From: a virus | Taxonomy: Duplodnaviria > Heunggongvirae > Uroviricota > Caudoviricetes | Direction: 5' to 3' (one strand) | DNA length: 12,502 bases | Virus record (IMG/VR): IMGVR_UViG_2698536590_000008 | Span: 1-12,502 of that record | Part shown: in pieces, positions 1-12,502 of the stretch | Layout: each line of letters starts with the position of its first letter | Position numbering within the stretch: position 1 is the stretch's first letter | Program-made: the position numbers and the translations under genes | Notes under the pieces: generated by a model | The model's database searches: none | What the model was told of the DNA's origin: nothing | What the model saw: the letters and a program-made list of their open reading frames with translations, nothing else

Positions 1-2289
1 ATTCCCGGGGCGGTTCAACATGATGCCTAGCCTTGATATGGTTTTCTTATCTGATTCTGGAAGTGAGTTGTAAAACGAGCGCCAAGCAGAAGAGCGTCTT
101 ACAGTTGTGTCAACGATGCTTTCTGGTGCTTGTTTTACTGCCAGCCTTGCTGCTTTCTGGAATTCTGGTGAGCTAATTAGCTTTTCTGCAGATTCAATTG
201 ATTCAGCGCCGCCCATCGCCCTGATTTTGCTGGCGACTTTTGCCCCAATTTCTGACCCAGCAACAGCACCTACTGCACTGAACGGTCCTGACACAGTTGA
301 ACCAACCGCAGTGCCAATGCGTTGGGCATGGTTAGCAACAAATTCATTTGCCGCAGTGACGCGATTAAACCGTTTGACGAACTCGTTTAGTCTTCCTGTA
401 GTTATCTCGTAAGATTTTGCGTCTTTGATAGCCTTTGCGACCTTATATACATCGTTCAGACCTGACATAGTCTCTTTTGGTAAATATCGGGCAAGATTGC
501 GCATCTGCCCGTTTGCTAACATGTTTTGATACCAGTCAGCAAACCCTGCAGGATTAAAATCAGCGCCACGTTTTCCGTTCGAAAGCATATCCCGAAGACC
601 TGTTCCCAGTAGCTCGGTTCTTAGCTTCCTGGACGGCGTGTTTTGCATCAATTCACGAAATCCTTTGGCATCGCCTTTCGACATTGCCTGTAGTGCTGTA
701 GTTGCTTTGCGAGAAACATCACCGTTCAGCGTTCTGCCAGTTAGATTAATCATTTGCTCTTCCATGCTTTTTCGCATCTGAACAAGCCTCTGAGCAACTT
801 CAAAATCACGTAATGCATTTGTCTCTGACAGCGCCGCCTTTTGATCATCGGCGAGCGAACCGTAAAGCCTCGATAAAGCAGCGCGATCAGCATCTTTATA
901 TGGTCCAGAATTCTTATGAAGTGCATCACCAACAAGTCGTCGTTGCTTATTGAGATTTGCATAAGTTAATGCGCCGTTCTTGCCTGGATTAACTGCCCGA
1001 AAGACTCTCTTTTCAATAGGGTCAAGGTTTTTCATCCCGCCAAGATCTTCTGCCACCTGTTTGAGCATTGACCTTGTTGATGGCGCATCAATTTTTGCAC
1101 CTGCAGGCATCGCCTTTTCAACATTGCGATAAAGCTGGTCGCTTCGTTTCATCAGCGCAGACATTCTTCCATTGACCGTATCAATAAACTTGTCGCTCAT
1201 ACCAAGAGCATCTTTTGCACCGGAAACGCGATCAATTATCTCCCCCGCGCCCTGTGCTAGCTGCCTGATTGCTTCATTTTCCTGCACCTGTAGAGCAGAA
1301 CCCGCACGGGACTTGATTGCTTGCTCAACTGCCTTGTATTGCTCGTTCCCGGAAAAGTGTGAAGGGAGTAATGAATCAACATTAAGCCTTTCAGCAGACT
1401 CCAGAACTTCAGCCTGAGGATTGATATCTAGTTCATCAAGCGATGAAGCGAGATTTGGCCTTTTTTGTGCTGCTACTGTGCGAACGACTTCCTCTGGGTT
1501 CCTCGTCGCAGGAGTTATTGGTACACCTTGTGCTACTCTTGCCTCTGCGGCATGAACCGCAGGATTTGTTGCTGCAGCGGCATCACCGGAGAATGGTGAT
1601 GTTTCTGTTGGCGCAGTGGTCGCTCTCTGTACAGATGTTTTATTGCCACTAATTATATTTGATGCACCACGAACACCACGGGTAACGCCATTTATCAGGC
1701 CATGCGTAGCAATGTTAAGTCCGGCATTAATAGCGGCATTTTCGGCAAAATCACCCCGTTGATTCGCCGCGTCAGCGAGAGAACCAATGACCATGTTTCC
1801 AGCTACACCTGCTCCAGGAACAAGATAACCGCCTATTGACTCTCCAGCTTGCGCATACGGATCCGTTGGCCGGTTAACTGGTCTATATACTTCATCAAGA
1901 ATCTTTGGTCCATCAAAACTCTGAGATGCGGCATTAATGAGACTCGCCCCCCCCTGAAGAACGTCAAAAGGAATATTTACAAATCCTCTTACCGCCTGCT
2001 CGGCAATTTGACCTACGCTTTGCCCACCTGTTAGCCATTCTCCTGCACGCTGCATAAGTGATTTGTCTTGCTGAATGGTATCAGGAGATTGCCCTACTTC
2101 CTGCTGTTCTGTCTGCATTGAAGGCAATGGATAGGCATCATAGAAAGCTTGCTTAGCCTGCTCTGCATTTTCTCCGGCTTGCGGGGCCACGACTTCATTG
2201 AAGTATTGCTCCTGAGCCTGCGCTTTTTGTTCTGGTGCTAACGCCTGATACTGTGGAGAGGCGATAACATCTTTCCATGCTTTAGCCAT
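1..2289 (-). CDS. DNA ejection/transfer protein at the P22 gp16 position; C-terminus runs off the window edge (more than 762 aa present)
   Basis: Checked codon by codon: minus-strand frame is open for all 763 codons from ATG at 2289-2287 (overlapping the upstream stop as TAATG) down to position 1, with no stop; this is why it is absent from the ORF track. N-terminus [24 protein letters not shown]. Assignment rests on position directly after the gp7-like and gp20-like genes. Longer than the roughly 600 aa I recall for P22 gp16. Confidence 0.6.
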
Positions 2290-3584
2290 TAATCACCCCA
2301 TAGTGAAGAAAAGTTACTGCCAGCAGGAGATTGTTGTCCTGGCGTATTCTGTACTGGCTCCTGATAATCAAACTGTTTTTTAACAGTGCTCAACTTGCTT
2401 TCAAGCTGATTTCTAATCTTTCCGATAGAGTCACGAAAAGCCTTTTCACTCATTTTGGGGCTTAGGGCACCAACCGCATCGGATAATTTTTTACCCTCAG
2501 CATCTGAAAGAGCACCCATACCCTTCAGGGACTGCACCATAGGAAGGAATGTTTGAGCTTTAAAGGTGTCGAGCCTTGCTTCAAAGTTAGCCGCATCAGA
2601 GCCAGGAACTGTCGGAAACGCTGAGCGAATTCCTACTGCTTTTGAAAGGCCGGGGCTTTGCTCTATCTCGTTGAGAGAATCAAGCGCGGTGCTGAACGTA
2701 TCAACTGCACCCTGAGCGGCGGCCTGCCTGTCAGCGCGGGCTATGTCAGCCTTTTGCCGAACATCTGCCTGTTTCTGTTTTAGCTCTTCAAGCTTTAACT
2801 GATTGCTTTCTCTGGCTATCTGTCTGTCCAGAGCCTTTTCTTGTAACTCTGCTCTTTGTATTTCTCGGGAAAGAGCAGCATTCTGTGCGCTGATGTTCTG
2901 TCCACGTATCTGGATGTCCTGACCTCGAGCTGTTAGTGCTTCACCTGCCTGATTGCTGCGGATTGTCTCTGCCAGCCTGCCTCGGTCAATTTCACGACCA
3001 GCCATCTTGTCCTGAACATTGAAGTAATCAATCGGACCAAGCGCAGCCATCCCAAGGTGATCAACAAACTCACCAAATCCTGAAGGATTCTGCTGATACA
3101 TCTGAGCAACGTTATTAGGGTTAACACCGACGCGCGCCAGCTCATTGGCGTTGTTTTGCAGCCATGATTGCATTGCTTCTGGAGACGAGGCCGCAAGGCG
3201 TGCGCCAGCCGCTAAGGTGCCGATAGAATTGCGCTGGTCTTCATCAATGAATCCCATGCCTTTACGAACGGATTCAATCTGGTCTGGATATTGAGTAGCC
3301 AACTGACGCAAAGCACCGCGATCACCAGACGCATAAGCATTAGCGTATGCCTGCTGAAATTCTTTCTGCCGCTGAGCCTGCTTTTCCTGCTGAAAAACAC
3401 CCGCAATACCAGAAAGACCTTGCAAAGCAGTCAGCCCAACATTGTTAGCGCCTGAACGCTCAATATCATTGTTCTGCCTGATAAGCTGAAGCGTATTGCC
3501 GATGTCATTTACGCTCGGAGCGTTTGAGTTGACGCCGCCGATACCAGCCAACAATCCGCCATTTGATCCTTGCCAAGTAGCCAT
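2289..3584 (-). CDS. DNA ejection protein, P22 gp20-like (431 aa)
   Basis: ORF track 431 aa; Gln/Ala-rich with a long charged coiled-coil-like middle segment; position between gp7-like and gp16-position genes as in P22; SD-like AAGGGG upstream of the ATG; stop overlaps downstream start. Confidence 0.65.
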
Positions 3585-3593
3585 GATTACCCC

Positions 3594-4286
3594 TTAAAAC
3601 AGTGAACCAAGCAGACCAAGACCAGCACCGATACCAGCACCCCACGGAGTTGATAGCTCGAGAGCACTGGCTATGCCACCACCCAAAAGCGCACCGGATG
3701 CAGCACCACTAACACCCTGCTGCAATGCTGACGGTCGGTTGGCATTTGCCGCCGCCAGCGCCGCGCTTTGCTGTGAAATCTGACTCATGTTGTTGGCATA
3801 TGTCTGCCCCGCGTTTGCCTGACCTTGCAGTGCGCCAAGCCCAACGTTTGCCAGATTGTTGTAATTGCTCATCTGATTTGATAACCAAGACTGACCGAGT
3901 GTCGGCGCGATCGTAGCCAGTTGATTGCTTGTAGCTGTCGAACCAAGTCCACCCGTCGCCTCCGCAGCAGCAAGACTCTGGTAACGCGCCTGATCTGCAA
4001 GGTCTTTATACTGCTGAGAGTTGTAATACTGATTAAGTGCCTGCCCCTGACCTTCTAAACTGGAAAGATTCTGCAACTGGTTAACATACTGCTCCGCAAG
4101 AGGCGTGAACGGAGCAAGGTTTTTCATGATCGTCTGCCACTGCTGATTTTGCAGGTCTGCTGCATACTTCTGAGCTTCTGCGGCATACTTTGCGCTTTTA
4201 TCAGAACTGCCGCCTTTCCCACCCTTTTCAGGGCAATAAGGTTCCTCGCCGCGCAGTTTTCTGCCCAGCGTAAATGCATATAACAT
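3594..4286 (-). CDS. DNA ejection protein, P22 gp7-like (230 aa)
   Basis: ORF track 230 aa; size matches P22 gp7 (about 229 aa); low-complexity Q/N/A/G-rich sequence with a Gly-rich hydrophobic C-terminus; canonical position between gp14-like and gp20-like genes. Confidence 0.65.
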   Translation of the reverse strand: MLYAFTLGRKLRGEEPYCPEKGGKGGSSDKSAKYAAEAQKYAADLQNQQWQTIMKNLAPFTPLAEQYVNQLQNLSSLEGQGQALNQYYNSQQYKDLADQARYQSLAAAEATGGLGSTATSNQLATIAPTLGQSWLSNQMSNYNNLANVGLGALQGQANAGQTYANNMSQISQQSAALAAANANRPSALQQGVSGAASGALLGGGIASALELSTPWGAGIGAGLGLLGSLF

Positions 4287-4288
4287 GG

Positions 4289-4744
4289 CTATCTCCCGTG
4301 ATTCAGGAAGTCGATTAGTTCTTCGCGTGTGGCGCTGTAAAACGTCACGTCATCCACGCCTTTGAAGTATTTCTTGATGGTTCCTACACGCTTAAGGCCA
4401 ATCATTGCGCAGTACATCTGCCCGTGGCGGAATTTGCGTGCAGCGAACGATGTGACGCACTGAACGGTGGTGTTAGTCAGAATGTATCGCCAGAACGCCA
4501 GACCGATTTCCTTGCTGAATCCACGAACCTCTGGCAGGTACATGGCGTGGCAATCGAATGTCAGCGGCTGAATCTCCTGATAGTAAACAATGCCGCCGAA
4601 CTGCCCGTGCACGTTCACCTCAAAGTAACGGCAATCAGGTTTGTAGTCGTATCCATCACCGTTGTTGCTCCCGGCAATAATGTCAGGGTGATTTCCGACT
4701 GCTTCGATCAGGTCGATGTTTCGCGTTGGTTTGAACTGAATCAT
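4289..4744 (-). CDS. P22 gene 14-position protein (151 aa), function uncertain
   Basis: ORF track 151 aa; start ATG overlaps the stop of the needle gene (TAATG at 4742-4746); called by position between tail needle and gp7-like gene. Confidence 0.5.
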   Translation of the reverse strand: MIQFKPTRNIDLIEAVGNHPDIIAGSNNGDGYDYKPDCRYFEVNVHGQFGGIVYYQEIQPLTFDCHAMYLPEVRGFSKEIGLAFWRYILTNTTVQCVTSFAARKFRHGQMYCAMIGLKRVGTIKKYFKGVDDVTFYSATREELIDFLNHGR

Positions 4745-5592
4745 TACTGCTCCGCGATTATCTTGATGGTTGTGGCAGTAAAAGCCGCACCATTAGACTG
4801 AATGGTTAACGTACTGCCATTTGTGGCAAGAAAGCCGTCTTTATCCACGCTGAAGAACGTAGCTAACAGGATGTTGTCGGTTGTTGTCGCCGAGTTACGA
4901 CTGCTTACCAGAGTGTCAGGAACAGATCCGGAAAAGGTTAGCTGCATTGACCTGTTGGCGGTTCCGCTGGGCCACGTCCCGACGATCGACAGCTTGAAGA
5001 ACAGGGTTTTGTTCTCGTTGAACACAACCATCTTGTTGTTAACGGTGTCGAAGAATGGTGCCAACGTGCCGGATGACGGCGTGAGCGTTTTCAGCAGGCT
5101 AACAAGGTTGGTCGGCGCTGTCGGGATGGTTACAGATACGCCAGAGTAAACAACCTCTGACTTTTTGCGAGTAGTGGCATACTCCAGAGCATCGATGCGC
5201 GTTTCATGGTCTGAAACCTGCGATTCCAGCGACTGAACTCTGGTATCAAGCGAGGCAATATCGCTTTCATTCTGAGCTATTCGTGTTTCATGTTCCTGAA
5301 GAGTTGATTCTGCCTGGCTGATTCGCTCCTCATGATTAACAAGCGTTGCTTCCGCAGCAGAAATTCGCTGCTCATGGTCAGCGAGAATCACATCCTGCTC
5401 ATCGTTCCTGACCTGTGCATCATAAGCGCCCTGTCCGGCCTCGTTGGCCTTGTTAGCCACGTTACCAACATCAGTGCCCTGTGCGATAACGTAAAGCAGA
5501 TACGACTGCGAGAAGATATTGCGTGGAAGGACTGATGTGTCGAGCCGTGTAGCCTGAATGATTACCGGCACATTGAGATTAGAATCCGCCAT
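4744..5592 (-). CDS. Tail needle protein, P22 gp26-like with Sf6-type C-terminal knob (282 aa)
   Basis: N-terminus [43 protein letters not shown]...NDEQDV..ADHE closely matches the P22 gp26 N-terminus as I recall it; followed by heptad-like coiled-coil repeats (HEQRIS, HEERIS, HETRIA, HETRID); 282 aa with a non-P22 C-terminal domain, as in Sf6/HK620-type needles. Confidence 0.8.
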
Positions 5593-7022
5593 TACTCAAT
5601 CCTTATCTGAGCACCAGACAGAGTGACAGGTGACTTCGTGATAACGCGCAATTTGAAGCCGACATTTTTCCTGATGCGCCCTACTCGCTTCCACAAAACG
5701 CGTTTGTCGTAAACGAACGGTTCATTCTGCTCAATCATCTGCTCACGCCCGTAATTTATGCCGTCAGTGGTTGCAGAGAGAAAAAGGCGGTCAGCATACT
5801 GCGCAACTCCAGTTGACGATTCAACTTCAAGGTCGAAAACTCTGGCGTTATCCGCTTTGAACAGAGGAGTAAACAGCAGATGTTCCTGTTGCTTGTCGTA
5901 CTGGCTGCTGATGTCGAATTGCAATTTCCCGGTCACCGATTCCAGTTTGTCGCCGCACGTTATCTGATTTCCTTCGTAAATGAAGTCGATAGCGCGGTAC
6001 ACATCGTCATACAGGCCTGTTTTCAACACACACCATTGCGGACCATTGGCGCTTGAAGATGCGTCGTACACGAGAACATGGCGCGGAAGGTGGATAATCA
6101 GCAACTCATGAGCATCAAATCGCAGCGATTCCATCACACCATCAGCCAGTTCATCAGCAGTGTAGGAGCGGAGGATTTTCTCAATGCTCGCGCTGGCGAT
6201 TGGTGACACCTGACCGGAGCCGATGATGTATACAGACGGCGCACCTGTTGCCGGATTGCTGATGAACGCATACGAGTCAGCAAACGGCGTTTTGCAGTAA
6301 GTCCCGGCAATGCCTTTCTGCACCATCAGCGATGGCTGTGCGACATACAGAGCAGCCCCAACAGTGGTTGCACCAGTCAGGGAGAAATATTCAATCGTCG
6401 ACGAACCAAAGCAGACTATGAAGTCTCGCCATGTACCTATGCCGATGATGCCGTCAGGCTGCGACTCTGCACGATATTGTGCGCTGTATCGGTCAGGATG
6501 CGATTCGTCTTCAAGGTCAGTGATAAACCATGAATCAGTTCCGTCTTTTGACCACGCATAACGCCCACGTAAGCGCGTAATGTCGCGAACCGAACCTAAC
6601 TCATACTGCGTAAATCCGCTGTCTGTAGGCCAGTTTGAGACGGTTTTAACCGTGCCATCATAGCGATACTCAACCAGTTGACCATTAACGCCTACAGCCT
6701 GAGATGTTCGACCATGCGCCATTGATACGCGACCACTTCCGGCGACGTCACCGACTTCGCTTTCGCCTTTGTAGAGCTTGCCGCCACACACACGATAGAC
6801 AGCATTCTGCGCCATGTTGTACTCGACGCCGCGCGATACACCGTTCACATCAGAGCGTTTGGCAATGCCCGGGAATGAGCGAAGATATCCGCTGCTGTTC
6901 AGGATTTCTTTGGGGGTTGCCAACATATTCACTGGCAGATAGTCGATATAGTCGGCGTTTCGAAAGTCTTTGCCGACACCTTTCATAAGCGGAAGTTGCT
7001 GAAGAGGAAGAGTGTAGAGCAA
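5592..7022 (-). CDS. Tail hub / head-completion protein, P22 gp10-like (476 aa)
   Basis: ORF track 476 aa; [40 protein letters not shown] and length match P22 gene 10 product as recalled. Start is TTG at 7022, the first start codon after the in-frame TAA at 7071-7073; the first ATG is at 6986-6984. Stop overlaps the needle gene start. Confidence 0.8.
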
Positions 7023-7042
7023 AGGATAAAGCTCACCGGAAA

Positions 7043-7162
7043 GAAGTAAATAACAAAATACTTGCTGACCTTATCAAGGTTGGCGCATCAGAAGATGTTG
7101 CTAAAAATATCATAACAGCCATCGTAAAAGGCGAAGTATTCGCAACAAAAATAACCTACTAA
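7043..7162 (+). pseudogene. Start-less C-terminal coding fragment (...NKILADLIKVGASEDVAKNIITAIVKGEVFATKITY*) upstream of cIII
   Basis: Plus-strand frame is open from 6989 to TAA at 7160-7162 with no ATG/GTG/TTG in frame; its 5' part overlaps the gp10 start region. Consistent with the 3' remnant of a gene truncated at a deletion or rearrangement junction. Left boundary approximate. Confidence 0.35.
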
Positions 7163-7186
7163 TAAAACCAACATAAGGAACCACCC

Positions 7187-7318
7187 ATGATTTACGCAAT
7201 CGCGGGAGGCGCTCGCATGGGTGCCTTCCAATTAAATGAATCTTTACTTGAACGAATCACCCGTAAATTACGTGACGGATGGAAAAGAGTTGAGGTCTTA
7301 TTATGCGCAATGAAATAG
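7187..7318 (+). CDS. cIII: CIII-like protein (43 aa)
   Basis: ATG at 7187 with AAGGA SD 7 nt upstream; translation MIYAIAGGARMGAFQLNESLLERITRKLRDGWKRVEVLLCAMK contains the ESLLERITRKLRDGWKR core I recall from lambda CIII; below the ORF-track size cutoff. Confidence 0.7.
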   Translation: MIYAIAGGARMGAFQLNESLLERITRKLRDGWKRVEVLLCAMK

Positions 7319-7455
7319 CCATCAATCACCAGATGCTTCGTGCTGCACAGAACAAAGCAGTAATAGCCCGATTTATTGGTGATTCAAAAATGTGGCTTGA
7401 AGCAAATAAAGCGATGAAATCAGCTATCAACCTTCCGTGGTATCGCAGGAAATGA
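7303..7455 (+). CDS. kil: Kil-like host division inhibitor (50 aa)
   Basis: ATG at 7303 with GAGG SD 6 nt upstream, overlapping the cIII 3' end; MRNEIAINHQMLRAAQNKAVIARFIGDSKMWLEANKAMKSAINLPWYRRK resembles the IATFIGDEKMF segment I recall from lambda Kil; position cIII-kil-recombinase matches the lambdoid PL operon. Confidence 0.55.
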   Translation: MRNEIAINHQMLRAAQNKAVIARFIGDSKMWLEANKAMKSAINLPWYRRK

Positions 7456-7530
7456 GTTTTACAGATAACTGGTCAGACGAAGAATTCATTCGTCAGATGA
7501 AAGAATTAATCGGTAACGAAGGAGATATTC

Positions 7531-7701
7531 ATGTCACTTGCAACCACAGTGAAGGAGAGCAAGTTACAGAGACGCATGTACACGCAGCAGGCGTTAATGT
7601 ATCGCCAGAAGGGAGATCGTGAAGGTGTTCGCGTATTTTTAAATGCGGCAAAGACTGAAGTATTAAATCAGCGTTATTTCCTTGGGCCATGTCCATTCTG
7701 A
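7531..7701 (+). CDS. Small early protein at the arf position between kil and erf (56 aa)
   Basis: ATG at 7531 preceded by a strong GAAGGAG SD at 6 nt spacing; ends 10 nt before the erf ATG. Competes with an overlapping alternative frame at 7452-7622 (see rejected list). Confidence 0.35.
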   Translation: MSLATTVKESKLQRRMYTQQALMYRQKGDREGVRVFLNAAKTEVLNQRYFLGPCPF

Positions 7702-7711
7702 GAACAAACAT

Positions 7712-8317
7712 ATGAGCAAAGAATTTTACGCAAGACTGGCAGCTATTCAGGAGAACTTGAACGCGCCAAAGAATCAGTACAACTCATTCGGCAAATATAA
7801 ATACAGAAGCTGCGAAGACATTCTTGAAGGCGTTAAGCCGTTACTGAATGGTCTGTTTTTATCAATCAGCGATGAAGTTGTGTTGATTGGTGATCGGTAT
7901 TACGTGAAAGCCACGGCAACTATTACCGATGGCGAAAACAGTCATACGGCAACCGCTCTTGCACGAGAGGAAGAAAGCAAGAAAGGAATGGATTCTGCAC
8001 AAGTTACGGGAGCTACAAGCTCTTATGCACGCAAGTATTGCCTCAATGGTTTGTTCGGCATTGATGATGCGAAAGATGCAGATACAGACGAGCATAAACA
8101 TCAGCAGAACGCAGCAGCAAAGCAATCAAAACCATCACCTACACCTGAACAGGTTCTAAAAGCATTCACTGACGCAGCAATGCAGAAAAACACCGTGGAA
8201 GAGCTTAAACAGGCGTTCGCCAAAGCGTGGAAGATGCTCGAAGGCACACCGGAGCAGCACAAAGCGCAGGACGTTTACAACATCAGACGAGACGAATTAG
8301 AAGGAGCGGCTGCTTAA
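7712..8317 (+). CDS. erf: Erf single-strand annealing recombinase (201 aa)
   Basis: ORF-track protein from internal ATG 7712: MSKEFYARLAAIQENLNAPKNQYNSFGKYKYRSCEDILEGVKPLL...ATITDGENSH...SSYARKYCLNGLFGIDDAKD matches P22 Erf as I recall it. The track's upstream extension (TTG 7682) is unlikely to be the start. Confidence 0.8.
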   Translation: MSKEFYARLAAIQENLNAPKNQYNSFGKYKYRSCEDILEGVKPLLNGLFLSISDEVVLIGDRYYVKATATITDGENSHTATALAREEESKKGMDSAQVTGATSSYARKYCLNGLFGIDDAKDADTDEHKHQQNAAAKQSKPSPTPEQVLKAFTDAAMQKNTVEELKQAFAKAWKMLEGTPEQHKAQDVYNIRRDELEGAAA

Positions 8318-8700
8318 TGGCACATTCGATTACTGTAAGACTAAACAAGCCCGCAAGAGAGTTTCAGGCCGGGGAAAATATCGGATTCAACATCCGTGCT
8401 GGCGTTCAGTATTACGATCGCCAGACAAAAAAGAAAGAATGGACAAACTACAGCGCCGTTGTATTTGCCAAGCCGGGAGCGCAAGCGGATTACTACCGTA
8501 GTGTTCTTGTTGAAGGTGGCATTGTGGAAATTACCGGAGAAAACATCAGGGTTGATGTTTATCAGGGGCAAAATGGTCAATCAATCACTCTTGAATTACT
8601 GAATGCAAAGATTGGATTTGCAACTTCAGGAAACAGCCAACAGCAGCAAAGTAGCAATCATCAAAATCATCCTGAATACGACGATTCAATCCCCTTCTAA
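8317..8700 (+). CDS. Single-stranded DNA-binding protein-like (127 aa)
   Basis: ATG at 8317 overlaps the erf stop (TAATG) with AAGGAG SD 10 nt upstream; OB-fold-like core (WTNYSAVVFAKPGAQADYYRSVLVEGGIVEITGENIRVDVYQGQNGQSITLEL), a Gln-rich linker and the acidic tip DDSIPF typical of bacterial SSB C-termini (compare DDDIPF). Confidence 0.65.
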   Translation: MAHSITVRLNKPAREFQAGENIGFNIRAGVQYYDRQTKKKEWTNYSAVVFAKPGAQADYYRSVLVEGGIVEITGENIRVDVYQGQNGQSITLELLNAKIGFATSGNSQQQQSSNHQNHPEYDDSIPF

Positions 8701-8723
8701 AGTAGCAACATAAGGATTCCATT

Positions 8724-9020
8724 ATGCCAGCGCCTCTGTATGGTGCGGATGACCCGCGCCGCTGTTCCGGCAATTCCGTATCGGAGGTGCTGGATAAATT
8801 CAGGAAAAACTACGATCGGATAATGTCGCTACCGCAGGAAACGAAAGAGGAAAAGGAATTTCGCCACTGTATATGGCTTGCAGAGAAAGAAGAACGAGAG
8901 CGAATTTACCAGACATCAATCCGACCATTCCGCAAAGCAACATATACCCACTTCCCTGAATATATCGACCCGCGCCTGCGTAATTACCGCTCACGCTATG
9001 GCGCTATCAGTAATGACTGA
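8724..9020 (+). CDS. Hypothetical early protein (98 aa); position and size comparable to P22 Abc2 anti-RecBCD, unconfirmed
   Basis: ORF track 98 aa; ATG at 8724 with AAGGA SD at 6 nt; directly downstream of the erf-ssb pair, where P22 carries its abc genes. I cannot recall Abc sequences well enough to confirm. Confidence 0.5.
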   Translation: MPAPLYGADDPRRCSGNSVSEVLDKFRKNYDRIMSLPQETKEEKEFRHCIWLAEKEERERIYQTSIRPFRKATYTHFPEYIDPRLRNYRSRYGAISND

Positions 9021-9030
9021 GGAATTAACA

Positions 9031-9321
9031 ATGAAAACAATGAAGCTAAACATCGACCTCGGAAAATACGTTATTACCGGAACAAAACACGATCTGATTC
9101 TTAGCGAAAGAGGAATTATCAAAGAAGGCGAGAATGCAGGGAAAGAAACACTAAGCCGTATCGGTTATTACAGCAAGTTTGAGCATCTGGTTAAAGAGTT
9201 ATGCAACCGTGAAATCCTGTTATCTCAGGCGCAGACGCTACAGGATATTCAGCAACATATCGAGACTTTAGGTGTGTCACTTAGCATGGCTATTGACCAG
9301 TTCGTGGAGAGTAAATCATGA
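9031..9321 (+). CDS. Hypothetical protein (96 aa)
   Basis: ATG at 9031 with GAGG SD 8 nt upstream; in frame with track ORF 8878-9321, whose 5' extension overlaps the preceding gene and is unlikely; product [22 protein letters not shown]... Confidence 0.5.
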
Positions 9322-9485
9322 GAGGGCTTGCATACAATCCCGGCATTCTTCCGGCAGAAATGATTATTCGCCAACGCGTAAAGCCAATGCCATCGAGAGA
9401 GGAATTGCTTAAGAGAAATTCTTTTCCATCAGTGAATCAAAACAAATATCTGAATGCGATGTGGCGCAAAGGAGGCAGCCAGTGA
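9318..9485 (+). CDS. Hypothetical small protein (55 aa)
   Basis: ATG at 9318 overlaps the previous stop (ATGA); product [55 protein letters not shown]; fills an otherwise unexplained 160-bp gap; below the ORF-track cutoff. Confidence 0.4.
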
Positions 9486-10126
9486 ATAACCGCTTTTACA
9501 TGATGTGCTTGCGTGAAACTGTGGGTAATAACGCTTCATTCCATTGCCATAACGGCAATGGTTACAGTTCTAATATCGATCGCGCTCATGTTTACACGCT
9601 GGAAGAAGCCCAAAAAGCCTGGAATTGTGGTCGAGATATCGATCAGCCTGTTTGCGCTGATAGCGTGGATGCAATGGCTGTGTGGCACGTTGATTGCCAG
9701 TACATCCCTACAGAAAACCTGATTGAGCCAGATTGCACTGCGTATGTGGCCTACAAAAAAGGTAGCTGGAACGGCAACGATGTTTACTGGCTTCAACACG
9801 GTGGATTGCCAACAGATGACTTCAGTAAAGCGACCATCTTTAGCGTCGCCAACAAAAACGAACCAGGAATAGTTTGGTTGCCATTTTCCATTGCTGATTC
9901 AGCAAAGCGCCGGACGTTCAATATCAATAACTTTAACCGCAGAACAATGGTTCAGGGCGCAGGTTTGGTCATGCCTGACTGGTTGAAAAAGCAGAACAGA
10001 AGAAAGAAGTCGCGAAGCGGGAAGGTGCGTTGGAATTGTCCGCATTGCGGAAAAATCACCTGGCAGCACAACCCATATGATTTTGAAGGCTGTAGTGATT
10101 ACAACTGTGAAGGATGGCGAGAATGA
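9482..10126 (+). CDS. Cys/His-rich protein with C-terminal zinc-ribbon motif (about 214 aa), unknown function
   Basis: Track ORF 9461-10126; preferred start GTG 9482 (AAGGAGG SD at 7 nt, overlapping the previous stop), or ATG 9500. C-terminus [44 protein letters not shown] has a basic patch plus CxxC...C....C; N-terminal half has several Cys/His. Confidence 0.55.
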
Positions 10127-10670
10127 CAATTGACTATCAGGCACTGCGTGAAAAAGCAGAAAAGCAACGTGTGGTGTATGGTCGCTCGAATATGGAGAGG
10201 AGAGATTTGATGGTGATGATGCACTAATTCATCGCGAGGCTGCTGGATATATTCCCATTTGCAGAATTGAAGGAGCGCATCCAGAAAGCGGTTTCGATGA
10301 AGATTTCCAAATGGAACAGCAGGCCAATGCTGAATTCATCGCCGCAGCCAATCCAGCTACCGTGCTGGCACTACTAGATGAAAGGGAAAGAAACCAGCAA
10401 TACATCAAACGCCGTGACCAGGAGAACGAGGATATTGCGCTAACGGTAGGGAAGTTGCGCGTTGAGCTTGAGGCAGAAAAACAGCGGGCAAAGGATCTGT
10501 TTATGGAAAATGCTCGGCTTAAGTCAGGTATAGCCGGTCTGATACACCTCGGTATTCGATATGCAGATGTTGAGGTCATGAAAATTGCTGGAGATGCCCA
10601 GCTTTCTACCCCATGCACTGACAGCATCATAAACAGCATTGCAACAGGCATTCGCATCAAAGGAGAGTGA
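10123..10670 (+). pseudogene. Ead/Ea22-like protein gene, apparently disrupted by a 1-nt frameshift
   Basis: ATG at 10123 (overlapping upstream stop) opens a 34-codon ORF ending at 10227; a second frame is open from 10152 to 10670 (track ORF 10311-10670). One added A in the A4 run at 10160-10163 joins them into a roughly 183-aa protein [20 protein letters not shown]...EFIAAANPATVLALLDERERNQ..., which resembles prophage Ead/Ea22-like proteins from memory. Confidence 0.45.
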
Positions 10671-10671
10671 T

Positions 10672-10935
10672 ATGGCAACTTTGACAAAAAAGGAACAGGC
10701 ATGGTTGAGCGAATTACAGAACGTTCTTGATCGCTGCCCGTCACCGAAAAAAATTGGTTTTTACACCATTGGCGATAAAAGCATTTACCTGTATGACCTA
10801 CGCCGCATGGATGAAATCATGGAGGCTCTTGATAATCGTTCGTCAATGGATTGGTGTGTTGCTGTCCATGATATGAATGCCGGATTTGAAGAAAAGATTT
10901 TGTTCCCCTCGTCAGTTGAAAGCACTGCGGGTTAA
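10672..10935 (+). CDS. Hypothetical protein (87 aa)
   Basis: ATG at 10672 with AGGAG SD at 6 nt; in frame with track ORF 10639-10935; product MATLTKKEQAWLSELQNVLDRCPSPKKIGFYTIGDKSIYLYDL... Confidence 0.5.
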   Translation: MATLTKKEQAWLSELQNVLDRCPSPKKIGFYTIGDKSIYLYDLRRMDEIMEALDNRSSMDWCVAVHDMNAGFEEKILFPSSVESTAG

Positions 10936-10945
10936 GGAGTAACAC

Positions 10946-11590
10946 ATGACCACTATTACCAAAGAACGTATTGAATTGTTCATTAAAAATCCGCTTGAAA
11001 ACGGACTTACCCGTGGCGAACAAATGGAACTGGCACGGATTGCACTGGCATCACTGAAACGCGAACAGATTCGCCACGAGCATGCCAAATGGTCTGACTC
11101 CACATTTGGCTGCGTTGGCCCCATTGGTCCACTGAAACACCTCTCAAAAGAGGCACTGGAAGCCGCAGCCGAACCAGACGATCTTAGCGAGTGGGCTGAT
11201 ATGCAGTTTCTGTTGTGGGATGCACAGCGCCGTGCTGGCATCAGCGATGCTGAAATTACCGCTGCTATGGAAGATAAATTGAAGATTAACATGGAGCGCC
11301 AGTGGCCTGAACCAAAAGATGGTGAGCCTCGCTTGCACATTAAAGAACCCGGCAACTCTCCGGTAACTCCGGATGGTTGGATAAGCTGTAGTGAGCGAAT
11401 GCCTGAAATTAGACAAACAGTTATTGGATGGAATGGATATGCAGTTAGACAATGCGTATATACAAGGAATGGATACGCCAAGACACAGAAAGGCAGAGAG
11501 CCAAGGTTTGAAACCTCAACTGGTATATGGCATGGAGTAACCCACTGGATGCCGCTACCAGAACCGCCGCAGGAGGTTAACCGCGGCTAA
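10946..11590 (+). CDS. DUF550/DUF551-type prophage protein (N-terminal dATP/dGTP pyrophosphohydrolase-like domain, C-terminal DUF551), 214 aa
   Basis: ORF track 214 aa; ATG with AGGAG SD at 6 nt; N-terminal region (HEHAKWSDSTFG...) resembles the MazG-like dNTP pyrophosphohydrolase domain common in enterobacterial prophages; C-terminus (PDGWISCSERMPE...GIWHGVTHWMPLPEPP) fits the DUF551 pattern. From recall. Confidence 0.6.
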   Translation: MTTITKERIELFIKNPLENGLTRGEQMELARIALASLKREQIRHEHAKWSDSTFGCVGPIGPLKHLSKEALEAAAEPDDLSEWADMQFLLWDAQRRAGISDAEITAAMEDKLKINMERQWPEPKDGEPRLHIKEPGNSPVTPDGWISCSERMPEIRQTVIGWNGYAVRQCVYTRNGYAKTQKGREPRFETSTGIWHGVTHWMPLPEPPQEVNRG

Positions 11591-11690
11591 CCTGCAACTT
11601 GCCGTCAAAGGTGAATAACAATCCTCGCACTCGCGGGGATTTCTTTTATCTGAACTCGCTACGGCGGGTTTTGTTTTATGGAGATGATAA

Positions 11691-11825
11691 ATGCACTTCC
11701 GAGTCACAGGTGAATGGAATGGAGAACCATTCAACAGGGTTATCGAAGCAGAGGACATCAACGACTGCTATAACCACTGGATGATATGGGCGCAGATAGC
11801 GCATGCAGACGTAACAAATATTTGA
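11691..11825 (+). CDS. Hypothetical small protein (44 aa)
   Basis: ATG at 11691 with GGAG SD at 7 nt; MHFRVTGEWNGEPFNRVIEAEDINDCYNHWMIWAQIAHADVTNI; followed 22 nt later by a strong hairpin terminator. Preferred over the TTG-initiated overlapping track ORF 11599-11784, which has no SD. Confidence 0.4.
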   Translation: MHFRVTGEWNGEPFNRVIEAEDINDCYNHWMIWAQIAHADVTNI

Positions 11826-11847
11826 TTTGAAGAACTGAAAGAACACC

Positions 11848-11872
11848 AAGCCGCCTGATGGCGGTTTTTTAT
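11848..11872 (+). terminator. Rho-independent terminator-like hairpin with U-tract
   Basis: AAGCCGCC (11848-11855), loop TGAT, GGCGGTTT (11860-11867) gives an 8-bp stem including one G-U pair, followed by a T6 run (11865-11870). Confidence 0.55.
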
Positions 11873-11884
11873 TGGAGACAAGAA

Positions 11885-12229
11885 ATGTCAGATTTGGCTA
11901 TGAAGGTTTTGAAATGGCAATCAACTGGCGATGTTGGCATCAGTAGCGCAACTCTTGCCTCAATCGCATGTGTACTGAAAAAGAATATCTATGGTCATCA
12001 CTTCGGCGCTCCCCATGACGCAGCCGATTTCAGACGATGCGTTGCACTTGTTGAGCAGATTCCAGAAATCAGAGATTCATTCAACAAGGTTGCAAAGCGC
12101 GTTCCGGCATTCAAAGGCATCCTCAACGAATGGGATTCTCTCGTTGCTCTGTTGAAGTCTGAAATGAAGATACACGGAAACAAAGCACCAGAGACTTACA
12201 AAAGAATCAGCGAGCTACGCAAGGACTAA
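11885..12229 (+). CDS. Hypothetical protein (114 aa), orphan gene bracketed by two hairpin terminators
   Basis: In frame with track ORF 11858-12229, but ATG 11858 lies inside the terminator loop; preferred start ATG 11885 with GGAGA SD at 6 nt. Product MSDLAMKVLKWQSTGDVGISSATLASIACVLKKNIYGHHFGAPHDAADFRRCVALVEQ...; no family recognised. Confidence 0.5.
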   Translation: MSDLAMKVLKWQSTGDVGISSATLASIACVLKKNIYGHHFGAPHDAADFRRCVALVEQIPEIRDSFNKVAKRVPAFKGILNEWDSLVALLKSEMKIHGNKAPETYKRISELRKD

Positions 12230-12269
12230 CCACAGTCTCACACTCGATGAGGCCTGTTCATATCTGATA

Positions 12270-12296
12270 GAGCCGCTATATGGCGGTTTATTTTTG
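12270..12296 (+). terminator. Terminator-like hairpin with U-rich tail, related in sequence to the 11848 hairpin
   Basis: AGCCGC (12271-12276), loop TATATG, GCGGTT (12283-12288) gives a 6-bp stem including a G-U pair, followed by TATTTTT; lies 40 nt after the stop of the 114-aa gene and 15 nt before the xis SD. Confidence 0.4.
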
Positions 12297-12310
12297 CCTG
12301 GAGAATTAAG

Positions 12311-12502
12311 ATGACCGATACCAGCCTGATTCCTGAGAAAGAAGTGATGAACAAGCTCGGTGTTTCATCACGTCAGACAATCTGGAACTATACCAAACGG
12401 CACGGATTTCCGAAGCCAGTCAGAACCCACCCCAAATCATACCTTCGTGAAGCTGTTGAAGGGTGGATTCTTAACGGTGGCGTTAATCAGAAATGCTCCT
12501 GA
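12311..12502 (+). CDS. xis: Excisionase / AlpA-family DNA-binding protein (63 aa)
   Basis: ORF track 63 aa; ATG with GGAGA SD at 6 nt; EKEVMNKLGVSSRQTIWNYTKRHGFPKPVRTHPKSYLREAVEGWI matches the AlpA/Xis HTH pattern (S..TIW.....G.FPKP.......W...E...WI); position at the distal end of the early-left arm, where xis precedes int. Confidence 0.6.
   Translation: MTDTSLIPEKEVMNKLGVSSRQTIWNYTKRHGFPKPVRTHPKSYLREAVEGWILNGGVNQKCS

Follow-up and report, generated by a model that had tools for sequence, protein, structure and literature searches.

How did the tail genes of a P22-like phage come to lie head to head with a cIII-kil-erf arm? In the stretch of DNA analysed here (the window, 12,502 nt), the ORF list holds a 476-aa ORF on the minus strand (5592-7022, TTG start) and a 43-aa ORF on the plus strand (7187-7318), which diverge across a gap of 164 bp (7023-7186). 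An earlier note on this DNA had placed a gp10-like gene at 7022 and cIII at 7187 in just this arrangement, and its coordinates match the ORF list. It had offered three readings: a large internal deletion that left a defective prophage, an inversion breakpoint, or an assembly join. We consider it very probable that a single ~21-kb deletion in an Sf6/Sf101-like prophage in sbcB joined the tail genes to the cIII-kil-erf arm. The evidence lies in the junction itself, in the complete element that surrounds it, and in the recurrence of the same bases across assemblies.

Features of the Window

The window covers the middle of a 19.6-kb defective prophage. Its features are collected in Table 1, where the Pfam assignments are precomputed matches on identical genes in other contigs. 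The early-left accessory genes comprise DUF5405, DUF2737, a 214-aa ORF, Ead/Ea22, an 87-aa ORF, dATP/dGTP pyrophosphohydrolase-DUF551, and a 114-aa ORF. The 3′ end of the 63-aa helix-turn-helix gene overlaps the convergent integrase gene just past the window edge; its counterpart in L022 carries the PGAP name "helix-turn-helix transcriptional regulator", and from its position the gene probably encodes the excisionase. No Rfam family reaches the gathering threshold for a structured RNA anywhere in the window.

Table 1. Positions of the features in the window and the basis on which each was assigned
Feature	Position	Strand	Basis
IS3-family terminal inverted repeat	1..17		window start ATTCCCGGGGCGGTTCA unlike all other carriers
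gp16 DNA-transfer (ejection) protein gene	18..2289	minus	PF26808 Phage_P22_gp16 on identical gene in L003/L014; C-terminus comparison
gp20 ejection protein, 431 aa	2289..3584	minus	PF16928 Inj_translocase; identical protein in intact relatives L012, L013, L015
gp7 ejection protein, 230 aa	3594..4286	minus	PF25688 P22_gp7
DUF2824 protein, 151 aa	4289..4744	minus	PF11039; Sf6-type gene between needle gene and gp7, position as in Sf6-like phages
gp26 tail needle with Sf6-type knob, 282 aa	4744..5592	minus	PF16532 Phage_tail_NK
gene 10 (tail hub / packaged-DNA stabilisation protein), codons 2-472	5592..7007	minus	PF11134 Phage_stabilise; gp4/gp10 alignments
Deletion junction GAAGAGG	7001..7007		three-way alignment and BLAST match ends
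Chance 5-codon ORF extension (TTG LLYTL) of gp10	7008..7022	minus	antisense of gene-33 remnant
3′ remnant of Sf6 gene-33 / "TolA-like" gene, 53 codons and stop	7001..7162	plus	translation matches L022 TolA-like and Sf6 gp33 C-termini
cIII, 43 aa, ATG start at 7187	7187..7318	plus	PF02061 Lambda_CIII; 99% DNA identity to cIII regions of many lambdoid phages
kil, 50 aa	7303..7455	plus	PF06301 Lambda_Kil
Recombination module	7531..9020	plus	56-aa ORF, Erf, 127-aa ORF, Abc2
Erf	7712-8317	plus	PF04404 ERF
127-aa ORF	8317-8700	plus	in recombination module
Abc2 anti-RecBCD	8724-9020	plus	PF11043 Anti-RecBCD_p2
Early-left accessory genes	9031..12229	plus	Pfam matches on identical genes in L003
63-aa helix-turn-helix gene adjoining int	12311..12502	plus	gene calls in L003/L014

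A Microhomology Junction between Two Truncated Genes

The true junction occupies positions 7001-7007. When the window is aligned to the intact gp4/gp10 junctions of Sf6, NRG857C, and L015, homology to gene 10 of these relatives ends at 7007, which is codon 2 (CCT, 7007-7005), and the position of the native gene 10 ATG (7010-7008) reads CTT in the window. Only the ATG is lost from the coding part, while the ribosome-binding site and the upstream gene 4 are gone as well. The start of gene 10 at 7022, as proposed earlier, is not borne out by this alignment: the codons from 7022 to 7008 are gene 33 read in antisense, so that the TTG start is a chance extension of the ORF and an annotation artefact. 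The 164 bp are not the intergenic spacer for which they had been taken, either. Positions 7001-7162 encode exactly the C-terminal 53 residues and the stop of the 322-aa gene-33 protein that normally precedes cIII; in Sf6, gene 33 encodes a 322-aa coiled-coil protein, often labelled TolA, directly upstream of cIII. The gene-33 remnant has neither a start codon nor a promoter, and the junction truncates a gene on each side.

The ends of BLAST matches locate the join within the same few bases. On the gene 10 side they end at 7003 or 7007, reaching 7007 in phages Gally and HF4s, and on the gene-33 side they begin at 7001 in mEp213, in CUS-3, and in E. coli genomes. In a three-way alignment of the window with the intact gp4/gp10 of L015 and the intact gene 33 of L022, the switch from one parent to the other falls within CCTCTTC in locus orientation (GAAGAGG), and outside this motif the parental sequences have no similarity to each other. 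The microhomology is 7 bp if the parental codon for Leu3 was CTT, as it is in Gally and HF4s, and 3 bp exact (6 of 7) when compared with the L015 allele. Since the length depends on which gene 10 allele the parent carried, the bases shared at the join could be as few as 3 bp.

We note that the surroundings of the junction are otherwise plain, with no IS, no long repeat, no recombinase site, and no likeness to the att core. Int-mediated recombination at a secondary att site was rejected as the source because GAAGAGG is unlike the core GTAATCGTGAAA, and an IS-mediated deletion was rejected because the junction lacks an IS. The few shared bases, the unrelated flanks, and the lack of an IS, repeat, or recombinase site are the features that define a microhomology-mediated (illegitimate) deletion. 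A consensus scan of both strands between 6990 and 7190 returned no new promoter at the junction, the counts being those expected from shuffled sequence.

The join also accounts for the discordant annotation of gp10, to which the Logan assemblies and GCA_002535575.1 give 476 aa and other NCBI (PGAP) assemblies, starting from an internal Met9 at 6986, give 464 aa. The gp10 gene here has no start codon, and both calls are gene-calling artefacts.

Extent of the Missing DNA

Alignment to Sf6, which had been suggested as a means of placing the breakpoints, does place them. In a megablast comparison with phage records, the Sf6 matches form two blocks on one Sf6 strand: window 2123-7003/7007 runs to Sf6 down to 6,843/6,839, and window 7001/7007-11874 runs from Sf6 23,321 downward. 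In Sf6 terms, 11.7 kb down to 6,839-6,843 is joined to 23,321 down to ~18.4 kb. The Sf6 annotation puts the start of gene 10 at 6,836 and places 23,321 within gene 33, so the breakpoints correspond to gene 10 codon 2 and to the interior of gene 33. The missing DNA amounts to 21,262 bp relative to the NRG857C prophage (locus L011, 10,962 joined to 32,225), ~21.3 kb relative to Sf101, and ~22.6 kb relative to Sf6.

On the NRG857C map, the deleted stretch comprises ral/N/PL, the repressor-cro region, cII, replication, nin, a Q-type antiterminator, and the lysis genes, followed in its late part by the small and large terminase, portal, scaffold, coat, and gene 4. As the earlier note had reported for the window, the intervening modules are absent: gene 4, coat, scaffold, portal, terminase, lysis, nin, replication, immunity, and N/PL are found neither in the window nor in the whole element between attL and attR.

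The Complete Element in sbcB

The complete element is seen in two contigs, L003 and L014, which overlap across the window; L003 runs through the junction to sbcB and L014 to dacD-sbmC. The order of genes is plaP-yeeE-yeeD-sbcB, int (392 aa), the 63-aa helix-turn-helix gene, the early arm to cIII, the junction, gp10-gp16, mnt, tailspike, the gtr genes, and dacD-sbmC. Both contigs have the tailspike (669 aa, head-binding domain PF09008) just beyond the window, and the gtr end of the element consists of a 421-aa gtrC-like gene, gtrB, and gtrA. Each end carries the 12-bp att core GTAATCGTGAAA (L003 3136-3147; L014 19289-19300), and the two copies are 19,591 bp apart. The SbcB N-terminus at attL, MTDTDKQPTFLFHDY, is a new one of phage origin, and the native 5′ end, MMNDGKQQSTFLFHDY, stays at attR, such that the 5′ end of sbcB is duplicated or chimeric at the att sites. 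The same core is that of the Sf101/2851 attP, reported to target the 5′ end of sbcB (PMC4159516). The tailspike, integrase, and att sites for which the earlier note had proposed to inspect the flanks are all present in these two contigs.

Several observations identify the element as a defective prophage: attL and attR sit at a known attB, each flank is collinear with intact relatives as far as one junction, where genes are truncated, and this junction recurs in independent data sets. Its ancestry is equally clear. The window is 81-95% identical in DNA to P22-like phages, and the block gp10-gp26-(DUF2824)-gp7-gp20-gp16 is syntenic with theirs and is followed by a tailspike with a P22 head-binding domain. 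With no head, packaging, lysis, replication, or immunity modules in the window or the element, it is not a functional phage of this type; the element derives from the P22-like (Lederbergvirus-type) family and is not a functional member of it.

Recurrence of the Junction and Rival Explanations

If an assembler had wrongly joined two parts of an intact prophage, the short repeat at the junction might have been the cause, and it could be held in favor of such an error that the window comes from an unknown assembly and that 0 of 5,426 complete E. coli RefSeq genomes carry the junction. No phage record covers the junction, and the junction sequence has no exact match among IMG/VR viral contigs. The carriers are draft assemblies, drawn from different SRA runs and from NCBI. 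A look-up of the 476-aa junction ORF returned 12 contigs (seven Logan SRA assemblies among those shown, together with NCBI GCA_002535575.1) and a look-up of the 464-aa version returned 9 further NCBI contigs, for ~21 carrier contigs in all. The 41-bp junction core is exact in every junction-bearing contig read, 14 distinct contigs (L003-L010, L014, L016-L018, L143-L145). A base-identical junction in ~20 contigs from independent runs and assemblers (Logan, NCBI) is not what a misjoin would give; moreover, assemblers work with k-mers far longer than a 7-bp repeat, and L014 and L003 run through the junction to opposite host flanks while overlapping over the window. The carrier contigs extend to 432 kb, the longest read end to end across the element being 62 kb. 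We therefore regard the assembly join that the earlier note had listed as extraordinarily improbable. An inversion or other rearrangement, with the missing modules moved elsewhere in the same element or genome, could likewise yield a divergent, head-to-head arrangement. However, the gene orientation is that of a normal prophage minus its middle, both arms match Sf6 on the same strand, and the element is continuous and uninterrupted over 19.6 kb from attL (sbcB) to attR (dacD) without head, lysis, replication, or immunity genes, which makes this reading, also raised earlier, highly improbable. The large internal deletion leaving a defective prophage is the one of the three that the collinear flanks, the truncated genes, and the attL-attR element without essential modules uphold.

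The intactness of what is left invites the view that the element is a natural satellite, or a tail-only element that would get its heads from a helper phage: int, the probable xis, and both att sites are preserved, as is every tail and ejection gene, and several strains carry reduced versions of the family. We find this very hard to accept. Gene 33 is cut to 53 codons and gene 10 has lost only its ATG and ribosome-binding site, and the tail-arm DNA is 99.6% identical to that of the intact L015 (gp10 to gp16) and 99.3% identical to that of L012 and L013 (gp26 to gp16). The element has no replication, regulatory, or helper-interference module, and the junction no promoter-like site. Satellites of the PICI, P4-like, or capsid-forming PICI kind are distinguished by a regulatory and replication module of their own and by helper-exploitation genes, in a conserved and compact arrangement; the element has no primase, replication, repressor, or interference genes, and its junction interrupts genes. 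The breakpoints of the other reduced versions differ from those of the element, which fits independent decay. The earlier note had allowed that a natural group might share this layout and hold its essential modules elsewhere in the same element, and there are no such modules between attL and attR. The remaining alternative concerns the trigger. An HNH/NUMOD4 gene lies in L012 and L013 between a 32-codon fragment of native gene 10 and a recoded gene 10 start, less than 100 bp from the deletion endpoint, and a cut by this homing endonuclease might have set off the deletion. Yet the HNH cassette sits after codon 32, and a break there followed by resection would not leave the native codons 2-32 that the window has, so that we think such a trigger most improbable.

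Proposed Course of the Deletion and Its Consequences

The sequences show one deletion, with a microhomology at its join, in an integrated prophage. In the course that we favor, the parent was an Sf6/Sf101-like prophage, that is, a P22-like podovirus of the Lederbergvirus type that integrates into the 5′ end of E. coli/Shigella sbcB. While it was integrated, one illegitimate (homology-independent) recombination between GAAGAGG in gene 33 and codons 2-4 of gene 10 removed ~21 kb, taking with it N, PL, the early and regulatory genes (immunity, replication, nin, and Q), lysis, and the late genes from terminase through portal, scaffold, and coat to gene 4. The element still has attL, int, the probable xis, the Erf/Abc2/kil/cIII arm, gp10 without its ATG, gp26, DUF2824, gp7, gp20, gp16, mnt, the tailspike, gtrCBA, and attR. 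The molecular route was presumably independent of RecA and may have been replication slippage or microhomology end-joining. Illegitimate recombination at short homology is a well-known source of deletions in E. coli; this exact deletion appears to be undescribed, whereas events of this type are well known.

The established organisation of lambda and P22 has PL upstream of N and the late promoter adjoining Q, and in the Sf6 annotation N lies beyond the breakpoint. Because PL and the late promoter beside Q would both fall in the deleted block, both retained arms would be left without their promoters (PL and the Q-dependent late promoter). Judged from the promoters known in lambda and P22, expression would be expected only from the self-promoted genes int, mnt, and gtrABC. 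With the promoters of both arms lost, the remnant would be unable to make repressor, to replicate, to lyse, or to build particles. It should be non-inducible, as it has no head, lysis, or replication genes, and it should also be non-immune. Excision may still be possible, since int, the helix-turn-helix gene, and the att sites at both ends are intact. A viable deletion that removes the repressor must also take PL and PR, for otherwise kil and lytic functions would be expressed, and the deletion in the sbcB element does so. The retained gtr genes may confer some benefit.

Taken by itself, the event is ordinary prophage decay with little meaning beyond correct annotation, by which this block of tail and recombination genes should be annotated as a non-inducible prophage remnant. 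It also illustrates cleanly, to the base, how prophage decay begins, with one microhomology deletion that removes both early promoters and all lethal functions together.

Relatives and Other Reduced Prophages

The closest intact relatives of the tail arm are L012, L013, and L015, which share an identical gp20 with the window and keep the terminase, portal, scaffold, coat, and gp4 upstream of gp10; in L012 and L013 the gtr-dacD junction is the same as in the element. Overall, the DNA of the window matches Sf101 best (94.8% identity over 65% of the window), and to either side of the junction the genes stand in the order in which Sf101 has them. Sf101 is an sbcB-integrating, serotype-converting, Sf6-like podovirus (PMC4159516). 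In contrast to the element, Sf101 is a complete, inducible phage of 38.7 kb with oacB, whereas the element has lost ~21.3 kb of the center and has gtrABC beside the tailspike instead. Sf6 (Lederbergvirus Sf6), at 95.3% identity over 54% of the window, is intact and integrates at argW. The NRG857C prophage occupies the torS-torT site and, unlike the element, also has the immunity, replication, and lysis modules.

A cryptic remnant that likewise keeps int and gtr genes is CPS-53/KpLE1 of E. coli K-12 (intS-yfdGHI). "Grounded" prophages in general are disabled by internal deletions and IS insertions (PMC6379469). The element, a textbook case of a grounded prophage, differs in standing at an early stage of decay, with one clean deletion, intact remaining ORFs, both att sites, and near-identical carriers.

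Other strains carry, at the same site, members of the family that have been reduced in different ways. On the NRG857C map, L020 joins 17,939 to 34,337 and L021 joins 16,766 to 33,520, and L019 is reduced as well. A 14.5-kb remnant in MFDS1001074 at sbcB-dacD (11,902 joined to 42,167) has an intact gene 33 joined near mnt, and in many strains of the ECSC054/UPEC132 type an 8.9-kb int′-ISSen4-tailspike′-gtr remnant occupies sbcB-dacD. There are at least five sets of breakpoints in the sbcB prophage family; most visibly keep the integrase arm, and the contigs that reach far enough keep the tailspike-gtrABC end. It is possible, if rather doubtful in our estimation, that P22-like prophages in sbcB are repeatedly and independently cut down by central deletions and perhaps selected as a domesticated O-antigen-modifying island that might still be excisable, and that in the present early-stage remnant the intact Erf/Abc2 and tail and ejection genes could also act as a recombination reservoir for superinfecting P22-like phages. 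The graded remnants at sbcB-dacD could be used to study how a prophage is whittled while its O-antigen modification genes are kept.

Continuing Decay in Individual Carriers

Compared over stretches of up to 12.5 kb, the carriers show only 0-2 SNPs relative to the window, and they therefore form one recent, clone-like lineage. After the deletion came IS insertions in individual carriers. In the source of the window only, the IS3-family terminal inverted repeat at 1-17 cuts off the last 11 codons of gp16, which is 767 aa in the other carriers. At least 119 viral contigs contain the 17-mer, often close to a contig end or as an inverted pair. It flanks IS3-type OrfA/OrfB in L036, in a 1.3-kb element annotated "IS3 family transposase" that is multicopy in E. 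coli. ISSen4, which is found in other remnants, was considered as the source of these 17 left-end bases and does not match them; a different IS3-family element is involved. In GCA_002535575.1, the end of an IS2 lies at the position equivalent to window 12093/12094.

The shorter gp16 (602 vs 767 aa) annotated in L016 and L017 was considered as further decay and set aside as a difference between gene callers, which probably also explains the shorter tailspike (430 vs 669 aa) of these contigs. The gp16-region DNA of both contigs is identical to the window, the single mismatch in L016 lies elsewhere, and intact relatives are also called with a 602-aa gp16.

Integration Site and Integrase End

Integration of the prophage swaps the opening codons of SbcB. 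At attL the start reads MTDTDKQPTFLFHDY in L003 and the native start, MMNDGKQQSTFLFHDY, is left over at attR in L014, these two carriers of the deletion jointly covering the whole element; the exonuclease I of lysogens is therefore chimeric. The integrase gene is convergent with a 63-aa helix-turn-helix (HTH) gene, whose 3′ end it overlaps by 20 bp, and so points the same way as the tail genes. The HTH gene is probably xis, and the convergent pair differs from the int-xis arrangement of lambda.

Coordinates of features in the window, carriers, and relatives
Feature	Coordinates	Remarks
sbcB/att boundaries	L003 3136-3180 (attL); L014 19289-19335 (attR)	
63-aa HTH gene	window 12311-12502	with the convergent integrase gene, L003 3362-4712
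IS3-family terminal inverted repeat	window 1-17	
IS2 end	L004 1-127, corresponding to the window from 12094	GCA_002535575.1 contig; prophage left at window-equivalent 12093/12094
Truncated gp10	window 5592-7022	
HNH/NUMOD4 homing-endonuclease gene	L012 5902-6627; L013, identical coordinates	intact relatives; inserted after gene 10 codon 32

Changes in Individual Carriers and Relatives

The window differs from the other carriers at its very start, where the 17 bases ATTCCCGGGGCGGTTCA belong to a multicopy IS3-family insertion sequence and form its terminal inverted repeat; in the window's source this IS breaks gp16 11 codons ahead of the stop. The IS2 event in GCA_002535575.1 is separate from this one, and both befell the same deleted element. 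The A at window 11973, which is C in four other carriers (L003, L004, L014, and L016), is a substitution private to the window's source.

Public gene calls for the truncated gp10 conflict: the Logan assemblies and GCA_002535575.1 give 476 aa, from a chance TTG, versus 464 aa, from Met9, in other NCBI/PGAP assemblies, and neither matches the native 472 aa. In L012 and L013, relatives that retain the genes upstream of gp10, the HNH/NUMOD4 gene is a mobile endonuclease cassette within this essential tail gene; the insert carries its own recoded gene 10 5′ end, and a native fragment of 34 aa remains upstream of it.

At least five further deletion or IS remnants belong to the sbcB-integrated family (L019, L020, L021, L022, and L023). 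Their breakpoints differ in each, and they are independently derived. The integrase end is at least partly visible in most of them, and the tailspike-gtr end is retained in those whose contigs reach that far.

Follow-up and report, generated by a model that had tools for sequence, protein, structure and literature searches.

The window analysed here, a 12,502-nucleotide stretch of DNA, is a P22-like prophage. Its minus strand encodes ejection proteins, the tail needle and the head-closure protein gp10, and its plus strand carries an early-left operon. In this operon cIII, kil, erf, an SSB-like gene, abc2 (anti-RecBCD), DUF5405 and DUF2737 precede the gene studied here, which is followed by a disrupted Ead/Ea22-like gene, phrog_1714, a dATP/dGTP pyrophosphohydrolase–DUF551 fusion, phrog_1229 and an excisionase-like gene. 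The first-pass annotation had assigned the gene to the accessory (ea) region of a P22-like phage, and it does lie there, between abc2/DUF2737 and Ead/Ea22 in the early-left region.

The gene occupies positions 9482–10126 on the plus strand and encodes a 214-residue protein; this assignment draws on the sequence, the family HMM, relatives and alleles. The first-pass annotation had placed the open reading frame exactly, with its GTG start at 9482 and its TGA stop at 10124–10126. A Shine–Dalgarno sequence, AGGAGG, can be read directly on the same strand at 9470–9475, 6 nt before the GTG. At the upstream end, the TGA stop of a 55-aa DUF2737 gene overlaps the GTG start (GTGA); at the downstream end, the ATG at 10123 of the Ea22-like N-terminal fragment overlaps the TGA stop (ATGA). 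Because stops and starts overlap at both ends, the gene is translationally coupled to both neighbours within the operon. A promoter search near the gene returned one weak promoter-like site upstream only, and the gene appears to lack a promoter of its own, its coupling to the upstream gene being visible in the sequence. An Rfam scan of the whole window returned nothing.

That this reading frame is a genuine gene under constraint, beyond a chance ORF, is established by its relatives, by the presence of the identical protein sequence in many public assemblies, by the integrity of its alleles (55 of 56 distinct alleles were intact) and by a pN/pS of ~0.25 across the 56 distinct alleles compared.

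The protein matched the phrog_2457 HMM with E=1.6e-118 and 395 bits, residues 1–214 aligning to profile positions 1–220 of 222, and on this match we place it in phrog_2457, the family that includes P7 Upf87.6. Other members are hypothetical proteins of SJ46, IME10 and Av-05 and a Vibrio H20-like ‘putative zinc finger protein’. The window gene shares 94–98% DNA identity with these members (98% with the P7 homologue), and we found no difference that sets it apart from them. The earlier statement that no family could be recognised therefore held in part: none of the relatives is characterised, but the databases already hold the family as phrog_2457 and P7 Upf87.6, both without a function. The former is annotated ‘unknown function’, and PGAP names its members ‘hypothetical protein’.

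Relatives fell into 158 clusters at 90% identity and 894 clusters at 50% identity, the latter spread over the Gammaproteobacteria. Among 5,426 complete E. coli genomes the gene was present in 280 (5%), with 181 placements on plasmids and 109 on chromosomes. Copies from Acinetobacter, Methyloprofundus and Vibrio were 46–57% identical to the window protein, and a search of IMG/VR for relatives returned near-identical copies only. The gene is thus conserved across many temperate phages, phage-plasmids and plasmids. For the analyses below we used alignments of 38 relatives, of 124 relatives, and of 80 relatives with only 20–48% identity to the query.

The edges of the gene in the window lie close to the edges of a block of shared DNA. 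Identity of 96–98% with P1/P7-type phage-plasmids began at position 9471, 11 nt before the start codon, and ended at ~10150–10158, ~25–30 nt past the stop, a little way into the Ea22-like gene and beyond the shared MTIDYQALR codons. These sharp boundaries around the gene indicate a single-gene mosaic cassette. The phages Sf6 and HK140 do not carry the gene at this position, where Sf6 has an annotated ‘boundary sequence’.

The window prophage itself is a deletion remnant. At the junction (7001–7186) gene 10, whose 5′ end is at 7022, abuts cIII, at 7187, and everything expected between the two is missing: PL, gene 24, the immunity, replication and lysis genes, terminase, portal and coat. The same remnant, integrated beside sbcB, is present in several assemblies (L138, L139, L142 and L143), and the gene 10–cIII junction was absent from complete E. 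coli RefSeq genomes and phage records. Because the remnant lacks PL and the immunity region, and only the one weak promoter-like site lies upstream, the window copy of the gene, though intact, may be unexpressed, silent cargo.

Several neighbouring features of the operon can be described briefly. Between erf and abc2, positions 8317–8700 encode a 127-aa protein that matches the PHROG SSB family phrog_44 and terminates in an acidic tip (DDSIPF) like that of SSB; it has no Pfam SSB match, and its start overlaps the erf stop. The disrupted Ead/Ea22-like gene spans 10123–10670. Its 34-aa N-terminal fragment (10123–10227) ends in a stop, the remainder of the protein lies in another frame, which opens at 10152 and has an ATG at 10311, and the Pfam Ead_Ea22 model aligned over profile positions 54–139 only. 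The fusion of a dATP/dGTP pyrophosphohydrolase (PF04447) with DUF551, 214 aa long, is encoded at 10946–11590 in the same operon. Four GC-rich hairpins with T runs resembling terminators lie on the plus strand between the last operon ORFs, upstream of the excisionase-like gene (11620–11641, 11652–11671, 11848–11867 and 12270–12289); the operon-end region held 12 terminator-like sites against 5.5 expected from shuffled controls.

We then considered the architecture of the protein. It contains 10 Cys (4.7%) and 7 His, and every motif quoted in the first-pass annotation was found: FHCHNGNG at residues 20–27, WNCGRD at 47–52, VCADS at 57–61, HVDCQY at 69–74, PDCTAY at 83–88 and CPHCG at 186–190, together with C204 and C209. 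The description of the N-terminal half as rich in Cys and His fits the window copy, which has six Cys and five His in residues 1–110, but these residues are not conserved. Across 124 relatives, C9 was kept in 35%, C22 in 27%, C49 in 16%, C58 in 14%, C72 in 38% and C85 in 20%, and most relatives have W in place of H21 and K in place of H23. Because each Cys was found in only 14–38% of relatives, we abandoned an N-terminal metal site; the Cys and His residues here are a lineage-specific composition of the enterobacterial branch.

Residues 1–152, read earlier as a metal-binding half, instead form a tandem duplication of a ~70-residue alpha/beta domain. In an AlphaFold2 model built from the 38-sequence alignment (mean pLDDT 92.8, pTM 0.76), residues 5–71 follow the order beta-hairpin, helix, strand, helix, strand, and residues 88–145 repeat the same secondary-structure pattern. 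Comparison of family profiles by hhalign, residues 1–80 against 81–152, gave a probability of 98.1% with E=1e-13 over 68 columns. On the basis of model secondary structure, conservation and hhalign, repeat 1 (aa 1–80) corresponds to positions 9482–9721 and, with the joint repeat alignment as further support, repeat 2 (aa 81–152) to 9722–9937, both on the plus strand. The module is mildly acidic, with a mean charge of −4.4 and a pI of 5.6.

Conserved positions are found in both repeats. Repeat 1 has G15, G27-Y28, A35, A43, R51, P56 and D71-x-Q73 conserved family-wide, and repeat 2 has the G98-N99-D100 hairpin turn, A117 and R143; four of these (D71, Q73, G98 and N99) were invariant in the 80 sequences at 20–48% identity to the query. 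A joint alignment of both repeats revealed a shared G-(S/N)-(N/D) hairpin turn, aromatics, T-x-(D/N)-(L/F)-x-x-A, P-(W/L)-P and, ahead of the last strand, a pair of basic residues. Many of the ‘invariant’ residues are thus equivalents of one another across the two repeats and look structural. Those kept beyond the shared pattern are Y28, R51, P56 and D71-x-Q73 in repeat 1 and R143 in repeat 2.

The duplicated module is followed by a basic segment and a predicted zinc ribbon. Residues 153–184 (positions 9938–10033, plus strand), delimited by the family alignment, the model and charge, comprise a conserved R-x-M-x-Q-x-A-G-L-x-x-P motif, forming a short helix and a loop, and then a Lys/Arg-rich helix. 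In the 214-aa protein, nine of the 15 residues at 169–183 are K or R; across 124 relatives residues 151–184 have a mean net charge of +7.2, and the segment is strongly basic family-wide. Residues 185–214 (positions 10034–10123, plus strand) form the predicted C4 zinc ribbon, recognised by a Cys motif conserved in relatives, with C186 encoded at 10037–10039, C189 at 10046–10048, C204 at 10091–10093 and C209 at 10106–10108. Of these, C186, C189 and C204 are kept in 97–98% of 124 relatives (C204 itself in 97%), the fourth Cys lies 1–5 residues past C204, and 106 of the 124 have the full CX2C-(11-19)-C-X(1-5)-C motif. The AlphaFold model places strands at 182–185 and 192–195. Two Cys knuckles, conserved in relatives, place the segment in the C4 zinc-ribbon class. 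The first-pass annotation had picked out both the Lys/Arg-rich patch and the CPHCG...C....C ribbon, and both hold; the predicted zinc-ribbon tail is a conserved feature of the whole family.

The tail did not fall into any named zinc-ribbon family compared. Against Zn_ribbon_3, Zn_ribbon_Com, HVO_2753_ZBP, YnfU, IS1/IS1595 Zn and Nop10p, the best Pfam/NCBIfam scores were 11–14 bits against cut-offs of 27–36 bits, and a Pfam search with 80 diverse relatives returned only scattered sub-threshold matches of the C-terminus to assorted zinc-ribbon families. The same layout, a basic helix and then CxxC...C...C, occurs in eL43/L37a, an rRNA-binding zinc ribbon: target residues 154–206 aligned to eL43 residues 8–61 in ~10 orthologues, at E values of 0.1–1.6 that are not significant. 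The target model had no fold-level match to eL43, and the resemblance is best regarded as an analogy of design, with no evidence of homology. The small restriction-alleviation proteins Lar and Ral likewise combine a CPxCG zinc knuckle with a place among the early accessory genes of prophages and plasmids; Lar proteins, unlike the 214-aa protein, are ~60 aa long and have no repeat module. The Lar model PF14354 matched neither the target nor any of 80 relatives at E<=1; as a positive control it detected a true Lar on a Citrobacter plasmid (L003), 5 kb from a homologue of our gene.

Searches against characterised families gave the same result for the protein as a whole. Pfam, NCBIfam and PADLOC searches with the 214-aa protein returned nothing above noise, and no PDB sequence was matched significantly by the protein alone, by a profile of the family or by a merged profile of the single repeat. 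A PDB fold search with the AlphaFold model found no neighbour, and a Pfam search with 80 diverse relatives found no match to the repeats. Remote homology search and fold comparison, both proposed in the first-pass annotation, thus yielded no confident, well-characterised family, and its failure to recognise one was borne out across all of these databases. The duplicated domain, for which these searches returned no known relatives, is newly recognised here, and, as a confident AlphaFold model without a PDB neighbour, it is possibly a new fold. The sole PADLOC-DB match, to a homing-endonuclease model (E=0.05, 11 bits), was at noise level and gave no indication of a defence gene.

Two candidate functions were considered and rejected. 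A tyrosine phosphatase, noted in the P7 record, would need a C-x5-R motif; the loop HCHNGNGY has none, Y28 standing in the place of the Arg, C22 is present in only 27% of relatives, and no phosphatase family was matched in Pfam or NCBIfam. A ferredoxin-type protein is not supported either: the FDH3-beta match (E=0.036) scored 14 bits against a cut-off of 240, and no ferredoxin family was matched. The literature searched yielded no mention of phrog_2457, Upf87.6 or six member accessions, the supplements of two phage accessory-gene screens by Silas et al. contained no matching sequence, and a paper modelling the exo-xis region does not cover this ORF.

To place the family in context, we compared the surroundings of its members elsewhere. 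An O157:H7 prophage carries a homologue downstream of a CI-like repressor, and in P7 the homologue is the third gene of the ‘hea’ operon, which is controlled by C1 operators. With the lambdoid PL operon, this gives an early, repressor-controlled context in three regulatory systems. Homologues are also found in ~90–100 kb P1-like phage-plasmids, and large MOBH/IncT plasmids carry a ~52%-identical homologue in long co-directional arrays of small uncharacterised genes, the same arrays encoding Lar, CcdAB and PsiA. Vibrio and Pseudomonas phages have the homologue beside genes for DNA methyltransferases and for Gam-like proteins or exonucleases: in Vibrio phage D53 it is near a Mu Gam-like gene and a DNA methyltransferase, in Pseudomonas F116 three methyltransferases are nearby, and in a Pseudomonas element C5 and Dam methyltransferases with overlapping stops and starts adjoin it. 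Judged by their gene neighbourhoods, family members always lie in repressor-controlled early or accessory gene arrays.

The Pseudomonas operons are themselves tightly overlapping, as seen in P. aeruginosa pPHPALO552 (L006, 3907–7481) and phage F116 (L010, 188–6400). They combine a 28–30%-identical homologue with two or three orphan C5/Dam-like methyltransferases, an arrangement that is recurrent, not universal.

Across 46 diverse species-level loci there was no conserved partner gene. Among the 128 genes within two positions of the homologue at these loci, the commonest neighbours (integrases, Ea22-like genes and replication genes) each occurred at 4–5 loci, and a recognisable anti-restriction neighbour was found at a minority of loci only. 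The neighbour functions that do recur are counter-restriction, recombination or SOS (Abc2, Gam, methyltransferases, Lar, CcdAB and PsiA).

What might such a protein do? With no partner gene across 46 loci, it probably works by itself, on a target of the host or on DNA, and 46–57% identity across distant hosts is consistent with a conserved target. Taken together with the spread of the family over very different elements, these observations point to action, while the element establishes itself or early in lytic growth, on a conserved target that belongs to the host or is associated with DNA. The reading we favour, tentatively, is a stand-alone early protein for host takeover or counter-defence that would bind nucleic acid through its basic zinc-ribbon tail. 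The protein would be translated from early transcripts under repressor control, either on entry of the element into a cell or upon induction. Its tail would bind nucleic acid or a nucleic-acid-bound host machine, and its repeat module, in which repeat 1 bears the best-conserved polar surface (Y28, R51, D71 and Q73), would engage a target conserved across Gammaproteobacteria. By taking over the host or countering its defences, the protein would help an incoming element to establish itself; its gene moves as a single-gene cassette among temperate phages, phage-plasmids of the P1 type and large plasmids. In favour of the reading is also the consistent, though sub-threshold, profile match of residues 154–206 to eL43/L37a (E 0.1–0.5).

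We infer three things from these features: that the protein binds nucleic acid, what kind of target it has, and that it serves takeover or counter-defence. Zinc ribbons also mediate protein–protein contacts, so the tail does not establish nucleic-acid binding. The suggestion of host interaction or anti-defence, already made in the first-pass annotation, comes from genomic context; in regions so crowded with unrelated genes, such context amounts to guilt by association. The reading is further tempered by the absence, in the searches made, of homology to any protein of defined activity. Anti-defence proteins evolve fast, and conservation this strong is unusual among them; it would also fit an enzyme or a regulator.

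A bolder form of the favoured reading, which we regard as doubtful, is that the protein founds a new class of effectors that mobile elements use while establishing themselves. In these effectors the duplicated N-terminal domain, as an undescribed fold, would capture a conserved host nucleic-acid machine or immune sensor, and the tail would anchor it to DNA or RNA. If true, a single cassette would be of use to lambdoid phages, P1-like phage-plasmids and conjugative plasmids. The family is in any case common, with members in phages that are Stx-converting or P22-like, in P1-like phage-plasmids and in large resistance plasmids; it has no assigned function, Pfam entry or structural relative and is a source of a possibly new protein fold. 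Its mobility as a single gene and its place in the first-expressed arrays make it a well-defined candidate for anti-defence and host-takeover screens; should these yield no phenotype, it would stay among the ordinary conserved hypothetical proteins that phages carry as accessory genes.

A different role for an early protein of this kind would be to regulate the lysis–lysogeny decision or host transcription, acting on RNA polymerase or DNA, and not on defence systems, in the manner of small zinc-binding proteins such as Ea8.5 or Orf73/TraR. We consider this unlikely, but it has several points in its favour. The gene occupies the same slot, between recombination genes and xis, and exo-xis genes are reported to shift lysogenisation and induction, two of them being zinc-binding. 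A basic helix with a zinc ribbon would suit binding to DNA or RNA polymerase, and high conservation fits a core host machine as target. Lambda Ea8.5, a homeodomain/zinc-finger hybrid, is also a zinc-binding protein of the early-left lambdoid slot; the 214-aa protein, however, has more than twice its length and consists mostly of the duplicated alpha/beta domain. TraR and lambda Orf73, DksA-like proteins that bind the RNA polymerase secondary channel, likewise have a C4 zinc site and are early phage or plasmid genes, and a gene for a TraR/DksA protein adjoins a homologue in one Pseudomonas element. Neither likeness extended to sequence or fold: PDB chains of Ea8.5 homologues were matched by neither the sequence profile nor the fold, the DksA/TraR Pfam model matched neither the target nor 80 relatives, DksA/TraR structures gave no match, and there was no similarity to any transcription factor. 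The family is also carried by large plasmids and P1-like elements that lack a lambda-type lysis–lysogeny circuit.

The invariance of D71, Q73, G98 and N99 in divergent relatives raises the prospect of an enzyme acting on nucleic acid or nucleotides, with Y28, R51, D71, Q73, N99, D100 and R143 as an active site at the repeat interface and the zinc ribbon delivering it to its substrate. Conservation is unusually strong for an accessory gene, and neighbours are often DNA methyltransferases or nucleotide hydrolases. Yet most of the conserved positions, namely the G-N-D turn, the aromatics and the helix-capping Ala, are equivalent in both repeats and look structural, and no enzyme class was matched by fold or motif, the PADLOC match at E=0.05 being the sole one of nuclease type. 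We therefore hold an enzyme to be decidedly improbable. The nucleotide hydrolases seen near homologues are, in the O157:H7 prophage (L137), the yfdR 5′-deoxynucleotidase and a member of the dGTPase family and, on the Citrobacter plasmid, a HAD-domain protein.

Less probable again is a defence or exclusion factor by which a prophage or plasmid would guard the lysogen against other phages. Carriage by prophages and plasmids would suit it, as would the dGTPase-family gene that lies ~1.6 kb downstream of the homologue in the O157:H7 prophage, upstream of the integrase. PADLOC gave no significant match, however, and a gene in repressed early operons, translationally coupled and with no promoter of its own, should be silent in the lysogen. 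Scarcely credible, finally, is a metal-, redox- or cluster-binding protein built on the Cys/His-rich N-terminal half of the window copy, or the ‘putative tyrosine protein phosphatase’ of the P7 annotation, to which the resemblance of H21-C22-x-x-G25 to the start of an HCxxGxxR loop lends some colour: the poor conservation of the N-terminal Cys largely refutes both, the loop has Tyr for Arg, and no phosphatase or ferredoxin family was matched.

A last observation concerns the longer relatives of the family. P0192, P0203 and P0208, searched for fusion partners, had no Pfam match, and the extensions of P0192 and P0208 had no PDB sequence match. In P0208 (392 aa), residues ~215–392 follow the zinc ribbon; they begin with a Cys/Asp/Glu-rich stretch (CCPECYHHDCDDDCMCDCDEECDGRCEKKCPQHDCEICNG), past which an apparent third copy of the repeat domain can be made out by eye (FVVEFQNGCWLDG...TCNLESAKIFRTERSA). 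From this apparent third copy, the copy number of the domain may vary within the family.

Follow-up and report, generated by a model that had tools for sequence, protein, structure and literature searches.

The Ead/Ea22-like gene of the prophage element analysed here has lost a single adenine, and we consider it very probable that this is a genuine deletion (A5 to A4) in a dead P22/Sf101-like prophage beside sbcB, fixed as neutral decay in one clone of Escherichia coli. The window, i.e. the whole stretch of 12,502 nt that was analysed (IMG/VR record IMGVR_UViG_2698536590_000008), is part of a P22/Sf6/Sf101-like (Lederbergvirus) prophage, and its features are collected in Table 1. A sequence-only reading of this DNA had recognised the split gene and had left three causes side by side: pseudogenisation, a homopolymer sequencing error or programmed -1 slippage on the A-run. 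The first of these stands, whereas a sequencing error is made very unlikely by the recurrence of the same A4 on 16-18 contigs, and programmed slippage is left unsupported by the confinement of the allele to one near-identical lineage and by the absence of a full heptamer, an upstream Shine-Dalgarno-like element and a significant downstream structure.

Table 1. Positions of the genes, frames and lesions of the window that are referred to in the text.
Feature	Position	Strand	Remark
Structural genes gp10, gp26, gp14, gp7, gp20, gp16	~7022 leftwards, within 1-7022	-	
Deletion junction	7007..7008	.	gp10 5' end (minus strand) fused into Sf101 gp32-like ORF just upstream of cIII
Early-left genes, in order: cIII, kil, erf, abc2, DUF5405, DUF2737, 214-aa ORF, Ea22-like	from 7187, within 7187-12502	+	
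ORF upstream of the Ea22-like gene, 214-221 aa	9461..10126	+	no Pfam or NCBIfam family
5' fragment ORF, 34 codons + TAA	10123..10227	+	sequence; alignment A1; gene-caller product 34 aa
Open -1 frame	10152..10670	+	native Ea22-like coding sequence from 10164 on
A4 run, site of the 1-bp deletion	10160..10163	+	relatives have five bases (AAAAA, AGAAA or AAAAG)
A_AAG tetranucleotide	10161..10164	+	GAA AAG in the ATG-10123 frame; created by the deletion
119-aa ORF called by gene finders	10311..10670	+	begins at first canonical start of the -1 frame
Genes after the Ea22-like gene: 87-aa ORF, dATP/dGTP-PPHyd + DUF551, AlpA/xis	within 7187-12502	+	
Downstream 87-aa ORF	10672..10935	+	own Shine-Dalgarno AAGGAG at 10660-10665, within the Ea22-like 3' end
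dATP/dGTP pyrophosphohydrolase (PF04447) + DUF551 (PF04448) fusion, 214 aa	10946-11590	+	domain matches

The broken frame and its protein family

The two frames behave as the sequence-only reading had described them. Translation from ATG 10123 runs for 34 codons to a TAA at 10225-10227, and the -1 frame, closed upstream by a TGA at 10149-10151, is open from 10152 to a TGA at 10668-10670 (172 sense codons). In the short ORF, native Ea22-like sequence ends with codon 14 (10123-10164); the 20 codons that follow are read out of frame up to the premature stop. The -1 frame encodes KSRKATCGVWSLEYGEERF...GIRIKGE, of which ATCGVWSLEYGEERF...GIRIKGE is the native stretch, and carries no second lesion along its whole length. 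Extension of the A4 run, which is flanked by GCAG and GCAACG, to A5 fuses both frames into a product of 182 residues and restores the sequence REKAEK-ATCGVW, as had been proposed. A tryptic peptide of this restored frame would be ATCGVWSLEYGEER.

An alignment with four E. coli orthologues (A1) locates the damage precisely: in its 5' part the gene differs by a single indel, a base missing from the window at the A4 run, where the relatives read GCAG-AAAAA-GCAACG or GCAG-AGAAA-GCAACG, with five bases in all four. This alignment, together with the Pfam match of the repaired protein, bears out the view that a one-base frameshift in an A-run has split an Ead/Ea22-like gene. In each of the close orthologues one uninterrupted ORF runs from the upstream start; a gene beginning at ATG 10311, the alternative that the sequence-only reading had allowed for, was not seen among them. 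A missing base in the first A-run (10151-10155) was also considered and is excluded, because two loci (L013 and L021) carry the immediate in-frame progenitor sequence GAAAAAGCAGAAAAAGCAACG, which differs from the window only by A5 in the second run. An antisense ORF at 10229-10744 (171 aa) was read as merely shadowing the coding strand.

The repaired 182-aa protein matches the Pfam family PF13935 (Ead_Ea22) with 117.2 bits over profile positions 2-139 of 139 (curated cut-off 27 bits), and the 119-aa fragment matches it with 82.3 bits. Because the repaired protein covers the whole profile and the 119-aa ORF only positions 54-139, the break falls within a single Ead_Ea22 domain, and the open -1 frame is no chance ORF; in addition to these positions the fragment spans the C-terminal region, and it lacks the N-terminal 63 residues. 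Over 180 residues, the repaired protein shares 97.8% identity with intact proteins of 183 aa from two IMG/VR loci (L081 and L023), whose DNA is ~96% identical to the window with a single gap. The orthologue in T28R is likewise annotated as intact, 183 aa and ead/Ea22-like, the name that RefSeq gives to the relatives. The gene lies where a member of this family is found, in the early-left region between erf/abc2 and xis/int and colinear with the early-left region of Sf101. Since the one-base deletion splits its ORF after codon 14, the locus is a pseudogene of the Ead/Ea22-like family and not a functional member.

Ea22 proteins combine a short N-terminal segment with a long coiled coil and a variable C-terminal domain (CTD), and the full-length protein of lambda is a tetramer, whose activity the CTD alone does not reproduce (PMC10834534). 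A C-terminal K/RGE motif is common to members of the family (PMC7093339), and pro-lysogenic activity and tetramers of the lambda, Phi24B and P27 proteins have been established by experiment (PMC7093339, PMC10834534). Deletion mutants of ea22 in lambda and Phi24B are viable, with a shifted balance of lysis and lysogeny (PMC7093339). Like lambda Ea22, the protein of the window would have ~182 aa, and it would end in the K/RGE-type motif of the family (IKGE); unlike lambda Ea22, its frame is broken after codon 14 and its C-terminal part is without a match to the lambda CTD. The repaired protein matched no NCBIfam model. Its C-terminal part is probably one of the mosaic variants of the family, because a comparison of the repaired protein with the PDB sequences, the lambda Ea22 CTD included, gave no match.

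Among the four closest RefSeq orthologues that were sampled, three carry a pseudogene or partial flag from PGAP (L001 1565-1996, L002 1474-2043, L004 1493-1912), and the copy of A0 34/86 has a different 1-nt deletion near its 3' end (column 559 of alignment A1). The frequent flags have two possible explanations: either this mosaic family often decays in prophages, or domain shuffling causes PGAP to over-call partial genes.

The native start of the Ea22-like gene appears to be intact and translationally coupled, because the TGA of the ORF upstream overlaps its ATG (10123-10125) as ATGA. The product of this upstream ORF has a Cys-rich, zinc-ribbon-like C-terminus (WNCPHCGK...), and the ORF and the 5' part of the Ea22-like gene recur with 93-96% identity in P1-like and SJ46 phage-plasmids (H43-H47). 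Further downstream, the fusion of PF04447 with DUF551 close to the Ea22-like gene may illustrate module shuffling in the region, DUF551 being the C-terminal domain of one Ea22 variant of Stx phages (PMC10834534).

One allele in one lineage

Our survey finds the A4 allele to be unique among relatives. Complete genomes of E. coli were searched with a 65-nt query across the site, counting copies that cover at least 80% of it: none of the 148 copies reaches 99% identity, and the best (98.5%) align 65 query bases with 66 subject bases, i.e. with a one-base gap. Nearly all of the listed matches among the 148 copies likewise span one subject base more than the query. A pattern allowing either four or five bases was found at no fewer than 119 loci in IMG/VR, and all 119 that were listed have five (AGAAA in 84, AAAAA in 33 and AAAAG in two). 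The pattern restricted to four bases had no match in IMG/VR or the JGI metagenomes, and a six-base pattern none in IMG/VR. Across these searches the in-frame state is the rule, and the site is no recurrent hot spot of indels. The locus also does not behave as a phase-variable one: the tract measures only 4-5 nt, A4 is present in all 16-18 contigs of the lineage, and the prevalence of AGAAA, which is no homopolymer, in most of the listed IMG/VR relatives counts against such variation. In a one-genome-per-species collection searched for either allele, no species-representative genome carries this Ea22 N-terminal pattern; the sole match, in a Chloroflexus MAG (L009, 3583-3611), is a chance agreement of 29 bases without homology to the window.

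The A4 allele itself is reproducible across datasets. Looked up as exact sequences, the 119-aa and 34-aa products were recovered on 16-18 contigs from eight named datasets, namely one NCBI assembly, GCA_002535575.1 (NMAQ01000042.1), and seven SRA runs assembled by Logan (SRR32936742, SRR11391799, SRR11391800, SRR28636953, SRR28808192, SRR11484337, SRR12217746), and GCAGAAAAGCAACG, the A4 allele, is carried by every contig recovered with the gene. The contigs are very close to the window over long distances: L005 is 99.98% identical over 8.2 kb and L007 99.9%. A homopolymer error in sequencing or assembly, with an intact gene and A5 in the true genome, might be suspected at such a place, because the lesion lies in a homopolymer, the classic site of indel errors, and no other part of the gene is damaged. 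For systematic error of this kind, however, a run of 4-5 bases is short, the same A4 recurs in all contigs with the gene from the eight datasets, and a collection of ~15 billion proteins lacks the exact in-frame product of 182 aa, so that we regard an error as extremely unlikely. Because A4 recurs on 16-18 contigs, and the six further members of this set that were compared (L130-L135) match the window at 99.97-100% identity over up to 6.4 kb, A4 is best taken as a genuine mutation that has become fixed in a single near-clonal lineage, with a very small residual doubt that comes from evidence in the form of assembled contigs.

Four independent Logan contigs (L132-L135) all end at window position 10413/10414, 186-187 nt past the premature stop. 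This shared break suggests that the Ea22 core is repeated in other prophages of those genomes and breaks the assembly graph there.

A prophage remnant beside sbcB

The surroundings of the gene are defective. On a longer contig of the same lineage (L005) the prophage continues with int, followed by E. coli sbcB, tsuB and tsuA, and this host flank agrees with E. coli chromosomes at 99.9% identity. Mapping against Sf101 reveals that coordinates 6986, seven bases into gp10, and 24394, inside gp32, abut at window positions 7001-7003, and that ~21.3 kb of an Sf101-like genome are missing: N, ral, the repressor, cro, cII and the genes for replication, nin, Q, lysis, terminase, portal, scaffold, coat and adaptor are lost. 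The start codon of gp10 was lost at the junction as well; P22 gp10 begins M-P-I-Q-Q, and the window differs there. The same junction is present in L005, L006 and L130-L132, but none of 5,426 complete E. coli genomes contains it, and their matches end at window position 7007. A scan for consensus promoters from the junction to the gene returned one weak site, against 6.6 expected in shuffles.

Because the ~21-kb deletion took N and the immunity, replication, lysis and head genes, the element is, to judge from its gene content, a dead prophage remnant, whose early-left genes appear to be left without their native promoter region and without the antiterminator. Expression of these genes would have been lost as a consequence.

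Decay, recoding or reuse

Replication slippage in a short homopolymer would be the simplest origin of the change from A5 to A4. The deletion shifts the frame after codon 14 and ends translation from the native start after 34 codons, which leaves the remaining 168 codons without a usable start, save a weak internal ATG that lacks a Shine-Dalgarno sequence. The ~21-kb deletion, in turn, took away N and all of the leftward early operon ahead of cIII, the part in which PL lies, and along with them immunity, replication, lysis, terminase, portal, coat and the start codon of gp10. A non-essential gene that tunes lysis and lysogeny would then have been without a selectable role, and its lesion would represent neutral decay fixed in the clone: loss of the Ea22-like protein should be neutral because the choice between lysis and lysogeny is no longer open to this prophage. 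The native start is expected, from its reading frame, to yield only a 34-aa peptide, and at best a poorly initiated 119-aa fragment would be made besides. Three points can be raised against a pseudogene: apart from its single lesion the gene is undamaged, as are its neighbours, so that the decay is young and the loss of function presumed; the A_AAG made by the deletion could still give some native protein through low-level -1 slippage, and the 119-aa ORF could in principle be translated.

As regards recoding, the deletion changes GAA AAA GCA to GAA AAG CA and thereby places A_AAG exactly at the lesion. If tRNA-Lys slipped back by one base here, from AAG to AAA, reading would go on with GCA ACG TGT and hence recreate exactly the ancestral AEK-ATCGVW, and A_AAG is the minimal -1 shift-prone site in E. 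coli (PMC5009743). If ribosomes were directed to slip here at a set ratio, A4 would be the functional form of the gene. Against this, the site reads A_GAA_AAG in place of an X_XXY_YYZ heptamer; no GGAGG/AGGAG-like sequence occurs in 10140-10160; the fold of 10165-10244 (-20.4 kcal/mol, z = -0.58) is equalled or bettered by 53 of 200 shuffles; and Rfam gave no match. The downstream sequence is the same in the in-frame orthologues. The frameshifted state is not conserved either: it is absent from the examined copies in complete E. coli genomes and from all 119 listed IMG/VR loci, and A4 is confined to a single near-clonal lineage, in an operon without N and everything upstream of cIII. Programmed frameshifting is thus unsupported, because a stimulatory RNA structure and an upstream Shine-Dalgarno-like element are lacking and the frameshift is not conserved, and we give it next to no credence. 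Runs of 4-5 A are, moreover, far too short for transcriptional slippage. The window lesion resembles the sites of dnaX (A_AAA_AAG) and IS1222 (G_CGA_AAG) in that it makes an A_AAG in the upstream frame, but unlike sites of that type it has no tandem heptamer, no Shine-Dalgarno-like or structural stimulator and no conserved frameshifted state, and any slippage at this place would be incidental and not programmed. Such incidental, low-level restoration of the native protein is plausible if an mRNA exists, because A_AAG is shift-prone and non-programmed -1 slippage is known to suppress single-base deletions in E. coli genes at ~1-10% (PMC10861913). It might be imagined that ~1% of ribosomes slip in this way, and that the allele is a leaky knock-down kept because the trace of protein acts, e.g. 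on co-resident prophages that share the Ea22 core; we hold this to be very improbable. If it were true, the locus would offer a minor case, from nature, of a 1-bp deletion being suppressed at A_AAG by non-programmed slippage.

Alternatively, the 119-aa product with its coiled coil and C-terminal domain might be made and kept for a function of its own, e.g. to modulate Ea22-like paralogues of other prophages through the shared coiled coil. Its ORF is intact and retains profile positions 54-139 together with the K/RGE-type ending IKGE (for the motif see PMC7093339), and the break of four assemblies at 10413/10414 may mean that these genomes contain the Ea22 core in further copies. Nevertheless, a recent lesion would leave this ORF intact anyway, and ATG 10311 is without a Shine-Dalgarno sequence (GAAGATTTCCAAATG) and lies 84 nt past the premature stop. 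Furthermore, the CTD of lambda Ea22 alone does not match the activity of the full-length protein (PMC10834534), and the allele is limited to one clone and resides in a promoter-deleted remnant. We therefore judge a functional truncation to be improbable.

The preferred reading, a deletion that became fixed as neutral decay, places the locus among the homopolymer-indel pseudogenes of cryptic and defective prophages. As in those pseudogenes, one base has dropped out of a short mononucleotide run, the prophage is without its regulatory and lytic modules after a large internal deletion, and the allele is fixed in one host clone; nothing of note differs, and with one small lesion so far the remnant looks young. 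This is ordinary gene decay, and neither a sequencing error nor programmed recoding. Its significance beyond annotation is small: the 34-aa and 119-aa ORFs that gene callers list belong together and are best marked as a single ead/Ea22-like pseudogene with a frameshift, and the element around them is best handled as the remnant of a defective prophage. As clonal markers of this lineage of E. coli, the A4 allele and the 7007/7008 junction are convenient.

Follow-up and report, generated by a model that had tools for sequence, protein, structure and literature searches.

The window analysed here, a 12,502-nucleotide stretch of viral DNA, is a P22/Sf6-like (Lederbergvirus-type) prophage. Its minus strand carries the genes for gp16 (which runs off the left end), gp20, gp7, gp14, the tail needle gp26, and gp10. 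The plus strand begins with cIII, kil, erf, an unnamed 127-aa open reading frame (ORF), the gene for anti-RecBCD protein 2, and genes for small DUF proteins; these are followed by a gene for an Ead/Ea22-like protein, the gene under study, three small ORFs, and the gene for an AlpA-type excisionase. Homologues of the gene under study in phage records (P22-like, Stx, and Klebsiella phages) are labelled EaA, Eaa, or DUF550 protein, and it is called the EaA gene below. It lies between erf/anti-RecBCD and the excisionase gene, on the same strand, and this plus-strand gene order puts it within the early-left operon, in the classical "ea" region. The features of the gene and its surroundings are listed in Table 1.

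Table 1. Features of the EaA gene and its flanks (window coordinates)
Feature	Position	Strand	Details and basis
EaA-family coding sequence (leader, PF04447 core, linker, DUF551)	10946..11590	+	214 aa, ATG start, stop codon included
Shine-Dalgarno sequence AAGGAG	10935..10940	+	read from the sequence; 5 nt before the EaA ATG
Variable N-terminal leader, residues 1-34	10946..11047	+	PHROGs, start of homology in relatives, AF2 helices
PF04447 core, residues 42-137; predicted all-alpha MazG/HisE-fold NTP pyrophosphohydrolase	11069..11356	+	142.8 bits; AF2; Foldseek
First putative metal-binding motif, E69-A-L-E72 (S-2L MazZ E35/E38)	11150..11161	+	alignment
Second putative metal-binding motif, E82-W-A-D85 (S-2L MazZ E50/D53)	11189..11200	+	alignment
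Linker and first DUF551 motif, NSPVTPDGWISCSERMPE; conserved mosaic joint between modules	11351..11410	+	boundaries of phage matches
DUF551 (PF04448), residues 144-209; predicted small all-beta domain	11375..11572	+	Pfam, AF2 domain model, Foldseek
Two tandem intrinsic-terminator-like hairpins with T-tails	11620..11681	+	stems 11620-11641 and 11652-11671; consensus matches only

The first-pass annotation had proposed, from the letters alone, a two-domain nucleotide pyrophosphohydrolase-like protein at this site, and the feature proved real: the ORF was exact, and a Pfam hmmscan recovered both expected domains at full length. PF04447 (dATP-dGTP_PPHyd, formerly DUF550) matched residues 42–137 over model positions 1–96 of 97 with 142.8 bits (E = 4.1e-42), and PF04448 (DUF551) matched residues 144–209 over the whole model (1–68 of 68) with 62.4 bits (E = 7.5e-17). 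The Pfam gathering thresholds for these families are 23 and 22 bits, respectively, and both matches are far beyond chance. One detail of the earlier reading had to be corrected: the pyrophosphatase domain is present, but it does not lie at the very N-terminus, because a variable leader of approximately 34 residues precedes it. Searching Pfam at E-values up to 1 gave only PF04447 and PF04448, with no match to canonical MazG (PF03819) or PRA-PH. An NCBIfam scan of the protein found no family, and the 16 PHROGs families that matched it are all of "unknown function"; Rfam, searched over the whole window at the gathering threshold, likewise gave no family. The Shine-Dalgarno sequence overlaps the stop codon of the gene upstream, an arrangement of translational coupling. 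An antisense ORF (10912–11481, 189 aa) had no PHROG homologue and was treated as a shadow ORF.

The EaA gene has an ordinary, already-known architecture in a known genomic position. NCBI already holds a 100% identical 214-aa protein, annotated as "DUF550 domain-containing protein [Escherichia coli]". The closest known systems are the EaA proteins of P22-like, lambdoid, and Stx phages, which have the same two domains in the same order at the same site between the recombination genes and xis/int. Among these, the "Eaa prophage protein" of Escherichia phage phiv142-3 is 79% identical to the query over 99% of its length, and EaA of Salmonella phage 22 is 55% identical. Nothing essential distinguishes them from the query; the leader and the middle of DUF551 vary by module exchange.

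To describe the pyrophosphatase core we relied on MazZ of cyanophage S-2L, a (d)GTP-specific MazG-like enzyme of known structure. In that enzyme three Mn2+ ions are bound via E34/E35/E38 and E50/D53, D60 contacts the guanine 2-amino group, R83 stabilises the beta-phosphate, and the partner chain supplies K76, N80, W85, R94, and H95; E34 is the sole ligand described as not strictly conserved (PMC8342488). When the EaA protein was aligned with S-2L MazZ, E34/E35/E38 corresponded to K68/E69/E72, E50/D53 to E82/D85, D60 to D92, and R83 to R118, while the residues of the partner chain corresponded to K111, N115, W120, R129, and H131. Conservation was determined in 150 representatives of 50%-identity clusters, which include many architectures. 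E69 and E72 were kept in 148 and 149 of these, respectively, and E82 and D85 in 149 each; taken together, the metal, phosphate, and base-contact positions were each conserved in 143–149 of the 150. A three-way alignment placed the same catalytic motifs in the biochemically characterised MazZ of Acinetobacter phage SH-Ab 15497. The catalytic acidic residues, whose loss the first-pass annotation had named as evidence against its own assignment, are thus retained and conserved.

The predicted fold agrees with these alignments. AF2 modelled residues 1–125 as five helices with a pLDDT of approximately 90. A Foldseek search of the PDB with this model returned chains of 7ODY (S-2L MazZ) as the top four matches, with a probability of 1.00, an rmsd of approximately 3 Å, 27–29% identity, and target-normalised TM scores of 0.64–0.72, followed by YpjD (2GTA), Bacillus MazG (5IE9), and HisIE (6J2L). 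The E-values of the 7ODY matches were weak (0.16–0.26), as is expected because the core is a short helical bundle. A search of PDB sequences also gave 7ODY as its sole match (E = 0.43). The suggestion that the protein resembles MazG therefore holds at the level of a MazG/HisE-like four-helix-bundle fold, with MazZ as the nearest solved structure. S-2L MazZ shares with the EaA protein its metal ligands, most pocket residues, and the aspartate that reads guanine N2; it differs in its marginal sequence similarity and in being a single domain of approximately 100 residues encoded in a purZ/datZ cluster, whereas the EaA protein has an additional leader and DUF551 and no Z-pathway partners. The conserved residues and the model make it very probable that the core is an all-alpha NTP pyrophosphohydrolase competent for catalysis, and the EaA protein is most likely an active enzyme converting NTP to NMP and PPi. 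D92, which is invariant, hints mildly that guanine nucleotides are recognised.

The second domain is of a different kind. DUF551 has conserved ends (W145 and P153 at one, T199-H-W-M-P-L-P205 at the other) and, between these, a middle part of hypervariable sequence and length; W145, P153, W201, and P205 were invariant in 96 sequences. In the first AF2 run, made with a 2019-column alignment, the DUF551 region had a pLDDT below 50 and no structure. A dedicated alignment of the 96 DUF551 sequences gave a confident all-beta model with a mean pLDDT of 81.9, containing five strands of at least three residues and a short N-terminal strand. Foldseek found no significant match to this model in the PDB (E of 0.24 or higher); the neighbours were all Tudor, chromo, or SH3-like small barrels (UHRF1, PHF20, 53BP1, TDRD3, MRG15, and eIF5A), with query-normalised TM scores of approximately 0.4–0.46. 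In BFVD the same model matched other DUF551 proteins alone, all of them uncharacterised and encoded by a wide variety of phages. The model of DUF551 is thus a small beta-barrel similar to Tudor/SH3 domains. The domain is also found by itself, in proteins of approximately 68 aa, and behind many unrelated N-terminal modules, including those of YfdS of the cryptic prophage CPS-53 and of the V2 variant of Ea22 in Stx phages (PMC10834534, PMC4776307). These last two resemble the EaA protein in carrying a C-terminal DUF551 on a prophage early-region protein, and differ from it in having other N-terminal partners and no pyrophosphatase core. DUF551 is most likely a portable binding or targeting module and not a catalytic one.

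Comparison with relatives showed that the EaA protein is mosaic. Some PHROG families matched residues 1–49 only, and the leader, which forms two helices in the AF2 model (residues 6–14 and 23–54), is swapped independently of the core. Homology of relatives to the query started at residues 21–40 in 121 of 145 and ended at residues 134–156 in 114 of 145. In the DNA comparison, the HK106, HK022, and TL-2011a matches start at window position 11351, and those in phiv142-3, ev017, and VSe13 end at 11378–11410. Because the phage DNA matches and the homology of relatives both break at the linker NSPVTPDGWISCSERMPE, we regard it as a recombination joint. The conserved flanks of DUF551 coincide with the DNA-level mosaic breakpoints, and on this ground DUF551 behaves as a cassette exchanged at conserved linkers.

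The family is large, with 4,817 clusters at 50% identity (E of 0.001 or better) and members in 875 phage records, including Stx-converting and Klebsiella phages. Among the best 150 representatives, a sample in which DUF551 carriers are over-represented, as the query itself includes this domain, PF04447 was present in 149 and DUF551 in 49; others carried Ead_Ea22, Lar, Exc, or unannotated modules. Coverage of the 1.3-kb neighbourhood of the EaA gene reached 80% in none of the phage records. This, with the position of the gene in the mosaic ea region, makes its earlier description as accessory cargo a fair one.

The prophage itself is an internally deleted remnant. In the junction region (6990–7190), the minus-strand gp10 starts (approximately 7003–7022) directly beside the 3' end of the gene that precedes cIII; everything that would lie between them, namely the antiterminator, immunity, replication, lysis, and head genes, is missing, as is PL. 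The E. coli draft contig LOOJ01000049.1 matches the window at 100% identity, and the remnant was also found, adjoining sbcB, in three other E. coli assemblies with 99.98–99.99% identity. It is therefore present in at least four E. coli draft assemblies overall (99.98–100% identity), and its junction was found in none of the 5,426 complete RefSeq E. coli genomes. An analogous, independent deletion was observed in strain MSB1_9I, at ybhB/ybhC.

The EaA gene may be silent in this remnant, because the immunity region, PL, and the antiterminator have been deleted and a plus-strand promoter scan upstream of the gene gave only one weak promoter-like site (7458–7485). The tandem terminator-like hairpins lie directly 3' of the EaA stop codon, and in a scan of 6900–12502 there were 12 terminator-like sites where shuffled sequences gave an expectation of 5.5 ± 2.3. 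Without an antiterminator gene, such hairpins would block read-through. The last 900 bp of the ea operon hold four plus-strand hairpins of this type with T-tails: the two at 11620–11671, one at 11848–11867, and one at 12270–12289.

Several other observations were made in the remnant. Although the repressor and the PL region are gone, cIII and kil are intact at 7187–7455; the kil product is an inhibitor of host cell division, and both genes are presumably silent. The ORF at 9461–10126 (214–221 aa) belongs to phrog_2457 (E = 3e-118), a family of unassigned function, and has no Pfam or PADLOC match. It is conserved in all copies of the remnant, and its Cys-rich C-terminus (CPHCG...C...C) suggests a zinc ribbon. 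The Ead/Ea22-like gene (region of 10311–10670 and 10639–10935) is short and aligns with the Pfam model over its C-terminal part alone (54–139 of 139). Its gene calls differ among near-identical remnant copies (119 versus 147 aa), which suggests start-codon or frame variation. Just right of the window end, at 11366–12716 of the locus in one remnant copy, is an integrase gene (Arm-DNA-bind_3 and Phage_integrase). Encoded on the opposite strand, it runs convergently towards the last ORF of the window, that of the 63-aa AlpA-like excisionase, whose 3' end it overlaps; in P22, in contrast, int and xis are co-directional.

How far the Pfam name can be applied to the EaA protein depends on the enzyme from which it was taken. 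The present name of PF04447 was taken from the DUF550-containing MazZ of SH-Ab 15497 (PMC12884076), an enzyme of the 2-aminoadenine pathway that makes dGMP from dGTP and dAMP from dATP (PMC12884076, PMC8342488). This 385-aa protein, encoded at 32865–34022 of its genome directly after PurZ, belongs to the same Pfam family as the EaA protein and has the same catalytic motifs. It differs in its partner domain, an N-terminal PF18909 (DUF5664) where the EaA protein has a C-terminal DUF551. It scored only 33.4 bits on PF04447, whereas EaA-type proteins score approximately 140 bits, and it aligned with the query at 40% identity over 42 residues only. From the difference in scores (33.4 versus 142.8 bits for the query) and the short alignment, we conclude that EaA-type sequences dominate the PF04447 model and that the characterised enzyme is an outlier. 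Because the name-giving MazZ is so distant, the "dATP/dGTP" label is not to be taken literally for the EaA protein. It is reasonable to carry over the chemistry (NTP to NMP and PPi), but not the substrate or the biological role. The product name "dATP/dGTP pyrophosphohydrolase" is thus spreading automatically from an outlier.

We propose that the EaA gene is an accessory gene of the early-left region of a P22/Sf6-like temperate phage, and that its product consists of three exchangeable modules: the leader, the PF04447 core, and the DUF551 barrel. The core most likely oligomerises, binds two or three Mg2+ or Mn2+ ions via E69/E72/E82/D85, and would split the alpha–beta phosphate bond of a nucleoside triphosphate to give NMP and PPi. 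The most probable class of substrate is purine, especially guanine, (deoxy)nucleotides; a guanine-type substrate is favoured because D92 stands in the place of MazZ D60, the Asp that recognises the 2-amino group of guanine. The true substrate may still differ from that of the characterised MazZ, because destroying dGTP or dATP would seem to work against a phage whose DNA is canonical. The DUF551 barrel would most likely bind or target a partner. During infection by an intact phage or its induction, transcription from PL would switch the gene on early, and its product would adjust or sanitise the nucleotide pool; as cargo, the gene would be dispensable. Considering sequence and models together, we think it probable that the protein works by metal-dependent NTP pyrophosphohydrolysis in an oligomeric MazG-like core joined to a swappable beta-barrel. 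A search of the literature on EaA/P22 and MazZ found no functional study of EaA-type proteins, and an "eaa homologue" in Gifsy-1 is mentioned there in passing only.

Among the other explanations, the one that survives best keeps the catalytic core and changes its target: the core would hydrolyse an alarmone or a defence nucleotide, such as (p)ppGpp, the chain-terminating ddhNTPs made by viperin, or another signal, and DUF551 would target the enzyme to a host partner. The gene is early, non-essential, and mosaic, and adjoins an anti-RecBCD gene, all of which would suit such a role, as would the hypervariable middle of DUF551 if that module were under diversifying pressure. A precedent exists in Atd1, a phage MazG-like enzyme of Pectobacterium phage PcCB7V that is reported to deplete (p)ppGpp and to protect against TIR-STING toxicity (bioRxiv 10.1101/2022.06.09.495361). 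[quoted passage not shown] Its gene is probably the one for an 86-aa "phosphoribosyl-ATP pyrophosphatase" of PcCB7V, as we infer from that annotation and from its position two genes from a nucleotidyltransferase gene. This putative Atd1 had a weak PRA-PH match (19.6 bits), no PF04447 match, and no BLASTP similarity to the EaA protein, and it was rejected as a member of the PF04447 family. If this is the correct gene, Atd1 appears to belong to a different family, and the precedent applies at the superfamily level only. Furthermore, the EaA protein matched none of the families in PADLOC-DB, our literature search found nothing linking DUF550 or EaA to defence, and a cyanophage MazG is reported to be unable to hydrolyse magic-spot nucleotides (PMC6850273). 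We consider this explanation unlikely. The first-pass annotation had suggested depletion of nucleotide pools or modulation of defence or stress signalling, and for the EaA protein these ideas are speculation. The broader form, in which EaA-type DUF550-DUF551 proteins would be very widespread phage counter-defence enzymes whose hypervariable DUF551 cassette sets their target or localisation, seems to us slightly less likely again.

A second alternative dispenses with catalysis. The MazG-like bundle would serve only as an oligomerisation scaffold, as the lambda Ea22 coiled coil does, and the phenotype would arise from binding by DUF551. The neighbouring genes are Ead/Ea22-like, and DUF551 is common to the Ea22 V2 variant and YfdS, the loss of which is reported to sensitise cells to H2O2 (PMC10834534, PMC4776307). 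However, near-invariance of the four metal ligands and of the phosphate and base contacts in 150 relatives is hard to explain without catalysis, and two thirds of the listed relatives lack DUF551 altogether; we therefore regard a purely structural core as improbable. The last alternative, that the EaA protein is a MazZ of the 2-aminoadenine (Z-genome) pathway that feeds dGMP to PurZ and removes dATP, draws on the Pfam family name and on the catalytic motifs common to both MazZ enzymes, and is effectively refuted by context, since neither the ORFs of the window nor the extended locus include PurZ, DatZ, or DpoZ, the gene is hosted by P22-like phages of E. coli and Salmonella, the DUF550 proteins of Z-phages are reported to form a single clade of their own (PMC12884076), and the SH-Ab 15497 MazZ has low pairwise similarity and a different partner domain.

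We thus return to the accessory pyrophosphohydrolase with an exchangeable barrel. For the locus itself the finding matters little, as this is a very common phage gene family in a degraded prophage. Its main value is as a caution that the current name of PF04447 rests on a distant member: a family of approximately 4,800 clusters is being named automatically as "dATP/dGTP pyrophosphohydrolase" from one distant Z-genome enzyme. The Klebsiella phages that carry a family member are of the kind isolated as candidate therapeutics, and the function of EaA bears on thousands of genes.

Follow-up and report, generated by a model that had tools for sequence, protein, structure and literature searches.

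Four hairpins in the intergenic gaps of a lambdoid pL operon, two of which bracket a gene for a 114-aa protein, are best read as Rho-independent terminators that N- or put-dependent antitermination would override, with the same elements doubling as mosaic seams. Based on sequence comparisons, we assign this reading a probability of roughly 0.8. The 114-aa module and its look-alike hairpins clearly exemplify a pattern that is already known, rather than a new mechanism. The "window" referred to below is the whole stretch of viral DNA that was analyzed (12,502 nucleotides), and all coordinates are counted from its first nucleotide.

According to this reading, each predicted terminator sits in an intergenic gap, with the SD sequence and start codon of the downstream gene immediately after it. 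The hairpins would halt RNA polymerase in its unmodified form, whereas polymerase coming from pL would read through them once modified by N/nut or, in HK022, by put RNA. On this view, orf55, the 114-aa gene, and xis would lack individual promoters and be made only within the antiterminated early transcript. Furthermore, the 422 bp between two copies of a 10-nt repeat are found in some phages and are precisely missing from others. Termination at these sites, its override by antitermination, and the nature of the enzyme that performs the crossover are features that we infer from sequence.

Operon context and condition of this copy

The plus strand from ~7000 to 12502 corresponds to the distal part of a P22-like/lambdoid early-left (pL) operon, at its exo-xis end. 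Its genes are ordered cIII, kil, erf, an ssb-like gene, abc2, an Ea22-like gene, a dATP/dGTP pyrophosphohydrolase-DUF551 gene, a small gene (orf55), the 114-aa gene, and xis, and this content agrees with that of the pL operons of HK022, mEp234, and Stx phages. The ~1.1 kb surrounding positions 11826-12310 matched 453 phage records with 90-99% identity, including those of HK022, mEp234, E212, and many Stx phages.

Lambda and HK022 have pL with nut or put upstream. Terminators precede the early genes of lambdoid phages, whose expression requires N/nut or put, and put acts over a range of at least 10 kb (PMC9378689). The window resembles such antiterminated early operons in that several predicted terminators are internal to one long operon, and our scan of 11400-12502 found no promoters for its distal genes. 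It differs from the early operons of lambda and HK022 in having lost pL, nutL, and N. All three are absent from the whole window, and this copy thus lacks the upstream arrangement of an antitermination operon (pL, a nut or put site, and N). Antiterminated read-through therefore cannot operate in this copy. A sequence-only reading of this DNA had proposed antiterminated read-through as the means of expressing the 114-aa gene. This proposal agrees with the operon type seen in lambda and HK022 and with the lack of a promoter belonging to the gene, but it does not hold for the copy at hand.

Relative to phage Sf101, ~21 kb are absent at a joint near position 7001, including N, nutL, pL, and the immunity, replication, lysis, and head genes. 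At this joint (6990-7030), the start of the gp10 tail gene on the minus strand meets the interior of an Sf6-gene-33-like gene that lies upstream of cIII on the plus strand. No complete E. coli genome was found that spans the joint, which stems either from a defective prophage or from sequence assembly. The operon in this window is probably silent and decaying, after a large deletion that removed pL, nutL, and N. More generally, the window looks like a decaying prophage because the ~21-kb loss is joined by a nonsense codon in orf55 and by an internal deletion in the homolog of HK022 gp34. For this reason, the mechanism proposed above would be ancestral in this copy and is probably not operating.

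The orf55 nonsense codon (11823-11825) changes R45 to a stop (CGA to TGA) and is accompanied by a neighboring A-to-T change. Upon alignment with lambdap35, 52 of 54 sense codons are identical, and the 55th position compared is a stop. The ancestral TGA stop codon (11856-11858) falls in the loop of hairpin H3. Lambda Orf55 itself has been confirmed by ribosome profiling (PMC8614690).

The remnant of the HK022 gp34 homolog occupies 11591-11619. Its first ~35 nt are joined to its last few bases at the short repeat TGAATA, its start codon has changed from GTG to GCG, and the identical deleted form is present in several viral contigs. Elsewhere in the window, the scarcity of long ORFs in 1-2289 was first taken as a sign of gene decay, but this region is actually occupied by the gp16 gene, which runs off the left end of the window.

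Architecture of the hairpin cassettes

Features of the segment are listed in Table 1. From the sequence alone, it had been claimed that two cassettes of the same build (hairpin, T-run, GGAGA, 6 nt, ATG) bracket the 114-aa gene, and both the coordinates and the sequence of these cassettes, herein called H3 and H4, were borne out. In register, the two agree at 18 of 23 positions. They also have an exact 10-nt repeat in common (ATGGCGGTTT), whose copies at 11858-11867 and 12280-12289 are 422 bp apart. A shared run of this length was reached in just 5 of 5,000 shuffles.

Table 1. Coordinates of features in the distal portion of the pL operon
Feature	Coordinates	Strand	Description
tL4 hairpin	11620-11650 (stem-loop 11620-11641)	+	AATCCTCGC-ACTC-GCGGGGATT plus TCTTTTAT; HK022 tL4, lambda t3
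H2 cassette	11652-11693	+	GAACTCGC-TACG-GCGGGTTT, T-run, GGAGA 11680-11684, 6 nt, ATG 11691; lambda t4
orf55	11691-11858 (truncated frame 11691-11825)	+	Lambda Orf55 homolog, phrog_676; 52 of 54 sense codons identical to lambdap35
H3 cassette	11848-11887	+	Hairpin AAGCCGCC-TGAT-GGCGGTTT 11848-11867, T-run, GGAGA 11874-11878, CAAGAA, ATG 11885
Presence/absence module (422 bp)	11868-12289	+	114-aa gene with SD, xis relic, and one copy of the 10-nt repeat
114-aa gene	11885-12229	+	HK022 gp32 family, phrog_1229
xis relic	12231-12265	+	Non-coding remnant of a P22-type excisionase gene (N-terminal part), ..SLTLDEAC..
H4 cassette	12270-12313	+	Hairpin GAGCCGCT-ATAT-GGCGGTTT 12270-12289, T-run, GGAGA 12300-12304, ATTAAG, xis ATG 12311
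xis	12311-12502	+	AlpA-type excisionase-like protein, 63 aa, phrog_66 (excisionase); last gene of the operon

When folded in isolation, H3 and H4 have predicted energies of -12.4 and -9.8 kcal/mol, respectively. H3 also folds better than shuffled sequences when placed in its 51-nt context (z = -3.2; 1 of 200 shuffles), whereas H4 in a 54-nt context does not stand out from shuffled sequence (z = -1.3; 14 of 200 shuffles). Both are terminator-like on the plus strand only. Folding of the reverse strands is weak, and T-runs are missing there. We also considered whether an extended H3 fold, through CCAA:UUGG pairing that touches the SD sequence, could sequester the latter. This candidate was rejected upon finding that the fold is not kept in hybrid cassettes.

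Two more hairpins, tL4 and H2, are arranged in tandem at 11620-11671 and had been missed by the sequence-only reading. The tL4 hairpin (9-bp stem, -12.5 kcal/mol) is the top terminator-like match in our scan, and the HK022 int-xis record (X51962) carries the label "tL4 terminator" exactly at the aligned position of this first hairpin. H2 (8-bp stem, 4-nt loop, -10.5 kcal/mol) fronts orf55, and its kinship with H3 and H4 is one of architecture only, given that the longest common run of 6 nt is not beyond chance. The pattern GGCGGKTT-N4-14-GGAGA-N5-7-ATG, a composite defined after the fact, occurs three times in the window (H2, H3, and H4) and in none of 200 shuffles.

Evidence for the hairpins as probable intrinsic terminators

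All four hairpins have the sequence properties expected of intrinsic terminators. Their stems comprise 8-9 bp with 4-5 G-C pairs, their loops are 4 nt long, and their predicted energies range from -9.8 to -12.5 kcal/mol. Each stem is followed on the plus strand by at least 5 T residues within 8 nt. These four plus-strand sites fall within 670 bp, are all intergenic, and are the best-scoring terminator-like sites of the window.

Lambda carries the first three hairpins (tL4, H2, and H3) nearly base for base and in the same order around orf55 (lambdap35). The exo-xis hairpins of lambda are listed as the predicted Rho-independent terminators t3, t4, and t5 (Bloch et al. 2014, Table 4; PMC4195576), and they were called by two independent terminator predictors, including ARNold. 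Because t3-t5 are the counterparts of tL4, H2, and H3, these hairpins are already present in the literature as predictions. The window thus matches the lambda t3-t5 and HK022 tL4 (X51962) arrangement in the order tL4/t3, H2/t4, H3/t5, with orf55 between t4 and t5. The lambda t3-t5 and HK022 tL4 labels are themselves sequence predictions. Our literature search for Term-seq, 3'-end, or in vitro termination results at these hairpins found none, and a search for literature on tL3/tL4 yielded nothing usable.

Hairpins of unrelated sequence can replace one another at these locations. Depending on the phage, one of four unrelated stable hairpins stands before the T-run/SD tail of H4. Likewise, the H3 tail (TTTTTATTGGAGA) follows H3 in E. 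coli phages and follows either ACCCGC-TTCG-GCGGGT or ACCCGC-CGAGC-GCGGGT in Cronobacter. These replaced hairpins preserve structure despite sequence change, as expected for intrinsic terminators. The occurrence of unrelated hairpins before a conserved T-run and SD sequence argues for selection on RNA structure rather than on a DNA homology patch. Covariation within individual hairpins is slight because most copies are nearly identical.

Gain and loss of the 114-aa module

To describe the distribution of the 114-aa module, we used 80 viral contigs that carry the same xis as the window. The window-like arrangement (114-aa gene, short spacer, H4) is present in 35 of these contigs. Another 36 have the H3 hairpin fused straight to the T-run/SD tail of H4 (GCCGCCTGATGGCGGTTTCTTTTTGCCTGGAGAATTAAGATG); these hybrids include 27 with a full orf55 and 9 in which a different upstream gene is fused to the orf55 3' end. 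In the remaining 9 contigs, the spacer and H4 come after another gene. Because the H3 hairpin is fused directly to the H4 tail in 36 contigs, we conclude that the 114-aa gene resides on a 422-bp indel whose crossover lies in the 10-nt repeat. A comparison with related phages had been suggested as a way to learn whether the gene is an insertion between conserved flanks, and this proved to be the case, with the joint located inside the shared hairpin sequence.

Similar exchanges are apparent on either side of the module. In lambda, which lacks the 114-aa gene, the H3 hairpin (t5) is joined directly to a lambda-type xis leader with TTGC-N6-TTGC, and the crossover is in GCGG-TTTTT. The window differs in having the 114-aa gene, the xis relic, and H4 between H3 and an AlpA-type xis. 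HK022 has the 114-aa gene, followed by a different hairpin (GCCGCATCAATGCGGC) before a lambda-type xis leader. Upstream, orf55 is absent from ~32 of 87 loci, and these carry a hybrid of the H2 hairpin and the H3 spacer (..TTTTATGGAGA joined to CAAGAAATG) with the crossover in TGGAGA. The tL4 hairpin has at least five different upstream neighbors among the loci examined, always with the junction TAA/CAATCC, and at least three different genes follow the H2 GGAGA in relatives among these loci. Downstream of the 114-aa gene, at least five module types are found. Overall, at least nine gene families lie directly behind hairpin/T-run/SD cassettes in these loci, and alignment end-points cluster at 11610-20, 11690, 11860, and 12260.

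In other words, one short intergenic sequence is joined to different genes, and hybrid crossovers fall inside shared sequence, as expected for module boundaries. Our best reading of these comparisons is that the hairpin cassettes would also act as module-boundary joints, and that the small upstream gene and the xis types are exchanged likewise at adjacent cassettes. Short conserved boundary (linker) sequences between lambdoid modules have been discussed before (Susskind and Botstein 1978; Clark et al. 2001, both as cited in PMC3029335). As in that model, conserved intergenic pieces in the window are joined to different genes and hybrid crossovers occur inside them; the difference is that the boundary here is identifiable as a predicted terminator hairpin with a T-run and SD sequence.

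A more ambitious proposal is that the exo-xis terminator hairpins may work as a cassette-exchange system. The premise is that similar GC-stem/T-run/GGAGA linkers terminate all of the unrelated promoterless genes, so that the annealing protein encoded by the phage (Erf or Red-beta) could use 6-10-nt homologies to insert, delete, or swap whole genes while the operon remains unbroken. If true, selection for evolvability, in addition to that for termination, would maintain the linkers. We offer this proposal tentatively and lean against it. The position of breakpoints alone is no proof that the hairpins attract recombination, because selection against broken genes also leaves joints at gene boundaries.

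One unusual neighbor was observed in phage Stx2a_WGPS6, where a 1.7-kb insertion (745-2490 of our locus L005) with two genes annotated as anti-repressors is located directly after the H2 stem. The insertion includes a long intergenic stretch with hairpins of its own and ends in a hairpin/T-run/SD cassette (AAAGGAGCTTCGGCTCCTTTTTTT). This two-gene insertion could be a genuine moron that carries its own promoter.

Properties of the 114-aa gene and its product

The 114-aa gene had been described as an orphan. This label does not apply because the gene is widespread: it corresponds to HK022_32 (annotated "N15 early protein homolog") and phrog_1229, and is present in hundreds of enterobacterial phages. 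The counterpart of the adjacent small gene is HK022_33. Homologs of the 114-aa protein were found in enterobacterial prophages only, and full-length members have at least 58% identity. Searches of Pfam, NCBIfam, PADLOC, and PDB sequences gave no match. Structure prediction produced a confident all-helical model (pLDDT 93) that matched no solved fold, and its matches were uncharacterized phage proteins only. Homology and structure searches, which had been recommended as a check, placed the protein in the phrog_1229 family and linked its model to uncharacterized phage proteins.

We found no sigma-70-like promoter in a scan of 11400-12502. Only 17 nt separate the H3 hairpin from the ATG of the 114-aa gene, in agreement with the earlier claim that there is no room for a promoter after the first hairpin. 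The GC content is 0.43-0.51 across the gene and its flanks, and no compositional contrast is evident.

Several database proteins (P0015, P0018, P0029, P0036, P0049, P0052, and P0053) have part of the 114-aa protein fused to Erf, Kil, Ea22, or dATP/dGTP-pyrophosphohydrolase domains. These fusions indicate many independent deletions from upstream pL-operon genes into the 114-aa gene.

Alternative explanations and implications

If the hairpins were mainly DNA-level linkers that guide recombination between phage modules, their resemblance to terminators would be secondary. We judge this to be improbable, although several observations would suit it: crossovers lie within shared sequence (the 10-nt repeat for the 114-aa module, TGGAGA for orf55, and GCGG-TTTTT for lambda), one linker is joined to many different genes, the operon encodes the Erf annealing protein, Rad52-like recombinases recombine short, diverged sequences (PMC3945230), and PMC3029335 cites the idea of boundary sequences. 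However, the presence of unrelated hairpins at the same position before a conserved T-run and SD sequence points to selection on RNA structure, and the T-runs are confined to the transcribed strand. Moreover, 5-10-nt microhomologies are a typical feature, too, of illegitimate joins whose survival is due to the genes staying intact. A less probable alternative is that the hairpins are mRNA stability or processing elements (3' protective stem-loops), with the U-tract as a translation enhancer, and are not working terminators. Each hairpin is indeed 8-17 nt before an SD sequence with a U-rich tract between them, U-rich leaders bind ribosomal protein S1, and the hairpins would remain in the message under full antitermination. 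Yet the hairpins have all the sequence features of intrinsic terminators, two predictors call them in lambda, and the tL4/H2 tandem (11620-11671) suits a tight stop more than stabilization.

The sequence-only reading had also likened the 114-aa gene to a moron, which is an autonomous promoter-gene-terminator unit that is expressed from a repressed prophage. Like a moron, the gene is an optional presence between two genes that adjoin each other in relatives (orf55 is next to xis in lambda and in 27 same-xis contigs), and a hairpin follows it. Unlike morons, it has neither a promoter-like site, nor the room for one in 17 nt, nor a base composition that sets it apart from its neighbors, and the downstream hairpin belongs to the xis module because H4 is also present without the 114-aa gene. 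We consequently think it very unlikely that the gene is a moron. Retroregulation of the kind known for lambda sib/tI had been raised as well, whereby RNase III would cleave read-through RNA at the hairpins and the neighboring message would decay. The resemblance is a general one, namely a hairpin in the int-xis neighborhood with an effect that depends on read-through, and we give this idea almost no credence. The lambda sib site lies beyond attP and is a long RNase III substrate, whereas the window hairpins, with 8-bp stems and 4-nt loops, are far shorter and occur upstream of genes inside the operon rather than past the end of a regulated message. In addition, the true sib site of HK022 is annotated elsewhere, beyond attP, and an Rfam scan of 11500-12502 with E values up to 1 returned two chance-level hits only and no match to a known element.

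With the hairpins read as terminators subject to antitermination and as mosaic seams, the locus provides a base-level example of a promoterless accessory gene in a lambdoid early operon that is bounded by predicted terminator/ribosome-binding-site linkers. Gain and loss of the 114-aa gene across dozens of phages, including Shiga-toxin phages, map to a 10-nt repeat in the 3' arms of two hairpins. The module bears on, but does not settle, a long-running debate on the origin of phage mosaicism, in which recombination at short homologies is set against random joining with subsequent selection (PMC3945230). Annotation of this region also benefits: the terminator-flanked appearance of the 114-aa gene is explained, the 35 nt after it are recognized as a dead excisionase fragment, and the operon promoter is seen to be lost here.

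The xis relic and the terminal xis gene

The relic that follows the 114-aa gene retains ..SLTLDEACSYL.. without a start codon and is kept in almost all loci. It travels with the 114-aa gene, and two contigs (L142 and L149) retain its SD sequence and ATG. Cronobacter prophages have an intact gene (MEQYSLTLDEACAMLGISRPT..) at the place of the relic, which matches HTH_17 (E = 2e-9) and overlaps int. The Cronobacter ortholog of the 114-aa protein is 79% identical and ends in ..DAA; its stop codon is within a hairpin (GCCGCCTGATGGCGGC) that is followed by a T-run, GGAGA, and the intact MEQYSLTLDEACAMLGISRPT.. gene. We had entertained the possibility that 12231-12265 is a structured RNA (GCCTCA..TGAGGC, with an invariant stem and a variable loop), but this was rejected when the Cronobacter loci revealed the coding sequence SLTLDEAC of a P22-type xis.

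Domain matches of the terminal xis product are to Phage_AlpA (E = 0.003) and HTH_17 (E = 0.008), both of which are below the Pfam cut-offs. In relatives, the RefSeq name is "AlpA family regulatory protein," and a convergent integrase gene on the opposite strand overlaps the 3' end of xis.

Where a lambda-type xis is present, the leader after the hairpin (TTGCGTGTAATTGC) includes TTGC-N6-TTGC, as found in HK022 (L002, 4990-5042) and in lambda (L088, 1580-1615, minus strand). This is presumably the motif to which cII binds at the pI promoter, and its presence would account for the longer distance between hairpin and SD sequence in these leaders. Finally, most prophage contigs in IMG/VR with the same xis (L097-L176) stop exactly 3 nt past the xis stop codon, as does the window, which suggests that prophage boundaries are systematically called at the xis/int overlap and that this end is not a biological one.
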